A stretch of 64,000 nucleotides of DNA from Bacillota bacterium (GTDB lineage Bacteria; Bacillota; Clostridia; Oscillospirales; Ruminococcaceae), in contig JAEZYS010000009.1 in assembly GCA_023418925.1 (NCBI GenBank), positions 10,516 through 74,515 on the forward strand. Direction: 5' to 3'. Below are positions 1-64,000 of this stretch, piece after piece. Positions within the stretch are counted from its first letter, which is position 1. Every line of letters starts with the position of its first letter. The notes under the pieces are model-generated. The model did not search any database. It was not told the origin of the DNA and saw nothing but the letters and a program-made list of their open reading frames with translations. A program made the position numbers and the translations under genes.

Positions 1-131
1 ATGATGACCCTGTAAATACTATAACTAAGGTATATGCAATCACCAAAGAACAGTGGGAAGAAAGAATTTCCGCTGAGAATATCACAATGTAACAAAAAAA
101 GACCTGTCATCAGACAGGTCATAGTTTTTAT

Positions 132-1211
132 CTACCTTACAGCTGCTTCAGTTACTGCAAACTTCTTCTCGTCGCAGTTTATCTCTGCCATTGCGCCAAA
201 CGGAACAATGAACTTAGGCTCGTTATGTCCTATACTTAAATTATAAATCACAGGGAGATTTTCCTGACCGAACTCAGCAAGGACTTTCCTTATTGCAGTT
301 TTATACTCTTCATAAAGCACACTGCCCTCAGGCTTACCGAAAACAATACCCTTGATACGTCTTAAAACGCTCATAGCACCGAGGCTTCTGAAAAAGTTAG
401 AAACAGCAAAAACTGTCGGGTGTTCCTCAGATGTTTCAAGGAACAGAATAGCATTGTCAAAGCTATCCTTATCAGGAAACAGAGGTGTTCCCCTAAGCAT
501 ATCCATAGTTTCAAGGCATCCACCGATAAGGCGTCCGCTTACTGTACCCTCACCCTGCAGGACTTCATAACCACCGTTATTCCCTCTGAATTTTCTTGCT
601 TTGTTCTTGTTATCTTCACTCCACTCAAGGTATTCCGAAGTGTAGGTGTTTGAACACGGAACGATACCGATTGTTTCGCTTGAAAACAGAACTTTTCTTA
701 TCCAGTAGTCAGTATACTCTGGAACAGCAACATTTTCAGCAAAATCATTCATAAGTGATGCACCGTAAAAGCTTGAAATTCCAGCCTTCATACACATGAA
801 ATGAGCTACTGTCGTGTCGGAATAGCCCGTGAAAACCTTTGGGTTTCCTCTTATTATATTATAGTCTATGTATGGCAGCATTCTGATGCTTTCTTCGCCG
901 CCAATGCAGCTAATGATTCCCTTTATTGTCTTGTCCGAAAACGCCTGCATAAAATCTTCTGCTCGTTTTTCAGGATGGTTATACAAAAATTCGCTTCCCA
1001 AAAGGGTATTAGGCATTTCTACAACCTCAAGCCCATACTGCTTCTGCAATCTTTCTTTACCCTGATAGTATCTCCACAGGAAAGCATCGTCGCCAGCTCC
1101 GCCCCATGAAAGGCTAACTGTTGCAACTTTATCTCCTGGATTGAGCTTGTTCGGTTTAAGTAAATTCAGCATATATAAAGACAACCTTTCTTCATAAAAA
1201 GAGAACCTCAA
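132..1211 (-). CDS. LD-carboxypeptidase / MccF-like serine peptidase (S66 family)
   Basis: 359-aa ORF with S66 LD-carboxypeptidase-like sequence (GYSDTTV... region, C-terminal His region). Assignment from motif-level similarity only. Confidence 0.55.
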   Translation of the reverse strand: MRFSFYEERLSLYMLNLLKPNKLNPGDKVATVSLSWGGAGDDAFLWRYYQGKERLQKQYGLEVVEMPNTLLGSEFLYNHPEKRAEDFMQAFSDKTIKGIISCIGGEESIRMLPYIDYNIIRGNPKVFTGYSDTTVAHFMCMKAGISSFYGASLMNDFAENVAVPEYTDYWIRKVLFSSETIGIVPCSNTYTSEYLEWSEDNKNKARKFRGNNGGYEVLQGEGTVSGRLIGGCLETMDMLRGTPLFPDKDSFDNAILFLETSEEHPTVFAVSNFFRSLGAMSVLRRIKGIVFGKPEGSVLYEEYKTAIRKVLAEFGQENLPVIYNLSIGHNEPKFIVPFGAMAEINCDEKKFAVTEAAVR

Positions 1212-1265
1212 TTATTCTCCCAACAATACATAATGTTACCACATTTTAAGTCAAACGTCAAGAAG

Positions 1266-1320
1266 AAACCTGTCGCAAAAAAATACAAAAAAGGCACGGG
1301 AGCTGCAGCACCCGTGCCCT
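1266..1320 (-). terminator. Rho-independent terminator downstream of PFOR
   Basis: Perfect hairpin GGCACGGG-AGCTGCAGC-ACCCGTGCC at 1283-1318. It is preceded on the + strand by an A-run, which is a T-run on the - strand just after the PFOR stop. Confidence 0.7.
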
Positions 1321-1343
1321 TGAAATTTTTGCTATTGCTATGA

Positions 1344-4300
1344 TTACTTAGCTTCTTCACCGTAGAGCTTAGAAAGTCTTGTGAGGTAATCATATCTGCT
1401 CTTAGCATTTTCAACAGCCTTGTTGAAGAGCATTTCTGCTCTTTCTGGGTTCTGTCTTGCAAGAGCGTTATAACGAACTTCGCCCATGAGGAAGTCCTTG
1501 TAGTTATCAATTGCTGGAGCCTTACTATCAAGCATGAATGGGTTCTTGCCTTCAGCCTTGAGTCTTGGGTCAAATCTGAAGAGGTGCCAGTAGCCTGCCT
1601 CAACAGCCTTCTTCTCTTCAGTCACTGCCTTAGCCATACCAGCCTTGATACCATGGTTGATACATGGAGCATAAGCAATGATAAGTGATGGACCATTGTA
1701 AGCTTCAGCTTCGCTGATTGCCTTGATACACTGGTTCATGTCAGCGCCCATAGCGATATGAGCAACATAAACGTAACCATAAGACATTGCGATACCTGCG
1801 AGGTCCTTCTTCTTAACTTCCTTACCAGCAGCAGCAAACTGTGCGATTGCACCTGTTGGAGTTGACTTTGAAGCCTGTCCGCCTGTATTTGAGTAAACTT
1901 CTGTATCGAATACAAAGATGTTTACGTCTTCGCCTGAAGCGATAACATGGTCAAGGCCTGAGAAGCCGATATCATAAGCCCATCCGTCGCCTCCGAATAC
2001 CCACATTGACTTCTTTCCGAGGTAATCCTTAAGCTTGAGAACTTCCTTGCCCTTTTCACATCCGCAAGCTTCGAGAGCAGCAACAAGTGTCTTTGTAGCA
2101 GCAGTATTTTCAGCGCCATTATTCATTGTTGAAAGGTATCCATCAATAGCCTTCTTAACATCGTCCTTAGCATCCTTTTCCATATCGAGGAGCATTGCAA
2201 CTGCTCTCTGACGAAGAGTATTCTGTGCCAAGAACATGCCGTAGCCATATTCAGCGTTATCTTCGAAGAGTGAGTTAGCCCAAGCAGGACCCTTTCCTTC
2301 CTTATTTACTGTGTAAGGAGTTGAAGGTGCTGAACCGCCCCAGATTGAAGAACATCCTGTTGCGTTAGCAATATACATTCTATCACCAAAGAGCTGTGTT
2401 ACAAGTTTAGCATAAGCTGTTTCACCACAACCTGCGCAAGCACCGGAGAATTCGAGGAGAGGCTGTTTGAACTGTGAACCCTTAACAGTTGTTTCCTTAA
2501 ACTTAGTAGCGATTTCTGGCTTTTCTGGAAGTGTCTGGCCATAGTTAAATGTATCCTGAGCAGCAACCTGTGTTGCGAGAGGAGCCATTGAGAGAGCCTT
2601 TTCACCCTTCTTGCCAGGACATACGTTTGCGCAAGCACCGCACCCTGTACAGTCAAGTGCAGATACTGTCATAACGAAGTTCATGCCTTCAACGCCTGCA
2701 ATTTTGAGAGCCATATCCTTTGTCATTCCAGGAGCATTTGCAAGCTCTGCATCTGACATAGCGATTGGACGGATTACGGCGTGTGGACATACATATGAAC
2801 AGAAGTTACACTGAATACAGTTTTCGCTTTTCCATGCAGGAACTTCTACAGCAATACCACGCTTTTCATAAGCAGCTGAACCCTGTGGGAACACACCATC
2901 AGGCATATCCATGAATTTTGAAACTGGGAGTGTATCACCCATCTGAGCATTTACAGGGATCTGGATGTTGTTAACGAAATCAACAAGATCCTTTCTTGTA
3001 CCTGTTGCTTCAGGCATACCCATCTTTGTATCAGCAGCATTCTTCCAAGAATCAGGAACCTTGATTTCACGAATCTTTTCTGCACCTGCATCGATAGCAT
3101 CATAGTTCATCTTAACTACGTCGTCACCCTTCTTGCCGAATGAAGAAAGAGCCTTTTCCTTCATGAACTTGATTGCATCAGCTTCAGGAATGATCTTTGC
3201 AAGCTTGAAGAATGCAGACTGAAGAACAGTTGATGTTCTGTTGCCAAGACCAATTTCTCTAGCTATATCAACACCGTCGATCGTGTAGAACTTGATATTG
3301 TTTTCAGCAATATATCTCTTAACCTGTCCAGGAAGCTTGTCTTCAAGTTCCTTTTCAGACCACTGGCAGTTGAGGAGGAATGTTCCGCCCGGCTTGATAT
3401 CCTGAACGATGTTGTACTTATCCATATAAGACTGGTTATGGCAAGCAACGAAGTCAGCCATGTTTACGAGGTATGTTGACTTGATTGGTGCATTACCGAA
3501 TCTTAAATGAGAAACAGTTACGCCGCCTGACTTCTTTGAGTCATATGCAAAGTAAGCCTGAGCATACATGTCTGTATGGTCACCGATGATCTTGATGGAG
3601 TTCTTGTTAGCACCAACTGTACCGTCAGCACCAAGTCCCCAGAACTTACAAGCTGTTGTGCCCTTAGCCGCTGTATCAAGTTTACCTTCTGATTCAAGTG
3701 AGAGGTAAGTTACATCGTCTGTGATACCAATTGTGAACTTAGACTTGTAAGTGTCCTTCTTGAAATACTTGTCATTCCAGTAAACAGCCTTGATCTGGTC
3801 AGGAGTTGTATCCTTTGAACCAAGACCATAACGACCGCCTGAAACAGGAATATCCTTGAACTTAGTATCCTTGAGAGCAGCAACAACGTCAAGGTAAAGT
3901 GGTTCGCCGAGTGAACCTGGTTCCTTAGTTCTGTCAAGTACAGAAATCTGTGTAACAGAATCAGGAATAGCCTCAATAAGCTTTGAAGCAACGAAAGGTC
4001 TGTAAAGTCTAACCTTAACAAGACCAACCTTATTGCCCTGTGCATTGAGGTAATCAATTGTTTCTTCAATTGTATCACAAACTGAACCCATAGCGATGAT
4101 GATGTGTGTAGCATCAGCAGCACCATAGTAGTTGAAGAGCTTGTAGTCTGTGCCGATCTTAGCGTTTACCTTGTCCATATATTCTTCAACGATAGCTGGG
4201 AAAGCATCGTAATACTTATTACAAGCTTCTCTTGCCTGGAAGAAGATATCTCCGTTCTGAGCAGTACCCTTAAGAACAGGGTGTGCAGGATTGAGAGCTC

Positions 4301-4916
4301 TGTTTCTGAAATCATCAGCAGCCTCGTGATCAAGCATTTCATCAAGATCCTTAGCATCCCATGTTTCAATCTTCTGGATTTCGTGTGATGTTCTGAAACC
4401 ATCAAAGAAATGAAGAACAGGAACTCTGCCCTTAATTGTTGAAAGGTGAGCTACAGCACCGAGGTCCATAACTTCCTGAACGTTGGAAGCACAGAGCATT
4501 GCAAAGCCTGTCTGACGGCAAGCATATACGTCTGAATGGTCACCGAAAATATTAAGTGCATGTGAAGCTACGCATCTTGCAGAAACGTGAATTACGCAAG
4601 GGAGAAGTTCACCAGCAATCTTGTACATATTTGGAATCATAAGAAGAAGACCCTGTGATGCGGTATAGGTAGTTGTAAGCGCACCTGCTGAAAGTGAGCC
4701 GTGAACTGTACCTGCTGCACCTGCTTCTGATTGCATTTCTGCAACCTTTACAGATTGACCGAACAGGTTTTTCTGACCCTTAGCAGACCATAAGTCTGTT
4801 ACTTCTGCCATTACAGAAGATGGGGTGATAGGGTAGATAGCAGCAACGTCGGTGAATGGATAGGACACCCAAGCCGCAGCGTTGTTACCGTCCATAGTTA
4901 ACATTTTTCTTGACAT
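1344..4916 (-). CDS. nifJ: Pyruvate:ferredoxin (flavodoxin) oxidoreductase, single-polypeptide PFOR
   Basis: 1190 aa. N-terminus MSRKMLTMDGNNAAAWVSYPFTDVAAIYPITPSS is typical of PFOR. Two 4Fe-4S ferredoxin CxxCxxCxxxCP motifs mid-protein. TPP-binding GDG motif near C-terminus (GGDGWAYDIG). Confidence 0.95.
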   Translation of the reverse strand: MSRKMLTMDGNNAAAWVSYPFTDVAAIYPITPSSVMAEVTDLWSAKGQKNLFGQSVKVAEMQSEAGAAGTVHGSLSAGALTTTYTASQGLLLMIPNMYKIAGELLPCVIHVSARCVASHALNIFGDHSDVYACRQTGFAMLCASNVQEVMDLGAVAHLSTIKGRVPVLHFFDGFRTSHEIQKIETWDAKDLDEMLDHEAADDFRNRALNPAHPVLKGTAQNGDIFFQAREACNKYYDAFPAIVEEYMDKVNAKIGTDYKLFNYYGAADATHIIIAMGSVCDTIEETIDYLNAQGNKVGLVKVRLYRPFVASKLIEAIPDSVTQISVLDRTKEPGSLGEPLYLDVVAALKDTKFKDIPVSGGRYGLGSKDTTPDQIKAVYWNDKYFKKDTYKSKFTIGITDDVTYLSLESEGKLDTAAKGTTACKFWGLGADGTVGANKNSIKIIGDHTDMYAQAYFAYDSKKSGGVTVSHLRFGNAPIKSTYLVNMADFVACHNQSYMDKYNIVQDIKPGGTFLLNCQWSEKELEDKLPGQVKRYIAENNIKFYTIDGVDIAREIGLGNRTSTVLQSAFFKLAKIIPEADAIKFMKEKALSSFGKKGDDVVKMNYDAIDAGAEKIREIKVPDSWKNAADTKMGMPEATGTRKDLVDFVNNIQIPVNAQMGDTLPVSKFMDMPDGVFPQGSAAYEKRGIAVEVPAWKSENCIQCNFCSYVCPHAVIRPIAMSDAELANAPGMTKDMALKIAGVEGMNFVMTVSALDCTGCGACANVCPGKKGEKALSMAPLATQVAAQDTFNYGQTLPEKPEIATKFKETTVKGSQFKQPLLEFSGACAGCGETAYAKLVTQLFGDRMYIANATGCSSIWGGSAPSTPYTVNKEGKGPAWANSLFEDNAEYGYGMFLAQNTLRQRAVAMLLDMEKDAKDDVKKAIDGYLSTMNNGAENTAATKTLVAALEACGCEKGKEVLKLKDYLGKKSMWVFGGDGWAYDIGFSGLDHVIASGEDVNIFVFDTEVYSNTGGQASKSTPTGAIAQFAAAGKEVKKKDLAGIAMSYGYVYVAHIAMGADMNQCIKAISEAEAYNGPSLIIAYAPCINHGIKAGMAKAVTEEKKAVEAGYWHLFRFDPRLKAEGKNPFMLDSKAPAIDNYKDFLMGEVRYNALARQNPERAEMLFNKAVENAKSRYDYLTRLSKLYGEEAK

Positions 4917-5255
4917 ATCGGACAGTCCTCCTAAAAAATTTGTATGTTGAATATAAGAGGGATTTTATAATAATCCCATATACATACGTTAAAGATTATT
5001 TTATCATAATAATGATAAAAAGTAAATACTTAATCAGATAAATTTTACGCTTATAATAGTACTATAGACAGCTAGCAACAAATTTCATGTCTTAATCATA
5101 TATTAATGTAACAAAAATATGCGATGAATATGAGCGAAATGTCTAATAATTCCCTGCTGTCAATATTATTTTAATTTTGTGGTTTTAAACATTTATGACA
5201 TTAATTTATCAATAACTGTATCTTTTCCTTGCAAAAATCAAAATGCGTTATATAA

Positions 5256-6467
5256 TTGAATTATAATATATTTAATGTCTTCTGGAGGTTTTTTATTTTG
5301 CTTAATATTGTGCTTCTCGGACTTGTCAGTTTCTTTTCTGACATAAGTGCCGAAATGGTCTATCCGCTTATCCCTCTTTACCTCACATCAAAATTCGGCG
5401 CAACGCCTGTTCTTATCGGAATTATTGAAGGAATTGCCGAAAGCGTTGCAAGTCTGATCAGAGTTTTCAGCGGTTATATTTCTGACCGCAGTAAAAAGAA
5501 GAAAGCCATTGCTGCCGCAGGATACTCAACAGGAATACTTTACAAACTTCTTCTAATCCTTTCATCCTCATGGGGAGGGGTTCTTTTTGCAAGGGTAATC
5601 GACAGAATAGGCAAGGGAATACGCACATCCCCTCGTGATGTGCTTGTCAGTGAAAGTGCTGATAAAAATCAGATGGGGAAGGCTTTTGGTATACATAAAT
5701 CCCTTGATATGACAGGCTCGGCAATAGGTATAATTATTGCTTATTTCCTTATAGCAGGGCAGTCCAGTACAGACTTTTCATATAAAAAGCTATTCATGAT
5801 TTCTGCAATACCTGCTGTTATCGGCATAATCATTATCATGTTCGTAAAAGAAAAAGCCTTAACACATGAAATACCGGAACGTGAACATTTCTGGAGAAAT
5901 ATCAAGCTGTTAAGCCCTGACCTGAAACTATATCTACTCGTTGCATTCATGTTTACTCTCGGTAATTCTTCTAATGCTTTTTTATTACTCAAGGCAAAAA
6001 GTGTTGGCTTTACTGATGAAAATGTTGTATTACTATACTTCTTGTATAATATAACCGCTGCAATCCTGTCTATCCCTTTTGGCAAACTTTCTGACAAAAT
6101 CGGTCGCAAAAAGGTACTTGTTGCAGGATATCTGATTTTCTGTGCCGTCTATCTGGGATTTGCTTTTGCAACAACATCAGCCGCTCTTATTGCAACATTT
6201 GCTCTCTACGGTTTTTTCACAGCAATGACAGCAGGTGTTGAAAGAGCCTTGATTTCTGAAATAGCTCCGAAACAGCTTAGAGGAACTATGCTCGGAACAC
6301 ATTCCGCTCTTGTTGGAATTGCACTTCTTCCTGCAAGTATAATTGCCGGCCTGCTCTGGAATACATTCGGCCCTGTTGTAACGTTCTCATTTGGCGCATT
6401 TATGTCAGGAGTTTCTGCCGTTATTCTTATATTCTTACTGAATAAACATTCAACTTGTGAAGAATAA
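5256..6467 (+). CDS. MFS transporter
   Basis: 403 aa with ~12 predicted hydrophobic helices. The MFS loop motif between TM2 and TM3 (GYISDRSKKK) and its repeat (GKLSDKIGRKK) are present. Confidence 0.7.
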   Translation: MNYNIFNVFWRFFILLNIVLLGLVSFFSDISAEMVYPLIPLYLTSKFGATPVLIGIIEGIAESVASLIRVFSGYISDRSKKKKAIAAAGYSTGILYKLLLILSSSWGGVLFARVIDRIGKGIRTSPRDVLVSESADKNQMGKAFGIHKSLDMTGSAIGIIIAYFLIAGQSSTDFSYKKLFMISAIPAVIGIIIIMFVKEKALTHEIPEREHFWRNIKLLSPDLKLYLLVAFMFTLGNSSNAFLLLKAKSVGFTDENVVLLYFLYNITAAILSIPFGKLSDKIGRKKVLVAGYLIFCAVYLGFAFATTSAALIATFALYGFFTAMTAGVERALISEIAPKQLRGTMLGTHSALVGIALLPASIIAGLLWNTFGPVVTFSFGAFMSGVSAVILIFLLNKHSTCEE

Positions 6468-6613
6468 TCAGTAAATATATGCAAATACGTGCGAATTGTG
6501 TCTGACTTCGTCATAATTATTTGATTTTTGTAATATTATGTGATATAATAAAATAAGTTTATCCTGTTGTTAAGCGGGATATGTAAACGGTATCTGTTTG
6601 CAATGGAGGATTT

Positions 6614-7231
6614 ATGAATCTGACTTACAAAATAATATCTGGTTTTTACGACCTGATAGATGTAATATATTTCCGCAAGGATGGAATCAACCCTCGTAAT
6701 GCCATAGTTGATTGTATTCCTGATAAAAAAATCAGGGTGCTTGATATATGCGCAGGAACAGCAACAAACGGTATTATGATAGCGGAAAAGAGAAAAAAAG
6801 CCTCCGTTGTCGGCATTGATTTTTCAAAGGACATGCTTAGAATTGCAAATGAAAAGATAAGAAGTTTAGAAATTTCAAACTTAAAAGTAAAATATGCTGA
6901 TGCAACAAATATCAGCCTTAAAGACAATTCTGTCGATATTATTCTTATTTCATTGGCTCTTCATGAGTTGAGTAAGGATCTTGCGGATAAGATATTATCC
7001 GAAGCAGGACGTATTCTGAAACCTGACGGAAAAGTAATAGTTCTCGAATGGGAACAACCGACAGACTTACTGAAAAGGGTATTGTTTCTGCCGATTCACC
7101 TGTTAGAACCGAAAGGCTTTCACAAGTTTCTTTATAATGATAAGAAAAGATATTTTGCAGAGCATGGTTACAATATAAGTACCATGAAGCATTGTGATTA
7201 TAGCTGTGTATGTGAGCTGGTCAAATTATAA
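6614..7231 (+). CDS. Class I SAM-dependent methyltransferase
   Basis: Motif I VLDICAGTATNG, then acidic residue VVGIDFS (motif II) and ILKPDGKVIVLEW (post-II). Confidence 0.7.
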   Translation: MNLTYKIISGFYDLIDVIYFRKDGINPRNAIVDCIPDKKIRVLDICAGTATNGIMIAEKRKKASVVGIDFSKDMLRIANEKIRSLEISNLKVKYADATNISLKDNSVDIILISLALHELSKDLADKILSEAGRILKPDGKVIVLEWEQPTDLLKRVLFLPIHLLEPKGFHKFLYNDKKRYFAEHGYNISTMKHCDYSCVCELVKL

Positions 7232-7315
7232 AAGAGTACAAATAACTATAAGACATCCTGACAGCCGAATTCAGTCAGTAATATTTATAGTAGCTATATA
7301 AAAGGAAGTTTTATT

Positions 7316-8776
7316 ATGTCTAATAACTATGACGTTATAATCGCAGGAACAGGAGTCGGCGGACTTTATGCCGCTATCAACCTCCCGTCTGACCTTAAGA
7401 TCCTGCTTATTACTAAACGTGAACTTATTCTATGCAACTCAGCCCTCGCTCAAGGTGGTGTTGCGGCTGTTTATATGCCTGTTGATGACAATACACAGCT
7501 CCATACAAACGATACTCTCATTGCAGGCGGATTCAAAAACAACCCCGACTCTCTGAAGATTCTTGTAACTGAAGCTGCAGCCGATATTGAAAAGATTATC
7601 TCCCTGGGCGTTGATTTTGACAGGGACGCAAGTGGTAATCTGCACCGTACACTTGAAGGCGGTCATTCTCGCCACAGAATTTTTCACCATAAGGATTCAA
7701 CCGGCTTTGAAATTACAACAAAGCTTCAGCAGACAGTTCTCGCAATGAAAAACGTAACAATACTTGAAAATGCACTTCTCAGTGACCTGAAAAAAACTGA
7801 CACAGGTTTTTCCGCAGATATCAGCGTGGATTCAGTTCATCAGACCTGCAATTGCCGTTATATGATTATGGCAACAGGCGGTATCGGAAGGGTTTATGAT
7901 TATACAACCAACTCTGCAATTGCAACAGGTGACGGAATTGCCCTTGCATACGGACTTGGTGCAAATATAAAGAATCTTTCACTTGTTCAGTTCCACCCTA
8001 CTGCTTTCAACAACAAGCATACAAGAGAATGTTTCCTTATCTCTGAGGCTGTCAGAGGAGAAGGTGCATACCTTCTCAACTGCAAAAAAGAACGTTTTAT
8101 GCAGGATTACGACGAACGCCTTGAGCTTGCACCGAGAGATGTTGTTTCCCATGCTATCGTAAGTGAAGGCAAAAAACTTGATTCTGATGAATTCTATCTT
8201 GATATTACACATAAGGATTCTGAATTCCTTAAAAACCGTTTCCCTATGATATACAAATTTCTTCTCACACAGGGTTACGATCTTACAAAGGATATTATAC
8301 CTATATATCCTTGTCAGCATTATCTCATGGGCGGAATAAATGTAAGCACAAATGCTGAAAGCTCTATTGAGGGGCTTTATGCAGTCGGTGAATGTTCGCA
8401 TACAGGCGTTCACGGCAATAACCGTCTTGCATCGAATTCACTTCTCGAGGCTCTTGTATTCTCAAGGCAGGCAGCAGAAGATATTGCTGTCAAAATGAAA
8501 AAATGTAATACAAGCCTTGATGAGCTTGTTGGCTATAATTTTGAACACAACGATAATGGCGAACCAATACCTCATGGCATAAGAACTGAAATACGCCATA
8601 TCATGCAGAAAGCATATTTTGTTATTCCTGATATGAAATCAGCCCTTAAAGGGTTTGAACGTATATCTGAAATCAAGCATATGCTTGATAAAGGCAATTA
8701 TATATGTGACCATAACTATGTTGAGGCAAAATCTCTTGCAACAGTCGCATATTTGATTTTAAAAGAAGTAATCTGA
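7316..8776 (+). CDS. nadB: L-aspartate oxidase-like FAD flavoprotein (NadB/SdhA family)
   Basis: N-terminal dinucleotide-binding YDVIIAGTGVGGLYAA. HPTAF, HYLMGGI and GECSHTGVHGNNRLASNSLLE motifs are typical of NadB/fumarate-reductase flavoproteins. No nadA/nadC adjacent. Confidence 0.75.
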   Translation: MSNNYDVIIAGTGVGGLYAAINLPSDLKILLITKRELILCNSALAQGGVAAVYMPVDDNTQLHTNDTLIAGGFKNNPDSLKILVTEAAADIEKIISLGVDFDRDASGNLHRTLEGGHSRHRIFHHKDSTGFEITTKLQQTVLAMKNVTILENALLSDLKKTDTGFSADISVDSVHQTCNCRYMIMATGGIGRVYDYTTNSAIATGDGIALAYGLGANIKNLSLVQFHPTAFNNKHTRECFLISEAVRGEGAYLLNCKKERFMQDYDERLELAPRDVVSHAIVSEGKKLDSDEFYLDITHKDSEFLKNRFPMIYKFLLTQGYDLTKDIIPIYPCQHYLMGGINVSTNAESSIEGLYAVGECSHTGVHGNNRLASNSLLEALVFSRQAAEDIAVKMKKCNTSLDELVGYNFEHNDNGEPIPHGIRTEIRHIMQKAYFVIPDMKSALKGFERISEIKHMLDKGNYICDHNYVEAKSLATVAYLILKEVI

Positions 8777-8813
8777 CAACATTATGTATTAACGCTACAA
8801 AAGGAGTGACACC

Positions 8814-9668
8814 ATGGATCTTATCATAAATGAAGTTTCAGTCAACGACTACCTGACTAAATCCAACCTACCTGCGAGTGACTATGTCATCAATCCATAT
8901 ATAGGCTGTCCGCATGGCTGTAAGTACTGCTATGCATGCTTTATGAAAAGGTTTACCGGCCATTCAGAGGAATGGGGTACATTCATTGATATTAAACTTG
9001 CAAGAAGCACAATGAAAATCAGCAAGCTGAAAGGCAAATCCGTATTTCTTTCTTCTGTGACGGACTGCTATAATCCTTTTGAGAAGAAGTACAAGCTTAC
9101 ACGATCAATTCTTGAACAGCTTGCTCATGCAGAGGACTGTGAGGTCGGAATTTCAACAAAATCCTCCCTCATACTCCGTGATCTGGATGTTCTCCGCAGA
9201 ATTCCTAATCTGAAAGTTGCTATGTCTGTAAACACACTTGATGATGTTTTCAGAAGTGATATGGACAACGCCTCAAGCATAGGCGAGCGTCTGCATGCAC
9301 TCATAGCAATGCATTCAAACGGAATTTATACGGTTCTCTTCATGTCACCGATATTCCCTGAAATAACAGATTTTAAGGCAATAATTGAACATACAAAGGA
9401 TTTCATTGATGAATACTGGTTTGAAAACCTCAATTTACGAGGCGAAGTAAAACCAAGGATTTTAAGCTATATTGATACAAAGTATCATGATCTTATCAAA
9501 CTCTACAGGGATATTTACCTTTATGGTAACAAGACATACTGGTCTGATCTTGCTGAAGAGATTAATAACTTCTGTGACAAGAATGGGGTAAGTTACAAGA
9601 ATTATTTTTATCATGAAAAGCTTGTTCAGGAGAAGAAAGAACGAGAAAAAGGATTAATTACGTTATAA
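8814..9668 (+). CDS. Radical SAM protein, SplB-like (COG1533 DNA-repair photolyase family)
   Basis: INPYIGCPHGCKYCYA gives a CxxxCxxC cluster in the context characteristic of spore-photoproduct-lyase-like radical SAM proteins. Confidence 0.65.
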   Translation: MDLIINEVSVNDYLTKSNLPASDYVINPYIGCPHGCKYCYACFMKRFTGHSEEWGTFIDIKLARSTMKISKLKGKSVFLSSVTDCYNPFEKKYKLTRSILEQLAHAEDCEVGISTKSSLILRDLDVLRRIPNLKVAMSVNTLDDVFRSDMDNASSIGERLHALIAMHSNGIYTVLFMSPIFPEITDFKAIIEHTKDFIDEYWFENLNLRGEVKPRILSYIDTKYHDLIKLYRDIYLYGNKTYWSDLAEEINNFCDKNGVSYKNYFYHEKLVQEKKEREKGLITL

Positions 9669-9706
9669 AAACAGCTCCGGTATCTGATGGTACTGGAGCT
9701 GTTTTT

Positions 9707-10153
9707 TTATTTTTGACTTTTTATTGCATTTACAGCATTTACAATATCTTTTTCCACAAGAGGTCGCATACTATCAGGATACTGTAAAGTATTCGAGCTT
9801 TCCAATGCTTTTATGATTTTTTCTTTCAGTTCTGGCTTATATTCAGCAAGCTTCGGCAAGGCAGCTATAAACTGCCTTGATGTTATCGGCTTTTCGTCAG
9901 CAGTATGAGTAAGCAGATCATCAATAACCGCATTGATTTTATTCTGTTTGTCATATTTTGCGTTTGCACATATTAGAAGCAGACCTCTTGTCCGCATATA
10001 TGAGTTCTTTTCTTTAGTAAGGCTATACAGTTCATCAAAGAATTGATATACATCAGCAGAATTTTCACTTTCCTGCAACAGCAGATTCATAGCACTACAT
10101 CCAAGCTTTGTGTCATTGCCTTTTAAATTACTTATAAGCTGAAATACATCCAT
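9707..10153 (-). CDS. Hypothetical all-helical protein (HEAT/ARM-like)
   Basis: 148-aa ORF with good coding look but no recognisable catalytic motif. A transcript-end hairpin follows the convergent upstream gene. Confidence 0.35.
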   Translation of the reverse strand: MDVFQLISNLKGNDTKLGCSAMNLLLQESENSADVYQFFDELYSLTKEKNSYMRTRGLLLICANAKYDKQNKINAVIDDLLTHTADEKPITSRQFIAALPKLAEYKPELKEKIIKALESSNTLQYPDSMRPLVEKDIVNAVNAIKSQK

Positions 10154-10416
10154 TTTTATTCTCCTCTTTCTGTGTTTTATTTATTACGGTATAGTATAAT
10201 TAATTATTATGACAAATTAATGTATATATTAATAAATTATTTACAATTATATTACAAAATAGTGCAATCCATTGATTTACTCTGATAAATAAAGTATACT
10301 TCAAATATCAGGTAAAATTTACAGCATAAAACAGACCATAACTTTCGGTTATGCTGTGGGTTTGTATTTTCGGTTTATGCTATTCAGAGTTCAGCTAAGA
10401 AAGGATGATTATTATA

Positions 10417-12495
10417 ATGAAGACAACAAAGAGAATAGTTTCATTATCACTTGCAGCCGTTATTGCAGCAAGCTGTTTAGGAACAAGCACTTTTGCCGCA
10501 AACGACGGCATTAATCAAAGCGCAATAAAAAGCTCCATTGTTACCGGAGTTCTTTCTAAAACAACAAAACCAGAAACTCAGCCAATAGGTCCGGTTCCTT
10601 TTGACACTTCCACAGAAGAGGGCAAGAAGGCACAGGAAAAGTTCAAGAAAATTACCCCTGTTGCAAAGATAACAGAAGATGAATATGGATATAATAAGGT
10701 TTACTGCCAAAAGATTGACCATGCAATATTATACAATATTTACAGAAAAGGTCCTAAGGACAAAGCATACCTAAAAGTGGCTTCATCAATTTCAAATGAA
10801 TGGTATGATGAAGAAGTATATGATTATGGAAACTATAGCTACAAAATTGAGGCCGTTTCAGCTAACTATAACGATGTAATTATAAAAACTGAAAAATCTA
10901 AGCCTGTTACATATACTGAGGATTGGCCTTTTGCTGATCCTGATTTGTTTGTATATCGAGAAATTGAAGATGCTGAACAAGGCGAAGGCGTCGAATATGA
11001 AGAAGAAACTTGTGCAGCCGTTCCAGCATGTGATAATGCATCCAGTTCAATTATACCATACTACTATTATGAAAACACAGAGGAATATACAAAATCAGAG
11101 GAAACAGGCTTTAAGTCTGTAAAGAATTATCCTCTTTCAACTTTTTCAGCTGACGTTGATACAGCTTCATATGCAAACCTCAGAAGACTTATAAATTCTA
11201 ATGATTACATTACTGAGGATGCTGTTAGAGTTGAGGAAATGCTCAACTACTTCAATTATGATTATGCTGTTCCGACCAAAGCAAACCAGCCTTTCGCTGT
11301 AACAAAGGAAATTACAGACTGCCCATGGAATAAGGACACAAAGCTTTTACATATCGGCGTTCAGGGCAAGGATATTTCAAGCGACAAGCTCCCTGCTTCA
11401 AACTATGTTTTCCTTGTTGACGTGAGCGGATCAATGTACAGCCCTGATAAGCTTGACCTTGTAAAGACAACAATCAAGAAGCTTTCAAAGACGCTTTCCG
11501 AAAATGACAGAGTTTCAATAGTTGCATATTCGGGATATGATCTTACTGTTCTTGAGGGTGCAAGAGGAACACAGGTGAAAACAATATCAATGGTTATGGA
11601 TGCTCTTGAGTCGGACGGCTGCACAGCAGGCGAATCAGCTATTAATTCCGCTTATGCTCTTGCTGAAAAGTATTATATCAAGGGCGGAAACAACCGTATA
11701 ATCCTTGCAACAGACGGCGACCTCAACGTTGGTATTTCCGATCCTGAAGAACTCAAGGAATTTATTGCTGAAAAGAGAAAGAAAGACATCTATCTTTCAG
11801 TTCTCGGCTACGGCACAGGCAATATCAAGGACGACAACATGGAAGCTCTTGCTGACAACGGTGACGGCAACTATTACTATATTGATACCGAACAGGAAGC
11901 ACAGAAGGTTCTTGTTGAAGAAAACAAGGGCACACTTTATACAATAGCTGACGACGTAAAATTCCAGGTCGAATTCAATCCTGCACAGGTCAAGGGTTAC
12001 AGACTTGTAGGTTACTACAACAGAATGCTCAACACAGAAGATTTTGCTGATGATAAAAAAGACGCTGGCGATGTTGGTGTCGGACACAATGTAACAGCAG
12101 TTTACGAAATTGTTCCTGTTGGCAGCAAGATGAAGATTGAAGGTTCTGACCTCAAATATCAGAAAACCGAAAGTAAAACTGCTTCAACAGGCAGCGAATG
12201 GGCAACAATAAACCTCAGATACAAGAACCCAACCGAAAAGAAATCAAAGCTTATTTCTGTACCAGTTACAAGCAATGATCTTACAACAAAAATGAGCGCA
12301 GATTCGACATTCAGATGTGCTGTAATTGAGTTCTCGATGATACTAAGGGAAAGTGAATTCAAGGGTACATCTTCAACAACTGGCGTTCTTGATCTCCTTG
12401 ACAACTATGATTATTCAAAGGACATATACAAGAATGAATTTATCGGGCTTGTTAAAAAGTATGTTCAGGACTATCAGAGCAAATCAGATAAATAA
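10417..12495 (+). CDS. Secreted von Willebrand factor A domain protein, YfbK-like (vWA + DUF3520)
   Basis: Signal peptide MKTTKRIVSLSLAAVIAASCLG. vWA MIDAS motif DVSGSM. Region VGYYNRMLNTEDFADDKKDAGDVGVGHNVTAVYEIVP is typical of YfbK-type proteins. RBS AAAGGA is positioned for the ATG at 10417. Confidence 0.75.
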   Translation: MKTTKRIVSLSLAAVIAASCLGTSTFAANDGINQSAIKSSIVTGVLSKTTKPETQPIGPVPFDTSTEEGKKAQEKFKKITPVAKITEDEYGYNKVYCQKIDHAILYNIYRKGPKDKAYLKVASSISNEWYDEEVYDYGNYSYKIEAVSANYNDVIIKTEKSKPVTYTEDWPFADPDLFVYREIEDAEQGEGVEYEEETCAAVPACDNASSSIIPYYYYENTEEYTKSEETGFKSVKNYPLSTFSADVDTASYANLRRLINSNDYITEDAVRVEEMLNYFNYDYAVPTKANQPFAVTKEITDCPWNKDTKLLHIGVQGKDISSDKLPASNYVFLVDVSGSMYSPDKLDLVKTTIKKLSKTLSENDRVSIVAYSGYDLTVLEGARGTQVKTISMVMDALESDGCTAGESAINSAYALAEKYYIKGGNNRIILATDGDLNVGISDPEELKEFIAEKRKKDIYLSVLGYGTGNIKDDNMEALADNGDGNYYYIDTEQEAQKVLVEENKGTLYTIADDVKFQVEFNPAQVKGYRLVGYYNRMLNTEDFADDKKDAGDVGVGHNVTAVYEIVPVGSKMKIEGSDLKYQKTESKTASTGSEWATINLRYKNPTEKKSKLISVPVTSNDLTTKMSADSTFRCAVIEFSMILRESEFKGTSSTTGVLDLLDNYDYSKDIYKNEFIGLVKKYVQDYQSKSDK

Positions 12496-12670
12496 TTTCT
12501 AATCTGACATTATCACTCCTTTAAATATTTTGCAGAAGCACCACTGAATAGGCGGTGCTTTTGTCTAATAAAGAAAGATATTTTCTGGTTTTTTTATCTT
12601 GACATTTTATGTAATGCGTGTTATTATATATTGTATAATATATAATCTATTATAGTGAGGTGATTATTAC

Positions 12671-12814
12671 ATGGATTTATTAATCGAAGCCATTCTCGAA
12701 GGTATTGGTGCATTAGTTGAGTTTACTCTTGACGGTCTGATTAACCTGCTTACAAAAGCAAGAAAGAAAATCCGCCGGCATGAAAAGATTAAAGCATATA
12801 AACATAAGCCATAA
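12671..12814 (+). CDS. Small ORF, 47-aa amphipathic peptide (MDLLIEAILEGIGALVEFTLDGLINLLTKARKKIRRHEKIKAYKHKP)
   Basis: Not in the ORF track (<60 aa). Hydrophobic-periodic N-terminal helix and basic tail. Paralogous N-terminus to the next small ORF. Confidence 0.3.
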   Translation: MDLLIEAILEGIGALVEFTLDGLINLLTKARKKIRRHEKIKAYKHKP

Positions 12815-12840
12815 ACCCACTTTAATATGAGGTGACAAGT

Positions 12841-12921
12841 ATGGACGACATTATTGAAGGAATTTTTGAAATCATATTTGCAATTATTGACGCTGTAAAT
12901 GAGTCAAAGAGAATGTTTTAA
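12841..12921 (+). CDS. Small ORF, 26-aa peptide (MDDIIEGIFEIIFAIIDAVNESKRMF)
   Basis: Second small ORF 27 nt downstream of the first. It shares the MD-hIE-IhE-Ih pattern with the 47-aa ORF. Confidence 0.3.
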   Translation: MDDIIEGIFEIIFAIIDAVNESKRMF

Positions 12922-12939
12922 AGTTGTTTTATTCTATAT

Positions 12940-12980
12940 AAAAAACCCGATGTGAAGAAATATCCACATCGGGTTTTGTT
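12940..12980. terminator. Bidirectional rho-independent terminator between the small ORFs (+) and ilvC (-)
   Basis: AAAAAACCCGATGTG-aagaaatat-CACATCGGGTTTTGTT: 9-bp GC-rich stem flanked by an A-run upstream and a T-run downstream. Confidence 0.8.
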
Positions 12981-13000
12981 ATACTTATTCTAGTTTAGAA

Positions 13001-14128
<1,128 letters not shown>

Positions 14129-14169
14129 TTAATTTTTTATATATTTCTATCGTGAAATAGTATAAGGGA

Positions 14170-14661
14170 TTATTTCTTGATTGTTTCTGCACCCTTCTGT
14201 ATAGCTATAACACCTGTGCGGACGATTTCCTTTATTCCGTAAGGCTTTATAAGCTCCTCAAATCTTACAAGATTTTCGGTTGTATCCGATATTTCAATTG
14301 TAAGTGTTGTTGTCGAAATATCGATAATCTTTGAACCCATTATCTCACAAATGGTAAGAATTTCACTTCTCTGTACAGGTGTGCAGTTTATTTTTATAAG
14401 CTGCAGTTCCCTTGATATAAGTTCATCTTTTTCAAGAGCCTTTACCTTTATTGTGTCAATAAGCTTGTTGAGCTGTTTTTCAAGCTGCTCAACCATATAT
14501 TCGTCACCATCTGCAACGATTGTAACTCTTGATACAGCAGGGTCATCTGTAACCCCCACAGCAAGACTGTCTATGTTAAAACCTCTGCGTGAGAACAGTC
14601 CGGAAATTCTTGACAGCACTCCTGCATGGTTTTCAACTAAAATTGATATTGTATGCTTCAT
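14170..14661 (-). CDS. ilvN: Acetolactate synthase small (regulatory) subunit
   Basis: MKHTISILVENHAGVLSRISGLFSRRGFNIDSLAVGVTDD is a canonical ACT-domain IlvH/IlvN N-terminus. Confidence 0.9.
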   Translation of the reverse strand: MKHTISILVENHAGVLSRISGLFSRRGFNIDSLAVGVTDDPAVSRVTIVADGDEYMVEQLEKQLNKLIDTIKVKALEKDELISRELQLIKINCTPVQRSEILTICEIMGSKIIDISTTTLTIEISDTTENLVRFEELIKPYGIKEIVRTGVIAIQKGAETIKK

Positions 14662-14719
14662 AACTAACCCTATGCTTTCCTAAGGAAAGCACCGCTCCTT
14701 TCACGGTGTTTGAATTGAT

Positions 14720-15133
14720 TTACTGAACCAGCCATAGCTTTGCCTTTTCAAAATCACTGATGAATGCACATCTATATTGTGGCGGATAAATCGCCATTGC
14801 CATTTTAATGAGCTTTTTGCCCTTTGAATCAAGCCCTGTATAAACAACCCTTGTAACAGCATATCCCGCTTCCTGCAAAGTTCTTGCAAAAATAACGGCA
14901 AGGTCAGGAGTAATAAGCGTCTCATTGAGATTCATTGCAACAACTGATGGCGTTGACGGTCTTCTCACTGACTTCATATCCTGCAGAAATTTGTGTTTAA
15001 CAATATCGGTATGTACGGAGAGTGCGTCAAGATCTTCGCACCACACCTCACCGCCTCCGAAAAACATTGCAAATGATCTGCGGATTATAAGCTTGTCTCT
15101 TGGAATGATTTTAACAGTTTTCTGAAAAAACAT
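14720..15133 (-). CDS. Hypothetical 137-aa protein between ilvB and ilvN
   Basis: ORF fills the ilvB-ilvN intergenic space in the same orientation. No motif recognised. Confidence 0.35.
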   Translation of the reverse strand: MFFQKTVKIIPRDKLIIRRSFAMFFGGGEVWCEDLDALSVHTDIVKHKFLQDMKSVRRPSTPSVVAMNLNETLITPDLAVIFARTLQEAGYAVTRVVYTGLDSKGKKLIKMAMAIYPPQYRCAFISDFEKAKLWLVQ

Positions 15134-15217
15134 AAACTTCAGGATTCCTATCTATATAGTATCATACAAGAAAGTATAAGTAAAATGCATATTTTTTATA
15201 ATAAGTATAACCTCACG

Positions 15218-16831
15218 TTAAAGCGATGTTTCATACTTATAAACATTGCATTCTATAAAATAAGGGCCTTCTGCACTGACAAGCCTTTTTATAGCGTCAT
15301 CTGCCTCAGCATAAGATGTTACTCTTTCGGATGGGATTCCATAAGCATTTGTCAAGGCAACAAAATCCGGACTTCCGTCTAGATGTACACCAATCTGGTG
15401 GTCTTTATAAAGCTTTGTCTGTAGTTCTCTTACCATACCTAGCTTATTGTTGCGCATAAGAATTATCTTGATCGGCAGTTTTTCCTGAACAATTGTAGCA
15501 AGCTCCATCATCTGCATCTGGAATGACCCGTCGCCGCAGACAGCAATAACTTCATTTGACATATCCGCCATCTTTGCGCCAACTGCACAAGGAATACTGT
15601 ATCCCATTGTACCCATTCCGCCGCTTGTTAGAAAACGTCCATTCTTTATTATAAAATTATTGCATGTCCAGATCTGATTCTGTCCGACATCTGCACAGCA
15701 GACTGTATTTTCAGGCATAGCCTCGGATAGTTTTCTTAAAAACATTTTCGGGTTGATATACCCTTCTGTTTCATTTTGTACAGGGATATTGTTACTGATG
15801 TTTTTAAGTTCATCAATCCATGTTGTTCTGTCAATAACAGAAATATGCTCACAAAGCTGTGAAAGAATATTTCTGCAGTCACCAACAAGCGGAATATCCG
15901 TCTTTATGTTCTTCCCTATTTCCGCAGGGTCAATATCAATGTGTATAATCTTCTTTGTCTGTGCAAGGAATTCAGGTGAAGTGACTGCTCTGTCTCCAAC
16001 TTTTGCACCAATAAGAATCATTGTATCACATTTGCTTACGGCTATATTGGCAGATTTCATCCCATGCATTCCAAGCATTCCGAAATAAAGCGGGTGTTCT
16101 GACGGGAAGAGACTTAAGCCCATCATTGTTGAAACGGCAGGAATCTGTGTTTTTTCGGCAAATTCCCTGAGTTCCTTTGTAGCACCTGCTGAAAAAACTC
16201 CGCCACCTGCGCAGATAAGAGGGCGTTCTGATTTTGCAAGAGCGTCACAGACACGCTTTATCTGTAATGTGTTTCCCTTGACAGTAGGCTTGTACGAACG
16301 AAGCTCAACTGTTTCTGGATATGTGAAATCAATAAGTGTATTCTGAATATCAACAGGGACGTCAATCAATACAGGTCCGGGACGTCCTGTTCCTGCAATA
16401 TGGAAAGCTTCCTTGAATACTTTTGGAAGTTCCTTTGCGTCCTTAATAAGATAGCTGTATTTAATAAACGGTTCAGCAGCTCCTGTGATGTCCGCTTCCT
16501 GAAAAACGTCACAGCCAATCTGGTCTGTTGAAACCTGACCTGTTATAGCAATAATCGGAATACTGTCACTGTAAGCTGTTGCAATGGCAGTAAGCAGGTT
16601 TGTTGCACCAGGGCCTGAGGTTGCAATACATACAGCGGGCTTCCCTGTAATTCTTGAATAACCGCTTGCGGCATGACCGGCATTTGCTTCATGTCTTACA
16701 AGAACATGCCTTATATCAGACCTGAAAAGCTCATCATAAAAAGGGCATATAGCCGCTCCTGGGTAACCAAAGACGACCTTTATGCCCTCTTTCTCCAGAC
16801 ATTTTACCATCGCTTCTGCGGCTTTGATCAT
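15218..16831 (-). CDS. ilvB: Acetolactate synthase large (catalytic) subunit
   Basis: 537 aa. N-terminal MIKAAEAMVKCLEKEGIKVVFGYPGAAI...HEANAGHAASGYSRITGKPAVCIATSGPGATNL. TPP-binding GDGSFQM motif near the C-terminus. AGGAG RBS. Confidence 0.95.
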   Translation of the reverse strand: MIKAAEAMVKCLEKEGIKVVFGYPGAAICPFYDELFRSDIRHVLVRHEANAGHAASGYSRITGKPAVCIATSGPGATNLLTAIATAYSDSIPIIAITGQVSTDQIGCDVFQEADITGAAEPFIKYSYLIKDAKELPKVFKEAFHIAGTGRPGPVLIDVPVDIQNTLIDFTYPETVELRSYKPTVKGNTLQIKRVCDALAKSERPLICAGGGVFSAGATKELREFAEKTQIPAVSTMMGLSLFPSEHPLYFGMLGMHGMKSANIAVSKCDTMILIGAKVGDRAVTSPEFLAQTKKIIHIDIDPAEIGKNIKTDIPLVGDCRNILSQLCEHISVIDRTTWIDELKNISNNIPVQNETEGYINPKMFLRKLSEAMPENTVCCADVGQNQIWTCNNFIIKNGRFLTSGGMGTMGYSIPCAVGAKMADMSNEVIAVCGDGSFQMQMMELATIVQEKLPIKIILMRNNKLGMVRELQTKLYKDHQIGVHLDGSPDFVALTNAYGIPSERVTSYAEADDAIKRLVSAEGPYFIECNVYKYETSL

Positions 16832-17012
16832 CTTTAATCACTCCTTGTTTTAATAGTAATTTGCATTATATAATAATTCATTTATATAATTACATACTAT
16901 TTATTATATTGCTATCACGGCCTTTAGTCAAGCATTTACAATGATATATATTTTAATTATCTTTTATCTGGTATATAATTTTGCTGATAACAAAGTCATT
17001 TTTAATGCATAT

Positions 17013-17056
17013 GCACAAAAAAGTCTGCCGTCCCGAAGGCTGGCAGACTTTTATTT
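17013..17056. terminator. Bidirectional terminator downstream of the CPA2 antiporter gene
   Basis: AAAAAAGTCTGCC-gtcccgaaggct-GGCAGACTTTTATTTT: 7-bp stem with flanking A-run and T-run. Confidence 0.7.
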
Positions 17057-18279
17057 TACGTATTTGTAGGCTGAACATCAATTTTCGGAATTTCTGTTGT
17101 ATCGTCCGATTTCTTTTCACCCTTATACAAGAGCTTTAATAATATTGGTGTCGAAATTGACGAGCATATAATCAGCAAGATTACTGATGTGAAATAAACA
17201 GGATCCATAAGTCCTACTGCCAATCCCTTCTGGGCAACAATAAGTGCGACTTCTCCTCTTGTCATCATTCCAACGCCAACCTTCAAGCTGTCCTTTCCGC
17301 TTAATTTACATACTCTTGCCGCAAGTCCGCAGCCAATTATCTTAGTGACAAGTGCAACAAGTACGAAGGCAACTGAGAATATAAGAAGTTCTGAATCAAT
17401 TCCGCTGAACTCTGTTTTTAGCCCGATACTTGCAAAGAATATCGGTCCGAACAGCATATATGAGCTAATATCCATTTTTTCTGCAATATAGTTGCTGTCC
17501 TTGAGGTTGCAGAGAATAATACCTGCAACATATGCACCGGTGATATCTGCAATGCCAAACCATGCCTCTGCAATATATGCAAGTGCCATACAAAGAGCAA
17601 GCCCCAGAATAGGAATTCTTCTCTGATGAGCATATCTTTTATCAAGGAACTTGAATATCTTGTAGATAATAAATCCGACTACAGCGCTGAATACAAAGAA
17701 CAGCACTGTGCTGATAATAACCTTGAAAGGGCTTGATCCCAGTGTCTTGAAGCCGATAACAAATGTAAGAACAATAATTCCGATAACATCGTCGATTATT
17801 GCAGCACTCATTATAAGCGTTCCAATCTTCCCTTTAAGATGCCCCAGTTCCCTAAGCGCCTGAACTGTAATACTTACAGATGTAGCTGTCATGATCGTTC
17901 CAACGAAAATTGCCCTGTAAAACTGTTCTGAACCTACTTCTGCAAATCCGAAGAAGCATGAATACAGTACACCTCCTCCGATAAGCGGAACAAACACTCC
18001 GACACATGCTATAAACAACGCTACAGGCCCCGTCTTGAGAAGATCCTTGAGGTCTGTTTCAAGTCCTGCCGAGAACATCAGCAATATAACTCCGACTTCT
18101 GCCATCTGAACAAGAAAGTCCGACTTGCCCACAATACCGAGAATACTTGGACCTATTATAAGACCTGCAATAATTTCTCCGACAACCTGCGGCGCTTTCA
18201 GCTTTTTTGCAAGAAGCCCAAATCCCTTTGCCGCAATAACGATAATTGCAAGATCACGAAGATAACCGAATGTTTCCAT
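17056..18279 (-). CDS. Monovalent cation:proton antiporter (CPA2 family, KefB/NapA-like)
   Basis: 407 aa polytopic protein. N-terminal METFGYLRDLAIIVIAAKGFGLLAKKLKAPQVVGEIIAGLIIGPS is typical of Na+/H+ exchanger family proteins. Confidence 0.8.
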   Translation of the reverse strand: METFGYLRDLAIIVIAAKGFGLLAKKLKAPQVVGEIIAGLIIGPSILGIVGKSDFLVQMAEVGVILLMFSAGLETDLKDLLKTGPVALFIACVGVFVPLIGGGVLYSCFFGFAEVGSEQFYRAIFVGTIMTATSVSITVQALRELGHLKGKIGTLIMSAAIIDDVIGIIVLTFVIGFKTLGSSPFKVIISTVLFFVFSAVVGFIIYKIFKFLDKRYAHQRRIPILGLALCMALAYIAEAWFGIADITGAYVAGIILCNLKDSNYIAEKMDISSYMLFGPIFFASIGLKTEFSGIDSELLIFSVAFVLVALVTKIIGCGLAARVCKLSGKDSLKVGVGMMTRGEVALIVAQKGLAVGLMDPVYFTSVILLIICSSISTPILLKLLYKGEKKSDDTTEIPKIDVQPTNT

Positions 18280-18404
18280 AATAGTCTCTACTTCCTTTTT
18301 TCTATTTATTTTTTACGAGTTTTGTGGATTACGTCAGAAACACAAAACCAACTTTCTAAAAACTATCAAACATATACCCATTTATGTTATGACGCAAAAT
18401 ATAT

Positions 18405-18452
18405 GGGATTCAAGTCTATTGTGCACCGCATGACTTGAATCCCATATTGTTA
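18405..18452. repeat. Perfect 14-bp-stem inverted repeat in a long AT-rich intergenic region
   Basis: ATATGGGATTCAAGTC-tattgtgcaccgcatg-ACTTGAATCCCATATTG, inside a 770-bp non-coding stretch (18280-19051). Confidence 0.5.
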
Positions 18453-19051
18453 TGAAACATTACGTTTTGTAACTGTCCCTTTGCATACTGTGCAAATATA
18501 GCAAACATAGTTTTTTGAGTCTGAATACTTATACTGTCACCGCAATACTCATCGTTGCGGCTCAAGCTGTAATATAATGCAGTTAATTGTTCCTTATATT
18601 AAATTTTGCCATTAAAAGTCCTTTCCAAATAGTAACTTAGGACTTTTGTGTATCTTAATTATACTCAGAAAGTCGAAATTTGTAAAGTGATTCTATAAAT
18701 CTTCTGCTGTAAGAAAATTTTACCTTACTTTTATTACCATAACGAGAAATGAACTTTCGTAAGATGATCCAAAGTTGAAATTCAATAATATATCTTGCTG
18801 TTTGAAAATACAGGTGTAATAGCATTGATATAAAGGGTTGATTTATCAAAAGAATTGTTGTAAAATACTATTGTCAATTAACGACAAATATAAATTTAGT
18901 TTCTGTGCTATATATAACCAAACATATGCGAGAGAAAGATCATGTAAATTTTTATCAGTATTTTTTTAAGTTGCACATTTTAATGCAACTTTTAACCGTT
19001 TAACTCCTGTTATTGAAAGGGCAAGTCCTTATCATAAAATAGGAGATGTAA

Positions 19052-20416
19052 ATGATGACAGAAGAAAACTTTAATTACCGAACAAGCCCATTTCTTTTAA
19101 GAAATCAATTTAAGGGAACAGGAATATTTAAAATTCCTATTATTCCAAAAGCACAATTTTCAGATGTCGAGTTCCAAGACTTGCTGTTGATTGGCTTTGA
19201 CCGTACCAATCTTGAAAACAACAATAATCTTGACAGAATGGTACACTTTTTTCTATATGATTATAAGTTTGAGCGTGTGTGGAAAAATCCAGATACTGAT
19301 ATTGAGAAATTAAAGCGCTATCGGGCGGTTTTGTCACCAGATTTTAGTATGTACTTAGAAATGTCACCGACTATGCAATTATATAATACATTTCGCAATC
19401 GTTGGTGTGGTGCATACTTTGCTTCTAAAGGGATTCGTGTTATTCCGACAGTAAGTTGGGGTGATGAAAGCACATTTGATTTTTGCTTTGATGGCATAGA
19501 AAAAGGCAGTACGGTTGCGGTATCTACATATATGGTTAGTGAACATAATAACCATGCTGATCAAAAAGAGTTCTTTTTAAACGGGTACAATGAAATGCTG
19601 AGACGTATTGAACCAGAAAAAGTCATTTGCTATAACCAGCCTTTTTCGGAGATGCAGGGAAATATTATATTTGTGGATTATGAACTATCCTCATGGAAAT
19701 ATCAAAATGATGAATATGTTCCGTCAAAATATATTGACTATATTTTAGGAAATAAGGCGTTGCCAAACGGAAGTAATATCATTATTAAAACTGGAATCAT
19801 TACACGTGATGATACAAACTTCAAGGGAATGGGAAGTGCATACGGCGGAAAATGGAAGCCTAAGAAACCAGAAGATGAACGTTTTATGGGCAAACCTGGC
19901 GAAACAAAAACAACATATAAAAATGGGTATAAAATAGATACAAAAATCGGCGAGGACGGCTACGCAACAAAGGAACGGCATTATACTGATCATAACAAGC
20001 CATGGGCGCATACCAACCCACACGACCATTACATCAATTGGAAAAGCCCCAAGCCTGGCATTCCAAATTTTGAAAAACCAAATATTAATTATACTAATGA
20101 AATACCAGAGTTTAAGTATTATAAGGAGACAAACAATATGAATATTAGTTCAACCAACAGTTTTGAAGATAGCAGATTTAAAACGATAAGTGATTTCAAA
20201 GATTGCATGATTCGTGGTGGAGAAGTGGAGTTTATTTGGGAAGGTAAAGTGTACAATATTTCACACTATGATGGAAAAATTAGTATTAGTGAAGCATATA
20301 AACAGGAAACAGAAAAGTTATGTGATACGGATGATGAAGTTTTGGAGTATATGCTTGACGGGGAACTGCTACGCAATATCATTTCCAAGGTTGAAGTTAT
20401 AGACCGTACTATTTAA
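19052..20416 (+). CDS. DUF4417-like protein with distinct C-terminal ~85-aa module
   Basis: 454 aa. The N-terminal ~220 aa resemble the DUF4417 family (recalled, not searched). The C-terminal module (FKTISDFKDCMIRGGEVEFIWEGK...KVEVIDRTI) is repeated as the next ORF. Confidence 0.45.
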   Translation: MMTEENFNYRTSPFLLRNQFKGTGIFKIPIIPKAQFSDVEFQDLLLIGFDRTNLENNNNLDRMVHFFLYDYKFERVWKNPDTDIEKLKRYRAVLSPDFSMYLEMSPTMQLYNTFRNRWCGAYFASKGIRVIPTVSWGDESTFDFCFDGIEKGSTVAVSTYMVSEHNNHADQKEFFLNGYNEMLRRIEPEKVICYNQPFSEMQGNIIFVDYELSSWKYQNDEYVPSKYIDYILGNKALPNGSNIIIKTGIITRDDTNFKGMGSAYGGKWKPKKPEDERFMGKPGETKTTYKNGYKIDTKIGEDGYATKERHYTDHNKPWAHTNPHDHYINWKSPKPGIPNFEKPNINYTNEIPEFKYYKETNNMNISSTNSFEDSRFKTISDFKDCMIRGGEVEFIWEGKVYNISHYDGKISISEAYKQETEKLCDTDDEVLEYMLDGELLRNIISKVEVIDRTI

Positions 20417-20455
20417 TAGGAATTCATTCCATTAAATATCTATAAGAAAGGACTT

Positions 20456-20761
20456 ATGAATAAATCAAAAAATATTAATACATTGGATGACAGTTTAAAT
20501 TTTGACACCATAAGCGATTTTAAATGGTGTATGAGATGTGGCGGAGAAGTTGAGTTTTCATGGAATGGCAAACATTATTGTATGTTCGGTAAGCTTCAGA
20601 AAACGGAAACCTCAGAAGTACAGATGTGCATAAGTGAAGCGTATACGCCTGAAACCGAAAAATGGTGCGACACTGCCGATGAACTGCTTGATTATATCAT
20701 TGGTTCCGATAAATTAAGAGATATCATAACAAAGGTTAAGGTTATAGACCGTACTATTTAA
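20456..20761 (+). CDS. Stand-alone paralog of the C-terminal module of the upstream protein
   Basis: 101 aa. LNFDTISDFKWCMRCGGEVEFSWNGKHY...ISEAYTPETEKWCDTADELLDYIIGSDKLRDIITKVKVIDRTI aligns colinearly with residues ~370-454 of the 19052 ORF (about 45% identity). Own RBS (AAAGGA). Confidence 0.45.
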   Translation: MNKSKNINTLDDSLNFDTISDFKWCMRCGGEVEFSWNGKHYCMFGKLQKTETSEVQMCISEAYTPETEKWCDTADELLDYIIGSDKLRDIITKVKVIDRTI

Positions 20762-20807
20762 TTTAATGTAAATTGATTTTGCTAAACTTTCTATATAAGC
20801 ATAACTG

Positions 20808-22088
20808 TCAGACAAGTCCCGACTTTGCCATTTCCACAAACTGCCTTGCTACTCTTCCAGAACGGCCGTTGCGTCTTAATGCAAATGCTTCAGCACGTCT
20901 TTGCATATCATCATCATATATGACATTATACTGCTCGCAAAGGAATTTTACGATTTTCAGGAAAAGCTCCTTGTCAGGCTTTACAAATGTAACCTTGAGT
21001 CCAAATCTTTCGGAAAGTGAAACAAGTTCCTCCCTGCTGTCCGCTGCATGGATTTCATCACCGTCACGGTCAGAAAATTTTTCTTTTACAAGGTGGCGTC
21101 TGTTGCTTGTCGCATAGATAACAACGTTTGAAGTCCTTGACGAAACAGAGCCTTCAAGAACAGCCTTCAATGCACCGAAATCATCGTCATCTGATGAAAA
21201 TGACAGGTCATCTATAAAAATGATGAATTTGAGAGGATTATGTGCAACCGCCTCAATAACAGCAGGCAGGTCATGGAGCTGTGATTTTTTCAGCTCAATG
21301 AGGCGTAAACCTTCATCCTTGTATTCATTGAGAACAGCCTTGACAGTTGAGGATTTACCTGTTCCTGCGTCGCCGTATATAAGGGCATTTGCAGCATTTT
21401 TCCCGTCAATGAGAGCAAGAGTATTGTCAACGATTTTCTTTCTTTCAAGCTCATATCCTTTAAGGCTTGCAAGTGTCTGAGGGTCAGGAGTTTTAACTGG
21501 AGTGATTGCGTTGTTCTTGTAGCAGAATGCATGATATTTTGCAAAAATTCCGTATCCTTTGGTCTGGAGTACAGACATTCTTTCAGCATAAACCGCCAGG
21601 AAGTTTATGTGCGATACACTCCATTCTGCAAGACTTCCGTAAAGGTTTGTAAACTGCATCATCTGCTGTGGTGTAATTCTTGCAATTTGCTGGAGTGCTG
21701 CAAGTTCATTATGCGCCGCCTTGTTTATTGTATCAGAAACTTCCTGCATCATTGCAAGAGAGAGCATATAGCAGTTTTCATCCTCAAGCACAATACTCAT
21801 CATATATTCAGTTAAATTGTCCGTATGTTTATAAAGCGCATGAACAAACTCGCCGTATGATTCAAGTGTCTTTTCCCTGAAAAGGGTTCTGAGTCTGCTT
21901 ATAACCTCATCTTTTAAAATACCTCTGAAAACTGAAAGACTTTCAAGCATACAGTAACAACTGTCTGTCATAACATAACTTCCTTTATCGATTAATAACA
22001 TTAATGCAGCCATCATAAAACTGCACAGATATATAATATTATAACAGTGAAGGTCAGTTTTTTCAACATAATTCTTTATAATATTCAC
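20808..22088 (-). CDS. AAA-family ATPase of the DUF815 type
   Basis: Walker A GDAGTGKSS and Walker B IIFIDDLSF in the arrangement typical of DUF815 ATP-binding proteins. N-terminal ~200 aa unassigned. Confidence 0.6.
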   Translation of the reverse strand: MNIIKNYVEKTDLHCYNIIYLCSFMMAALMLLIDKGSYVMTDSCYCMLESLSVFRGILKDEVISRLRTLFREKTLESYGEFVHALYKHTDNLTEYMMSIVLEDENCYMLSLAMMQEVSDTINKAAHNELAALQQIARITPQQMMQFTNLYGSLAEWSVSHINFLAVYAERMSVLQTKGYGIFAKYHAFCYKNNAITPVKTPDPQTLASLKGYELERKKIVDNTLALIDGKNAANALIYGDAGTGKSSTVKAVLNEYKDEGLRLIELKKSQLHDLPAVIEAVAHNPLKFIIFIDDLSFSSDDDDFGALKAVLEGSVSSRTSNVVIYATSNRRHLVKEKFSDRDGDEIHAADSREELVSLSERFGLKVTFVKPDKELFLKIVKFLCEQYNVIYDDDMQRRAEAFALRRNGRSGRVARQFVEMAKSGLV

Positions 22089-22298
22089 CTGAGGAATTGA
22101 TACAAGCTAGGCTTCATATAAGACATGTCCGCCATACAAATACAGTCGTATTTCACAAACGGACGGATTAAATAAGGATAAATTTGTTCTATCTACCGAT
22201 TGATTAAAGGTGAAATATATTTTATAATAATATATGTGTTAAGAGGACGTTTTTATTGCGTTTCTTCTGATTAAACTAGTTTTGAAAGGGTTATGGTT

Positions 22299-23624
22299 AT
22301 GAGTATTGTTAAGGTTGTCAAGTTTGGCGGAAGCTCCCTCGCTGACGCAAATCAGTTCAGAAAAGCGGCAGGAATTGTTCTTGCAGAAAAATCAAGACGT
22401 TTTGTCGTTGCATCTGCTCCGGGAAAAAGGTTTTCTGCGGATACCAAAATAACCGATATGCTTTATGCCTGCTATGAAAAAGCTGCTAAGGGTGAGAATT
22501 TCAGCGCAGATTTCGACGCTATTGAAGCACGTTATAATTCTATTATTTCAGAGTTGGGACTCGACCTTTCCCTTGAAAATGAATTTGCAAATATAAAAAA
22601 TGCGTTTGCTCACAGGGCAGGACGTGACTATGCTGCAAGCCGTGGTGAATACCTCAACAGCATTGTCTTTGCTAAATACCTCGGATATACTTTCCTTGAC
22701 CCTGCAACATGCATTTTCTTTAATGAAAAGGGTACTTTTGACCTTGATAAAACTCTTTCCGTTCTTTCCCCTAAACTTGAAAAGCTTGAAAACGCTGTTA
22801 TCCCTGGTTTCTACGGCTCAATGCCTAACGATACAATTAAGACATTTTCAAGAGGCGGCTCTGATGTAACAGGTTCAATCGTTGCAAGAGCAGCAAATGC
22901 AGATATATATGAAAACTGGACTGACGTAAGCGGATTCCTTATCTGCGACCCTAGAATAGTTGAAAATCCTGAACCAATCACAACAATTACCTACAGAGAA
23001 CTTCGTGAGCTTGCTTATATGGGTGCAACAGTTCTCCATGAGGACGCTATATTCCCTGTAAGAGCAGTAGGTATTCCTATAAACATAAAAAACACAAACC
23101 ATCCTGAAGATCCTGGAACAATGATTGTTGCTGATTCCTCTGATTTAAGCAAGTACACAATCACAGGAATTGCAGGCAAGAAGGGATTCTCTGTAATTAA
23201 CATTGAAAAGGATATGATGAACAGCGAACTTGGCTTTGGCAGAAATGTTCTTCGTGCTCTTGAAAAAAGTGATATTAACTTCGAGCATATGCCTTCAGGT
23301 ATTGACACAATGAGTGTTATTGTTTCAACAGACGCATTAAAGGATAAGCAGAAAGCCGTTATAGATGAAATCACTTACAGAGTTCACCCTGACAAGATTG
23401 AAATTGAAGATGACCTTGCACTTATCGCCGTTGTTGGCCGTGGCATGAGAATGGCAAGAGGAACTGCAGGAAGAATATTCTCTGCACTTGCTCATGCAAA
23501 GATCAACGTAAAAATGATTGACCAGGGTTCATCAGAGCTTAACATCATCATAGGTGTTTCAGAAGCTGATTTTGAAGCTGCAACAAAGGCAATCTATGAT
23601 ATGTTTGTGTTCACACAGAAGTAA
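22299..23624 (+). CDS. lysC: Aspartate kinase (monofunctional, C-terminal ACT domains)
   Basis: KFGGSSLADANQFRKAAGIV...VVASA matches the aspartokinase N-terminus. C-terminal tandem ACT-like repeats. RBS spacing favours the ATG at 22299. Confidence 0.9.
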   Translation: MSIVKVVKFGGSSLADANQFRKAAGIVLAEKSRRFVVASAPGKRFSADTKITDMLYACYEKAAKGENFSADFDAIEARYNSIISELGLDLSLENEFANIKNAFAHRAGRDYAASRGEYLNSIVFAKYLGYTFLDPATCIFFNEKGTFDLDKTLSVLSPKLEKLENAVIPGFYGSMPNDTIKTFSRGGSDVTGSIVARAANADIYENWTDVSGFLICDPRIVENPEPITTITYRELRELAYMGATVLHEDAIFPVRAVGIPINIKNTNHPEDPGTMIVADSSDLSKYTITGIAGKKGFSVINIEKDMMNSELGFGRNVLRALEKSDINFEHMPSGIDTMSVIVSTDALKDKQKAVIDEITYRVHPDKIEIEDDLALIAVVGRGMRMARGTAGRIFSALAHAKINVKMIDQGSSELNIIIGVSEADFEAATKAIYDMFVFTQK

Positions 23625-23732
23625 TATTGATGCTTGATATCAATTAAGCTTTGTATATACAGCTAGAAAATAACGTATTATTATGTTAAAAGCAATCAAC
23701 TTCTGTGTTAAAAAATAAGTTTGTTGTGTGAA

Positions 23733-23770
23733 AGGGGATGCCCTCTATCGCAGGGCATCCCCTCTTGTCG
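23733..23770. terminator. Strong hairpin after aspartate kinase
   Basis: GGGGATGCCCT-ctatcgc-AGGGCATCCCC: 11-bp stem. The T-run is better on the - strand, so it may also end a leftward transcript. Confidence 0.55.
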
Positions 23771-23956
23771 TTCCGACAATTCACCCCTAGCGGAGCTCTT
23801 CTCTGGCATAAGATTTCGCTGTCTGCGGACAGCGCCAAGGGACTTTGTCCCTTTGAACCCTACAACCTTGAAAGGTTGACGAACTTTTAATTTACTCTTT
23901 GAAAGACTACCCACCCTGTGTGGTATTGCCTTATATATTTGAAAGGACTTGTTAAT
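23771..23956 (+). promoter_or_regulatory. Structured leader upstream of NMT1/THI5-type ABC transporter operon (unclassified)
   Basis: Several stable local hairpins (GGGACTTTGTCCC; GCTGTCTGCGGACAGC; CCACCCTGTGTGG). CCCTTTGAACC resembles part of the TPP aptamer, but CUGAGA and the P4/P5 elements are absent. Confidence 0.3.
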
Positions 23957-25006
23957 TTGAAAAAAATTATCAGCGCAGCGCTTGGTATGATTATGTGCTT
24001 CACACTCTTCACAGCCTGCGGAAAATCATCACAGCCTGAAATCACAACAGCCGACGTAAACTTGCTTACAGATACAGAGTCTGAAACTGAAACTACTGCC
24101 GCAGAAAAAGTAACAATTTCTATTGGTTCACTCAAAGGCCCTACAACAATGGGCATGGTAAAGCTTATGGATGACAGCGACAAAGGACTTACTGACAACA
24201 CATACAACGTTGCTATTTATGGAACAGCTGACGAAATAGTTGCCGGTATTGCAATCGGAAAGATTGACGTTGCAAACGTTCCTGCAAACCTTTCTTCTGT
24301 TCTTTACAAGAAAACAGAGGGCGAAATTTCCGTTGCTGCTGTAAATACACTTGGCGTTCTCTACATGGTTGAAACGGGAGATACAATTAAATCCATAGCA
24401 GATTTAAAAGGAAAGACAATTTATTCAACCGGTAAAGGCACAACACCTGAATATGTTCTCAACTACATTCTTACAAAGAATGGGCTTACTCCCGGTAAAG
24501 ATGTAATCATTGAATACAAGTCTGAATCTACAGAAGTTGCTGCTATGCTTGGTGAAAGCGAAAATGCTATAGCACTTCTTCCTCAGCCTTATGTTACCGT
24601 TGCACAGTCAAAGAACGATAAAATCAAAATCTGCCTTGATATGACAGCTGAATGGAATAAAATCAACGATAATCAGCTTATCACAGGCGTTGTTATTGCA
24701 AGAAAAGATTTTATATCTGAAAATCCTGATGTTTTTGAGAAGTTCCTTACAGATTATGATGCTTCCGTTAAATATGTAAATGCAAATACAGACGAAGCTG
24801 CAAAGCTTGTCGGTGGATATGATATTGTCGGCGAGCCTGTTGCAAAGAAAGCTCTTCCACTCTGCAATATCACTTTTGTAAGAGATCAACAGATGAAACA
24901 ATACGTTGAAAGCTACCTTTCTGTATTATACGAACAGGATCCTACTTCCATAGGAGGAGCTCTGCCGGATGAAAAATTCTACTATATCCTTAAAAACGCA
25001 GAATAA
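23957..25006 (+). CDS. ABC transporter substrate-binding lipoprotein, NMT1/THI5-like (SsuA/TauA/ThiY family)
   Basis: Lipoprotein signal LKKIISAALGMIMCFTLFTACG (TTG start with AAAGGA RBS). Periplasmic-binding-protein type-2 fold of NMT1-type binders. Confidence 0.7.
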   Translation: MKKIISAALGMIMCFTLFTACGKSSQPEITTADVNLLTDTESETETTAAEKVTISIGSLKGPTTMGMVKLMDDSDKGLTDNTYNVAIYGTADEIVAGIAIGKIDVANVPANLSSVLYKKTEGEISVAAVNTLGVLYMVETGDTIKSIADLKGKTIYSTGKGTTPEYVLNYILTKNGLTPGKDVIIEYKSESTEVAAMLGESENAIALLPQPYVTVAQSKNDKIKICLDMTAEWNKINDNQLITGVVIARKDFISENPDVFEKFLTDYDASVKYVNANTDEAAKLVGGYDIVGEPVAKKALPLCNITFVRDQQMKQYVESYLSVLYEQDPTSIGGALPDEKFYYILKNAE

Positions 25007-25766
25007 TAAAAAGTCCAAAGCTGTACAGCATGCCGCCGCAGTCCTTTTCTGGATTGCGGTCTGGTATGTTGCCAGCATAAAAATTAATAAATCCGTCATA
25101 CTTGTATCACCGACGGAGGTTGTTGAGGCGCTGCTTTCTCTTGTCAGGAAAACAGCGTTTTGGTATACCATAGCAAATTCCTTTGCAAGTATTGCAGGAG
25201 GATTTCTTATTGCTGTAATAAGCGGAATTATCCTTGCCTGTGCGGCATCAGCATTGCCGTTCCTGCGGATACTTTTATCCCCGCTTACATCAGTTATGAA
25301 ATCAACGCCTGTTGCCTCCTTTGTAATCCTTGTTCTTTTATGGATTTCAAGCAGCAGACTTGCTATATTGATATCCTTTCTCATGGTTTTCCCTGTTATA
25401 TACACAAACCTGCTCAATGGTATAATGAACGTGGACAAGCGACTTGAAGAAATGGCTGAAGTGTTCCACATAAGCAGAATTAAAAGGATTCTGTATATTT
25501 ATCTGCCTGATGTAATGCCTTTCTTTGTATCAGCATGTACGGTATCTCTGGGGTTGTGCTGGAAAAGCGGAGTTGCCGCAGAAGTAATCGGACAGCCTGA
25601 AAACTCAATCGGCGAGAAGCTTTATAAATCAAAGCTTTATCTCGAAACTGCCGACCTCTTTGCATGGACAGTCGTAATAATACTTATAAGCTACCTGTTT
25701 GAAAAACTGTTTCTTTTTGCTTTGAACAAGCTGTGGAAAGCAATTGAAAGGAGCTGTTCAAAATGA
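24969..25766 (+). CDS. ABC transporter permease (SsuC/TauC-type)
   Basis: 6-TM protein with an EAA-like loop. Overlaps the upstream and downstream genes, operon-like. Confidence 0.75.
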   Translation: MKNSTISLKTQNNKKSKAVQHAAAVLFWIAVWYVASIKINKSVILVSPTEVVEALLSLVRKTAFWYTIANSFASIAGGFLIAVISGIILACAASALPFLRILLSPLTSVMKSTPVASFVILVLLWISSSRLAILISFLMVFPVIYTNLLNGIMNVDKRLEEMAEVFHISRIKRILYIYLPDVMPFFVSACTVSLGLCWKSGVAAEVIGQPENSIGEKLYKSKLYLETADLFAWTVVIILISYLFEKLFLFALNKLWKAIERSCSK

Positions 25767-26329
25767 TTGTAAACGGAATAAGTAAGAGTTTTGACGAAAA
25801 AAAGGTTCTTGACAACTTTTCAGCAGAGTTTGAAAAGGGCAAGGTATACTGCATAATGGGTAAGTCGGGATGCGGAAAAACAACGCTTTTTAATATAATC
25901 TGCGGGCTTGTCAAGGCAGACAGCGGAACCTGCTCAGATGTTGACAAAATAGGTGCTGTTTTTCAGGAGGACAGGCTTTGCGAAAGACTTTCAGCATATG
26001 CTAATGTAAGGCTTGTCTGCAAGAAAGGTGTATATCATGCAAGTATTGAAAATGCACTTTTGAAAGTAGGCCTGACCGATGAGGACATAAGACAGCCCGT
26101 TTCTGAATTAAGCGGAGGAATGAAACGACGTACTGCAATCATCAGGGCGGTTCTTTTCGAATGTGGTATTCTTATGATGGACGAACCATTCAAGGGCCTT
26201 GATTCCGCTACCCGTTACGATACAATAAAATATATCCTTGATAATGCAAACGGAAGAACGCTTATTGTAATAACCCATGATAAAACAGAAGCCGAACTGC
26301 TTGGCGGAGAATTAATTTGTATGGGGTAA
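25763..26329 (+). CDS. ABC transporter ATP-binding protein (short NBD)
   Basis: Walker A GKSGCGKTT, signature LSGGMKRR, Walker B ILMMDEPF, H-loop ITHD. Confidence 0.8.
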   Translation: MIVNGISKSFDEKKVLDNFSAEFEKGKVYCIMGKSGCGKTTLFNIICGLVKADSGTCSDVDKIGAVFQEDRLCERLSAYANVRLVCKKGVYHASIENALLKVGLTDEDIRQPVSELSGGMKRRTAIIRAVLFECGILMMDEPFKGLDSATRYDTIKYILDNANGRTLIVITHDKTEAELLGGELICMG

Positions 26330-26336
26330 AAGCATT

Positions 26337-26375
26337 TTTTAAGGGAGAGTGTGAATTCATACTCTCCTTTTTATT
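26337..26375 (+). terminator. Rho-independent terminator of the ABC operon
   Basis: GGAGAGTGTGAATTCATACTCTCC followed by TTTTTATT. Confidence 0.8.
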
Positions 26376-26531
26376 ATATTTTCAAGCCATGTTCGTCATT
26401 TACCCAGGATTGGAAATAATATTATCAAATGTCGAATTATATAATAAAAATACTGGACTTTTTTGAATTATTTTGTTATAATAGTTGAGAATATAGAAAA
26501 TTGCTACCTGAATTTACTGGGGGTATAATAG

Positions 26532-29500
26532 ATGGATTTTAATACACAACGACGTATTGTAAAAAATATTTCTAGCTTTGCAGAAAGACATAAGCTGCTG
26601 CTCCTCCCATGCCTTATTGCAACAGGACTTGTTGCGCTCTTTTTCAAAATAGGACGCTCCATAGATATATTACTTTCGGACAAGAATGGCAACTTCCTCG
26701 GCATTGAAAGAAAAGAACGGGAAATTAAGCCGCGGCCTGTAATTGCAAAGCGACCTTTTGCTACAAGATTGCTCTGTGGTGTTCTTGCAATTATATTTGT
26801 TGTGTCATTCACACCTGGTATTGATACTTTTGCCGCATGGGTAAAACCTACTGGGTCAGAATTTTACTATGATGACACCCAGACACCTGCTGCTCCGACT
26901 ATTGACCCGTTAACGGCAATTATAGGATACGGTGCTGTAAAAATATCATGGAACTCCATTGCAGGTGCGGATGGTTATGCTGTTTATGTAAACGGCTCCA
27001 CAACACCATATACTACTGTAACAACAACAAGCGCTATTGTCTACGGATTATCGGCTACTGCAAATTCAAGAATCTGTGTCAAGGCATATAAGCAAGTCAC
27101 ACTAATGAAAGAAGATCCTACTCACCCAGGCAATCCTGCCTTTTATCAGGCAACAACAGAGAAAACAACACTCTATTCACCTGCTTCAGCAGATTTTACA
27201 TGTACCGCAGGACAAATGATTCCTACATATCCTACAGTAAAAGTATCCAGACATGGTGAAAGACAAACAGATATCAAATGGTCACAGGTTGCCGGTGCAG
27301 AGGGTTATGTTATCTACAGGAAAAACAGTGACGCCACTTCATCCTCTTATTCATTTATAAAAAGCTTCACAATTGCCGAACTTTCTGCTCCTGATGCGGA
27401 CGGAAATATTAGTTATTTTAATCAGGATTATCTCAATTATGGTACAAAATATGACTATGCTGTTATAGCTTACAAGGATATATTCGGACTTCATGGAGGA
27501 GCCTATGTTCCTGCAAGCAGCAGAGATTACATACACAGCGCATCTGCTCCTGAAACCTGTGTTCCTGCTTCAGTTGATTATGTTGTAACAGATCCTGATA
27601 AGCCATCCAATTTTAAGGCTGTTGCTTCTGGTACAAGCATTAAATTAACATGGGCAAAGAACTCAAATGCTGATGGTTATTATATCTACAGGTCTGAAGC
27701 ACCTATAGAAGAGGCAAACCTTGGTACTTTAAAAGCAAATGCTTTGAACAACCGACTTGATTCTGTAGGAACAAGTACGCTTGCTTATGAGGATACTGGA
27801 GCTGACAACGGCAAAAAGTACTATTATTTTGTTTCCGCTTACAGAAGTGTAGACGGACGTTTCTTTGAAGGATTTGCCGCTACTGTTTCCACACAGCTTA
27901 ATACAGCAGTTTCAACTCCTGTCAATATAATTGCAACTTCAGGTGACGGAAAAGTTGATCTGAAATGGGACCCTTGCACAAATGCACAAGGCTACGAAAT
28001 TATCATTACAAAAAAGTCAAGCTATGATGGTAATAATGCAGGCCTGCCTTCAATTCTTCCTGCTATAGATAACGGAAACAAAACAACATATGCCCACAGT
28101 GGACTTTTTAACGGTGACGTTTATGAGTATCTTATAAAAGGATATACTATTATCAACAGCACAAAGATTTACAATGCTACTCCAGCCCAGCCTGTTACTG
28201 TTACAGTCGGAGTGAATCTTACAGTTCCTCAGGATGTTGCAGCTACTACTGGTGAAGGATATAACGAATTATCCTGGTCAACCGTCCCTGGAGCTACAAG
28301 TTACACATTATATGGAAATAAAGTGGGCGGCTCCCAGACTCTCGAAACAGTTGTTACCGGAAACAAGTTCAGACATACAGGTCTTACTGTAGGCGATGAA
28401 TGGACTTACTATGTAAAAGCAAGTAAAACTGTAAATAATGTGGCTGTATACAGCGGAAATTCACTTTCTGTTTCAGTAGTTGTAGGTATGTTCATTGACA
28501 CGCCTAAGGATCTTGCTGCCAGCACAAAGACAGAGGGGCAAATAACCGTTTCATGGACAGCTTCAGCAGGAGCACAGGGATATTACCTCTATGCATCCAA
28601 GGCCGGAACTGCTCCGACAAGACTTGATGTTACAAAGGTAACGTATAATCATACAGGCCTTCGAGTAGGCGAAAACTGGACATACTATGTTGTAGCATAT
28701 AAATATGTAAACGGACACCAGGTTCTAAGCACGCCTTCAATCAGTGTTTCTGCAACAGTTGGTGAAGGGCTTACAGCACCTAAGGATCTTACAGGCGTTT
28801 CAGGTGACGGACAAATCACTCTTACATGGTCAAAATCCTCTGACGCAGACGGCTTTGAGGTATTTACAACAGGCGGATACAACGGCTACTCACAGATTGC
28901 CGATGTTACAAAAACTTCCGCAACACATTACAATCTCACAAACAACATGTCTTATACTTATGTTGTAAGAGCATATAAGTGGGTAAACGGTGTAAAAACT
29001 TACAGCGATTATTCTTTCCCTGTTACAATCAGGGCTGGCGGAAGTGTTGCAGCTCCGACAGACGTATATGTAAAATCCGGTGACGGAGTGCTTACAATAT
29101 CATGGAGTAAGGTTACAGGTGCAGAAGGATATGTCTTATACATGAGAAACCTTGACACAGGTGCATATGAAGCTATAACTATTGTTTCAAAAACATCTTA
29201 TACCCATGAAAGACTTACAAACGGTAAAAAGTACACATACATGGTTGTGGCGTATAAAACCGTAAACGGCACAACGGAATATTCACCGAACTCAATGAGC
29301 GCAACGGGCGTTCCTAACGGAAAGAACGGCGGTGGCTCAGGTGCAGGCGGAAATTCACAGAATCTCGGTGAAGGCGGAGTTTACCTCGATGTTACAGGAA
29401 CAACACCTTACGGAATCTCGCATGGTGACTACATAACAGCAGAGGCAGTATATAGTGCTTTCAATGACCCTATTGAGGTTCATATAACTACAAACCCTGA

Positions 29501-30008
29501 ATCTACAGAAGCTGTCAAGGCTTGCCTAAGAGGATACGCAAACGGACTCAGCAGTTTCTACGTTTTCCCATTTGATATATCAGTTTACCTTGAAGGCACC
29601 CATAATGATGCTGAAATTAATCCGGGATATACTGTAACAATGACAGTTCCTGTTCCGGACAAGTGGATTCAGTTCAAAGACTACATCAATGTAGTTCACA
29701 TCTCTGATGAAGACTCACTTGAGGTTCTTCCTTCAACAGTTGTAAAAATCGACGACATCTGGTGCATGAAATTTGTCTGCACTGACTTCTCTCCTTATGC
29801 ATTTGTTATTTACAAAGACAGCATTGAAAACATCAGTTCCGGAAATTCCATTGCAGCTGACGGTACCCCTGCAGGCGCTGCAGACGTTCAGCAGGCTTCA
29901 GGCGGTTTTAATATGCCATTCATCATGCCTGACTCCAAGAAATCCGGTCAGACAGTCAAAAAAATCTATCGTGTAAAATGCGTTATAAGAAAATCAGTAA
30001 ACAGTTAA
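26532..30008 (+). CDS. Large cell-surface protein with ~9 fibronectin type III repeats and N-terminal signal-anchor
   Basis: N-terminal TM (LLLLPCLIATGLVALFF). Recurring ~90-aa units each carrying W-x-V/A-x-GA-x-GY-x-(I/L)-Y (for example KWSQVAGAEGYVIYR, LTWAKNSNADGYYIYRS, ISWSKVTGAEGYVLYMR), which are Fn3 hallmarks. Gly-rich linker and a C-terminal domain. Confidence 0.65.
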   Translation: MDFNTQRRIVKNISSFAERHKLLLLPCLIATGLVALFFKIGRSIDILLSDKNGNFLGIERKEREIKPRPVIAKRPFATRLLCGVLAIIFVVSFTPGIDTFAAWVKPTGSEFYYDDTQTPAAPTIDPLTAIIGYGAVKISWNSIAGADGYAVYVNGSTTPYTTVTTTSAIVYGLSATANSRICVKAYKQVTLMKEDPTHPGNPAFYQATTEKTTLYSPASADFTCTAGQMIPTYPTVKVSRHGERQTDIKWSQVAGAEGYVIYRKNSDATSSSYSFIKSFTIAELSAPDADGNISYFNQDYLNYGTKYDYAVIAYKDIFGLHGGAYVPASSRDYIHSASAPETCVPASVDYVVTDPDKPSNFKAVASGTSIKLTWAKNSNADGYYIYRSEAPIEEANLGTLKANALNNRLDSVGTSTLAYEDTGADNGKKYYYFVSAYRSVDGRFFEGFAATVSTQLNTAVSTPVNIIATSGDGKVDLKWDPCTNAQGYEIIITKKSSYDGNNAGLPSILPAIDNGNKTTYAHSGLFNGDVYEYLIKGYTIINSTKIYNATPAQPVTVTVGVNLTVPQDVAATTGEGYNELSWSTVPGATSYTLYGNKVGGSQTLETVVTGNKFRHTGLTVGDEWTYYVKASKTVNNVAVYSGNSLSVSVVVGMFIDTPKDLAASTKTEGQITVSWTASAGAQGYYLYASKAGTAPTRLDVTKVTYNHTGLRVGENWTYYVVAYKYVNGHQVLSTPSISVSATVGEGLTAPKDLTGVSGDGQITLTWSKSSDADGFEVFTTGGYNGYSQIADVTKTSATHYNLTNNMSYTYVVRAYKWVNGVKTYSDYSFPVTIRAGGSVAAPTDVYVKSGDGVLTISWSKVTGAEGYVLYMRNLDTGAYEAITIVSKTSYTHERLTNGKKYTYMVVAYKTVNGTTEYSPNSMSATGVPNGKNGGGSGAGGNSQNLGEGGVYLDVTGTTPYGISHGDYITAEAVYSAFNDPIEVHITTNPESTEAVKACLRGYANGLSSFYVFPFDISVYLEGTHNDAEINPGYTVTMTVPVPDKWIQFKDYINVVHISDEDSLEVLPSTVVKIDDIWCMKFVCTDFSPYAFVIYKDSIENISSGNSIAADGTPAGAADVQQASGGFNMPFIMPDSKKSGQTVKKIYRVKCVIRKSVNS

Positions 30009-30014
30009 ATTAAA

Positions 30015-30090
30015 TTCGCTGCATAGAACTATTTTGATACCCGATTAAAAAGTATAAGTAAATATATCTTTTGCTTATACTTTAATCGGG
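30015..30090 (+). terminator. Long-stem terminator after the Fn3 gene
   Basis: CCCGATTAAAAAGTATAAG...CTTATACTTTAATCGGGG: ~18-bp imperfect stem followed by TCATTATTTT. Confidence 0.6.
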
Positions 30091-30365
30091 GTCATTATTT
30101 TGCGGTGAATTTTTATTTTTATTAAAAAAATAATTCAATATTACGTTGATTACTAATAGTGTATTTAAAAATGGTTAAAATACATAGTAAACGTAGTGTT
30201 GTCCAATATAAAACTGTGACATTATACAAAAGTAAAATTTGATTGCAACAAAACGCTATGTTTTTTGCACTTATTATATAACAGGTCTTTAATAAGTAAG
30301 GATTTTGTGGTATAATGTCATTATCAATCTGTTCGGAAATGAGCGGATACGAGGTGATACATTAT

Positions 30366-30896
30366 ATGAATTTAAATTTCGCCGAGTGCGTTAATCGTGC
30401 CAGGCAGGGGGATGCAGATGCATTCGCAGATCTGTATTCTCTGGTATATAAAGATTTGTACCACATAGCCCTTCTTAACCTGAAAAACCAGCACGACGCT
30501 TCCGATGTGGTTAGTGACACTGTGCTTGAGGCGTATTCTTCCATAAAAAAATTAAGAGATGAAAATGCTTTCAAAAGCTGGATAGTTAAAATCCTTACTG
30601 TAAAGATAAAAAACAAACAGAGGGAATATATAAAGAACAATAACTACCAGAAAGAGCTTGATATTCTCGACAGTGTAGAACATGAGAAAAACGATGAGAT
30701 CAATTATAGCGGAATGGAAATAATGGAAGAATTCAAAAGGCTCAGTAAGGAAGAAAGACTGGTTCTGTCATTAAGTGTTGTTTCGGGGTACAGAAGCGAA
30801 GAGATCGCCGGAATGCTCGGTACTAATTCAAATACTGTGCGTTCTAAGGTGGCAAGAGCTAAAATCAAACTGAAACAGTTACTTACGCAAAAATAG
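30366..30896 (+). CDS. ECF-type RNA polymerase sigma-70 factor
   Basis: Region-2-like DLYSLVYKDLYHIALLNLKNQHDASDVVSDT and region-4 HTH (EEIAGMLGTNSNTVRSKVARAKIKLKQLL). TATAAT -10 at 30312 and GAGGTGA RBS suggest the ATG at 30366. Confidence 0.8.
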   Translation: MNLNFAECVNRARQGDADAFADLYSLVYKDLYHIALLNLKNQHDASDVVSDTVLEAYSSIKKLRDENAFKSWIVKILTVKIKNKQREYIKNNNYQKELDILDSVEHEKNDEINYSGMEIMEEFKRLSKEERLVLSLSVVSGYRSEEIAGMLGTNSNTVRSKVARAKIKLKQLLTQK

Positions 30897-30915
30897 TTGA
30901 AAGGAGGTTGGAATT

Positions 30916-33060
30916 ATGAACTTTGATGACAAACTGCGCGAAATGATTAGTCAGGCAGAAGTTCCCGATGAACTGAAACCTGAAAACATAGCAATTATGC
31001 TTAAAACAAAAGCTGTTCAGTCCGGAAATACATCGCATAATAAAAATATAATTACGATGTCTTCCGTAGTAAAGAAAAAGATTATTATGGCCAGAGCAGC
31101 AGCTGCATGTGCTGCATGTGTAGCATTGGCAATAGGAATTTGGGCAGTTTCTGATAATGACAACAACCCTGTTATAATTGACGGGCCAGTTGATTACGAA
31201 GCTGTTACCCCTGCAAATTACGACGATCTGTACAGCATTTACACAGGTATATATCTTGAGGATTCAGGAAGAGAAACACCTGACCCGGATGTACAAAAGC
31301 CTCACATTACCGACGGGTCTGCAACCGGCGGAAAAGAAATTACTACATCCGTTAAACCGATAGAAACAGTTGCACCTGTAACTGAAGAGATTATATCCAG
31401 TTCAGATGAAATTACGGTTGACGGCGCTTCCAAGGCTGACATTGTTAAAAGTGACGGCTCTTATCTTTACTACATTACAGAATCCAAAGTCTGTATTGTA
31501 TCACTCGAAAGCATGGAAGTTTTATCGCAGATTGAAAAGGCAGGCGTAAAGCCTTTTGAAATGTACATCGAAGGAAATAAACTGATATTACTCTCAAAGG
31601 AAACTCAGAAAGCGGTATACAAAGCTGATGAACCGGAAAATTTCAGCACTGCCGCAGATGATAAGGCTTCAGACTCTACAAAAGCAGAATCTGTTCCAGC
31701 AGAGGATGCTTCTTCTACCACCCAAAGCCCTGATATCAGCTCTGAAAATTCCAACTCCGATATTATCAGCGGGACAGAAACAAGCGCGGCTTCAACTGAA
31801 ACGGATCTGAATGCTGCATATTCAGACAATTCCGGAGCAGTTGACCGAACAAATATTGTTGTTGAGGAATTTGATATCAGCAGCAAGGAAAATCCGCAAT
31901 TAATCACAGTATACAAACAGAATGGCGAATATACCTCATCCCATATGGCAGACGGTGTTCTGTATCTTGTAACAGGATATTCAGACTATCGCACAAAGCC
32001 TTTGGAAAAAGAGGCTGATCTTGACAATTTTGTTCCTGCATACTACATAAACAATGAGAAATACTATGTAGCAGCGGGTGACATTACTGTTCCCGCAAAT
32101 CCGAACACCACAGACTATACGGTAATTTCCCGTATGGACTGCAAAGCTAAGGCTATTGTGCCTTCAGTCAAGGCTGTTCTCGGAATGAGCAGAAAAGTTT
32201 ACTGCTCAGCAGATACGCTTTATGTAGTCGGTACTGATAAGGGCGACAAGAATAAGAGCACAATCACAAGCTTTGACCTTGACAACGGCGGAATAGGTTA
32301 TGCCGCAACAACCTTGATTGACGGCAACGTTACCGCATGGATGAGCCAGTATAAAGGCAATCTTAGAATCGTTGTCAAAACCGCTGATGAAAACGGTATT
32401 CCGGCTGTGAAAATTTGTGTGCTTGACGGAAACCTTGAACCAGTAAATCAATCCGATTATTTACTTGTCGGACAGATTCTTTCAGGAGTATCTTTCAATG
32501 AAAATTATGTCGGTCTGATGATTAACGGAGATTCTACTCCTGCAATTGTTCTTGATTTAAATGGCAATCCGCCTGTTCAGGTACAATCACTTGAGAGTAC
32601 TCCAACATCAGTTATATCAGCATACGGCGAAGATAAGCTGCTCACTTTAGGAGCAGAATACGATGAAAACGGAAAGCAAACCGGTTTGTGTCTCTCAATG
32701 TTTGAGGCAGAAAGCGGACTGAAGCTTCAAAATACGGTTATTTCTGCCGATTCAGGCGACCTGATGTCGTCGGCCCTTACTGACAGACGTGCAATGCTTG
32801 TTGATTATGAAAGAGGCATTGTTGCGGTTCCAGTATACAGCCATAATGAGTTCGGCACAAAGAATCAGTATTATATTTACAGTTATGATGACTCCGTAGG
32901 CTTTTCAGTCAAGGGAGTAATCGAGTATAACGATATTGATGACAGCTATATCTTTGAAAGAGCCGTAATAGTTGACGATGTATTTTATGCAATCGCTAAA
33001 GGTCGTATAGTATCTGCACAGGTTACAGATTTCAAGGTAATAGATTCATTCACATTCTGA
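30916..33060 (+). CDS. Putative anti-sigma factor: N-terminal cytoplasmic segment, one TM, extracytoplasmic beta-propeller-like domain
   Basis: Immediately downstream of the ECF sigma and translationally coupled. TM ARAAAACAACVALAIGIWAV. Ser/Thr/Asp-rich linker. The C-terminal ~450 aa resemble the Beta_propel family (recalled). Confidence 0.5.
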   Translation: MNFDDKLREMISQAEVPDELKPENIAIMLKTKAVQSGNTSHNKNIITMSSVVKKKIIMARAAAACAACVALAIGIWAVSDNDNNPVIIDGPVDYEAVTPANYDDLYSIYTGIYLEDSGRETPDPDVQKPHITDGSATGGKEITTSVKPIETVAPVTEEIISSSDEITVDGASKADIVKSDGSYLYYITESKVCIVSLESMEVLSQIEKAGVKPFEMYIEGNKLILLSKETQKAVYKADEPENFSTAADDKASDSTKAESVPAEDASSTTQSPDISSENSNSDIISGTETSAASTETDLNAAYSDNSGAVDRTNIVVEEFDISSKENPQLITVYKQNGEYTSSHMADGVLYLVTGYSDYRTKPLEKEADLDNFVPAYYINNEKYYVAAGDITVPANPNTTDYTVISRMDCKAKAIVPSVKAVLGMSRKVYCSADTLYVVGTDKGDKNKSTITSFDLDNGGIGYAATTLIDGNVTAWMSQYKGNLRIVVKTADENGIPAVKICVLDGNLEPVNQSDYLLVGQILSGVSFNENYVGLMINGDSTPAIVLDLNGNPPVQVQSLESTPTSVISAYGEDKLLTLGAEYDENGKQTGLCLSMFEAESGLKLQNTVISADSGDLMSSALTDRRAMLVDYERGIVAVPVYSHNEFGTKNQYYIYSYDDSVGFSVKGVIEYNDIDDSYIFERAVIVDDVFYAIAKGRIVSAQVTDFKVIDSFTF

Positions 33061-33171
33061 TATAAGAAAAGAATATGTTGAACAAAGAAAGGGCGAGCAA
33101 AGACTCGTCCTTTTTTTATTTCTTCAACATCAAAACGGGATACTATCCAAATTGGAAAGTATCCCGTCTAA

Positions 33172-34134
33172 TTATTTTTCATCAAGACAATTTACAAAGT
33201 CCCTATGGTCGGCAATATCAATTCTATGCTCACAGCTCATATTTTCAAAGCTCATAAGTAGGTAAAACCTATTGACACCGCTGTAACGCAGTTTTCCGTT
33301 TATCGATCTGTTCTGTGAGCTCCATGTTGTATCTACATATGCCCATTTCCCATCACAGATAACGGCTGTCCATTCGTGATTTGTCGGCGCCTGACGTATA
33401 GTTTCAGGAGTATATCCGTCCGCCGCAGTTCCTCCGCGGAGATTTACACAGTATATACCCTGCATACTGCACATTGAAGAAAACAGATTTGAAAATCCTG
33501 CACAGGTTGTTTTTCTGCCCGATAGAACATTTTCAAGGGAAATTACACTGATATCAACAGTATTATGTGCCGCATCCATATCATAGTATATATTATTTGC
33601 CGTCCAATGGGATAGTCTTTTTACCTTTTCAAAATCGGTTTCAGCATCCCCACATATTTCATCAGAAAGCTTTTTAACCTGCAAAAGAACTGCATATCTG
33701 AAATTCTCGTCAGTATTGACTGAAATATACTCCCTTGTGAATTTCCCGCCAAAGCTTCTTGTTGATTCAATCTGTTTGCGGTTGTTTTCGCATATATCAT
33801 CAAATGGCGGTTCTGTAATCCATGTGCTTGCTTCCGTCTGTGCATGGAAATTATGTACATCAGGCATTTCAACCTCAGGAGTCTTCACATCTGCAACTTC
33901 CGCCTCAAAAAGCTGTTTATAGTCGGTTGCTTCAAGCTTTGCAGGATCATTCTGTAGAGAATGAATTTCTTCTGAATATTTACTGAAAATATCATATTTT
34001 GATATTGCTTCCCGTCTTATATTAATAAATGTAATAACAGCCAAAATTACTATAAGAACCCCTAAAACAATCAGTAGTTTAGGGAGAAGCTTGTTTTTCT
34101 TATCATTTGTCTTATTCATAATAGTATTCTCCAT
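33172..34134 (-). CDS. Transglutaminase-like cysteine peptidase domain protein (membrane-anchored)
   Basis: N-terminal TM. Core TTCAGFSNLFSSMC with downstream His (HEWTAV) and Asp, the classic transglutaminase-like triad spacing. Confidence 0.7.
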   Translation of the reverse strand: MENTIMNKTNDKKNKLLPKLLIVLGVLIVILAVITFINIRREAISKYDIFSKYSEEIHSLQNDPAKLEATDYKQLFEAEVADVKTPEVEMPDVHNFHAQTEASTWITEPPFDDICENNRKQIESTRSFGGKFTREYISVNTDENFRYAVLLQVKKLSDEICGDAETDFEKVKRLSHWTANNIYYDMDAAHNTVDISVISLENVLSGRKTTCAGFSNLFSSMCSMQGIYCVNLRGGTAADGYTPETIRQAPTNHEWTAVICDGKWAYVDTTWSSQNRSINGKLRYSGVNRFYLLMSFENMSCEHRIDIADHRDFVNCLDEK

Positions 34135-34293
34135 TCCTTTTTGCTATCCACCCTGTCTGCAAATAACAACTATTATTTTACAATTAAACAACACTTATGT
34201 CAAGAAAAAAGTTGAAATACTCGTTGTATTAAGTTAACAATTATGCTATAATTATTTTATAATTATTTTTTATAAATTATGGAGGTCATAACT

Positions 34294-35556
34294 ATGGGTA
34301 TTATAAAGGCTGCTGTATCTTCAGTAGGCGGTGTTCTTGCTGATTCATGGCTCGAAAGTATTGAACCTTATGAAATGTCCGACACAACCGTTGTCACAAA
34401 GGGCGTTAAAGTCCGTAAAGGTAAAGGCTCAAACAACAAGGGCAGTGATGACTATATTTCCAACGGCTCTGTAATACACGTTTATCCGAATACAATGATG
34501 CTTCTCGTTGACGGCGGCAAGATTGTAGATTACTCCGCATCCGAGGGTTATTATCAGGTTAACCTTTCAACTTCGCCATCACTTTTCAACGGTGAGCTTT
34601 CCGAAAGTATCAAGGATACATGGGAACGCTTTAAGTTCGGTGGTGTTCCGTCAGGCTCACAGAAGGTATACTATATTAATTTGCAGGAAATCAAGGGGCT
34701 TCGTTTCGGCACAAGAAATGCAGTCAACTATTATGATAACAAATATGACGCAGAGCTTTTCCTCAGAGCTCACGGTACATATTCCATAAAGATTACTGAT
34801 CCTCTCAAGTTCTTTACAGAGGCTGTTCCAAGAAATGCAGAACGTTGTGATATCAATGACATTAACGCGCAGTATCTTGACGAATTCCTCGATGCTCTCC
34901 AGTCAGCTATCAACCAGATGTCAGTTGACGGAATCAACATCTCACAGGTAACTTCAAAGAGCAGAGAACTTTCAAAGTATATGGCCAACACTCTTGACGC
35001 TGAATGGCGTGAATTAAGAGGTATGGAAATATGCTCTGTCGGTATTGCAAGTATTTCCTATGACGAAAACTCAAGAAAACTCATTGATATGCGTAATCAG
35101 GGCGCAATGCTCAAGGATGCTACTATTCGTGAGGGTTACGTTCAGGGCGCTATTGCTGAAGGTTTAAAAGCGGCAGGCTCAAACACAGCAGGTGCAGGTC
35201 AGGCTTTCATGGCTATGGGCATGGGTATGAATGCAGGCGGTAACTTTATGTCATCAGCTTCTCAGACCAACGCACAGCAGATGCAGTATCAGCAGCAAGC
35301 ACAGCAGCAGACCCAGCAGAACGGATGGAAGTGTTCATGCGGAACAGTAAATACAGGCAACTTCTGCAATAACTGCGGAAGCAAAAAACCTCAGCCTGCA
35401 GGTGAATGGCAGTGCACCTGCGGAACCATGAACACAGGAAACTTCTGCAACGACTGCGGAAATAAAAAGCCTCAGCCAGCAGGCGAATGGGTATGCTCCT
35501 GCGGATCAAAGAACACAGGAAATTTCTGTAATAACTGCGGAAATAAGAGACCATAA
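34294..35556 (+). CDS. SPFH/band-7-like protein with three C-terminal zinc ribbons (COG4260 family)
   Basis: MGIIKAAVSSVGGVLADSWLE N-terminus is typical of COG4260. Gln-rich linker. Three tandem W-x-C-x-CG-x3-TGNFCN-x-CG-x-K(K/R)P units (CxxC-x11-CxxC each). Confidence 0.7.
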   Translation: MGIIKAAVSSVGGVLADSWLESIEPYEMSDTTVVTKGVKVRKGKGSNNKGSDDYISNGSVIHVYPNTMMLLVDGGKIVDYSASEGYYQVNLSTSPSLFNGELSESIKDTWERFKFGGVPSGSQKVYYINLQEIKGLRFGTRNAVNYYDNKYDAELFLRAHGTYSIKITDPLKFFTEAVPRNAERCDINDINAQYLDEFLDALQSAINQMSVDGINISQVTSKSRELSKYMANTLDAEWRELRGMEICSVGIASISYDENSRKLIDMRNQGAMLKDATIREGYVQGAIAEGLKAAGSNTAGAGQAFMAMGMGMNAGGNFMSSASQTNAQQMQYQQQAQQQTQQNGWKCSCGTVNTGNFCNNCGSKKPQPAGEWQCTCGTMNTGNFCNDCGNKKPQPAGEWVCSCGSKNTGNFCNNCGNKRP

Positions 35557-35610
35557 AGTAATTTCAATAATTAAGTATCCTATGGAATATATAAATAGGG
35601 GGAAATAAAC

Positions 35611-36678
35611 TTGGACGCTATTCAGCTTAAATGTCCAAACTGCGGCGGCGAAGTAACTTTTCAGCCGGGATCGCAGAATTTTGAATGTCCATACTGCCTT
35701 TCAAAGTTTACTGAGGCAGAAGTAAACAGCTTTAATGGACAAAGCACAAATACTCCTGCAGGCAATTCAGGTGTTGCTGACAATACCATGCAGGCAGATT
35801 TTAACGCACATTCCAACCTTTATGTTTGTAACAGTTGTGGTGCACAGATTATCACAGATGAAAATACAGCAGCATCCTTCTGCTACTATTGTCATAATCC
35901 AGTTGCTCTTTCAGGGCGTCTTACAGGACAATATCGTCCAGGTAAGATAATTCCTTTTAAGCACACCAAGGAACAGGCTCTCGGAATATATAAAGAATGG
36001 TGCAGAAAGAAATGGTTTCTTCCGTCTGACTGGCTCTCTGAAAGTCAGCTTGAAAAGGTCACGGGGCTTTATGTTCCTTTCTGGCTTGCAGACAGCAAGG
36101 TAAGAGCATATTTTCACGGTGAGGGTAACATATCCCATTCCCATGTCAGTGGCGACTACCGTATAACCACAACTGAGGTTTTCAATGTTGTCCGTGAAGC
36201 ACAGATGGAATATTGCAGAATGCCTGCCGACGGCTCACAAAAGCTTGATGACAGACTTATGGATGCAATTGAACCATTCAACTATGCAGATCTTATCGAC
36301 TTTAATTCTGCATATCTTTCAGGATTTTATGCCGATAAATACGACGTCAACAAGGATGCTGTCCTCGGAAGAATATATGACAGAGTCAATACAGGCGCAC
36401 AGCAGATGCTCAGAGAAAATACAGGCAGATACTCTTCAATAAATACAATAAACCAGAATACAATGCTTACAAAGGTTGACTGGGAATATGCATTGCTTCC
36501 GGTCTGGTTCATGACATATGACCATGGCGGAAAGAAATACTTCTTTGCAATGAACGGTCAGACAGGAAAAATCGCAGGCATACTTCCTGTTTCAGTTCCA
36601 AAGCTTATGGCTTTGTTTGCAGGGCTTTTCGTTGGTGTCGGTATAATTGCAGGACTCATAGGAGGTTTGATGTTATGA
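35611..36678 (+). CDS. Zinc-ribbon protein with C-terminal TM helix (partner of COG4260 protein)
   Basis: LKCPNCGGEVTFQPGSQNFECPYCLS (CxxC-x14-CxxC) N-terminal. A second CxxC-x17-CxxC at ~residue 75. C-terminal hydrophobic anchor LFAGLFVGVGIIAGLIGGLML. TTG start with AGGGGGA RBS. Confidence 0.5.
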   Translation: MDAIQLKCPNCGGEVTFQPGSQNFECPYCLSKFTEAEVNSFNGQSTNTPAGNSGVADNTMQADFNAHSNLYVCNSCGAQIITDENTAASFCYYCHNPVALSGRLTGQYRPGKIIPFKHTKEQALGIYKEWCRKKWFLPSDWLSESQLEKVTGLYVPFWLADSKVRAYFHGEGNISHSHVSGDYRITTTEVFNVVREAQMEYCRMPADGSQKLDDRLMDAIEPFNYADLIDFNSAYLSGFYADKYDVNKDAVLGRIYDRVNTGAQQMLRENTGRYSSINTINQNTMLTKVDWEYALLPVWFMTYDHGGKKYFFAMNGQTGKIAGILPVSVPKLMALFAGLFVGVGIIAGLIGGLML

Positions 36679-37499
36679 TGAAAAAAATATCACTCTCCTT
36701 AATTACTGCTTTGCTTGCAATGCTTCTTATTCTGCCGATAAGTGCGTTTGCCGCTTCAAGTGATATTGATGATCAGGTTTCTCTGCTTAGTCAATCTGAC
36801 CTTGATAAACTTGAACAAGAGAGAAGCGCACTCGCTGAAAAAACAGGTTGGAACATTGGTATTGTAATTATTGATGAACCTGTTGGAAAATCTGCTATGG
36901 AATTTTCAGATGACTATTACGAAGAAAAATACGGCGCTGATACAGATGGCGTGCTTTTCATGTATGGAATGAAGGATTCTTATCTTTCAACAAGCGGCAT
37001 TGCAATTAATTATCTTAATGACTATAGAATTGAGCTATTACTTGATGATTCTGATAAATATTTCAGGGAATTTAAGGACTTTGAAGCTATTGAATCTGCA
37101 CTTAAAAACATTGACAAATATTATGGTCAGGGCATTGCCTCTGATAATTATACTTATGAAGGCGAATATGCTGGTGAAGAAATTCAGGCAAGAATAAAAC
37201 AGAACATTAACACAGCTATTTTAATTGGAATTATAGCAGGTTTAGTAGCTGGATTCATAGGATTGGGAGTTGTTACAGCCAAATATAAGTTCCATGCTGT
37301 TCCTTCAAACAACAACTACCTTAACAAGAATTCCATTCACTTCTTGCAGTCAAGGGATGATTATGTAAGAACATTTACAACAAGAACAAGGCTCAGCAGT
37401 TCAAGCGGAGACGGTGGTGGCGGAAGTCACGGCTCATCAACTCACCGTTCGTCAAGCGGCGGAAGTCACGGCGGCGGCGGACACAGCAGGAGCAGATAG
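36675..37499 (+). CDS. TPM-domain protein (YgcG-like), secreted/membrane with Gly/Ser/His-rich tail
   Basis: Signal peptide. TPM-like core (QVSLLSQSDLDKLEQERSALAEKTGWNIGIVIID...). TM IAGLVAGFIGLGVV. Tail SSSGDGGGGSHGSSTHRSSSGGSHGGGGHSRSR. Start overlaps the preceding stop (ATGA). Confidence 0.65.
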   Translation: MMKKISLSLITALLAMLLILPISAFAASSDIDDQVSLLSQSDLDKLEQERSALAEKTGWNIGIVIIDEPVGKSAMEFSDDYYEEKYGADTDGVLFMYGMKDSYLSTSGIAINYLNDYRIELLLDDSDKYFREFKDFEAIESALKNIDKYYGQGIASDNYTYEGEYAGEEIQARIKQNINTAILIGIIAGLVAGFIGLGVVTAKYKFHAVPSNNNYLNKNSIHFLQSRDDYVRTFTTRTRLSSSSGDGGGGSHGSSTHRSSSGGSHGGGGHSRSR

Positions 37500-37689
37500 T
37501 ATTTGTTTCGCTCAATATACAAAATCAGGCACTTCTGATACTTTTGTATCGGAAGTGCCTTCGCTTTAAACTACTTTTATACTGTCTTACCCTTGCGGAA
37601 ATGTATTTGTTGAAAAGTAAAATTAGTTATAATAAGTGGTTTCCATTTCCCTTTTACTATATCATGTGTCAGTTCCAACGGACACATAT

Positions 37690-38481
37690 TCAGTTCTTAT
37701 CTTCATTAAATTCCCCATACTCCTGATTATATCGTTTCAGGAACTGCTTTGTTCTATCATTCTGTGTATCCGAGAAAACTTCCTGAGGTGTTCCCTCTTC
37801 AACTATAACCCCGTCATCCATGAAAATGACCTTATCAGCTACATCCCTTGCAAAAGCCATTTCATGCGTAACGATAACCATTGTCATCTTTTCCTTTGCA
37901 AGTTCCTTGATAACCTTGAGTATCTCGCCTGTAAGTTCAGGGTCAAGTGCAGATGTCGGTTCGTCAAAGAAAAGCACCTCGGGATTAAGTGCTAATGCTC
38001 GTGCAATGGAAACTCTTTGCTGTTGTCCGCCAGACAACTCGCATGGATATGACTTTGCCTTATCTTTAAGTCCCATCTTTCCAAGCAGTTCTGTTGCAGT
38101 TTTTACAGCCTCATCCTTGCTTTTTTTCAGCACACATACAGGTGCTTCGGTGACATTTTTCAGCACACTCATATGCGGAAATAGGTTGAAGTTCTGAAAA
38201 ACAAGTCCTATTTTAAGCCTTATTTGCCTTAGAACATCCGCAGATGCATAGACAGGCTTGTTGTTTTTATATGATGTAATCATTTCGTCGCCACAGACAT
38301 TAATTGTTCCGCCACTTACCTTTTCAAGCTGATTTATACAACGGAGTAAGGTTGATTTACCGCTTCCTGACGGGCCGATGATTGCAACGACCTGTCCTTC
38401 CTCTACGTTAAATGAAATATCTTTAAGAACAACAAGATGGTCAAAACTTTTTGACAGATTTTTAACTTCAAGAACAGCCAT
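37690..38481 (-). CDS. Polar amino acid ABC transporter ATP-binding protein (GlnQ/ArtP-like)
   Basis: Walker [11 protein letters not shown]-loop, signature LSGGQQQRV, Walker [13 protein letters not shown]-loop VTHEM. Confidence 0.9.
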
Positions 38482-38502
38482 GCTAATCTTTACTCCTTTC
38501 TG

Positions 38503-39210
38503 CTATTTATAGTAACCAAGTTTTTTCTCAACGCCTGTGAACACAATTGTGAGAACTGCATTCATAACAAAATAGAATGCTCCTGCAATGAAAAGCGGAA
38601 TAAGCGATGAGTAGTTTACCATCTGCTGCTTTGCCTTTATAAAGATTTCAACGTATGCAATAACGGATGCAAGGGATGTATCCTTAACAAGAGTGATAAT
38701 CTCATTTGAGCTTGCAGGAACAATGCGCTTTACAACCTGCGGAAGAACTACTCTGAAGAAAGTTTGCGACTTTGTAAATCCAAGTGACGCTGAGGCTTCA
38801 TACTGACCCTTTGGAATTGATTCAATCCCACCCCTGAATATTTCTGCAAAGTATGCCGCATAGTTAAGTGCAAAAGCCGTAATCAATGCGCCGAACATAT
38901 ATCCCGGACTTTTAGTATCAATACCGCTGACGAGAGCAACCGCCCACTTTATGCTGGATTGCTTTATAATAGGTATTGCATAGTATATAGTAATAATCTG
39001 AAGCATAAGCGGGGTTCCACGCATTATTAATATGTAAATGCTTGTCAGCCATGATACCGGCCGAAATTTACACATTTTGAGCAATGCGACAATCATTCCA
39101 AGCGGAATAGAGAAAATCAATGTAAACACAAAAACTTTTAATGTCGGTATTAAATATTTAAGCAGAACTTGAGTTGTCTGTAAAACGTCATGCCAATCCA
39201 ATATAATCAC
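38503..39210 (-). CDS. Polar amino acid ABC transporter permease (HisM/GlnP family)
   Basis: 5-TM protein with EAA loop (ASASLGFTKSQTFFRVVLPQV). Confidence 0.85.
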   Translation of the reverse strand: MIILDWHDVLQTTQVLLKYLIPTLKVFVFTLIFSIPLGMIVALLKMCKFRPVSWLTSIYILIMRGTPLMLQIITIYYAIPIIKQSSIKWAVALVSGIDTKSPGYMFGALITAFALNYAAYFAEIFRGGIESIPKGQYEASASLGFTKSQTFFRVVLPQVVKRIVPASSNEIITLVKDTSLASVIAYVEIFIKAKQQMVNYSSLIPLFIAGAFYFVMNAVLTIVFTGVEKKLGYYK

Positions 39211-39331
39211 CTCTTGAATAATTCAATGCGCACTTTATTATTATAGCTTATTATCTTAGCATAAGCAACCGATAAAGCGCATTATTTTCAAGTTTTCTGT
39301 ATCATCTTGAATTTTACATGCATAAACAAAG

Positions 39332-39370
39332 CACCTCAAAAGATTGACTGTCTTTGAGGTGCTACTATTA
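39332..39370 (-). terminator. Terminator downstream of 39388-40347 gene pair
   Basis: GCACCTCAAAG-acagtcaatctt-TTGAGGTGC, followed on the - strand by TTTGTTTAT. Confidence 0.65.
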
Positions 39371-39387
39371 AAACTATAAATAATTGA

Positions 39388-39840
39388 CTAATGCCCTCTT
39401 ATATCCAACTGAGAATAAAATTCATTTCCTGACTCCCAACAATAGACAATATAACAATTTTCTCCGACTTCTTTATCAAATGACAAATTCCCATGCTCTA
39501 TAAACTTTAATTTTTGCTCATGCTGTTCCTCTACTATACACTTATACTCATCTGAAACATATAACGAATAATATTTTTGTAATTCTTCTGTACCCAAATC
39601 ACTTCTAATCAAAATACATCCAAAATATTGCATGCCATTTCCGTTCCCAGTATATTTACCAGCACCATATATGCTTTCAATATACGAAGTAAAATCAGGT
39701 AAAGGGATGTTTTGCAAATCATCAACTATCTTCTTTGCAGTGTAGTTATTTACAACAGGAACAGATATCATAAAGGCTAATAATAAAGAAGTTATGCTTA
39801 TACAAATTATTATTATTATCTTTTTCATGTCTTTTACCAT
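39388..39840 (-). CDS. Hypothetical membrane-anchored/exported protein
   Basis: N-terminal hydrophobic anchor KKIIIIICISITSLLLAFMISV. No known motif. Confidence 0.35.
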   Translation of the reverse strand: MVKDMKKIIIIICISITSLLLAFMISVPVVNNYTAKKIVDDLQNIPLPDFTSYIESIYGAGKYTGNGNGMQYFGCILIRSDLGTEELQKYYSLYVSDEYKCIVEEQHEQKLKFIEHGNLSFDKEVGENCYIVYCWESGNEFYSQLDIRGH

Positions 39841-39846
39841 TAAGTT

Positions 39847-40347
39847 CTATTCGGTCGGCTTTTCATCTGCTTTATTAGATATCCTCTCATTTATATAGTT
39901 ATAAAGTTGGACAAATGCCGTTCTATTGTACTTTTCAGCGAAAGCCTCAGCTAAATCTTCTACAGTATCAAATTTAGGTTCAAATTTTGATGTATATTCA
40001 TAAACATTATCTGTGGTAACAATCTCTAAATAAATTTTATAATATGTAGGAACCCTTCCGCCACATATCTGTTCGTTTTTTATAGTTAATTTCGTAATGT
40101 CTTTAAAATCAATCGTTGTTCTTTTTCCTGCTGTTATAAAAGTTACTAAAGTTTCGTCCGCTTCAAAACTCCCTAAAGCATTATCAAGAAAGAAGATAAA
40201 TAAACCAGATAGCAATAAAGCCAAAAAGAATATAACCTTTAATTTTTCAGGCGCTGCAACTAATGAAAAGAAAGATAAAAGTAATGTGATTATAGGAATT
40301 ACCATTAATTCGCTTCTATATCTGAATTCATCTCTCATATTTAACAC
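39847..40347 (-). CDS. Hypothetical membrane protein (2 TM + soluble domain)
   Basis: Two N-terminal hydrophobic helices. No motif recognised. Confidence 0.35.
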   Translation of the reverse strand: MLNMRDEFRYRSELMVIPIITLLLSFFSLVAAPEKLKVIFFLALLLSGLFIFFLDNALGSFEADETLVTFITAGKRTTIDFKDITKLTIKNEQICGGRVPTYYKIYLEIVTTDNVYEYTSKFEPKFDTVEDLAEAFAEKYNRTAFVQLYNYINERISNKADEKPTE

Positions 40348-40423
40348 TCTTTTCTGTCACTTCCGATTTATTGGTAAATTTATTATATCATATGGTAAGT
40401 TTTTAGTCAATTAAATTATAACA

Positions 40424-41806
40424 TTATTTTTTACTTTCAGTATATTTTCGAGTAATATCTACAACATCCTTGCTTAAAAACAGTATTGCAATAAGGTTTG
40501 GTATCAGCATAAGTCCGTTGAAAACGTCAGAAACCGACCACACAAGCTTTATTGCTGTAATTGAGCCGATGTATATTAAGCCTATAAACACTAGCTTGTA
40601 TACTAACGCAAGTCCGATTTTTCTTTTTGTCGGGCAAAGATATTCCGCACATTGCACCCCATAGAATGACCAGCCAAGCAATGTTGCAAATGCAAATACA
40701 GTTGTTGAAACTGTTATGAAAATCTCTGCAAACCCACCGAAAAATGTTGAGAATGCGTCTATAACTACGCTTACTCCTGCATCTGTGGGTACGGGTGTCT
40801 TTGTGCATAGAATAACCAACGCAGTAACTGTACAACATACTATTGTGTCAATAAAAACTTCTGCGATTGCCCACATTCCCATTTTGACAGGCTCTTTGCA
40901 ATCTGCCGCCGTATGCACAAGAACAGAGCTTCCAAGACCTGCCTCATTTGAAAATATGCCACGTTTCAGCCCTGTAGTTACAGCTGTTTTTATAAGAAAG
41001 CCTGCTGTTCCGCCTGCTGCCGCCCTTAAGCCAAACGCCGATGTAAATATTTTTGACATTACCGATGGTATTTCTTTATAAAAAACTACTATAAGTATTA
41101 TTGAGCCAAGTATGTAAAAAAGTGAAATAAACGGTATGATTTTTTCAGTTACTTTGGCTGTGCGCATACTTTCGCCGAGAATTACAATACCTGCAAGTAC
41201 ACATATAACAATGCCGCAAAGCTCTTTCGGAACAGCAAAGCTTGTGAATGCCGCTTCAGAGATTGCATTTGCCTGTGTCATGTTTCCGATTCCAAAAGAG
41301 CCAATCATACAACTGAAAGCATATATAACCGCCGCAGGTTTGCTTTTAAGACCATGTTCAAGATAGAGCATCGGCCCATTGAGAGCATTTTTTCCCGACT
41401 TTTGCTTATAATAAACTCCGAGGACGTTCTCCGCATAAGCTGTTGCCATCCCGAAAAATGCTGATACCCACATCCAGAACACAGCTCCAGGCCCCCCAAG
41501 CGCAATTGCAGATGCAACACCTACAATGTTGCCTGTGCCCATTGAGGCCGCAAGTGCTGTGGACAGAGCCTGAAACTGTGTTACTGTGTGAGTGGAGGAG
41601 GATTTTTGTCGGCATGAGAAAAGAGTTTCGGAGAAAATCACTCGGATTTTCCTGAACTGAAAAAAACCTGTGCGTATGGTAAAGTAAATTCCTGTGCAGA
41701 ATATCAGCAGAACGGTTCCTGTTCCCCATATTAAACTGTTTATTTTGTCGATAATTATACTAAGTGTTGATATTATGTCTATATTTAACCATCCTTTCTG
41801 ATACAA
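40424..41806 (-). CDS. Alanine/glycine:cation symporter (AGCS family)
   Basis: 460 aa polytopic. N-terminal ...INSLIWGTGTVLLIFCTGIYFTIRTGFFQF and ...AIALGGPGAVFWMWVSAFFGMAT are characteristic of sodium:alanine symporter family proteins. Confidence 0.85.
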   Translation of the reverse strand: MYQKGWLNIDIISTLSIIIDKINSLIWGTGTVLLIFCTGIYFTIRTGFFQFRKIRVIFSETLFSCRQKSSSTHTVTQFQALSTALAASMGTGNIVGVASAIALGGPGAVFWMWVSAFFGMATAYAENVLGVYYKQKSGKNALNGPMLYLEHGLKSKPAAVIYAFSCMIGSFGIGNMTQANAISEAAFTSFAVPKELCGIVICVLAGIVILGESMRTAKVTEKIIPFISLFYILGSIILIVVFYKEIPSVMSKIFTSAFGLRAAAGGTAGFLIKTAVTTGLKRGIFSNEAGLGSSVLVHTAADCKEPVKMGMWAIAEVFIDTIVCCTVTALVILCTKTPVPTDAGVSVVIDAFSTFFGGFAEIFITVSTTVFAFATLLGWSFYGVQCAEYLCPTKRKIGLALVYKLVFIGLIYIGSITAIKLVWSVSDVFNGLMLIPNLIAILFLSKDVVDITRKYTESKK

Positions 41807-41940
41807 TAATTTTAAAATCTGACAAAAAATTGTTTTAAATGTCTGCTTAATATGTTATAATATATATGATATGTATTAATATCTATTGAACTGCATTTTT
41901 CAGTTCTGCAAAGATAACTCAATAATAAGGAATAACTGAT

Positions 41941-42438
41941 ATGAAAAAATACTTTGCGGATAAACGCTGTATTATATATCTTAGAGTATTATCGTTTATA
42001 CTAATTCTTTGTTTAATTGGAATATTGAATTACGGATTGGATTATATTAAGGAAATATTTCCACAATATTTTCTGCCTACAAAGATATCTATTCCTGAAA
42101 TAGTAATGTGGGCTGTAATAATTGTGTTTATTATAGCGTATGTTTTATTTTTGGTAATTATTCTGCCTCTTTGGCTCGGAACCTTGTCTTATATAATTTA
42201 TACTGATGAAATTGAAGTTAGGTACGGGCTTTTCTCAAAAACCAGAAAATATATGAAATTGTCTGCTATTCAGTACATCACAAAAATCTCGTTCCCACTA
42301 TCAAGGTTTACATGCCTTAACTTTATATTTCTCCATGCACTTGGCGGGAGATTATCCCTCATTTTCCTGAATGACAGGGATACCGAAAAGGTTGTAAAAA
42401 AAATTGATAACTATATTCTTAGCAGAGGTGGCCTGTAA
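41941..42438 (+). CDS. Membrane protein with bacterial PH (bPH_2) domain, YdbS-like
   Basis: Two TM helices followed by a short PH-like domain. Gene pair with the following YdbT-like protein (start overlaps stop), the conserved ydbS-ydbT arrangement known from Bacillus. Confidence 0.6.
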   Translation: MKKYFADKRCIIYLRVLSFILILCLIGILNYGLDYIKEIFPQYFLPTKISIPEIVMWAVIIVFIIAYVLFLVIILPLWLGTLSYIIYTDEIEVRYGLFSKTRKYMKLSAIQYITKISFPLSRFTCLNFIFLHALGGRLSLIFLNDRDTEKVVKKIDNYILSRGGL

Positions 42439-43904
42439 TGGTAAGACAGCATAAAGCGGCAATTCTTTTTCTTACCACAAAAAACCTATGGTTACTGCTT
42501 ATTCCGCTTGTCAGAGGTCTTGTCGCAATAAAATTTGATTTTTATTCCTGGATTCAGGGAGCGTATCTTGACCTTATTGTAATTGCTGTTATAATTGCGT
42601 CTGCTATATTAAGATGGTTTTGCATAGGCTTTAGTGTAAACGAAGAATACTTTACCTACAAAGCCGGCGTAATTGCAAAATTCAACACAAAAATTCACTA
42701 TTCATCAATTTCAGCTGTAACATCGGAAAGACCTTTCTGGCTCAGACCGTTTAAAGCTGTGAGGGTTTATATTGAAACTGACGGAACAACTATGGGTCCA
42801 GTTACACGGACGGCAGATATATCCCTTATCACCAATGAAGACCACTGCTCAGCTCTATTTCGTAAGCTATATGTAAAAACTGATAAAACAAGGGTTACTC
42901 ACCATATCGAAAGAGTACAACTTTTGTTCTTTTCATTAGTATTTTCATCTACTTTGTCAGGCGTGATCTTTATCGTCACCCTTTTCATTCAGGGAGGCAA
43001 ACTTGTCGGGCAGGAACTTGAGAACAAGTTCCTTACAGCTGTAAATAATGTTACTGATGTTGTTGAAAGAGCTATCAGGTTTGTTCCTAGAACAGCACTT
43101 CTTGTAGCGCTGATTATTGGTGCAGGCTGGCTTATTTCTGTTATAAGAAATTTTCTTCGCCACGACAAGTTCAAGGTTTCAAGAAAAGGCAACAACATTA
43201 CAATCACAAACGGCTTTCTTACAAAAAGAAAGTATTATATGAATTCCAACAAGATTAACTATGCAGATTTAAGGCAGACACTTTTTATGAAGCTTTGCGC
43301 TGTGATGTCAGTTCATATAAACTGTTCGGGATATGGTAAGGCAAAAAATGAAATTCCTGTTTTCATTCCTGTTCTGAAAGAGGAGAAAGTTCAGGGAATA
43401 TTCAAAGAAATGCTGCCTGCTTTTGTTTTATCAGAAAACGAAATCACCACTCGTAAAGGATATGTCTTGCGTTTTCTTATGCCTCCTACCCTGCTGATTT
43501 TCGGCATAATGATTGCTGCATTTATCCTTGATTTGATTTATCCAGAGTGGTACAGCATTATTTTATTCCTTACAATAATGGCGGAAATACCTTTTGCTTT
43601 ATTACTGGTTGCAAAATGTGTTTCATTTTTAACAAATGGTATTTCTTTTAAGAATGACGTTGTTTGTCTGCGTTACAGTAAGGCATGGCAGTTCCATACC
43701 GTTGTTGTCCCAATGTCAAGAGTGGCTAGAGTGAGTGTTAAGCAAACTTTGTTCCAGAGGGCAAACGGCTCCTGCGATGTAATTATCAACTCTTACTCGG
43801 AGCATACAGGATATCATAGAGTAAGGGGCATGAATCTGGATGAAGCAGTCAGACTTATAAAAAACACAGGTATTGCCAGCACAGCTAATACAGAAAAAAT
43901 TTGA
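42438..43904 (+). CDS. Membrane protein with tandem bPH_2 domains, YdbT-like
   Basis: 488 aa with alternating TM pairs and ~100-aa soluble modules (three repeats). Confidence 0.6.
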   Translation: MVRQHKAAILFLTTKNLWLLLIPLVRGLVAIKFDFYSWIQGAYLDLIVIAVIIASAILRWFCIGFSVNEEYFTYKAGVIAKFNTKIHYSSISAVTSERPFWLRPFKAVRVYIETDGTTMGPVTRTADISLITNEDHCSALFRKLYVKTDKTRVTHHIERVQLLFFSLVFSSTLSGVIFIVTLFIQGGKLVGQELENKFLTAVNNVTDVVERAIRFVPRTALLVALIIGAGWLISVIRNFLRHDKFKVSRKGNNITITNGFLTKRKYYMNSNKINYADLRQTLFMKLCAVMSVHINCSGYGKAKNEIPVFIPVLKEEKVQGIFKEMLPAFVLSENEITTRKGYVLRFLMPPTLLIFGIMIAAFILDLIYPEWYSIILFLTIMAEIPFALLLVAKCVSFLTNGISFKNDVVCLRYSKAWQFHTVVVPMSRVARVSVKQTLFQRANGSCDVIINSYSEHTGYHRVRGMNLDEAVRLIKNTGIASTANTEKI

Positions 43905-43922
43905 CAAAAGGATTGTATTGAG

Positions 43923-44471
43923 ATGGAAAAGCAGGACGTAAAATTTGAAAAAATGGAACTAATCTTCAAGAAATCTGTTCTGAAGGGAGTTGCTATAATT
44001 GGCTCAATTTTAATTCTTCTCCAGGCGTTTGCCCTTCAGCTTGTTTCGGATAAAATTTTTTTCTTCAAATTCAACCTTGGAATTTTTGAGGAGACACAAC
44101 TGCCTGAAACAATTATTATTGATAATGGTGAGAAATACAATGGGCCTGATTTTGACATGCATATTGAAAATGTAAATGTAGAAAATAATATTGTTACTAT
44201 TAAAGTACGCATGAAATTCAGAGGCGGAAACAGCGATTTTCTTAGTAAGCAGGACTTTATTCTCACCGGTTACGATAAAAATTATTCCTTTAAAAACAAT
44301 TACAGCATTACCGCTCCACAAATATTTCATTGTTACGGTGGTGAACGTCAGATTGTTGTTAAATATCAGCTTACACCTGAAATGACAGAAAATTCAGTTA
44401 TACAAGATTATTATTTACAGTGTTCAAATAATTATTTTCCTGATAATGTTATATTTAAGTTATCAATTTAA
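43923..44471 (+). CDS. Hypothetical N-terminally anchored extracytoplasmic protein
   Basis: TM GVAIIGSILILLQAFALQLV followed by a beta-rich ~140-aa domain. No motif. Confidence 0.35.
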   Translation: MEKQDVKFEKMELIFKKSVLKGVAIIGSILILLQAFALQLVSDKIFFFKFNLGIFEETQLPETIIIDNGEKYNGPDFDMHIENVNVENNIVTIKVRMKFRGGNSDFLSKQDFILTGYDKNYSFKNNYSITAPQIFHCYGGERQIVVKYQLTPEMTENSVIQDYYLQCSNNYFPDNVIFKLSI

Positions 44472-44599
44472 ACATGTTGCACAGGTTTGACATGCTGGTT
44501 TTTTCTTTTTTATTAAAAAACGACATTTTTTTAAAAACCTGTTGACAAATCAGTTATTGTGCAGTATAATAAATATCGTCCCATTCGGACAAGCGCTTT

Positions 44600-44675
44600 G
44601 GCGGTATAGCTCAGAGGCTAGAGCAACCGGTTCATACCCGGTAGGTCGTAAGTTCAAATCTCACTGCCGCTACCA
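44600..44675 (+). tRNA. tRNA-Met (anticodon CAT), elongator-type
   Basis: GGCGGTA-TA-GCTC-AGAGGCTA-GAGC-A-ACCGG-TTCATAC-CCGGT-AGGTC-GTAAG-TTCAAAT-CTCAC-TGCCGCT-A-CCA. Cloverleaf with CAT anticodon and encoded CCA. Resembles Firmicutes elongator tRNA-Met. Lacks the initiator GGG/CCC anticodon-stem signature. Confidence 0.8.
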
Positions 44676-44720
44676 TATTGTAATAAGCGGTAAAGATAAC
44701 ACTTCGCTTATTACAATTGC
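44676..44720 (+). other. Inter-tRNA spacer hairpin (possible processing site)
   Basis: TTGTAATAAGCG-gtaaagataacactt-CGCTTATTACAA: 12-bp perfect inverted repeat between the two tRNAs. Confidence 0.5.
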
Positions 44721-44795
44721 GGCCCGTTGGTCAAGAGGTTAAGACGACGCCCTTTCACGGCGTAATCATGGGTTCAATTCCCGTACGGGTCACCA
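44721..44795 (+). tRNA. tRNA-Glu (anticodon TTC)
   Basis: GGCCCGT-TG-GTCAAGAGGTTAAGAC-G-ACGCC-CTTTCAC-GGCGT-AATCA-TGGGT-TCAATTC-CCGTA-CGGGTC-A-CCA. Closely matches the bacterial tRNA-Glu consensus. Its 3' 23 nt are repeated at 59482. Confidence 0.9.
44773..44795 (+). repeat. attL core: 23-bp tRNA-Glu 3' end (direct repeat copy 1)
   Basis: TTCAATTCCCGTACGGGTCACCA is identical to 59482-59504. Confidence 0.8.
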
Positions 44796-44799
44796 GACT

Positions 44800-44846
44800 T
44801 AAGGCTGTCAAACAACGTAATTACGCTGTTTGACAGTTCTTTTTTT
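44800..44846 (+). terminator. tRNA operon terminator
   Basis: CTGTCAAACAACG-taattac-GCTGTTTGACAG followed by TTCTTTTTTT. Confidence 0.8.
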
Positions 44847-44923
44847 ATCCCTTGGGTCTTACTTGGGACTTATTCTAACTTATCGTATTTTGCTCTGTCA
44901 TTTAGTAGTGACAGGATTTTTTA

Positions 44924-46102
44924 TTATGCTGGGTCTTTTCTAGTAAAACTAATTGCATTAGCAACGGCGTCGCAAGCTTTCACTTGGTTTTCTTTGAACA
45001 TATGACTATACAAATTCAAAGTTGTTGAAACTTGGCTATGACCTAATATCCCAGAAACTGTTGTCGGGTCAATACCTGCACCGATTAATAAACTGGTATG
45101 TAAATGTCGAAATTGATGAATTCCATAACAAGGAAAGTCATTCTTTTCACAAAATTCCTTAAGCCAGCCATACGGTGTCTGCGGATTCATCGGAGAGCCA
45201 TCCAACTTAACAAATAACCTGTCAGTATGATTCCATTTGCTGCCCATCTTTTCAATCTCAATATCTTGCTCCACTTTATAAAGCTTTATAATCGAGATTA
45301 TCTCCATTGGCACTTTTATAAAACGTACTGAGCTCTCAGTTTTTGTCGTATCCGTGTAAATCCCCTTTTCCTTTGTGTAATTTGAGGTTCTTTGCACATG
45401 AATTACACCTGTTTCAAAATCAATGTCTTTCCACTCCAAACCGAGCATTTCTCCTCTGCGCATGCCACTGTAGATATCCAAAGTGAAAAATACACGATAT
45501 TTAAGCGGTGCAAGCTGTAAAAGCTTAAAAAACTTCTCGGTTTCTTCAAGTGTAAGGATTTTACGTTCCTTTTTGCTTCCTTTAGGAATAGTAACACGTC
45601 TGCAAGGGTTATCGGAAAGCATATCCATCTTTATTGCATAATCAATAATTGTTGATATAAACGATAGATAATGAACCATTGTTTTTCGTGACAATGCTTT
45701 ACCCGTGTTTTCATTAGTGCCATCTTTAGCAAGGCTATTAATGAATTTATGAATTTCACGAGTTGTTAGCTTATCTAAACGAATATGCCCTATTGCTTCA
45801 TAAGTACGCTTTGTAAGCTGGCGTTGACGTGTGTATGTAGTGCTTTTTAGGTTGAGCCTTGCGTAATCCCCAAACCATTCTTCAGTAAAGTTTTCAAATT
45901 TAATTGCTGAAACAATTTGTCCGTGCTTGCAGTCTTCTTCAAAAAGAATCGCCTGACGCTGTAATTCCTTTTCGATTTGCTTTGCAGTCATATCAGGATC
46001 TGGAGTCCAAGTCATCTTTTGAGTAACCTGTTTTCCATTCATCTTATAACCGCATGAAACTTTAATTCTGTATGAGTTTCCTCTTTTTTCTATTGATGCC
46101 AT
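44924..46102 (-). CDS. int: Tyrosine-type site-specific integrase (Tn916-Int-like with N-terminal arm-binding domain)
   Basis: N-terminus MASIEKRGNSYRIKVSCGY...GKQVTQK... is an arm-type DNA-binding domain. C-terminal catalytic residues: R...HxLRH (HQFRHLHTSLL) and the Tyr region (LGHSQVSTTLNLYSH). Confidence 0.9.
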   Translation of the reverse strand: MASIEKRGNSYRIKVSCGYKMNGKQVTQKMTWTPDPDMTAKQIEKELQRQAILFEEDCKHGQIVSAIKFENFTEEWFGDYARLNLKSTTYTRQRQLTKRTYEAIGHIRLDKLTTREIHKFINSLAKDGTNENTGKALSRKTMVHYLSFISTIIDYAIKMDMLSDNPCRRVTIPKGSKKERKILTLEETEKFFKLLQLAPLKYRVFFTLDIYSGMRRGEMLGLEWKDIDFETGVIHVQRTSNYTKEKGIYTDTTKTESSVRFIKVPMEIISIIKLYKVEQDIEIEKMGSKWNHTDRLFVKLDGSPMNPQTPYGWLKEFCEKNDFPCYGIHQFRHLHTSLLIGAGIDPTTVSGILGHSQVSTTLNLYSHMFKENQVKACDAVANAISFTRKDPA

Positions 46103-46505
46103 GTGGCAAACCTCCTTTGTGTTTGACCATCGGCATATTTCTGCTACATTAATTATACCACTTTCACTTTATCAAGTCAACACTTTACATCGCAAAACCG
46201 AATTTTTTACAGCAGGAATATACATCATAGTGGTCAAATTTCGTCATTTTTTTAAGTGCCTAAGTTTAACTTAGGCACTGAATAATGTTCAGCCCCTAAG
46301 GCAGTATTTATCAGTAATCTATTTCTGCTCATATATCCCCCTAATCTGCCATAAAGTCTTTACGGCGTATTAATAATAATTCTATCCACTCTATATATTG
46401 TATATAGTGGACAACCTTACATTGTTTTTTTCTTAAACCGCTCGGAGTAATATTCCGAGTGATTTATTATTATGTACCTGATACAAAGATTGTTTGTATC
46501 AGATT

Positions 46506-47924
46506 TTACCTTGATTTTTTCTTTACAGCATTTTGCTCCTGCCTTTTCTTCTCCTCCACCAACCGAGAAATATAATCGCCCTTTGAAATGTCGTGATAGG
46601 TTTTAGCAATATCAGCATAAACATCATACAGCTTCTTACAGCTCTCAAAACTATTATTGAGGGCTGATATTTTTTGCTTTGTGTCGAACTGTAATTGCTT
46701 CAAATGTTCAAAATCCTCACGGCTGTTGATACCATTTTTCTGCATAGTCTGCCTGGAAATATTCAAACGCAATTTCTCAGAAATTGAAAGTGATGACTTT
46801 TCTGAAAGCTCATAAAAATTATCTGCCAACTCAACAAGGCTATTAAGCCTGTCCTGTTCCGATAAAAGAACGTTAAGTTCCTGCCTCGCATTTTCATATG
46901 TATCTTTTAATGACTCGATTTTACCCTCAAGCTCACCTATGGAATGGATATTGTCTCGATTAATAATGATAAGCTGTGCTGATAATTTGTATACATCCAT
47001 GTCATTTTCGGGAGAATAAGTAGCAGAACTGTCACGCTTTCTTTGAATTTTCCTACCATCCTTTGCAAGCTGAGATACCTCATCAATTTCTTTGATGTAA
47101 TCATCACGAATAGGTGCAGGCTCGCCTGAAAGAGTGATATTTGCACCAACATCACGCCAGCGAATTCGGGATATAAGACTTGCTTCGGTATAATCCTCAC
47201 CCAGCGTTTTACAACGGACAAAACGTTGTTGTCCCTCTGCCTTAATAGAGATATATTTTCCACGCTTAACGGTGTAGCCGAGAAGCCCCAGTTCATATAG
47301 CAGCTCATCAATATTTTTAACAGAAGCAATAAGCCTGTCAATCTCAACACGGATTTTCTGTTTCCATGATGTGCCCTTGCACTTATGTTCCCATTCATTG
47401 TAAGCCATAGTTTTGCCTTTGCTCTTGTTTTTATCATATGGTTGAATTTCAAATGCAAGGCATACCCTGTCAGAATACTCCTTGATTTTATTCAAAGTGG
47501 TTTGATTATCATAAAATTTCTTGCCCGACAGCGAGTATGAATTCAGAATAAAATGCGAATGGATATGATTTTTGTCACAATGCGTGGCAATTACAATCTG
47601 ACAGTCATCACCAAACGTCTTACGGGCAAAGGCTTTCGAATTTCTATGAGCATCTTCTGGAGAGATGTTATCCTGTGGGTCAAAAGACTGAATATAGTGA
47701 ATTGCTTTTACTCTTCCCTTGCCGTTCAAAGGTAGTGGCTCGTTATATTTCTTCCCTGAAAAATGCTCATAAACCATTTTCATATTCAAATAAGCATCCT
47801 CAGCATTAGCCATACAGTTTAGGGCAGTGGTATAAAGCAAATCTTCTGTCTTTTCAGGATTTAATATGTAGGCTAAGCTGCGGTCGACTGTATTGTGGAG
47901 ACAAATTGATTTAATGTATGGCAT
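46506..47924 (-). CDS. Relaxase/mobilization nuclease (MobA/VirD2-type relaxase domain, 3-His motif) with coiled-coil C-terminus
   Basis: HxDxxHxHxH motif (ATHCDKNHIHSHFIL). N-terminal catalytic Tyr region. 472 aa. Confidence 0.8.
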   Translation of the reverse strand: MPYIKSICLHNTVDRSLAYILNPEKTEDLLYTTALNCMANAEDAYLNMKMVYEHFSGKKYNEPLPLNGKGRVKAIHYIQSFDPQDNISPEDAHRNSKAFARKTFGDDCQIVIATHCDKNHIHSHFILNSYSLSGKKFYDNQTTLNKIKEYSDRVCLAFEIQPYDKNKSKGKTMAYNEWEHKCKGTSWKQKIRVEIDRLIASVKNIDELLYELGLLGYTVKRGKYISIKAEGQQRFVRCKTLGEDYTEASLISRIRWRDVGANITLSGEPAPIRDDYIKEIDEVSQLAKDGRKIQRKRDSSATYSPENDMDVYKLSAQLIIINRDNIHSIGELEGKIESLKDTYENARQELNVLLSEQDRLNSLVELADNFYELSEKSSLSISEKLRLNISRQTMQKNGINSREDFEHLKQLQFDTKQKISALNNSFESCKKLYDVYADIAKTYHDISKGDYISRLVEEKKRQEQNAVKKKSR

Positions 47925-48211
47925 AAGCTTGCGTAATCCTCCTGAAATTTTTTAAAGTCATCCGCATAAATGCTGTTGATTTCATTTGACTTTTTTGCTA
48001 TCTGATTGATATTTGTACCTATTTTGCGGAGCGTATTAACAACGGGTGTGAAACTTTGAAAGTCGGCATTGATAATTTGCCCATCTAGAGCCATACGGCG
48101 AATATACTCACTGGTTTTCATAGAAATTGCGTTAGCACGGCTTTCAACTTCATTCCATTCATTGAGGTCGAAAACAACCTCTTTACGTTTAACCTGTTTA
48201 AATTTTCTCAT
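47873..48211 (-). CDS. MobC-like relaxosome accessory protein
   Basis: Small basic protein (MRKFKQVKRKEVVFDLNEWNEVESRANAISMKTSEYIRRMAL...) immediately upstream of the relaxase, overlapping its start. Pattern typical of MobC/ribbon-helix-helix mobilization proteins. Confidence 0.6.
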   Translation of the reverse strand: MRKFKQVKRKEVVFDLNEWNEVESRANAISMKTSEYIRRMALDGQIINADFQSFTPVVNTLRKIGTNINQIAKKSNEINSIYADDFKKFQEDYASLCHTLNQFVSTIQSTAA

Positions 48212-48326
48212 TGAAAAATCACCTCCAATCTTGATAAGCGGTCTTAGGTGCAACCTAAATTTAAAGGGATGAGCATTGTTCTTAGCGGCAGCAGAACAAC
48301 GTTTTTATGAGGGTAACACCATTAAA

Positions 48327-48427
48327 ACGGGCGAAATCCAAAAGTATCTGTATACTTTCTGTGGCTTGCTAAACGTACTTAATAAAAAAGAATTCATACT
48401 CCTGCTTTTTAAGCATTTCGCCCGTTA
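48327..48427. promoter_or_regulatory. Candidate oriT / regulatory inverted repeat upstream of mobC-relaxase
   Basis: 12-bp perfect inverted repeat AACGGGCGAAAT (48327-48338) ... ATTTCGCCCGTT (48416-48427), in the position where oriT usually lies, upstream of mobC. Confidence 0.4.
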
Positions 48428-48444
48428 GGGCATACCCTCAATTT

Positions 48445-48741
48445 TTATGCTGCATTGCCATTCAGGTAATCCATCAGAGCAGACTTGCTTACAAGGATTT
48501 TCCCATTATTGCCTGCACCTGTTCTGATAAAAGAAATCTTGCCTTGTTTAACAAGCTGACGGACAGTATGCTCCGAAAGTCCTCTGACGGTTTCTGCACA
48601 CTCCTTAATAGTGAGCATTTCAACAGGCTGATTAACATTATGAACGATATTAGGCACTATCGGTTCATAATCAACAATAATTGTTTTTTCGAGTAGTGCC
48701 ACTACCTCTGTGATAATTATATTTTTCTGTTTAAGTGTCAA
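48445..48741 (-). CDS. xis: Excisionase-family DNA-binding protein (Xis, MerR-like winged helix)
   Basis: LTIKECAETVRGLSEHTVRQLVKQGKISFIRTGAGNNGKILVSKSAL matches the excisionase-family HTH domain. Located between the mob genes and the regulator as in Tn916-type elements. Confidence 0.7.
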   Translation of the reverse strand: MTLKQKNIIITEVVALLEKTIIVDYEPIVPNIVHNVNQPVEMLTIKECAETVRGLSEHTVRQLVKQGKISFIRTGAGNNGKILVSKSALMDYLNGNAA

Positions 48742-48925
48742 TGTAACCCTCCTTTTTCATTGCAATCTCATTGATAAGAGCAAGCAGTTCCCATTGCTTA
48801 TCCTCACTCATTTCAAATCGCATACGGCGAACCATAGTCTGCTCAGAAATACCGAGAGCAACAGCAAGCTCCCACTGGTACACCTTTTTATCTTTCAGCT
48901 CATACTTAATAATTTCATTAGCCAT
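48731..48925 (-). CDS. Small HTH transcriptional regulator
   Basis: MANEIIKYELKDKKVYQWELAVALGISEQTMVRRMR... has an HTH. Overlaps the xis start. Confidence 0.55.
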   Translation of the reverse strand: MANEIIKYELKDKKVYQWELAVALGISEQTMVRRMRFEMSEDKQWELLALINEIAMKKEGYIDT

Positions 48926-49164
48926 TTTGTTTCCTCCTGTCATTCCATATATGAAGTATGCTGGCAGCGAATAAACAGCGGTCAAGGCGGCGAACATTTT
49001 CCCTGTTCAAAATCAGCATCATCATAATTAAAGTATATCAAAAAAATATAACCCCTGCCGTATATGCGATAATCCGAAAATTTTTGCAAACGGAGGGGCG
49101 AAATTTTATATATGGAATTTTGAAACTACCTGATTTATAATGACTAATGACAATTAATAATCTG

Positions 49165-49195
49165 CTTGATTTTGGATGAAATATGTGTTATAATA
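49165..49195 (+). promoter_or_regulatory. Consensus sigma-70 promoter driving the RT leader
   Basis: TTGATT - 17 nt - TATAAT (cTTGATTttggatgaaatatgtgtTATAATa), a perfect -10 box. Predicted transcription start ~49202. Confidence 0.7.
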
Positions 49196-49199
49196 TCAT

Positions 49200-49535
49200 T
49201 GCATCATGTAATGACATGATGGTTGGGCATTGTTGTCAAGTAGTCTAATATGATTTCTTTGGAAACATTTAAACTTACTCGGCAGAGTTCTTCCAGCAGA
49301 ATTGTTGCTGTCAGAATAACAATATGACACAATAGATTGTTGATAGAACATCCCTCCTCGATTATTATAACATAATTGATGATTGAACAGTGTGTGGTTA
49401 CATACACTATGGGTAGTCGGTGTTTAGTTTTCGACACAAAAATTTAAAACTGAATACTGCGTTAATGTTATGCCTGTCGGTGTTGGATACTGCCCCCTTG
49501 CCGATGGGCATTTTCACATTTAAAGGAGAGCACAT
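49200..49535 (+). ncRNA. ~335-nt structured 5' leader / candidate RT-associated ncRNA
   Basis: No credible ORF on the + strand. Hairpins: CATCATGT-aatg-ACATGATG at the predicted 5' end; CAGCA-gaattgt-TGCTG; and a 10-bp stem UGCCUGUCGG/CCGAUGGGCA with a 20-nt loop immediately before the RBS (AAAGGAGAG) of the RT. Confidence 0.45.
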
Positions 49536-50843
49536 ATGACTTTATCAGAATGGAAAGATAAAAATTTAACAAAAAAGATGTATGCACATTTTGATAAAAG
49601 AGTAACAATTAATGATGCGTGGGATTATATATGTAGCCCTGAAATTGTTGCCAAGCATGGCTTCTATCCTTTTATACACTACATACAAGAATTTAATAAA
49701 TACAGCCAAGCTACGGGTATAAAGCCTAAAAAGCGAGAGATTTGTTACTCTGCACATTTAGATAGATGTATTTATCAATACTATTCTTTTTTATTAAATG
49801 AAAAATACAATATCAGAGTTAACAGAGACGGTTTAAATACTGTTGCTGTTGCATATAGAAATAATCTTGGTTATAATAATATTGATTTTTCTAAGCTTGC
49901 TTTTAATTTTATAAAAAAGTTTAAATCATGCTATATTATGGTTGGAGATTTTACGAGTTTTTTTGATAATTTGGATCATCAATACCTAAAAAAACGGCTT
50001 TGCGATTTATTGGAAGTAGATATTCTTCCGCCTGATTATTATGCTGTTTACAAAAATATTACTAGATATGCAAAGTGGGAATTATCCGATTTATTAAAGC
50101 TAAATGGATTGTCTAACAGCAAGGCTGATCGGCATAAATTAAATTCAAAAGAAAGCATACTTACACTAGAACAATTTAAAAAATATAAAAAACAATATGT
50201 TAGCAAGCACTCAGAACCATATGGCATTCCTCAAGGCTCAGCTATAAGTGCAGTATTAGCGAATATTTATATGCTGAATGCGGACAAAGACATTAATGAA
50301 TATATACATAAATGCAATGGTATGTATATGCGATATAGTGATGATTTTATAGTTATAATTCCAACAGCACAAGAACAATTTAAGTGCCATTACGAATGGA
50401 TCATGAGTTATTTGAAAACACTTTCAGGTATTGAGCTTTCACCCGAAAAAACTAAATTATTCAAGTATGACAGCTATAATATTAGTTGTTGTAATACTGA
50501 GCTAGGCATAACTGCCGGTAACGAAAAAAACATTTTGAACTTCCTTGGATTTTCATTTGATGGCAAGGAGATTACAATTAGGGATAAGACTATTTCAAAA
50601 TACTATTATAAAATGTATCGTAAAGCACGTACGATAAGCAAGAAAAAGTTAATAACTAATAAAGGAAACAGAATATCTTGCAAAAATCTTTATGAAAAGC
50701 ATTCTATAAAAGGTGCAAAAGATAATAGAGGAAATTTTCTCACATATGTATACCATGCAAATAAAGCATATCAACATGGTGAACCGATAGGACGTGCAAC
50801 TAAAAATCATATGGCTAAAATCAGGAAAGCATTAAATGAATAA
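49536..50843 (+). CDS. Reverse transcriptase (stand-alone; defence-associated/Abi-like class undetermined)
   Basis: RT motifs: 1/2 KKREICYSAHLDRCIYQYYSFLL; A VGDFTSFFDNLDH; B' PQGSAISAVLANIYM; C YMRYSDDFIV (YxDD); D/E and thumb LNFLGFSF. No maturase, endonuclease or retron VTG motif. 435 aa. Confidence 0.85.
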   Translation: MTLSEWKDKNLTKKMYAHFDKRVTINDAWDYICSPEIVAKHGFYPFIHYIQEFNKYSQATGIKPKKREICYSAHLDRCIYQYYSFLLNEKYNIRVNRDGLNTVAVAYRNNLGYNNIDFSKLAFNFIKKFKSCYIMVGDFTSFFDNLDHQYLKKRLCDLLEVDILPPDYYAVYKNITRYAKWELSDLLKLNGLSNSKADRHKLNSKESILTLEQFKKYKKQYVSKHSEPYGIPQGSAISAVLANIYMLNADKDINEYIHKCNGMYMRYSDDFIVIIPTAQEQFKCHYEWIMSYLKTLSGIELSPEKTKLFKYDSYNISCCNTELGITAGNEKNILNFLGFSFDGKEITIRDKTISKYYYKMYRKARTISKKKLITNKGNRISCKNLYEKHSIKGAKDNRGNFLTYVYHANKAYQHGEPIGRATKNHMAKIRKALNE

Positions 50844-50904
50844 ATGAAAATAAAGGGTACAAACAATACTTGTATCCTTGATTTTTTATATAAAAACATT
50901 AAAG

Positions 50905-51150
50905 CTATTTATTCCGGTTTGTTTTATTTAATTCGCTGTCAGAACGCCTTAATTTATTCACTTCATATGTAATTAATTCTTCAGGCGTTGGTCGGGTTCC
51001 TTTACAAGGGATTTTAACCCACTCAGCGTGAATAGTTGGATCTGGATTAGAAAACCCCTCATCAATTGCTTTTTGAAGCTCAATCAATACTTGTTTTCTG
51101 CTAACACCATCTTTTTTCGCAATTATATCTATTGCCTTTTTTACATCCAT
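50905..51150 (-). CDS. Spo0A C-terminal-domain-like small DNA-binding protein
   Basis: MDVKKAIDIIAKKDGVSRKQVLIELQKAIDEGFSNPD...KGTRPTPEELITYEVNKL parallels the Spo0A_C pattern (..RVERAIRHAIEVAW...KPTNSEFIA..A.KL). Confidence 0.5.
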   Translation of the reverse strand: MDVKKAIDIIAKKDGVSRKQVLIELQKAIDEGFSNPDPTIHAEWVKIPCKGTRPTPEELITYEVNKLRRSDSELNKTNRNK

Positions 51151-51278
51151 TTTAAACCTCCATAATATCTTAAATATTCTATGTATAATAATTATAGAGT
51201 AAATAACTCTATATGTCAATAGTGTATATAACTCTACGGTATAATATTAGTAACGAAATGAATATTGAGGGTGTTGAT

Positions 51279-51503
51279 ATGCATTATACACAGCGAATTA
51301 GAGATTTAAGAGAAGATTTGGATTTACGGCAGAAAGATGTAGCTGATTTATTAAATGTAGGTCAAAAAACTTATTCAGATTATGAATTAGGTAAAAGCCG
51401 CATACCAGTTGACAGTATTATTATTCTTGCAAAATTTTATAATGTCAGTTTAGATTATATATGTGGTGTTAGCAATGATAAACATCAATTCCCTGTAAAA
51501 TGA
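51279..51503 (+). CDS. XRE-family HTH transcriptional regulator
   Basis: IRDLREDLDLRQKDVADLLNVGQKTYSDYELGKSRIPVDSIIILAKFYNVSLDYICG is a classic Cro/CI-type HTH. Confidence 0.8.
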   Translation: MHYTQRIRDLREDLDLRQKDVADLLNVGQKTYSDYELGKSRIPVDSIIILAKFYNVSLDYICGVSNDKHQFPVK

Positions 51504-52303
51504 GGTGCAGTATGGAACTAAAAATGACAATGGGTGAAAAGCTGAAAGATTTACGCACAGAAAAAGGCTTAACCACAAAGGAAGTCAGCCAGCTTACTGG
51601 AATTTCTGAGGCTGTTTACAACGGACTTGAGAACGATGCCGACCGTGATACTGGTTACAGCAGAATTGTTGCACTTGCAAAGTTTTATGATGTTCCTACG
51701 GATTATCTGCTTGGATTTACAGAAAGCCGTATCACAAAAAATATTGAGCTGAAAGAATTACAGTTGACTGATAAAGCTATTAATGTACTGCTTTCTAAAA
51801 ATCAGAATAATCATTTGCTTAGCAAATTGATTGAGCATAAGGATTTTTCAAACTTGATAAACTCCATTGATGTATATGTCCGTCAGCTTGCTGCTCCGCA
51901 TATCGGAACTGTCAATAATATGCTGAAAATTGCACAGCATGGCGTTCAAAATTATTATTCAGATAACAAGCCAAAGCCAGAAGATTTTAACAATGCTATG
52001 AATTATATGAATGAAACGGTTGTTAATGAGGACGATTTTCTGCGTTTTCGTATATCAGAGAGGTTTAATCAGATTTTGCGTGATGTTTATGATGTGTATG
52101 CTAATAATAATGATGATGATAAGCCGCAGAATACAACAAATGAAGTTACTGGACATATGGTTGATGTGCTTAATATGGTAAAGTCAGGCGAATTAAAGCT
52201 TGATACCCCTGAAGATGCGGTTGCTGTTATGATGGAGCGGATGGGAGCTTCACAAACAGAAATGCTATCCCTATTTGATGAACTGTTTGGTGGGGATGAA
52301 TAA
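51500..52303 (+). CDS. XRE-family HTH regulator with extended C-terminal domain
   Basis: N-terminal LKDLRTEKGLTTKEVSQLTGISEAVYNGLEN... is an HTH. ~190-aa C-terminal domain of unknown function. Start overlaps the upstream stop. Confidence 0.7.
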   Translation: MRCSMELKMTMGEKLKDLRTEKGLTTKEVSQLTGISEAVYNGLENDADRDTGYSRIVALAKFYDVPTDYLLGFTESRITKNIELKELQLTDKAINVLLSKNQNNHLLSKLIEHKDFSNLINSIDVYVRQLAAPHIGTVNNMLKIAQHGVQNYYSDNKPKPEDFNNAMNYMNETVVNEDDFLRFRISERFNQILRDVYDVYANNNDDDKPQNTTNEVTGHMVDVLNMVKSGELKLDTPEDAVAVMMERMGASQTEMLSLFDELFGGDE

Positions 52304-52416
52304 TATATCTTCTAAAAAGCTGAGGCAAACAATGTTTGTATTAGGTCAATGTGATTAATTATTATGGTATAATTAATATGAATATTTATATCTATTTGGA
52401 ACAGGGCGTGATAGTA

Positions 52417-54159
52417 ATGAAAGATACTGAACAAAAAGCTGCTGCTAAAAAGTTTGCAGAATACTGGAAAGATAAAGGCTATGAAAAAGGTGAAAGCCAG
52501 CCATTTTGGTTAGAGCTTTTGCAAAATATTTATGGTGTTGAAAATCCTGCTCATTATATAACTTTTGAAGAACAAGTACATCTTGACCATACAAGTTTTA
52601 TTGATGGTCATATCCTTGCTACACATGTTCTGATTGAACAAAAAAGCAAAGGCAAAAATCTTAAAGCAGGAATAAAGCAATCAGACGGCAGTATTCTTTC
52701 ACCTTTTCAACAAGCAAAAAGGTATGCGGCAGAACTGCCTTATTCTAAGCGTCCACGATGGATTGTTACCTGCAATTTTGAAGAATTTTTAGTTTATGAT
52801 ATGGAAAAGCCTAACGGTGAGCCTGAACAGATATTTTTAAAGGATTTAGCAAAAGAATATTATCGTTTAAATTTTCTTGTTGATACGGCGGACGAAAATA
52901 TCAAAAAGGAAATGGAGCTTTCTTTAAAGGCTGGCGAAATTGTCGGCGTTCTTTATGATGAAATTCTAAAAGAATATGATAACCCGAGTGATGCACAAAC
53001 GCTCAAAAGCTTAAATATGCTTTGCGTTCGGCTTGTATTTTGTTTATATGCTGAGGATGCAGGCATTTTTGGCACTCATGAAATGTTTGGCAAGTATCTT
53101 AAGGGTTTTCAAGTAAAAGATGTCCGCAAGGCTTTAATTGAGCTGTTTAAGGTTCTTGATATAAAATCAGAAGACCGTGATAAATATATGGATAATGATT
53201 TAGCGGCTTTTCCATATGTCAACGGCGGACTTTTTGCTAATGAAGATATTGAAATTCCACGCTTTAACGAAAAAATAGTTAGATTACTTATTGAAAATGC
53301 AAGCGAGGGCTTTGATTGGAGCGATATTTCACCTACTATCTTTGGTGCTGTTTTTGAAAGCACATTAAATCCTGAAACACGTCGAAGCGGTGGTATGCAC
53401 TATACGTCAATTGAAAATATCCACAAGGTTATCGACCCTCTTTTCATGGATGAGCTTAAAGCAGAACTTGATGAAATCAAGCTGATAAAAGTTGAAAAAT
53501 CCCGAAACAAACGACTGGAGGAGTTTCAGCAAAAGCTTTCAGAACTTAAATTTCTTGACCCTGCCTGCGGTTCAGGCAACTTTTTGACTGAAACTTATAT
53601 TTCATTAAGACGGCTTGAAAATGATGTTCTTTCAACACTGACACATAACGAAGGAGGAATATCAAAGCTTTTTAATAAAATTAAAAGCTCTGATCAGCTT
53701 TTTGATGAGTGGATACTGAAAACCATTATAAAATCAATACCGTCTGGTAAAAAACTGAATGAAATGTTTAATGTTCTTATTGAAAGCATTAATGAAAATG
53801 ATGATATAATAAAACAAAAGGAAGCATTTGAGCGCTTTTTAATGGATGTTGACGGATATGTTGATAACCTTGATGAGCTAATGAAGCAGTATGACAAGAT
53901 TGAAAATATTCAAAAAGAAATTGCTGACATATACTATTTTTTGATAGGCAGAGAAAATGCTGCTGGTTTAAATATCGATGATTGTGAAGTGTCTATAAAA
54001 AAACTGACGAACAAATTCGTCATATTGAATATGAAAGGCTTTCAGATAACTATTACAATTCATTTGATAAACTATGCGAAGCAAGGGATTTATGCGGTGA
54101 GGCAAACGTCGCAAAAGAATACGCTAATACCGAGTATAAAAAAGCACAAAGGCAAGTAA
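52417..54159 (+). CDS. MmeI-like (type IIL/IIG RM) N-terminal PD-ExK nuclease + helical + truncated methyltransferase
   Basis: Colinear similarity to MmeI. Nuclease D...EQK (HILATHVLIEQKSKG versus MmeI DLFWPGILLIEMKSRG). RWIVTCNFEEF versus RYVLVCDFQRF. LVFCLYAEDAGIF versus LLFCLFAEDTTIF. LAAFPYVNGGLF...GMHYTSIENIHKVIDPLFMDEL versus the MmeI helical/linker. AdoMet motif I FLDPACGSGNFL. No motif IV (NPPF/Y) or TRD follows. The last ~55 residues are low-complexity, non-protein-like. Confidence 0.7.
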   Translation: MKDTEQKAAAKKFAEYWKDKGYEKGESQPFWLELLQNIYGVENPAHYITFEEQVHLDHTSFIDGHILATHVLIEQKSKGKNLKAGIKQSDGSILSPFQQAKRYAAELPYSKRPRWIVTCNFEEFLVYDMEKPNGEPEQIFLKDLAKEYYRLNFLVDTADENIKKEMELSLKAGEIVGVLYDEILKEYDNPSDAQTLKSLNMLCVRLVFCLYAEDAGIFGTHEMFGKYLKGFQVKDVRKALIELFKVLDIKSEDRDKYMDNDLAAFPYVNGGLFANEDIEIPRFNEKIVRLLIENASEGFDWSDISPTIFGAVFESTLNPETRRSGGMHYTSIENIHKVIDPLFMDELKAELDEIKLIKVEKSRNKRLEEFQQKLSELKFLDPACGSGNFLTETYISLRRLENDVLSTLTHNEGGISKLFNKIKSSDQLFDEWILKTIIKSIPSGKKLNEMFNVLIESINENDDIIKQKEAFERFLMDVDGYVDNLDELMKQYDKIENIQKEIADIYYFLIGRENAAGLNIDDCEVSIKKLTNKFVILNMKGFQITITIHLINYAKQGIYAVRQTSQKNTLIPSIKKHKGK

Positions 54160-57100
54160 ATATTCTTGAAGCAGCAGAAATTTATAATAAATACAAAGCC
54201 ACACAAGCTGTAATTGATGCAAAAACCAGTGAACTAAGCAGAATTAATAAGGGTGATAACGAAACAAGATATAATGATTTGGTTTTTTCGTTATTACAGG
54301 AGTATAATAAAAAACGGCTTGATTTGGAGGGAAAAATATCTTCTTATAAGGAATCCCTTATTGAAATAAAAAACACGTTGGAAAGCCTTGATAACGAAAA
54401 GGCAGTAATCCAAAATAACCGTTTCGAATTATCTCAAAAAACCGGCAGATTAGATGAATCGCTTAAAAGTTTTTTAAATTATGAGAAGGCCTTGTTTGAT
54501 GAACTGGATATCCCTTTAATACGCTCAATTACATTGGAATATGATGAAGCGGATATTAAATTTGTGCAGGACAGCTTTAAACTTAAAAGGAACTCATTAT
54601 TTGAAATGCAGAAAACTTGCGAAAAGGAAATAGAGTGTTTGGGGGTTAATAAAGAGCAGCTTAAAAAAGAGGAAGCTTCAAAGCATGAGCATTCCTCTGA
54701 TTTAAAAATCAATATTGTAAAATCAGAGGATGATATTAAACAATATAAAATATCTGAAGAAAAAGCTTTGTCCGCTATACGTAATTTAGAGCTGAGCAGT
54801 GCTGATTTATTTAACATGAGCCTTAATATTATTAATCTTGACATTAAAGAAAAGAACTTAATAAGCAAACTGGATGGTTACAAATTAAAGCTTAATTCAC
54901 AAAAGGAGTATCTTGAGTCTATAAAGAATGGTTCTGCACATATTTCTCCTGAGTTTTCGGACAAGCTAAGAAAGCTTAATATCGACTTTGAAATTGGCGA
55001 GAAATTTTTGCTTGAAGAAGATAACGAAGACCATCGCAGACAGCTTTTAAGCAACAATCCAATGCTGCCATTTTGCTATATTGTCAAGCGAAAAGACTAT
55101 GAGATAATAAAAAATACAGATTTTGAGGGCAGTATAAATAAAGTTATTCCAATAATCACGTTTGAAGATGCTGATATAAATGCTTCATTATCAAAAAAAG
55201 CAGTGGAAATTAACGATAATAAAATGCTTGTTTGTTTATATAACAAGGAATGTATTGATGAGCAAAGCAAGAAAATATTTATCGAAAATCTTGAGAATGA
55301 TATTGAAAAGCTGCAAAGCTCTGCTGAAACAATTCAAAAAGATTTGGAGCAGTTTAGAGTTAATAAAAATGATATTATAAGCTTTAATTATGAAAGAGAT
55401 TATTTTACTCGGAAAAATGATGAACTAAAAAAATTTAATGACAGCTTTAATATTACCCAAAATAGGCTTCAAGTTATAGCAGAAGAAATTAAACAAAACG
55501 ATGAAAGAACTGCTCTTTTAACACAAAATCTTAACGAACTAAAATTAAGTTCAGTTAAAAACAATGAAAATGAAACTCGTTTCAATAAGTATCTTGATGA
55601 AAATGCAGTATATTTATCAAATTATAATGATTTTCAAAGCGTTAAAACGCAGATAAGTATTTATGAAAAGAGATATCTTGAAATCGACGCTCTAATAAAA
55701 GAATTTATGGGCAATGAAAAGGATTTTTCTGATAAAGAGCGAAAAACTAGTTCCGACCTTGAAAAAATTAAGGAGAAAGCATCGTCGTTAGATAGTTCAA
55801 TAATCGGCGAAGCTTTAAACCTGCCCATTGAACAAATGGAGATTGAATATCAAAATATTTTAAGCGGAATTAAGCATAGTATTGATGAAATAGAAAGAGC
55901 TATCAAATCTGCAAACGATCAAATAAGTGACCATAACAAAAAGCTAATGAGATATTCTGACTATAAAGATGAATATACAAATCCTGATATTGTTTTTAGT
56001 GATGAAATATTTGATAATGCAGAATATAACGAGAAAAATAAGCAGGTTATTTTTGAAACAGCAAGCGAAACGGCACATACAGCTGAAATTGAGCATGGTA
56101 AATGCGAAGGTGAATTCAATGCTGATAAAAAAAGTTTAGAATCAGCAGGGTTTACTATGCCAATCGATAGAAATTATATCAAGCGTGATTTTGAAAAAAG
56201 GCGCAAAGATTTAAAGAGTAAAAAAGATGATATAATCGAACGAAAAAATGCAAATCTGCGTTTGCAAAAAGCTTGCTTAGAAAGAATTAACAAGCTTGAC
56301 AATTGCTTCGGTTCATTCGAAAAGTCAGGAAGATTTAGAACGGATGACATTACATCAATTAATCCAGCAGAATTGAAAGAACGTCTTAAAATAGCTGTTT
56401 CAGAAAAGGATAGACTGTACAAAGACCTTTCAAATACTTTTAATAAGGTCAATTCTAAATATGCCAAATGCGAATATGTGGTTATTTTAGATTTTATCTC
56501 AAATATGAGTGTTGAACAGGCGGTAACCTTTGAAGACAGCTTTGCTATTTTCGAGCGGGTAAAAAACTGTCAGGAATGTTTGTCTGATGAACTTGCAGTG
56601 GCTATAAATACGCTTGAAAATGTTGAAAATCAGAAAACTACACTTATAAGGCATGCTGTTGAGCATGGCAAAAAGCTTTATAATGAAGCCAAAACTATGG
56701 CGAATAAATCGCTTGTTAAAATTGACGGCAGGTCAAGACAAATGCTTTATATAGATATTCCCGAAAGTTATGATTCGGACTGCGAAAATTCTATGAGGCG
56801 TTATCTTGAAAAATTTCTTGCTGAAATACGTAGTGATACTGCTAATATTATTGAACAAAAACAAAAGCTATATCGAAAGATTTCGGCAGTTTTTGCTGAC
56901 CGGGAATTACTAAATATAGTTATTGGCAAAAGGAATGTATCTGTTTCGCTATATAAGGTTGATGCTACAAACAGCAATGGCTGTCTGCGAAAATGGGAAG
57001 ATGTCTGCATTGAAAATTCAGGCGCACAGATGTTTATATCTGCATTTGCTTTTATTTCAACTTTAATGGACTACACTCGAAATAAAACTCTTGAACAAAA

Positions 57101-57425
57101 CGGCGGCGAAAATCTTAAAACCACAAAATCATTCATTATTGACAATCCTTTTGGAGAAATGTCCTCAAAGCCTTTTATGGATGCGATGGTAGCTGTTTCA
57201 GAAAAGTTCACAATGCAGCTTATTTGTCTATCTGATTTAAGCCAAAGCTCTATAACAAATAAATTTAATGTTATTTATCAGCTTGCGTTAAGAACACCTG
57301 TATGCAGTAATAAGTCTTATTTACAGGTTGTCAATACGGTTACAAACAGCGATGTTCATAAATATGATAAGCTTGAACATACCTCTATGAGCATAATAAG
57401 TACTGAACAGTTATCATTGTTTTAA
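53988..57425 (+). CDS. Long coiled-coil protein with SMC/Rad50-like C-terminal head half (signature + degenerate Walker B; no Walker A). Frame is open from 53988 and the first start codon (TTG) is at 54279
   Basis: ~880 aa of heptad-rich Lys/Glu sequence. The C-terminus NSGAQMFISAFAFISTLMDY...KSFIIDNPFGEMSSKPFMDAM resembles an ABC signature motif followed by Walker B/D-loop (compare SbcC LFLDEPFGTLD). No GxxGxGK[ST] anywhere. Overlaps the previous ORF by 172 nt in the -1 frame. An A7 run at 53997-54003 sits at the frame junction. Confidence 0.6.
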   Translation, partial: SVYKKTDEQIRHIEYERLSDNYYNSFDKLCEARDLCGEANVAKEYANTEYKKAQRQVNILEAAEIYNKYKATQAVIDAKTSELSRINKGDNETRYNDLVFSLLQEYNKKRLDLEGKISSYKESLIEIKNTLESLDNEKAVIQNNRFELSQKTGRLDESLKSFLNYEKALFDELDIPLIRSITLEYDEADIKFVQDSFKLKRNSLFEMQKTCEKEIECLGVNKEQLKKEEASKHEHSSDLKINIVKSEDDIKQYKISEEKALSAIRNLELSSADLFNMSLNIINLDIKEKNLISKLDGYKLKLNSQKEYLESIKNGSAHISPEFSDKLRKLNIDFEIGEKFLLEEDNEDHRRQLLSNNPMLPFCYIVKRKDYEIIKNTDFEGSINKVIPIITFEDADINASLSKKAVEINDNKMLVCLYNKECIDEQSKKIFIENLENDIEKLQSSAETIQKDLEQFRVNKNDIISFNYERDYFTRKNDELKKFNDSFNITQNRLQVIAEEIKQNDERTALLTQNLNELKLSSVKNNENETRFNKYLDENAVYLSNYNDFQSVKTQISIYEKRYLEIDALIKEFMGNEKDFSDKERKTSSDLEKIKEKASSLDSSIIGEALNLPIEQMEIEYQNILSGIKHSIDEIERAIKSANDQISDHNKKLMRYSDYKDEYTNPDIVFSDEIFDNAEYNEKNKQVIFETASETAHTAEIEHGKCEGEFNADKKSLESAGFTMPIDRNYIKRDFEKRRKDLKSKKDDIIERKNANLRLQKACLERINKLDNCFGSFEKSGRFRTDDITSINPAELKERLKIAVSEKDRLYKDLSNTFNKVNSKYAKCEYVVILDFISNMSVEQAVTFEDSFAIFERVKNCQECLSDELAVAINTLENVENQKTTLIRHAVEHGKKLYNEAKTMANKSLVKIDGRSRQMLYIDIPESYDSDCENSMRRYLEKFLAEIRSDTANIIEQKQKLYRKISAVFADRELLNIVIGKRNVSVSLYKVDATNSNGCLRKWEDVCIENSGAQMFISAFAFISTLMDYTRNKTLEQNGGENLKTTKSFIIDNPFGEMSSKPFMDAMVAVSEKFTMQLICLSDLSQSSITNKFNVIYQLALRTPVCSNKSYLQVVNTVTNSDVHKYDKLEHTSMSIISTEQLSLF

Positions 57426-57469
57426 GCGAAAGCACACAAAAGCGTCTTTAGATTGTCTTGAGTTTCATT

Positions 57470-57640
57470 CCTTTGAGTCAGTTAAACGCACGTTTTAATG
57501 CATCATGCTGCGTTTAAAATGCGTTAAAATTACGAATGAAGCATAAATTCTTCAGTTTTAAAAAAACGCTTGCATTCTAATGCGCAATTATGCTATAATA
57601 AAGTAAATCTAACGCACGCGTGTGTTAAATGAGGTGTTAA
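57470..57640 (+). promoter_or_regulatory. Promoter plus palindromic operator array upstream of the AlbA_2 gene
   Basis: TTAAACGCA (57479) and inverted TGCGTTTAA (57510), additional copies ATGCGTTAAAAT and TAACGCACGCGTGTGTTAA. Sigma-70-like TTGCAT-18-TATAAT at ~57566-57595. Confidence 0.5.
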
Positions 57641-57641
57641 A

Positions 57642-59285
57642 GTGAATATTGGATTTAAAGAAGATATTATTTCTGAATTTAAAAGTGATAAGAGTAAGCT
57701 TTCAGATTCAGATATTGTTGATGCGGTTGTTGCATTTGCAAATACTAATGGCGGCGCTCTATATATCGGAGTTGAAGATGACGGCGAGATAACAGGATTA
57801 CATGATGAGCATAAAGATATAACAAAGCTTGCTGCGTTTATTGCAAATAAAACTGTACCGCCTATTTCGACAAGACCAGAAATTATTGATAACACTTATA
57901 TTAAAATAAGTATTCCATCAAGCAAGAGTATTGTGGCATCATCGTCCGGAAAAATATTAAGACGTCGAATAAAAGCAGATGGTACGCCTGAAAATGTTCC
58001 AATGTATCCACATGAAATTAATACAAGACTATCTACACTTAGCCTGCTTGATTATTCAGCGTTACGAATACCTAATGCAGAATATGATGATTTAGATGAT
58101 TTAGAACGAAAAAGACTACGAACAATAATAAAAAATTATCATGGCGAAAGCTTACTGCTTGAGCTGGAAAATGAAGAACTTGACAAAGCACTGAGACTTG
58201 CTGTTGAAGAAGACGGCAAGCTGTTTCCAACTTATTGTGGTTTGCTTTTAATAGGCAAAATTGAAAGAATAAAAGAATATATGCCAACAGCGGAGTCAGC
58301 CTTTCAGGTTTTACATGGCACCTCTGTTGTTATGAATGAGTCATTTATTATTCCACTGCTTTCTGCATTTGAAAAAATAGAAACTTTTATTAACGCACAT
58401 AACACAGAAGTAGAATTAGAAGAAGGATTCTTTAGAATATCCTTGCCTGATTTTAACAAAAGAGCTATTAGAGAAGCTTTAGTAAACGCTTTTTGCCATA
58501 GAGATTATACCATGCTTGGCAGAGTAAGAGTACTAATTGATGATGATGGTTTGACAATAGCTAACCCCGGTGGATTTATTGAGGGAGTAACAATTGATAA
58601 TTTATTGTCGGTCGAACCACATGGGCGTAATCCGGCGTTAGCAGATGCTTTGAAACGAATTGGACTTGCTGAACGAACAGGCAGAGGTGTAGACAGAATA
58701 TATGAAGGGTCACTTTTATATGGGAAGCCACTTCCGGATTATTCGGAATCTACTGATGTTATGGTTAAATTATTTATTCCAAGAAGCTTGCCGGACAAGT
58801 CATTTATATCAATGATTTCTGATGAACAAAAACGCACTTCCAGTTCTTTGCCTATAAATTCACTGCTGGTTCTAAATGAATTAAAACGAAATAGACGTGC
58901 TGACATACACGAATTAGCTTATGCAACTCATGTAACTGAGTCTAAAACGAAAATAACTGTAGAAAAACTTGTAGAAACTGGGCTAATTGAAGCAAACGGT
59001 AATGGGAAAAATAGATTTTACACATTAAGTGCTAAATTGTATAAGCAATCAGATAATGTTCAAGGTTATGTTTTGCAAAAAGGAATTGACAGCATTAGAT
59101 ATCCTGAAATGATAATTCAATTTGCTGAAAATAATAATGGAAAAATCACACGCAGTGATGTTATTCAACTTTTAAAAATAACAGATTCACAAGCTTATAG
59201 AATACTTAAGAAACTTGCTGACAGCAATAAATTAGAGCTCATTGGAAAAGGAAAATACTCTCACTATAAGTTAATATCAAAATAA
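57642..59285 (+). CDS. Schlafen-like AlbA_2 domain + HATPase_c_4 + C-terminal wHTH protein (putative regulator/sensor)
   Basis: N-terminal EDIISEFKSDKSKLSDSDIVDAVVAFANTNGGALYIGVEDDGEITGL is the divergent-AAA/AlbA_2 signature. The middle GHKLY-like ATPase fold (HATPase_c_4) and C-terminal HTH region follow the common three-domain architecture. GTG start. Confidence 0.7.
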   Translation: MNIGFKEDIISEFKSDKSKLSDSDIVDAVVAFANTNGGALYIGVEDDGEITGLHDEHKDITKLAAFIANKTVPPISTRPEIIDNTYIKISIPSSKSIVASSSGKILRRRIKADGTPENVPMYPHEINTRLSTLSLLDYSALRIPNAEYDDLDDLERKRLRTIIKNYHGESLLLELENEELDKALRLAVEEDGKLFPTYCGLLLIGKIERIKEYMPTAESAFQVLHGTSVVMNESFIIPLLSAFEKIETFINAHNTEVELEEGFFRISLPDFNKRAIREALVNAFCHRDYTMLGRVRVLIDDDGLTIANPGGFIEGVTIDNLLSVEPHGRNPALADALKRIGLAERTGRGVDRIYEGSLLYGKPLPDYSESTDVMVKLFIPRSLPDKSFISMISDEQKRTSSSLPINSLLVLNELKRNRRADIHELAYATHVTESKTKITVEKLVETGLIEANGNGKNRFYTLSAKLYKQSDNVQGYVLQKGIDSIRYPEMIIQFAENNNGKITRSDVIQLLKITDSQAYRILKKLADSNKLELIGKGKYSHYKLISK

Positions 59286-59481
59286 AAATAGCCGTTAATG
59301 CATATAAACATTAATGGCTATTTAGCAGAAATATAACGTGGTATTGGGTCTTATTTGGGTCTTATTGATACAAAAATATGCGATTTTTAGCGATAAGCTG
59401 AGATAAGCTAAGTGCTCACAAAGCCCGTAGAATAGGCATTTACACCACTTTAAGATAAGTTGCAAAATCCGTGTCGCTTGA

Positions 59482-59504
59482 TTCAATTCCCGTACGGGTC
59501 ACCA
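59482..59504 (+). repeat. Direct repeat copy 2 of the tRNA-Glu 3' end (att junction between element 1 and element 2)
   Basis: Exact 23-bp match to the tRNA-Glu 3' end. It is followed by a diverged copy of the tRNA-downstream hairpin terminator (TTGCTGAAACAGCGTAGATACGTTGTTTCAGCAA + T-run), so the homology extends ~70 bp. Confidence 0.8.
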
Positions 59505-59631
59505 ACACAAGGTTGCTGAAACAGCGTAGATACGTTGTTTCAGCAATTATTTTTTTGCCTAAAATCAATCTGACCCATTGTTTGCCCATTATTTTATAGA
59601 AACCGCCCATTGCGAATTTTTGAACTGGTTA

Positions 59632-60819
59632 TTAAGAAGCAGCAGGCTCTTTATTTTTTGAAAAATCCAGAGCATTGGCGATGATGTCAGATGTCCTTGC
59701 CTGTGCTTCCTGAAACTCATGGGTATAGATTGAAAGTGTGGTCATAGAATTTGAGTGACCTAAGTCTGCGGATACAGTCGCAACATCAACGCCTGCATTG
59801 ATCAAAATGGAAGCATGGGCGTGTCGGAAACTATGAATGTCGCAGAACCGCATATTATTTTTCTCACATAATTCTTTCAGCCACAGATATGGTGTTCCAT
59901 TATTCATAGGTTCACCACTCCACTTAACAAAAATCCTGTCGTAATCAATCCACTTGCTTCCCTGACGTATACGTTCTACATCCTGTTCCGTCTTGTACAT
60001 ACGCAGGAGATCAAATACAATCTGCGGATACTTACGACTTCGTTTTGACTTTCTTGTTTTAGTGGTATCTGTGTAAATCCCACGTTCAGAGGTATAATTT
60101 GATGTGCGTCGAACGCTTATCACATTATTATCCCAGTCAATATCCTTCCATTCCAAACCAAGCATTTCACTTCTACGAAAACCAGTGTACAGAACCATTG
60201 TGAAAAACAATTGATACTTTAGTGGAGCAGTTTCAAGTAGCTTCATAAGCTGTTCAAGTTCCTCAAATGAATAGATTTCCTTTTCTTTCTGCTCACCTTT
60301 TGGCACTGAAACTTTTCGGCATGGATTATCACTGAGCATATCCATCTTAACTGCGTATGTGAACACATCCGAAATAAAACTCAGATGATGAACCGCTGTC
60401 TTGCGTGAAAGTGGCTTTCCTGTTTTCATGCTTTTACCATTTAAGAGCACGTCGTTAATAAACTGCTGAACATGCCTGCCAGTGATTTTGTCCATCCGCA
60501 TATGACCAATTGCAGGATAAACTCGATGAGTAAGCTGTTTCATCCGCTCGTAAGATGTGCTTCGCAGGTTAATTTTTGCATATTCCTCAAACCATTGCTC
60601 CGCAAAAGCTTCAAACTTTACATTAGCGGTAATCTGCCCCTTTTTACAGTTCTCCTCAAAAATAACGGTCTGACGAGTCAGTTCCTTTTCAATCTGTTTT
60701 GGAGTCATTCCAGGTTCAGGTTTCCATGTAAGCTGTTGAAATTTCTGCTTGCCGTTTACGTCATATCCACAGCTTACACGGATTTCATATGAATTATTCT
60801 TTTTTCTTATTGATGCCAT
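59632..60819 (-). CDS. int: Tyrosine-type integrase 2 (paralog of integrase 1)
   Basis: MASIRKKNNSYEIRVSCGYDVNGKQ... is about 60% identical to integrase 1 along its length. C-terminal HSFRHAHASIL and LGHSNSMTTLSIYTHEF catalytic regions. Confidence 0.9.
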   Translation of the reverse strand: MASIRKKNNSYEIRVSCGYDVNGKQKFQQLTWKPEPGMTPKQIEKELTRQTVIFEENCKKGQITANVKFEAFAEQWFEEYAKINLRSTSYERMKQLTHRVYPAIGHMRMDKITGRHVQQFINDVLLNGKSMKTGKPLSRKTAVHHLSFISDVFTYAVKMDMLSDNPCRKVSVPKGEQKEKEIYSFEELEQLMKLLETAPLKYQLFFTMVLYTGFRRSEMLGLEWKDIDWDNNVISVRRTSNYTSERGIYTDTTKTRKSKRSRKYPQIVFDLLRMYKTEQDVERIRQGSKWIDYDRIFVKWSGEPMNNGTPYLWLKELCEKNNMRFCDIHSFRHAHASILINAGVDVATVSADLGHSNSMTTLSIYTHEFQEAQARTSDIIANALDFSKNKEPAAS

Positions 60820-60951
60820 ATATAATCAAATCCTTTCCAATTTGAGCTATTATGACACTTCTCTGTAATTTTAATTCTACACTTTAAAGCGTGAAAAGTC
60901 AAGCCTAAATTGCAGAGAAAGTGACCAAAGTGACCTTTTTAAGTTGTACTA

Positions 60952-62385
60952 TTATCTGCCCCTACCTTTCTTCGGAGCATTTTTCTCTTTTTCCTGTTCA
61001 AGCCATTGACGTTCCTGTTCCACCACGCGAGAAATGTAATCCCCTTTTGAAATATCGTAATAGGTTTTCGCAATATTCGCATAGCAGGAAATTTTCTTAT
61101 TGACTTCATCAAACTGTGCAGTTAGTGCAGAAATTTTTTCGTCATACTGTGTTTTCAGACCACGTACAAATTCAATTTTACTCTCATCGGTAACCTTTGC
61201 ATTATCAGCGGTTGTTTTATAAATGTTCAGTTTCAATTGTTCCAAAGCAGACAATTCAGGCTTCTGCAAAAGCTCAAAATATTTTTCACATTGCTCAATA
61301 ACAGTATTTATCTGGGACTGCTTGCTTAACAGAGTATTAAGTTCATCACGGATATTTTTACAGTCTGTCTGCAACTCCTCAATAGAATTCTCAAGATGTG
61401 ATATCGACATAATTTTATCCTTGTTGATAACTGCAAGCTGTGCGGCAAGCATGTAAACCGTATAATCATTTTCAACAGAATACGGAAGCGAAGAATTATA
61501 TTTTCTTGGTGACTTCCGATTTGTTTTTACAAGGTCAGCTATCTCTGAAATACGGTTGTAATAAATCTGAGCCATTTCAGTTATTGCTTTTTCAGGCTTC
61601 ATAGGATTTTCATAAGCATCTGCAATTCTGATTGACAGTGATTCCTCTGTGTAAGCAACTCCAAGAGTTTTAAATCTTACAAAACGCTCCTGACCATCGG
61701 CTTTTACAGAAATATATTTTCCACGCTTGACGGTATATCCGAGCAGTTCAAGTTCATAAAGCAGCTCATCAATATTTTTCACCGAATAAATCAGCCTGTC
61801 AATTTGAAGACAGATTTTCTGCTTCCATGATGTACCCCTATGCTTATGTTCCCACTCGTTATAAGCAAGAGTTTTGTTCCTGCCTTTGGTTTTATCATAA
61901 GGCTGAATGCCTAAAGCAAGGCATACCCCGTCAGAAATCTGTTTGCACTGGTCAAGAGTTTTCTTGTTGCTGATAAATTTCTCACCATCAATTCCATAAG
62001 AATTTATTATTAGGTGATTGTGAATATGAGATTTATCCGTATGCGTTGCAATAACCACTTGAACATTATCACCGAAACATTTTCTTGCAAAAGCCTTACC
62101 GATTCGGTGAGCCAGCTCGGGAGAAATTTCATCAGCAGGGTCAAAGCTCTGGATATAATGAATTGCTTTCACACGATTTTTCTTGCCCTTAACCAAAGGC
62201 TCGTCAAAAGATTTTTTACTATACTGCTCATAAACAAGCTTCATGTTTTCATAGCCAAGCTTCCAGTCCGCCATGCAGTTGAGAGAGGCAGTGTATAAAA
62301 GCTTCTCAGTTTTTTCGGGATTAAGTATGTATCTCAAGCTGCGGTTGACTGTAGAGTGTATAGGTATTGATTTAAGGTAAGGCAT
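60952..62385 (-). CDS. Relaxase/mobilization nuclease 2 (paralog of relaxase 1)
   Basis: MPYLKSIPIHSTVNRSLRYILNPEKTEKLLYT... with 3-His motif ATHTDKSHIHNHLII. About 65% identical to relaxase 1 in the N-terminal 260 aa. Confidence 0.8.
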   Translation of the reverse strand: MPYLKSIPIHSTVNRSLRYILNPEKTEKLLYTASLNCMADWKLGYENMKLVYEQYSKKSFDEPLVKGKKNRVKAIHYIQSFDPADEISPELAHRIGKAFARKCFGDNVQVVIATHTDKSHIHNHLIINSYGIDGEKFISNKKTLDQCKQISDGVCLALGIQPYDKTKGRNKTLAYNEWEHKHRGTSWKQKICLQIDRLIYSVKNIDELLYELELLGYTVKRGKYISVKADGQERFVRFKTLGVAYTEESLSIRIADAYENPMKPEKAITEMAQIYYNRISEIADLVKTNRKSPRKYNSSLPYSVENDYTVYMLAAQLAVINKDKIMSISHLENSIEELQTDCKNIRDELNTLLSKQSQINTVIEQCEKYFELLQKPELSALEQLKLNIYKTTADNAKVTDESKIEFVRGLKTQYDEKISALTAQFDEVNKKISCYANIAKTYYDISKGDYISRVVEQERQWLEQEKEKNAPKKGRGR

Positions 62386-62408
62386 CTATCGTTACCGAAA
62401 ACCTCTTG

Positions 62409-64000
62409 CTATTGTATAACTGTGCAGGAATCAAGAATTACGGCGAATGTACGTCCTTTTCCAGGTTTTCGCAAGTGAAATACAATCCGAAATCCAAATG
62501 GAACGCAGTTCAGATAAAAGTCTACAGTGCGATTTTCGTGAACGATAATTTTCTTTGTCATATCCCGATAAATTTCAGTATTATCAATATCCATAGCATC
62601 CGTTTGACGAACCAATTTTATGTATTCTGCAATTCCATCAAGCTGTTTTTTATTCACAGCATCCATATTATTACCATTGTTTGTTTTTTCAGTCAGTGTT
62701 AGAATTTGACTGTCATAATACGAATTTTGTTCAGCTAAATCATCTTTGGAAATCAAACCATCAAGAACCAAATCAATTGCATTGCGCTTTTTCTGTTTTA
62801 GATTATCAATTTGACTTTGAAGCTTAGTGACATCAATTTCAGGCTGACTGTTCTGGATTATACGTATTTCTTCCAAAAGTTCATTTTCAATTTCTGATTG
62901 TGAAACTTGTATCTGCTGTAAAATGTGTCTTACTCCAAAAGCAAGAACGGCTTCACCAATCGTTTTATTGTCACAGCCTTTAATATCACCGTTTGCGGCA
63001 GTTTGCATTACCTTTCCGTAAACTGCCCGATTGGTACAACGAAGTTTTCGTCTTTTATCCTTGCTTCCGCCTGAAACATTAAACGGCTTACCGCATTTTC
63101 CACAGGAAACCTTGCTGCTGAACCAGTAAGTCCCTGAATATTTTCTCTTTTCAGGAATCATTTTGCTTCGCCTTGCAAGTTCCTGTTGAACGGCATCAAA
63201 AAGCTCTCTTGAGACAATGCCCTCATGATGATTATCAATAGTAATCAATGGCTCTTCTGGATTTTCACCTTTGTTTTTGATTTGAATATGCGTTAAAAAA
63301 TCGGTTGTTCGATATTTCCATTGAGTTAAATCACCGCAATACTTATCATTTTTTATCATACCCAGTATTGTAGGAGCACTCCACAAACCGCCGTGTATTG
63401 TAGGTATTCCGTCCGCATTAAGCTCCTGTGCGATTGAAGTCGTACCTTTTCTTTCATATAGATAGGTGTGAAAAATTCTTTTTATAACCACAGCTTCATC
63501 AGGAACAATTTCAAGCTTATCCTTATCAGCCTTGAAACCATAAACACGTCCTGATCCAAGAACATAACCGTTCTCCATTTTTCTTCGCATACCCCATTTG
63601 GTACGTTCAGAAATTTTTCTGCTTTCTTCCTGAGCCAGTGAAGCCATTATTGTAAGCCGCAGTTCCGAATCCTTATCACGAGTATCAATACCATCATTCA
63701 TAAATATGATTTGTACATTTTTTGATTTCAGTTTTCTTGTGTATGAAAGCGTATCTATCGTATTTCTAGCAAAACGGCTGACTTCTTTGGTAAGAATAAT
63801 ATTAATTTTTCCGTCTTCCGCATCAGAAATCATTCGCATAAACCCATCACGTTTCTTAACCGATGTACCTGTGATACCCTCATCATAATAAACTTCAATC
63901 AGTTCCCAGCCATCATGGTCGCTTATGTATTCAGTAAAATATTTTATTTGAGCCGATAGAGAATGAAGCTGATCCTCCATATCCGTTGAAACACGGCAAT
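62409..64000 (-). CDS. Large serine recombinase (resolvase/invertase N-domain + recombinase + zinc-ribbon), 5' end beyond window
   Basis: In-frame upstream extension to the window edge reads CRVSTDMEDQLHSLSAQ, which contains the RVSTD-EDQ catalytic-serine motif. Therefore the true start is past 64000. Recombinase domain and C-terminal CxxC...C zinc ribbon (CGKCGKPF...CTNRAVYGK) are present. Confidence 0.8.
   Translation of the reverse strand, partial: CRVSTDMEDQLHSLSAQIKYFTEYISDHDGWELIEVYYDEGITGTSVKKRDGFMRMISDAEDGKINIILTKEVSRFARNTIDTLSYTRKLKSKNVQIIFMNDGIDTRDKDSELRLTIMASLAQEESRKISERTKWGMRRKMENGYVLGSGRVYGFKADKDKLEIVPDEAVVIKRIFHTYLYERKGTTSIAQELNADGIPTIHGGLWSAPTILGMIKNDKYCGDLTQWKYRTTDFLTHIQIKNKGENPEEPLITIDNHHEGIVSRELFDAVQQELARRSKMIPEKRKYSGTYWFSSKVSCGKCGKPFNVSGGSKDKRRKLRCTNRAVYGKVMQTAANGDIKGCDNKTIGEAVLAFGVRHILQQIQVSQSEIENELLEEIRIIQNSQPEIDVTKLQSQIDNLKQKKRNAIDLVLDGLISKDDLAEQNSYYDSQILTLTEKTNNGNNMDAVNKKQLDGIAEYIKLVRQTDAMDIDNTEIYRDMTKKIIVHENRTVDFYLNCVPFGFRIVFHLRKPGKGRTFAVILDSCTVIQ

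What the first reader, a model, noticed from the sequence alone, without database searches (positions are those of the whole stretch)
49165..50843. Stand-alone reverse transcriptase with its own consensus promoter and a ~335-nt structured non-coding leader inside an integrative mobilizable element
The 435-aa ORF has the full RT palm (motifs 1-2, A, B', YSDD, thumb) but no intron maturase, HNH, HEPN, nitrilase or retron VTG features. It is preceded by a perfect TTGATT-N17-TATAAT promoter and 335 nt with no ORF. The leader holds several hairpins, including a 10-bp stem that abuts the RBS. This RT plus cis ncRNA layout is the architecture of defence RTs that use a templating ncRNA (DRT2/UG2-like, DRT9/UG28-like, some Abi RTs). 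It sits in the cargo region of a tRNA-integrated mobile element next to XRE/Spo0A_C regulators, which is typical defence-island context. Class membership cannot be decided by eye, so this may be a new or poorly described RT-ncRNA defence module.
Basis: partly seen in the sequence, partly recalled or inferred. Interest (0 to 1): 0.82.

Follow-up and report, generated by a model that had tools for sequence, protein, structure and literature searches.

The report
DRT2 antiviral reverse transcriptase locus
This is an ordinary member of the known DRT2 anti-phage system: a reverse transcriptase plus an upstream structured RNA whose template, if copied round and round, would assemble a promoter and an endless gene for a toxic repeat protein.

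Summary
A 435-aa reverse transcriptase (RT; 49536-50843, +) follows a promoter (TTGATT-N17-TATAAT, 49166-49194) and a ~335-nt structured leader. It lies in a 14.7-kb tRNA-Glu-integrated mobilizable element.

It is not a new module. The RT is a clear Drt2/UG2: PADLOC E=4e-141, next family 7e-19, and 35% identity to the solved Klebsiella DRT2.

The leader is the DRT2 non-coding RNA. It has a 5' hairpin (Rfam RT-6), a template, and a covarying pseudoknotted 3' scaffold.

The template (49229-49381) lies between two AUU(G) repeats exactly 153 nt apart. Joined head to tail on the antisense strand, it gives TTGACA-N17-TATAAT, then GGAGG, then a stop-free 51-codon frame coding a hydrophobic repeat.

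In 51 of 57 homologous loci the unit is a multiple of 3, always with the same open frame (P~1e-18).

Differences from Klebsiella are minor: AUU rather than ACA repeats, a 153-nt rather than 120-nt unit, and AUC instead of AUG at the conserved neo start. Tang et al. 2024 Table S1 already lists this clade's RNA, with predicted cDNA ending TTGACAACAAT.

Verdict: a new member of a known kind, of low novelty. The rolling-circle mechanism is inferred by homology and was not tested here.

The parts
49166..49194 (+). Sigma-70-type promoter shared by the ncRNA and the RT: TTGATT (49166-71), N17, TG-extended TATAAT (49189-94)
   Evidence: scores it 10 of 12 with TG. The position is conserved upstream of SL1 in 27 aligned homologous loci.
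49200..49518 (+). DRT2 non-coding RNA (approximate ends): 5' handle, template, pseudoknotted scaffold
   Evidence: Rfam RT-6 hits 49200-49272 at 59 bits against a gathering score of 46.7. Scaffold model R1 hits 49397-49517 at E=7e-12, the only hit in the 64-kb window. The fold has z = -3.57. The ends are inferred, not mapped.
49202..49221 (+). SL1 / 5' handle hairpin: CAUCAUGU (49202-09), loop AAUG, ACAUGAUG (49214-21)
   Evidence: 8 bp. All 8 pairs show compensatory changes in at least one of 27 sequences. It forms part of the RT-6 match.
49229..49232 (+). [quoted passage not shown]
   Evidence: ATTG occurs here in 41 of 49 distinct loci. It lies within the near-invariant ATTGTTGTCAA block.
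49229..49381 (-). Predicted template / neo repeat unit, 153 nt = 51 codons. The cDNA-sense frame 1 is stop-free round the circle and codes INNLLCHIVILTATILLEELCRVSLNVSKEIILDYLTTINYVIIIEEGCS.
   Evidence: The unit is a multiple of 3 in 51 of 57 loci, always with the same open frame. Peptides are conserved among relatives. Substitutions by codon position are 104:61:134.
49234..49239 (-). -35 element TTGACA of the junction promoter (TGTCAA on the + strand)
   Evidence: Near-invariant in homologs. After head-to-tail joining it lies 17 nt upstream of TATAAT.
49364..49369 (-). -10 element TATAAT of the junction promoter (ATTATA on the + strand), 12 nt from the predicted cDNA 5' end
   Evidence: Conserved. 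Klebsiella has the same 12-nt offset (Wilkinson 2024).
49353..49357 (-). Shine-Dalgarno GGAGG for neo, 6 nt after the -10
   Evidence: In most of the 49 distinct units the best GGAGG-like match lies at the same offset, index 24.
49342..49344 (-). Conserved neo start position, 8 nt after GGAGG. It is AUC in this window. At this offset relatives have ATG (14 of 49 distinct units), ATC, ATA or ATT; several others have an in-frame ATG at a different offset.
   Evidence: Frame 1 of the window unit contains no ATG or GTG (direct reading of the sequence).
49359..49378 (+). Template hairpin overlapping the -10 (49359-65 pairs with 49372-78)
   Evidence: 70% of cells are paired and 5 of 7 pairs are compensatory. 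The register is uncertain in some sequences.
49382..49385 (+). Downstream flanking repeat AUU(G)-2, the predicted landing site for the template jump
   Evidence: A and T are invariant and the third T is at least 90% conserved. ATT occurs here in 43 of 49 loci.
49390..49407 (+). Extra lineage-specific hairpin GUGUGU-GGUUAC-AUACAC
   Evidence: Among the loci examined it is seen only in the window (alignment A4) and in the 99.5%-identical contig L081.
49411..49417 (+). Pseudoknot 5' strand GGGUAGU
   Evidence: It pairs with 49489-49495. 98.5% of cells are paired and 6 of 7 pairs are compensatory in 37 sequences. In 42 sequences the figures are 96.6% and 7 of 7.
49418..49459 (+). Middle hairpin, 'tower'-like, with base pairs 49418-26 / 49451-59
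   Evidence: 9 of 9 pairs are compensatory and 78% of cells are paired.
49470..49511 (+). 3' hairpin (12 bp, 49470-81 / 49500-11). Its loop carries the pseudoknot 3' strand ACUGCCC (49489-95).
   Evidence: 98.4% of cells are paired and 10 of 12 pairs are compensatory. 0 of 500 shuffles reach the observed scores.
49536..50843 (+). Drt2 (UG2) reverse transcriptase, 435 aa, YSDD active site. Its own RBS GGAG is at 49525-28.
   Evidence: PADLOC Drt2 E=4e-141. NCBIfam Drt2 scores 375.9 bits. PDB 9c0i matches at E=3e-58 with 35% identity. More than 3,200 homologs were found, some named Drt2.
50853..50889 (+). Intrinsic terminator after the RT (10-bp stem plus a T run)

Best explanation
This is a complete DRT2 (UG2) anti-phage system carried as cargo on a tRNA-Glu-integrated mobilizable element.

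**Shown here from sequence**
- One promoter (49166-49194) precedes a ~320-nt ncRNA followed by the RT gene.
- The ncRNA has a 5' handle hairpin, a 153-nt template between two AUU(G) repeats (49229 and 49382), and a 3' scaffold. The scaffold comprises a long hairpin and a terminal hairpin whose loop forms a pseudoknot with the strand just after the template.

**Inferred by homology to Klebsiella DRT2**
1. The RT binds this RNA and copies the template.
2. When the cDNA 3' end (...CAAT) has been templated by AUU(G)-1, it re-pairs with AUU(G)-2 and copying starts again.
3. This yields a head-to-tail concatemer of 153-nt repeats.
4. Phage infection triggers or permits second-strand synthesis.
5. 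Each junction of the double-stranded product reads ...TTGACA-ACAAT|CATCAATTATGT-TATAAT, a perfect -35/N17/-10 promoter that does not exist in the chromosome.
6. The resulting mRNA, antisense to the ncRNA, carries GGAGG and a 51-codon frame with no stop that continues across junctions (neo).
7. The product is a hydrophobic repeat protein that arrests the infected cell.

In this element the conserved start position carries AUC rather than AUG, so initiation is presumably weak or non-canonical.
For: **RT family.** PADLOC Drt2 scores 469 bits (E=4e-141) against 66 bits for the next family. NCBIfam Drt2 scores 375.9 bits. The RT is 35% identical over about 400 residues to the solved Klebsiella DRT2. 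Homologs at about 52% identity are named Drt2 by NCBI.

**ncRNA.**
- Rfam RT-6 matches 49200-49272 above its gathering score.
- SL1, the pseudoknot and the 3' hairpin covary strongly: 92% of cells paired, 25 of 28 pairs compensatory, 0 of 500 shuffles as good, and slid controls at 32-47%.
- A model of the scaffold hits once in the window. It also hits 66 of 88 other loci, always just upstream of the RT on the same strand.

**Neo logic.**
- The unit between the repeats is 153 nt and stop-free in the cDNA sense.
- In 51 of 57 homologous loci the unit is a multiple of 3 (binomial P=1.6e-18). All 51 have the same open frame, with lengths from 87 to 222 nt.
- Seven closer relatives behave the same way.
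- Frame-1 peptides are conserved, and substitutions by codon position are 104:61:134.
- The junction gives TTGACA-N17-TATAAT, followed by GGAGG at a fixed offset.

**Match to published DRT2.** The layout agrees with the published features. These are a -10 element 12 nt from the cDNA 5' end, 17-bp spacing at the junction, an RBS and start codon just after the -10, hydrophobic bias, and a pseudoknotted scaffold. Tang et al. Table S1 lists the same ncRNA type with cDNA ending TTGACAACAAT.

**Single-gene operon.** A terminator follows the RT, and the next gene lies on the opposite strand.
Against: - Nothing was measured here: no cDNA, no junction reads, no defence phenotype.
- The NCBIfam Drt2 score (375.9) is just under the curated equivalog cut-off of 390.
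- The flanking repeat is AUU(G), not the ACA that both papers treat as conserved in the Klebsiella clade.
- The conserved neo frame in this window has no AUG or GUG. The codon at the conserved start position is AUC. Translation may therefore be inefficient, or this copy may be weakened.
- A second frame of the unit is also stop-free and carries an ATG, but that ATG lies only 1 nt after GGAGG.
- The window unit on its own is only modestly significant: P=0.014 for a given frame by shuffling. The case rests on the comparative data.
- The 3' scaffold is not detected by Rfam RT-12, which matches a Photobacterium DRT2 plasmid locus (RT 52.6% identical to Klebsiella DRT2).
Confidence: 0.88

Rival explanations
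1. The locus is a DRT2 by descent but a weakened or inactive copy. The conserved neo frame has lost its AUG (AUC at 49344..49342), so little or no Neo is made and the element no longer defends.
For: Frame 1 of the window unit has no ATG or GTG. Relatives L001, L083 and L084 have ATG at this position. The neighbouring large gene is frameshifted in this window compared with the 99.5%-identical contig, so some decay exists in the element.
Against: ATC at this position is shared by L082, L085, L086 and L087, whose RTs are 63-74% identical. In all of them the frame stays open and the unit stays a multiple of 3, which argues for continued selection. ATA, ATC or ATT occupies this position in about 40% of the units in this clade (19 of 49). 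The RT keeps every column that is invariant among 25 homologs. The promoter, SD, repeats and scaffold are all intact.
Confidence: 0.08
2. The minus-strand open frame is a conventional small gene antisense to the RT leader (for example the 77-aa ORF 49204..49437, or a 46-aa hydrophobic peptide from 49344). It would act like a small toxin and involve no reverse-transcribed concatemer.
For: the ORF listing reports 51-aa and 77-aa minus-strand ORFs in the leader. The peptide is hydrophobic (55% ILVFMCAW). A TATAAT and a GGAGG precede it in the linear genome.
Against: A linear gene does not need the distance between the two AUU repeats to be a multiple of 3, yet 51 of 57 loci obey this. It would not place TTGACA inside its own 3' coding end at exactly the offset that gives N17 after permutation. 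In the linear genome the -10 has no -35. The part of the unit upstream of the start is also kept open in frame. The RT is a Drt2.
Confidence: 0.02
3. It is another ncRNA-using defence RT (DRT9/UG28 poly-dA synthesis, DRT10 telomerase-like repeats, DRT3) or an Abi-type RT.
For: These share the general RT-plus-upstream-ncRNA layout. Weak PADLOC hits exist to Drt9 (64 bits), Drt3a (64 bits) and UG39 (66 bits).
Against: The Drt2 profile scores 469 bits, about 400 bits above all of these. No partner gene is in the operon (no SLATT, no second RT). The template carries a coding frame and split promoter, which are specific to DRT2.
Confidence: 0.01
4. It is a retron or a group II intron RT.
For: NCBIfam gives weak partial hits to group II RT/maturase (75 bits against a cut-off of 300) and to a retron RT (41 bits against 235).
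Against: Both hits are far below their cut-offs and cover only the palm. Rfam finds no group II intron or retron msr RNA anywhere in the window. There is no maturase or endonuclease domain.
Confidence: 0.005

Closest known systems
Klebsiella pneumoniae DRT2 (Tang et al. 2024, PMC11100668; Wilkinson et al. 2024, PMC12039810; PDB 9c0i)
   Same: Both are single RT genes with an upstream ncRNA under one promoter. Both have a 5' hairpin handle, a template flanked by a 3-4-nt direct repeat, and a pseudoknotted 3' scaffold with a long hairpin. In the cDNA sense, TATAAT lies 12 nt from the start and TTGACA lies near the end, giving N17 at the junction. An RBS and start follow just after the -10. The unit is divisible by 3, the antisense frame is stop-free, and the repeat peptide is hydrophobic (searches compared).
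   Different: The RT is only 35% identical, with YSDD instead of YCDD. The repeat is AUU(G) rather than ACA. The -35 lies 5 nt from the cDNA end; in the Klebsiella-type cDNAs of Tang Table S1 and in Photobacterium it lies 6 nt from the end, with the -10 11 nt from the start. The unit is 153 nt (51 aa) rather than 120 nt (40 aa). The start codon is AUC here. The ncRNA is about 320 nt rather than 281 nt, with an extra hairpin. The scaffold is not recognised by Rfam RT-12.
Clostridiales bacterium KLE1615 and Ruminococcus sp. AF17-11 DRT2 entries in Tang et al. 2024 Supplementary Table S1
   Same: The ncRNA type is the same (SL1, then GG.ATTGTTGTCAA... TATTATA.CAT ... ATTG, GGATAGCTGG scaffold). 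The predicted cDNA ends ...TTGACAACAAT, the boundary inferred here.
   Different: They come from different hosts and loci, and the neo peptide sequences differ. The paper's text says Neo annotation outside the Klebsiella clade was 'more challenging'. Here the frame rule was tested on 57+ loci of this clade.
Rfam RF03027 RT-6 RNA motif
   Same: It matches 49200-49272 at 59 bits, and matches the same position in homologous loci.
   Different: RT-6 covers only the 5' handle plus the first about 45 nt of the template. It does not include the rest of the template or the pseudoknotted scaffold.
DRT9 and DRT10 (ncRNA-templated homopolymer or telomerase-like tandem-repeat synthesis)
   Same: These are defence RTs that repeatedly copy a short region of a cis-encoded ncRNA (abstracts).
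   Different: They are different RT families (Drt9 scores 64 bits here). Their products are protein-primed non-coding repeats, and DRT10 needs a SLATT effector. Neither has a split promoter or a coding frame.
Junction promoters of circularised insertion sequences (IS911 type)
   Same: A -35 and a -10 are kept apart in the linear element and are joined only in the reaction product. Wilkinson et al. draw this analogy.
   Different: In those elements the junction is made by DNA transposition, not by reverse transcription of an RNA.

Membership tests
DRT2 (UG2) defence system | The RT belongs to the Drt2/UG2 clade by profile | tested here: met
   PADLOC Drt2 models give E=4e-141 and 1e-90, and the next family gives 7e-19. 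PDB DRT2 chains match at E=3e-58.
DRT2 (UG2) defence system | Passes NCBIfam NF041746 (Drt2 equivalog) curated cut-off | tested here: inconclusive
   The score is 375.9 bits against a cut-off of 390, with full-length coverage 3-415 of 416. It is a near miss. Homologs at about 52% identity are named Drt2 by NCBI.
DRT2 (UG2) defence system | Single-gene system with a structured ncRNA directly upstream under the same promoter | tested here: met
   The promoter is conserved upstream of SL1 in homologs. A terminator follows the RT and there is no co-oriented partner gene. That there is a single transcription start is inferred, not measured.
DRT2 (UG2) defence system | ncRNA architecture: 5' hairpin handle, template, 3' scaffold with a long hairpin and a pseudoknot | tested here: met
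   Covariation supports SL1, the pseudoknot, the middle hairpin and the 3' hairpin. The scaffold model is specific to RT-upstream positions.
DRT2 (UG2) defence system | Template flanked by a short direct repeat that allows the template jump | tested here: met
   AUU(G) lies at 49229 and 49382. ATTG occurs at site 1 in 41 of 49 loci and ATT at site 2 in 43 of 49.
DRT2 (UG2) defence system | The flanking repeat is specifically ACA (ACA-1/ACA-2 of the Klebsiella clade) | tested here: not met
   No ACA lies at the 5' template boundary (direct reading). This motif defines the Klebsiella subclade rather than the family: Tang Table S1 gives cDNA ending ...ACAAT for this clade.
DRT2 (UG2) defence system | Repeat unit divisible by 3 with one stop-free frame on the strand antisense to the ncRNA | tested here: met
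   The window unit is 153 nt. 51 of 57 loci are multiples of 3, all with the same open frame. Seven closer relatives also conform. The ncRNA-sense strand has no open circular frame.
DRT2 (UG2) defence system | A -35 and a -10 separated in the genome but brought to 17-bp spacing across the repeat junction | tested here: met
   TTGACA + ACAAT | CATCAATTATGT + TATAAT. The same offsets occur in nearly all loci.
DRT2 (UG2) defence system | RBS and start codon just downstream of the -10 in the open frame | tested here: inconclusive
   GGAGG is present 6 nt after the -10. The in-frame codon 8 nt later is AUC in the window, and ATG in 14 of the 49 distinct units at that offset.
DRT2 (UG2) defence system | Concatemeric cDNA is made, and phage defence depends on RT activity and on the neo frame | not testable with these tools
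   This needs cDNA sequencing and plaque assays.
Retron | Retron-type RT with an adjacent msr/msd RNA | tested here: not met
   The best retron RT hit is 41 bits against a cut-off of 235. There is no retron RNA family hit in the window.
Group II intron RT/maturase | RT with a maturase domain embedded in a group II intron RNA | tested here: not met
   TIGR04416 scores 75 bits against a cut-off of 300 and covers the palm only. Rfam finds no intron RNA.
DRT9 (UG28) | RT matches the Drt9 profile as its best family | tested here: not met
   Drt9 scores 64 bits against 469 bits for Drt2.

The most novel reading that the evidence does not exclude
In this subclade neo may be initiated at a non-AUG codon. 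AUC is shared by the window and by relatives L082 and L085-L087, and frame 1 of the unit has no AUG or GUG. Alternatively, this particular element may code two endless frames. Frame 0 is also stop-free and starts with AUG, which occurs in about 4% of units in the clade. Either case would be a variation in how the de novo gene is expressed or throttled.
Probability: 0.12. Interest if true: 0.4.

Novelty: new member of a known kind. Interest (0 to 1): 0.2.

Why it matters
It adds little that is new. It is one more DRT2, here riding on a small integrative mobilizable element of a low-GC gut-type Bacillota genome.

Its value is as a clean worked example. The neo rules hold across at least 58 loci whose RTs are only about 35% identical to the characterised Klebsiella system. 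Those rules are a unit divisible by 3, the same open antisense frame, and a TTGACA-N17-TATAAT junction promoter followed by an SD. Here the repeat is AUU rather than ACA.

That gives a simple sequence-only recipe for annotating neo in this clade. The recipe is to take the distance from ATTGTTGTCAA to the ATT located 12 nt after ATTATA. It also flags the frequent non-AUG start as something to test.

Tried and rejected
- **Frame 0 as neo.** I first took the minus-strand ATG at 49351 (frame 0, 51-aa ORF 49196..49351) as the neo start. I rejected it because only frame 1 is open in the other 49 loci and in relatives L082-L087, and because frame-1 peptides are conserved.
- **ACA repeats.** I looked for ACA-1/ACA-2 as in Klebsiella. 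They are absent at the boundaries, and AUU(G) occupies that place.
- **RNAalifold.** On the whole upstream alignment it found only SL1 and the 3' hairpin. The pseudoknot, the middle hairpin and the template hairpin had to be specified by hand and then counted.
- **Template hairpin.** It is only 70% paired, so it remains a weak call.
- **Motif detection.** The first regex mis-picked motifs in several loci (L023, L036, L038). Re-picking rescues them, but that selection was post hoc and is not included in the 51-of-57 statistic.
- **Rfam RT-12.** It matches the Photobacterium DRT2 scaffold but not this window, even at E<=10.
- **Structure prediction.** AlphaFold2 on four Neo repeats without an alignment gave pLDDT 33.8, which is uninformative.
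- **Klebsiella ncRNA sequence.** I searched the Wilkinson supplement for it and found no sequence. I used a Photobacterium plasmid DRT2 instead.
- **Basal stem.** I did not find an SL2-like basal stem enclosing the template and did not pursue it.
- **Host organism.** It was not identified.
Full report
**1. Observation**

The 435-aa ORF at 49536..50843 (+) is real. Its only Pfam domain is RVT_1.

Upstream lies TTGATT (49166-71), N17, TATAAT (49189-94) with a TG extended -10.

About 335 nt separate the likely transcription start from the ATG. No + strand ORF of 40 aa or more lies there. The leader folds at -99.7 kcal/mol, z = -3.57 against dinucleotide shuffles.

An intrinsic terminator follows the RT (50853-50879 plus a T run), and the next gene is on the opposite strand.

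**2. Context**

tRNA-Met and tRNA-Glu lie at 44600-44795. The last 23 nt of tRNA-Glu (44773-44795) recur exactly at 59482-59504. This bounds a 14.7-kb element.

- The element contains a tyrosine integrase, a MobA/VirD2 relaxase, NikA/MobC, an HTH_17 protein, the RT, two XRE regulators, a large chimeric gene and an AlbA_2/HATPase_c_4 gene.
- A metagenomic contig (L081) is 99.5% identical over window 48364-59485. The identity stops at the right-hand repeat.

'Integrative mobilizable element at a tRNA' is therefore confirmed. A Spo0A_C neighbour is not.

**3. The RT is a Drt2**

- PADLOC's two Drt2 models give E=4e-141 (469 bits) and 1e-90. The next best family (UG39) gives 7e-19, and Drt9 scores 64 bits.
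- NCBIfam Drt2 scores 375.9 bits over the full length, just under the curated 390. Group II intron and retron models fall far below their cut-offs.
- The best solved structures are the K. pneumoniae DRT2 entries (9c0i and others, E=3e-58). Identity is 35% over about 400 residues, with YSDD here and YCDD there.
- The protein database holds more than 3,200 homologs at E<=1e-20. The named hits among the best 120 are all from Bacillota, and some are named 'antiviral reverse transcriptase Drt2'.

**4. The leader is the DRT2 ncRNA**

Rfam RT-6 (RF03027) matches 49200-49272 at 59 bits against a gathering score of 46.7. It is the only non-tRNA family hit in the 64-kb window.

I fetched 80 genomic loci and 7 closer metagenomic loci. 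Alignment of the regions upstream of the RT shows these conserved blocks:
- the promoter;
- SL1;
- GG.ATTGTTGTCAA;
- a variable stretch;
- CCTCC;
- TATTATAACAT;
- an invariant ATT 12 nt further on;
- GGGTAGC;
- a variable hairpin;
- a terminal hairpin whose loop contains GCTACCC.

Covariation supports the structure.
- SL1 has 8 bp, and all 8 pairs show compensatory changes in at least one sequence.
- On 37 sequences, the pseudoknot (49411-17 with 49489-95) is 98.5% paired with 6 of 7 pairs compensatory.
- The 3' hairpin (49470-81 with 49500-11) is 98.4% paired with 10 of 12 compensatory.
- The middle hairpin base is 78% paired with 9 of 9 compensatory.
- No shuffle out of 500 reaches the observed values, and partners slid by 1-3 columns give 32-47% pairing (similar).

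A covariance model of the scaffold finds exactly one hit in the window (49397-49517, E=7e-12). It also hits 66 of the 88 other loci, always on the RT strand just upstream of the RT.

This matches the published architecture: a 5' handle hairpin, a loosely held template, then 'tower' and 'buttress' hairpins and a pseudoknot gripping the RT thumb.

**5. The neo test**

In Klebsiella DRT2 the RT copies a 120-nt template repeatedly. It jumps between two ACA triplets. The double-stranded concatemer then acquires a promoter across each junction and encodes a stop-less ORF antisense to the ncRNA.

Here the conserved blocks read naturally on the minus strand:
- TGTCAA is TTGACA (-35);
- ATTATA is TATAAT (-10);
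- CCTCC is GGAGG.

The invariant ATT(G) after the -10 (49382) is a copy of the ATT(G) that begins ATTGTTGTCAA (49229). The distance between the two is 153 nt, or 51 codons. Joining the unit head to tail gives ...TTGACA-ACAAT|CATCAATTATGT-TATAAT-AATCGA-GGAGG..., a perfect -35/N17/-10 followed by an SD.

The comparative data carry the argument.
- Among 57 loci in which both boundary motifs were found automatically, 51 have a unit length divisible by 3 (binomial P=1.6e-18). Lengths range from 87 to 222 nt.
- All 51 have a stop-free circular frame, always the same one relative to the junction.
- Most exceptions were motif mis-picks (post hoc).
- Seven closer relatives (RT 63-99% identical) all conform.
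- The ncRNA-sense strand has no open circular frame.
- In that frame the peptides are visibly conserved. The window reads INYVIIIEEGCSINNLLCHIVILTATILLEELCRVSLNVSKEIILDYLTT, and L082 reads LNYVIITEEVYSINNILCQLVILTAAVLLKELCHTILNILNGIIAECLTT.
- Substitutions fall 104:61:134 on codon positions 1:2:3.
- The peptide is 55% hydrophobic, as reported for Klebsiella Neo.

For the window alone, shuffling gives P=0.014 for a given frame. The comparative data therefore make the case.

**6. Deviations**

(a) The flanking repeat is AUU(G), not ACA.
- A Photobacterium plasmid DRT2 (RT 52.6% identical to the Klebsiella RT) has A[C/U]AGAU repeats 111 nt apart, and its scaffold matches Rfam RT-12 rather than RT-6.
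- The repeat and the register therefore differ between lineages while the N17 rule holds.

(b) The in-frame codon 8 nt after GGAGG is AUC in the window.
- Frame 1 has no AUG or GUG anywhere in the unit.
- Relatives L001, L083 and L084 have ATG there.
- L082 and L085-L087 share ATC yet keep the frame intact.

(c) The window and its near-identical copy L081, plus L059, also have frame 0 open.
- In the window and L081, frame 0 starts with an ATG that lies only 1 nt after GGAGG.
- This occurs in about 4% of units and is probably chance.

(d) An extra hairpin (49390-49407) is specific to this element.

**7. Comparison with the literature**

Tang et al. state that Neo annotation outside the Klebsiella clade was 'more challenging'.

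Their Supplementary Table S1 nevertheless lists Clostridiales bacterium KLE1615 and Ruminococcus sp. AF17-11 with the same ncRNA type (...GGTATTGTTGTCAA...). Both rows give a predicted cDNA ending ...TTGACAACAAT; the KLE1615 row also carries a plausible neo sequence starting at ATG, whereas the AF17-11 entry in that column looks dubious.

The clade, its RNA and the boundary I inferred are therefore already in the public record. The library I searched holds no later paper on this clade.

**8. Mechanism and confidence**

Shown from sequence:
- the family of the RT;
- the conserved, covarying, pseudoknotted ncRNA;
- the direct repeats;
- the multiple-of-3, open-frame, split-promoter and SD arrangement.

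Inferred by homology only:
- RT-ncRNA binding;
- self-priming from the ncRNA 3' end;
- rolling-circle reverse transcription;
- phage-triggered second-strand synthesis;
- transcription, translation and growth arrest.

Structure prediction of four Neo repeats was uninformative (pLDDT 33.8).

**9. Verdict**

This is an ordinary DRT2 system and a new member of a known kind. The suggestion of a new module is not supported. Interest is low.

Noticed in passing
window 52351-57425 (ORFs 52351..54159 and 54279..57425); L081 3990-9065: The large gene next to the XRE pair is a chimera. Residues 23-437 match the N-terminal part of a Type IIG/MmeI-like restriction-methyltransferase (MmeI_N, helicase spacer, only the first ~50 of 259 methyltransferase positions). 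Residues ~431-1651 match JetC (Wadjet SMC-like, DUF3584), positions 201-1435 of 1471. It is one 1691-aa ORF in the 99.5%-identical contig L081 but is split by a frameshift in the window.
   Followed up: partly
window 44773-44795 and 59482-59504: An exact 23-nt direct repeat (TTCAATTCCCGTACGGGTCACCA), the 3' end of tRNA-Glu, bounds a 14.7-kb integrative mobilizable element. Identity to contig L081 ends at the right-hand copy.
   Followed up: yes
window 57642-59285: The last cargo gene (547 aa) combines a Schlafen AlbA_2 domain, HATPase_c_4 and winged-helix domains. It gives weak PADLOC hits to pAgo-associated proteins. It may be another defence or regulatory gene.
   Followed up: no
window 49229-49381, minus strand: Two of the three circular frames of the template unit are stop-free: frame 1 (conserved, hydrophobic, AUC start) and frame 0 (polar, ATG at 49351 only 1 nt after GGAGG). 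By shuffling, P is about 2e-4 for two or more open frames. However, 2 of 51 homologous units also have frame 0 open, so this is probably chance.
   Followed up: partly
window 49390-49407: An extra hairpin (GTGTGT-GGTTAC-ATACAC) lies between the downstream AUU repeat and the pseudoknot strand. It is absent from all other aligned loci; only the 99.5%-identical contig L081 shares it.
   Followed up: no
window 49483-49498 (loop of the 3' hairpin); alignment A2 columns 451-452 with 462-463: RNAalifold predicts two G-C pairs inside the loop that also show GC-to-AU covariation (4-6 sequences). They would enclose the pseudoknot strand. This may indicate alternative conformations of the scaffold.
   Followed up: no
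L082 1509-4624: In the contig of a 74%-identical relative, the DRT2 locus sits next to a second, different RT (344 aa, RVT_1) preceded by an HTH gene and followed by an AAA-ATPase_like/PDDEXK_9 gene. This looks like a small defence cluster.
   Followed up: no
L085 1936-4870 and L086 1987-4798: Two other relatives lie beside Mob_Pre relaxase genes and a YpsA-family gene. This suggests DRT2 in this clade often travels on small mobilizable elements.
   Followed up: no
L088 428-544 (Photobacterium damselae plasmid pPHDD1): An annotated drt2 on a conjugative plasmid has an upstream ncRNA with A[C/U]AGAU repeats 111 nt apart, TGTCAA and ATTATA in the expected places, and an Rfam RT-12 match on its scaffold (537-649). 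RT-12 is thus the 3' scaffold of the Proteobacterial DRT2 ncRNA, and RT-6 is the 5' part of the Bacillota one.
   Followed up: partly
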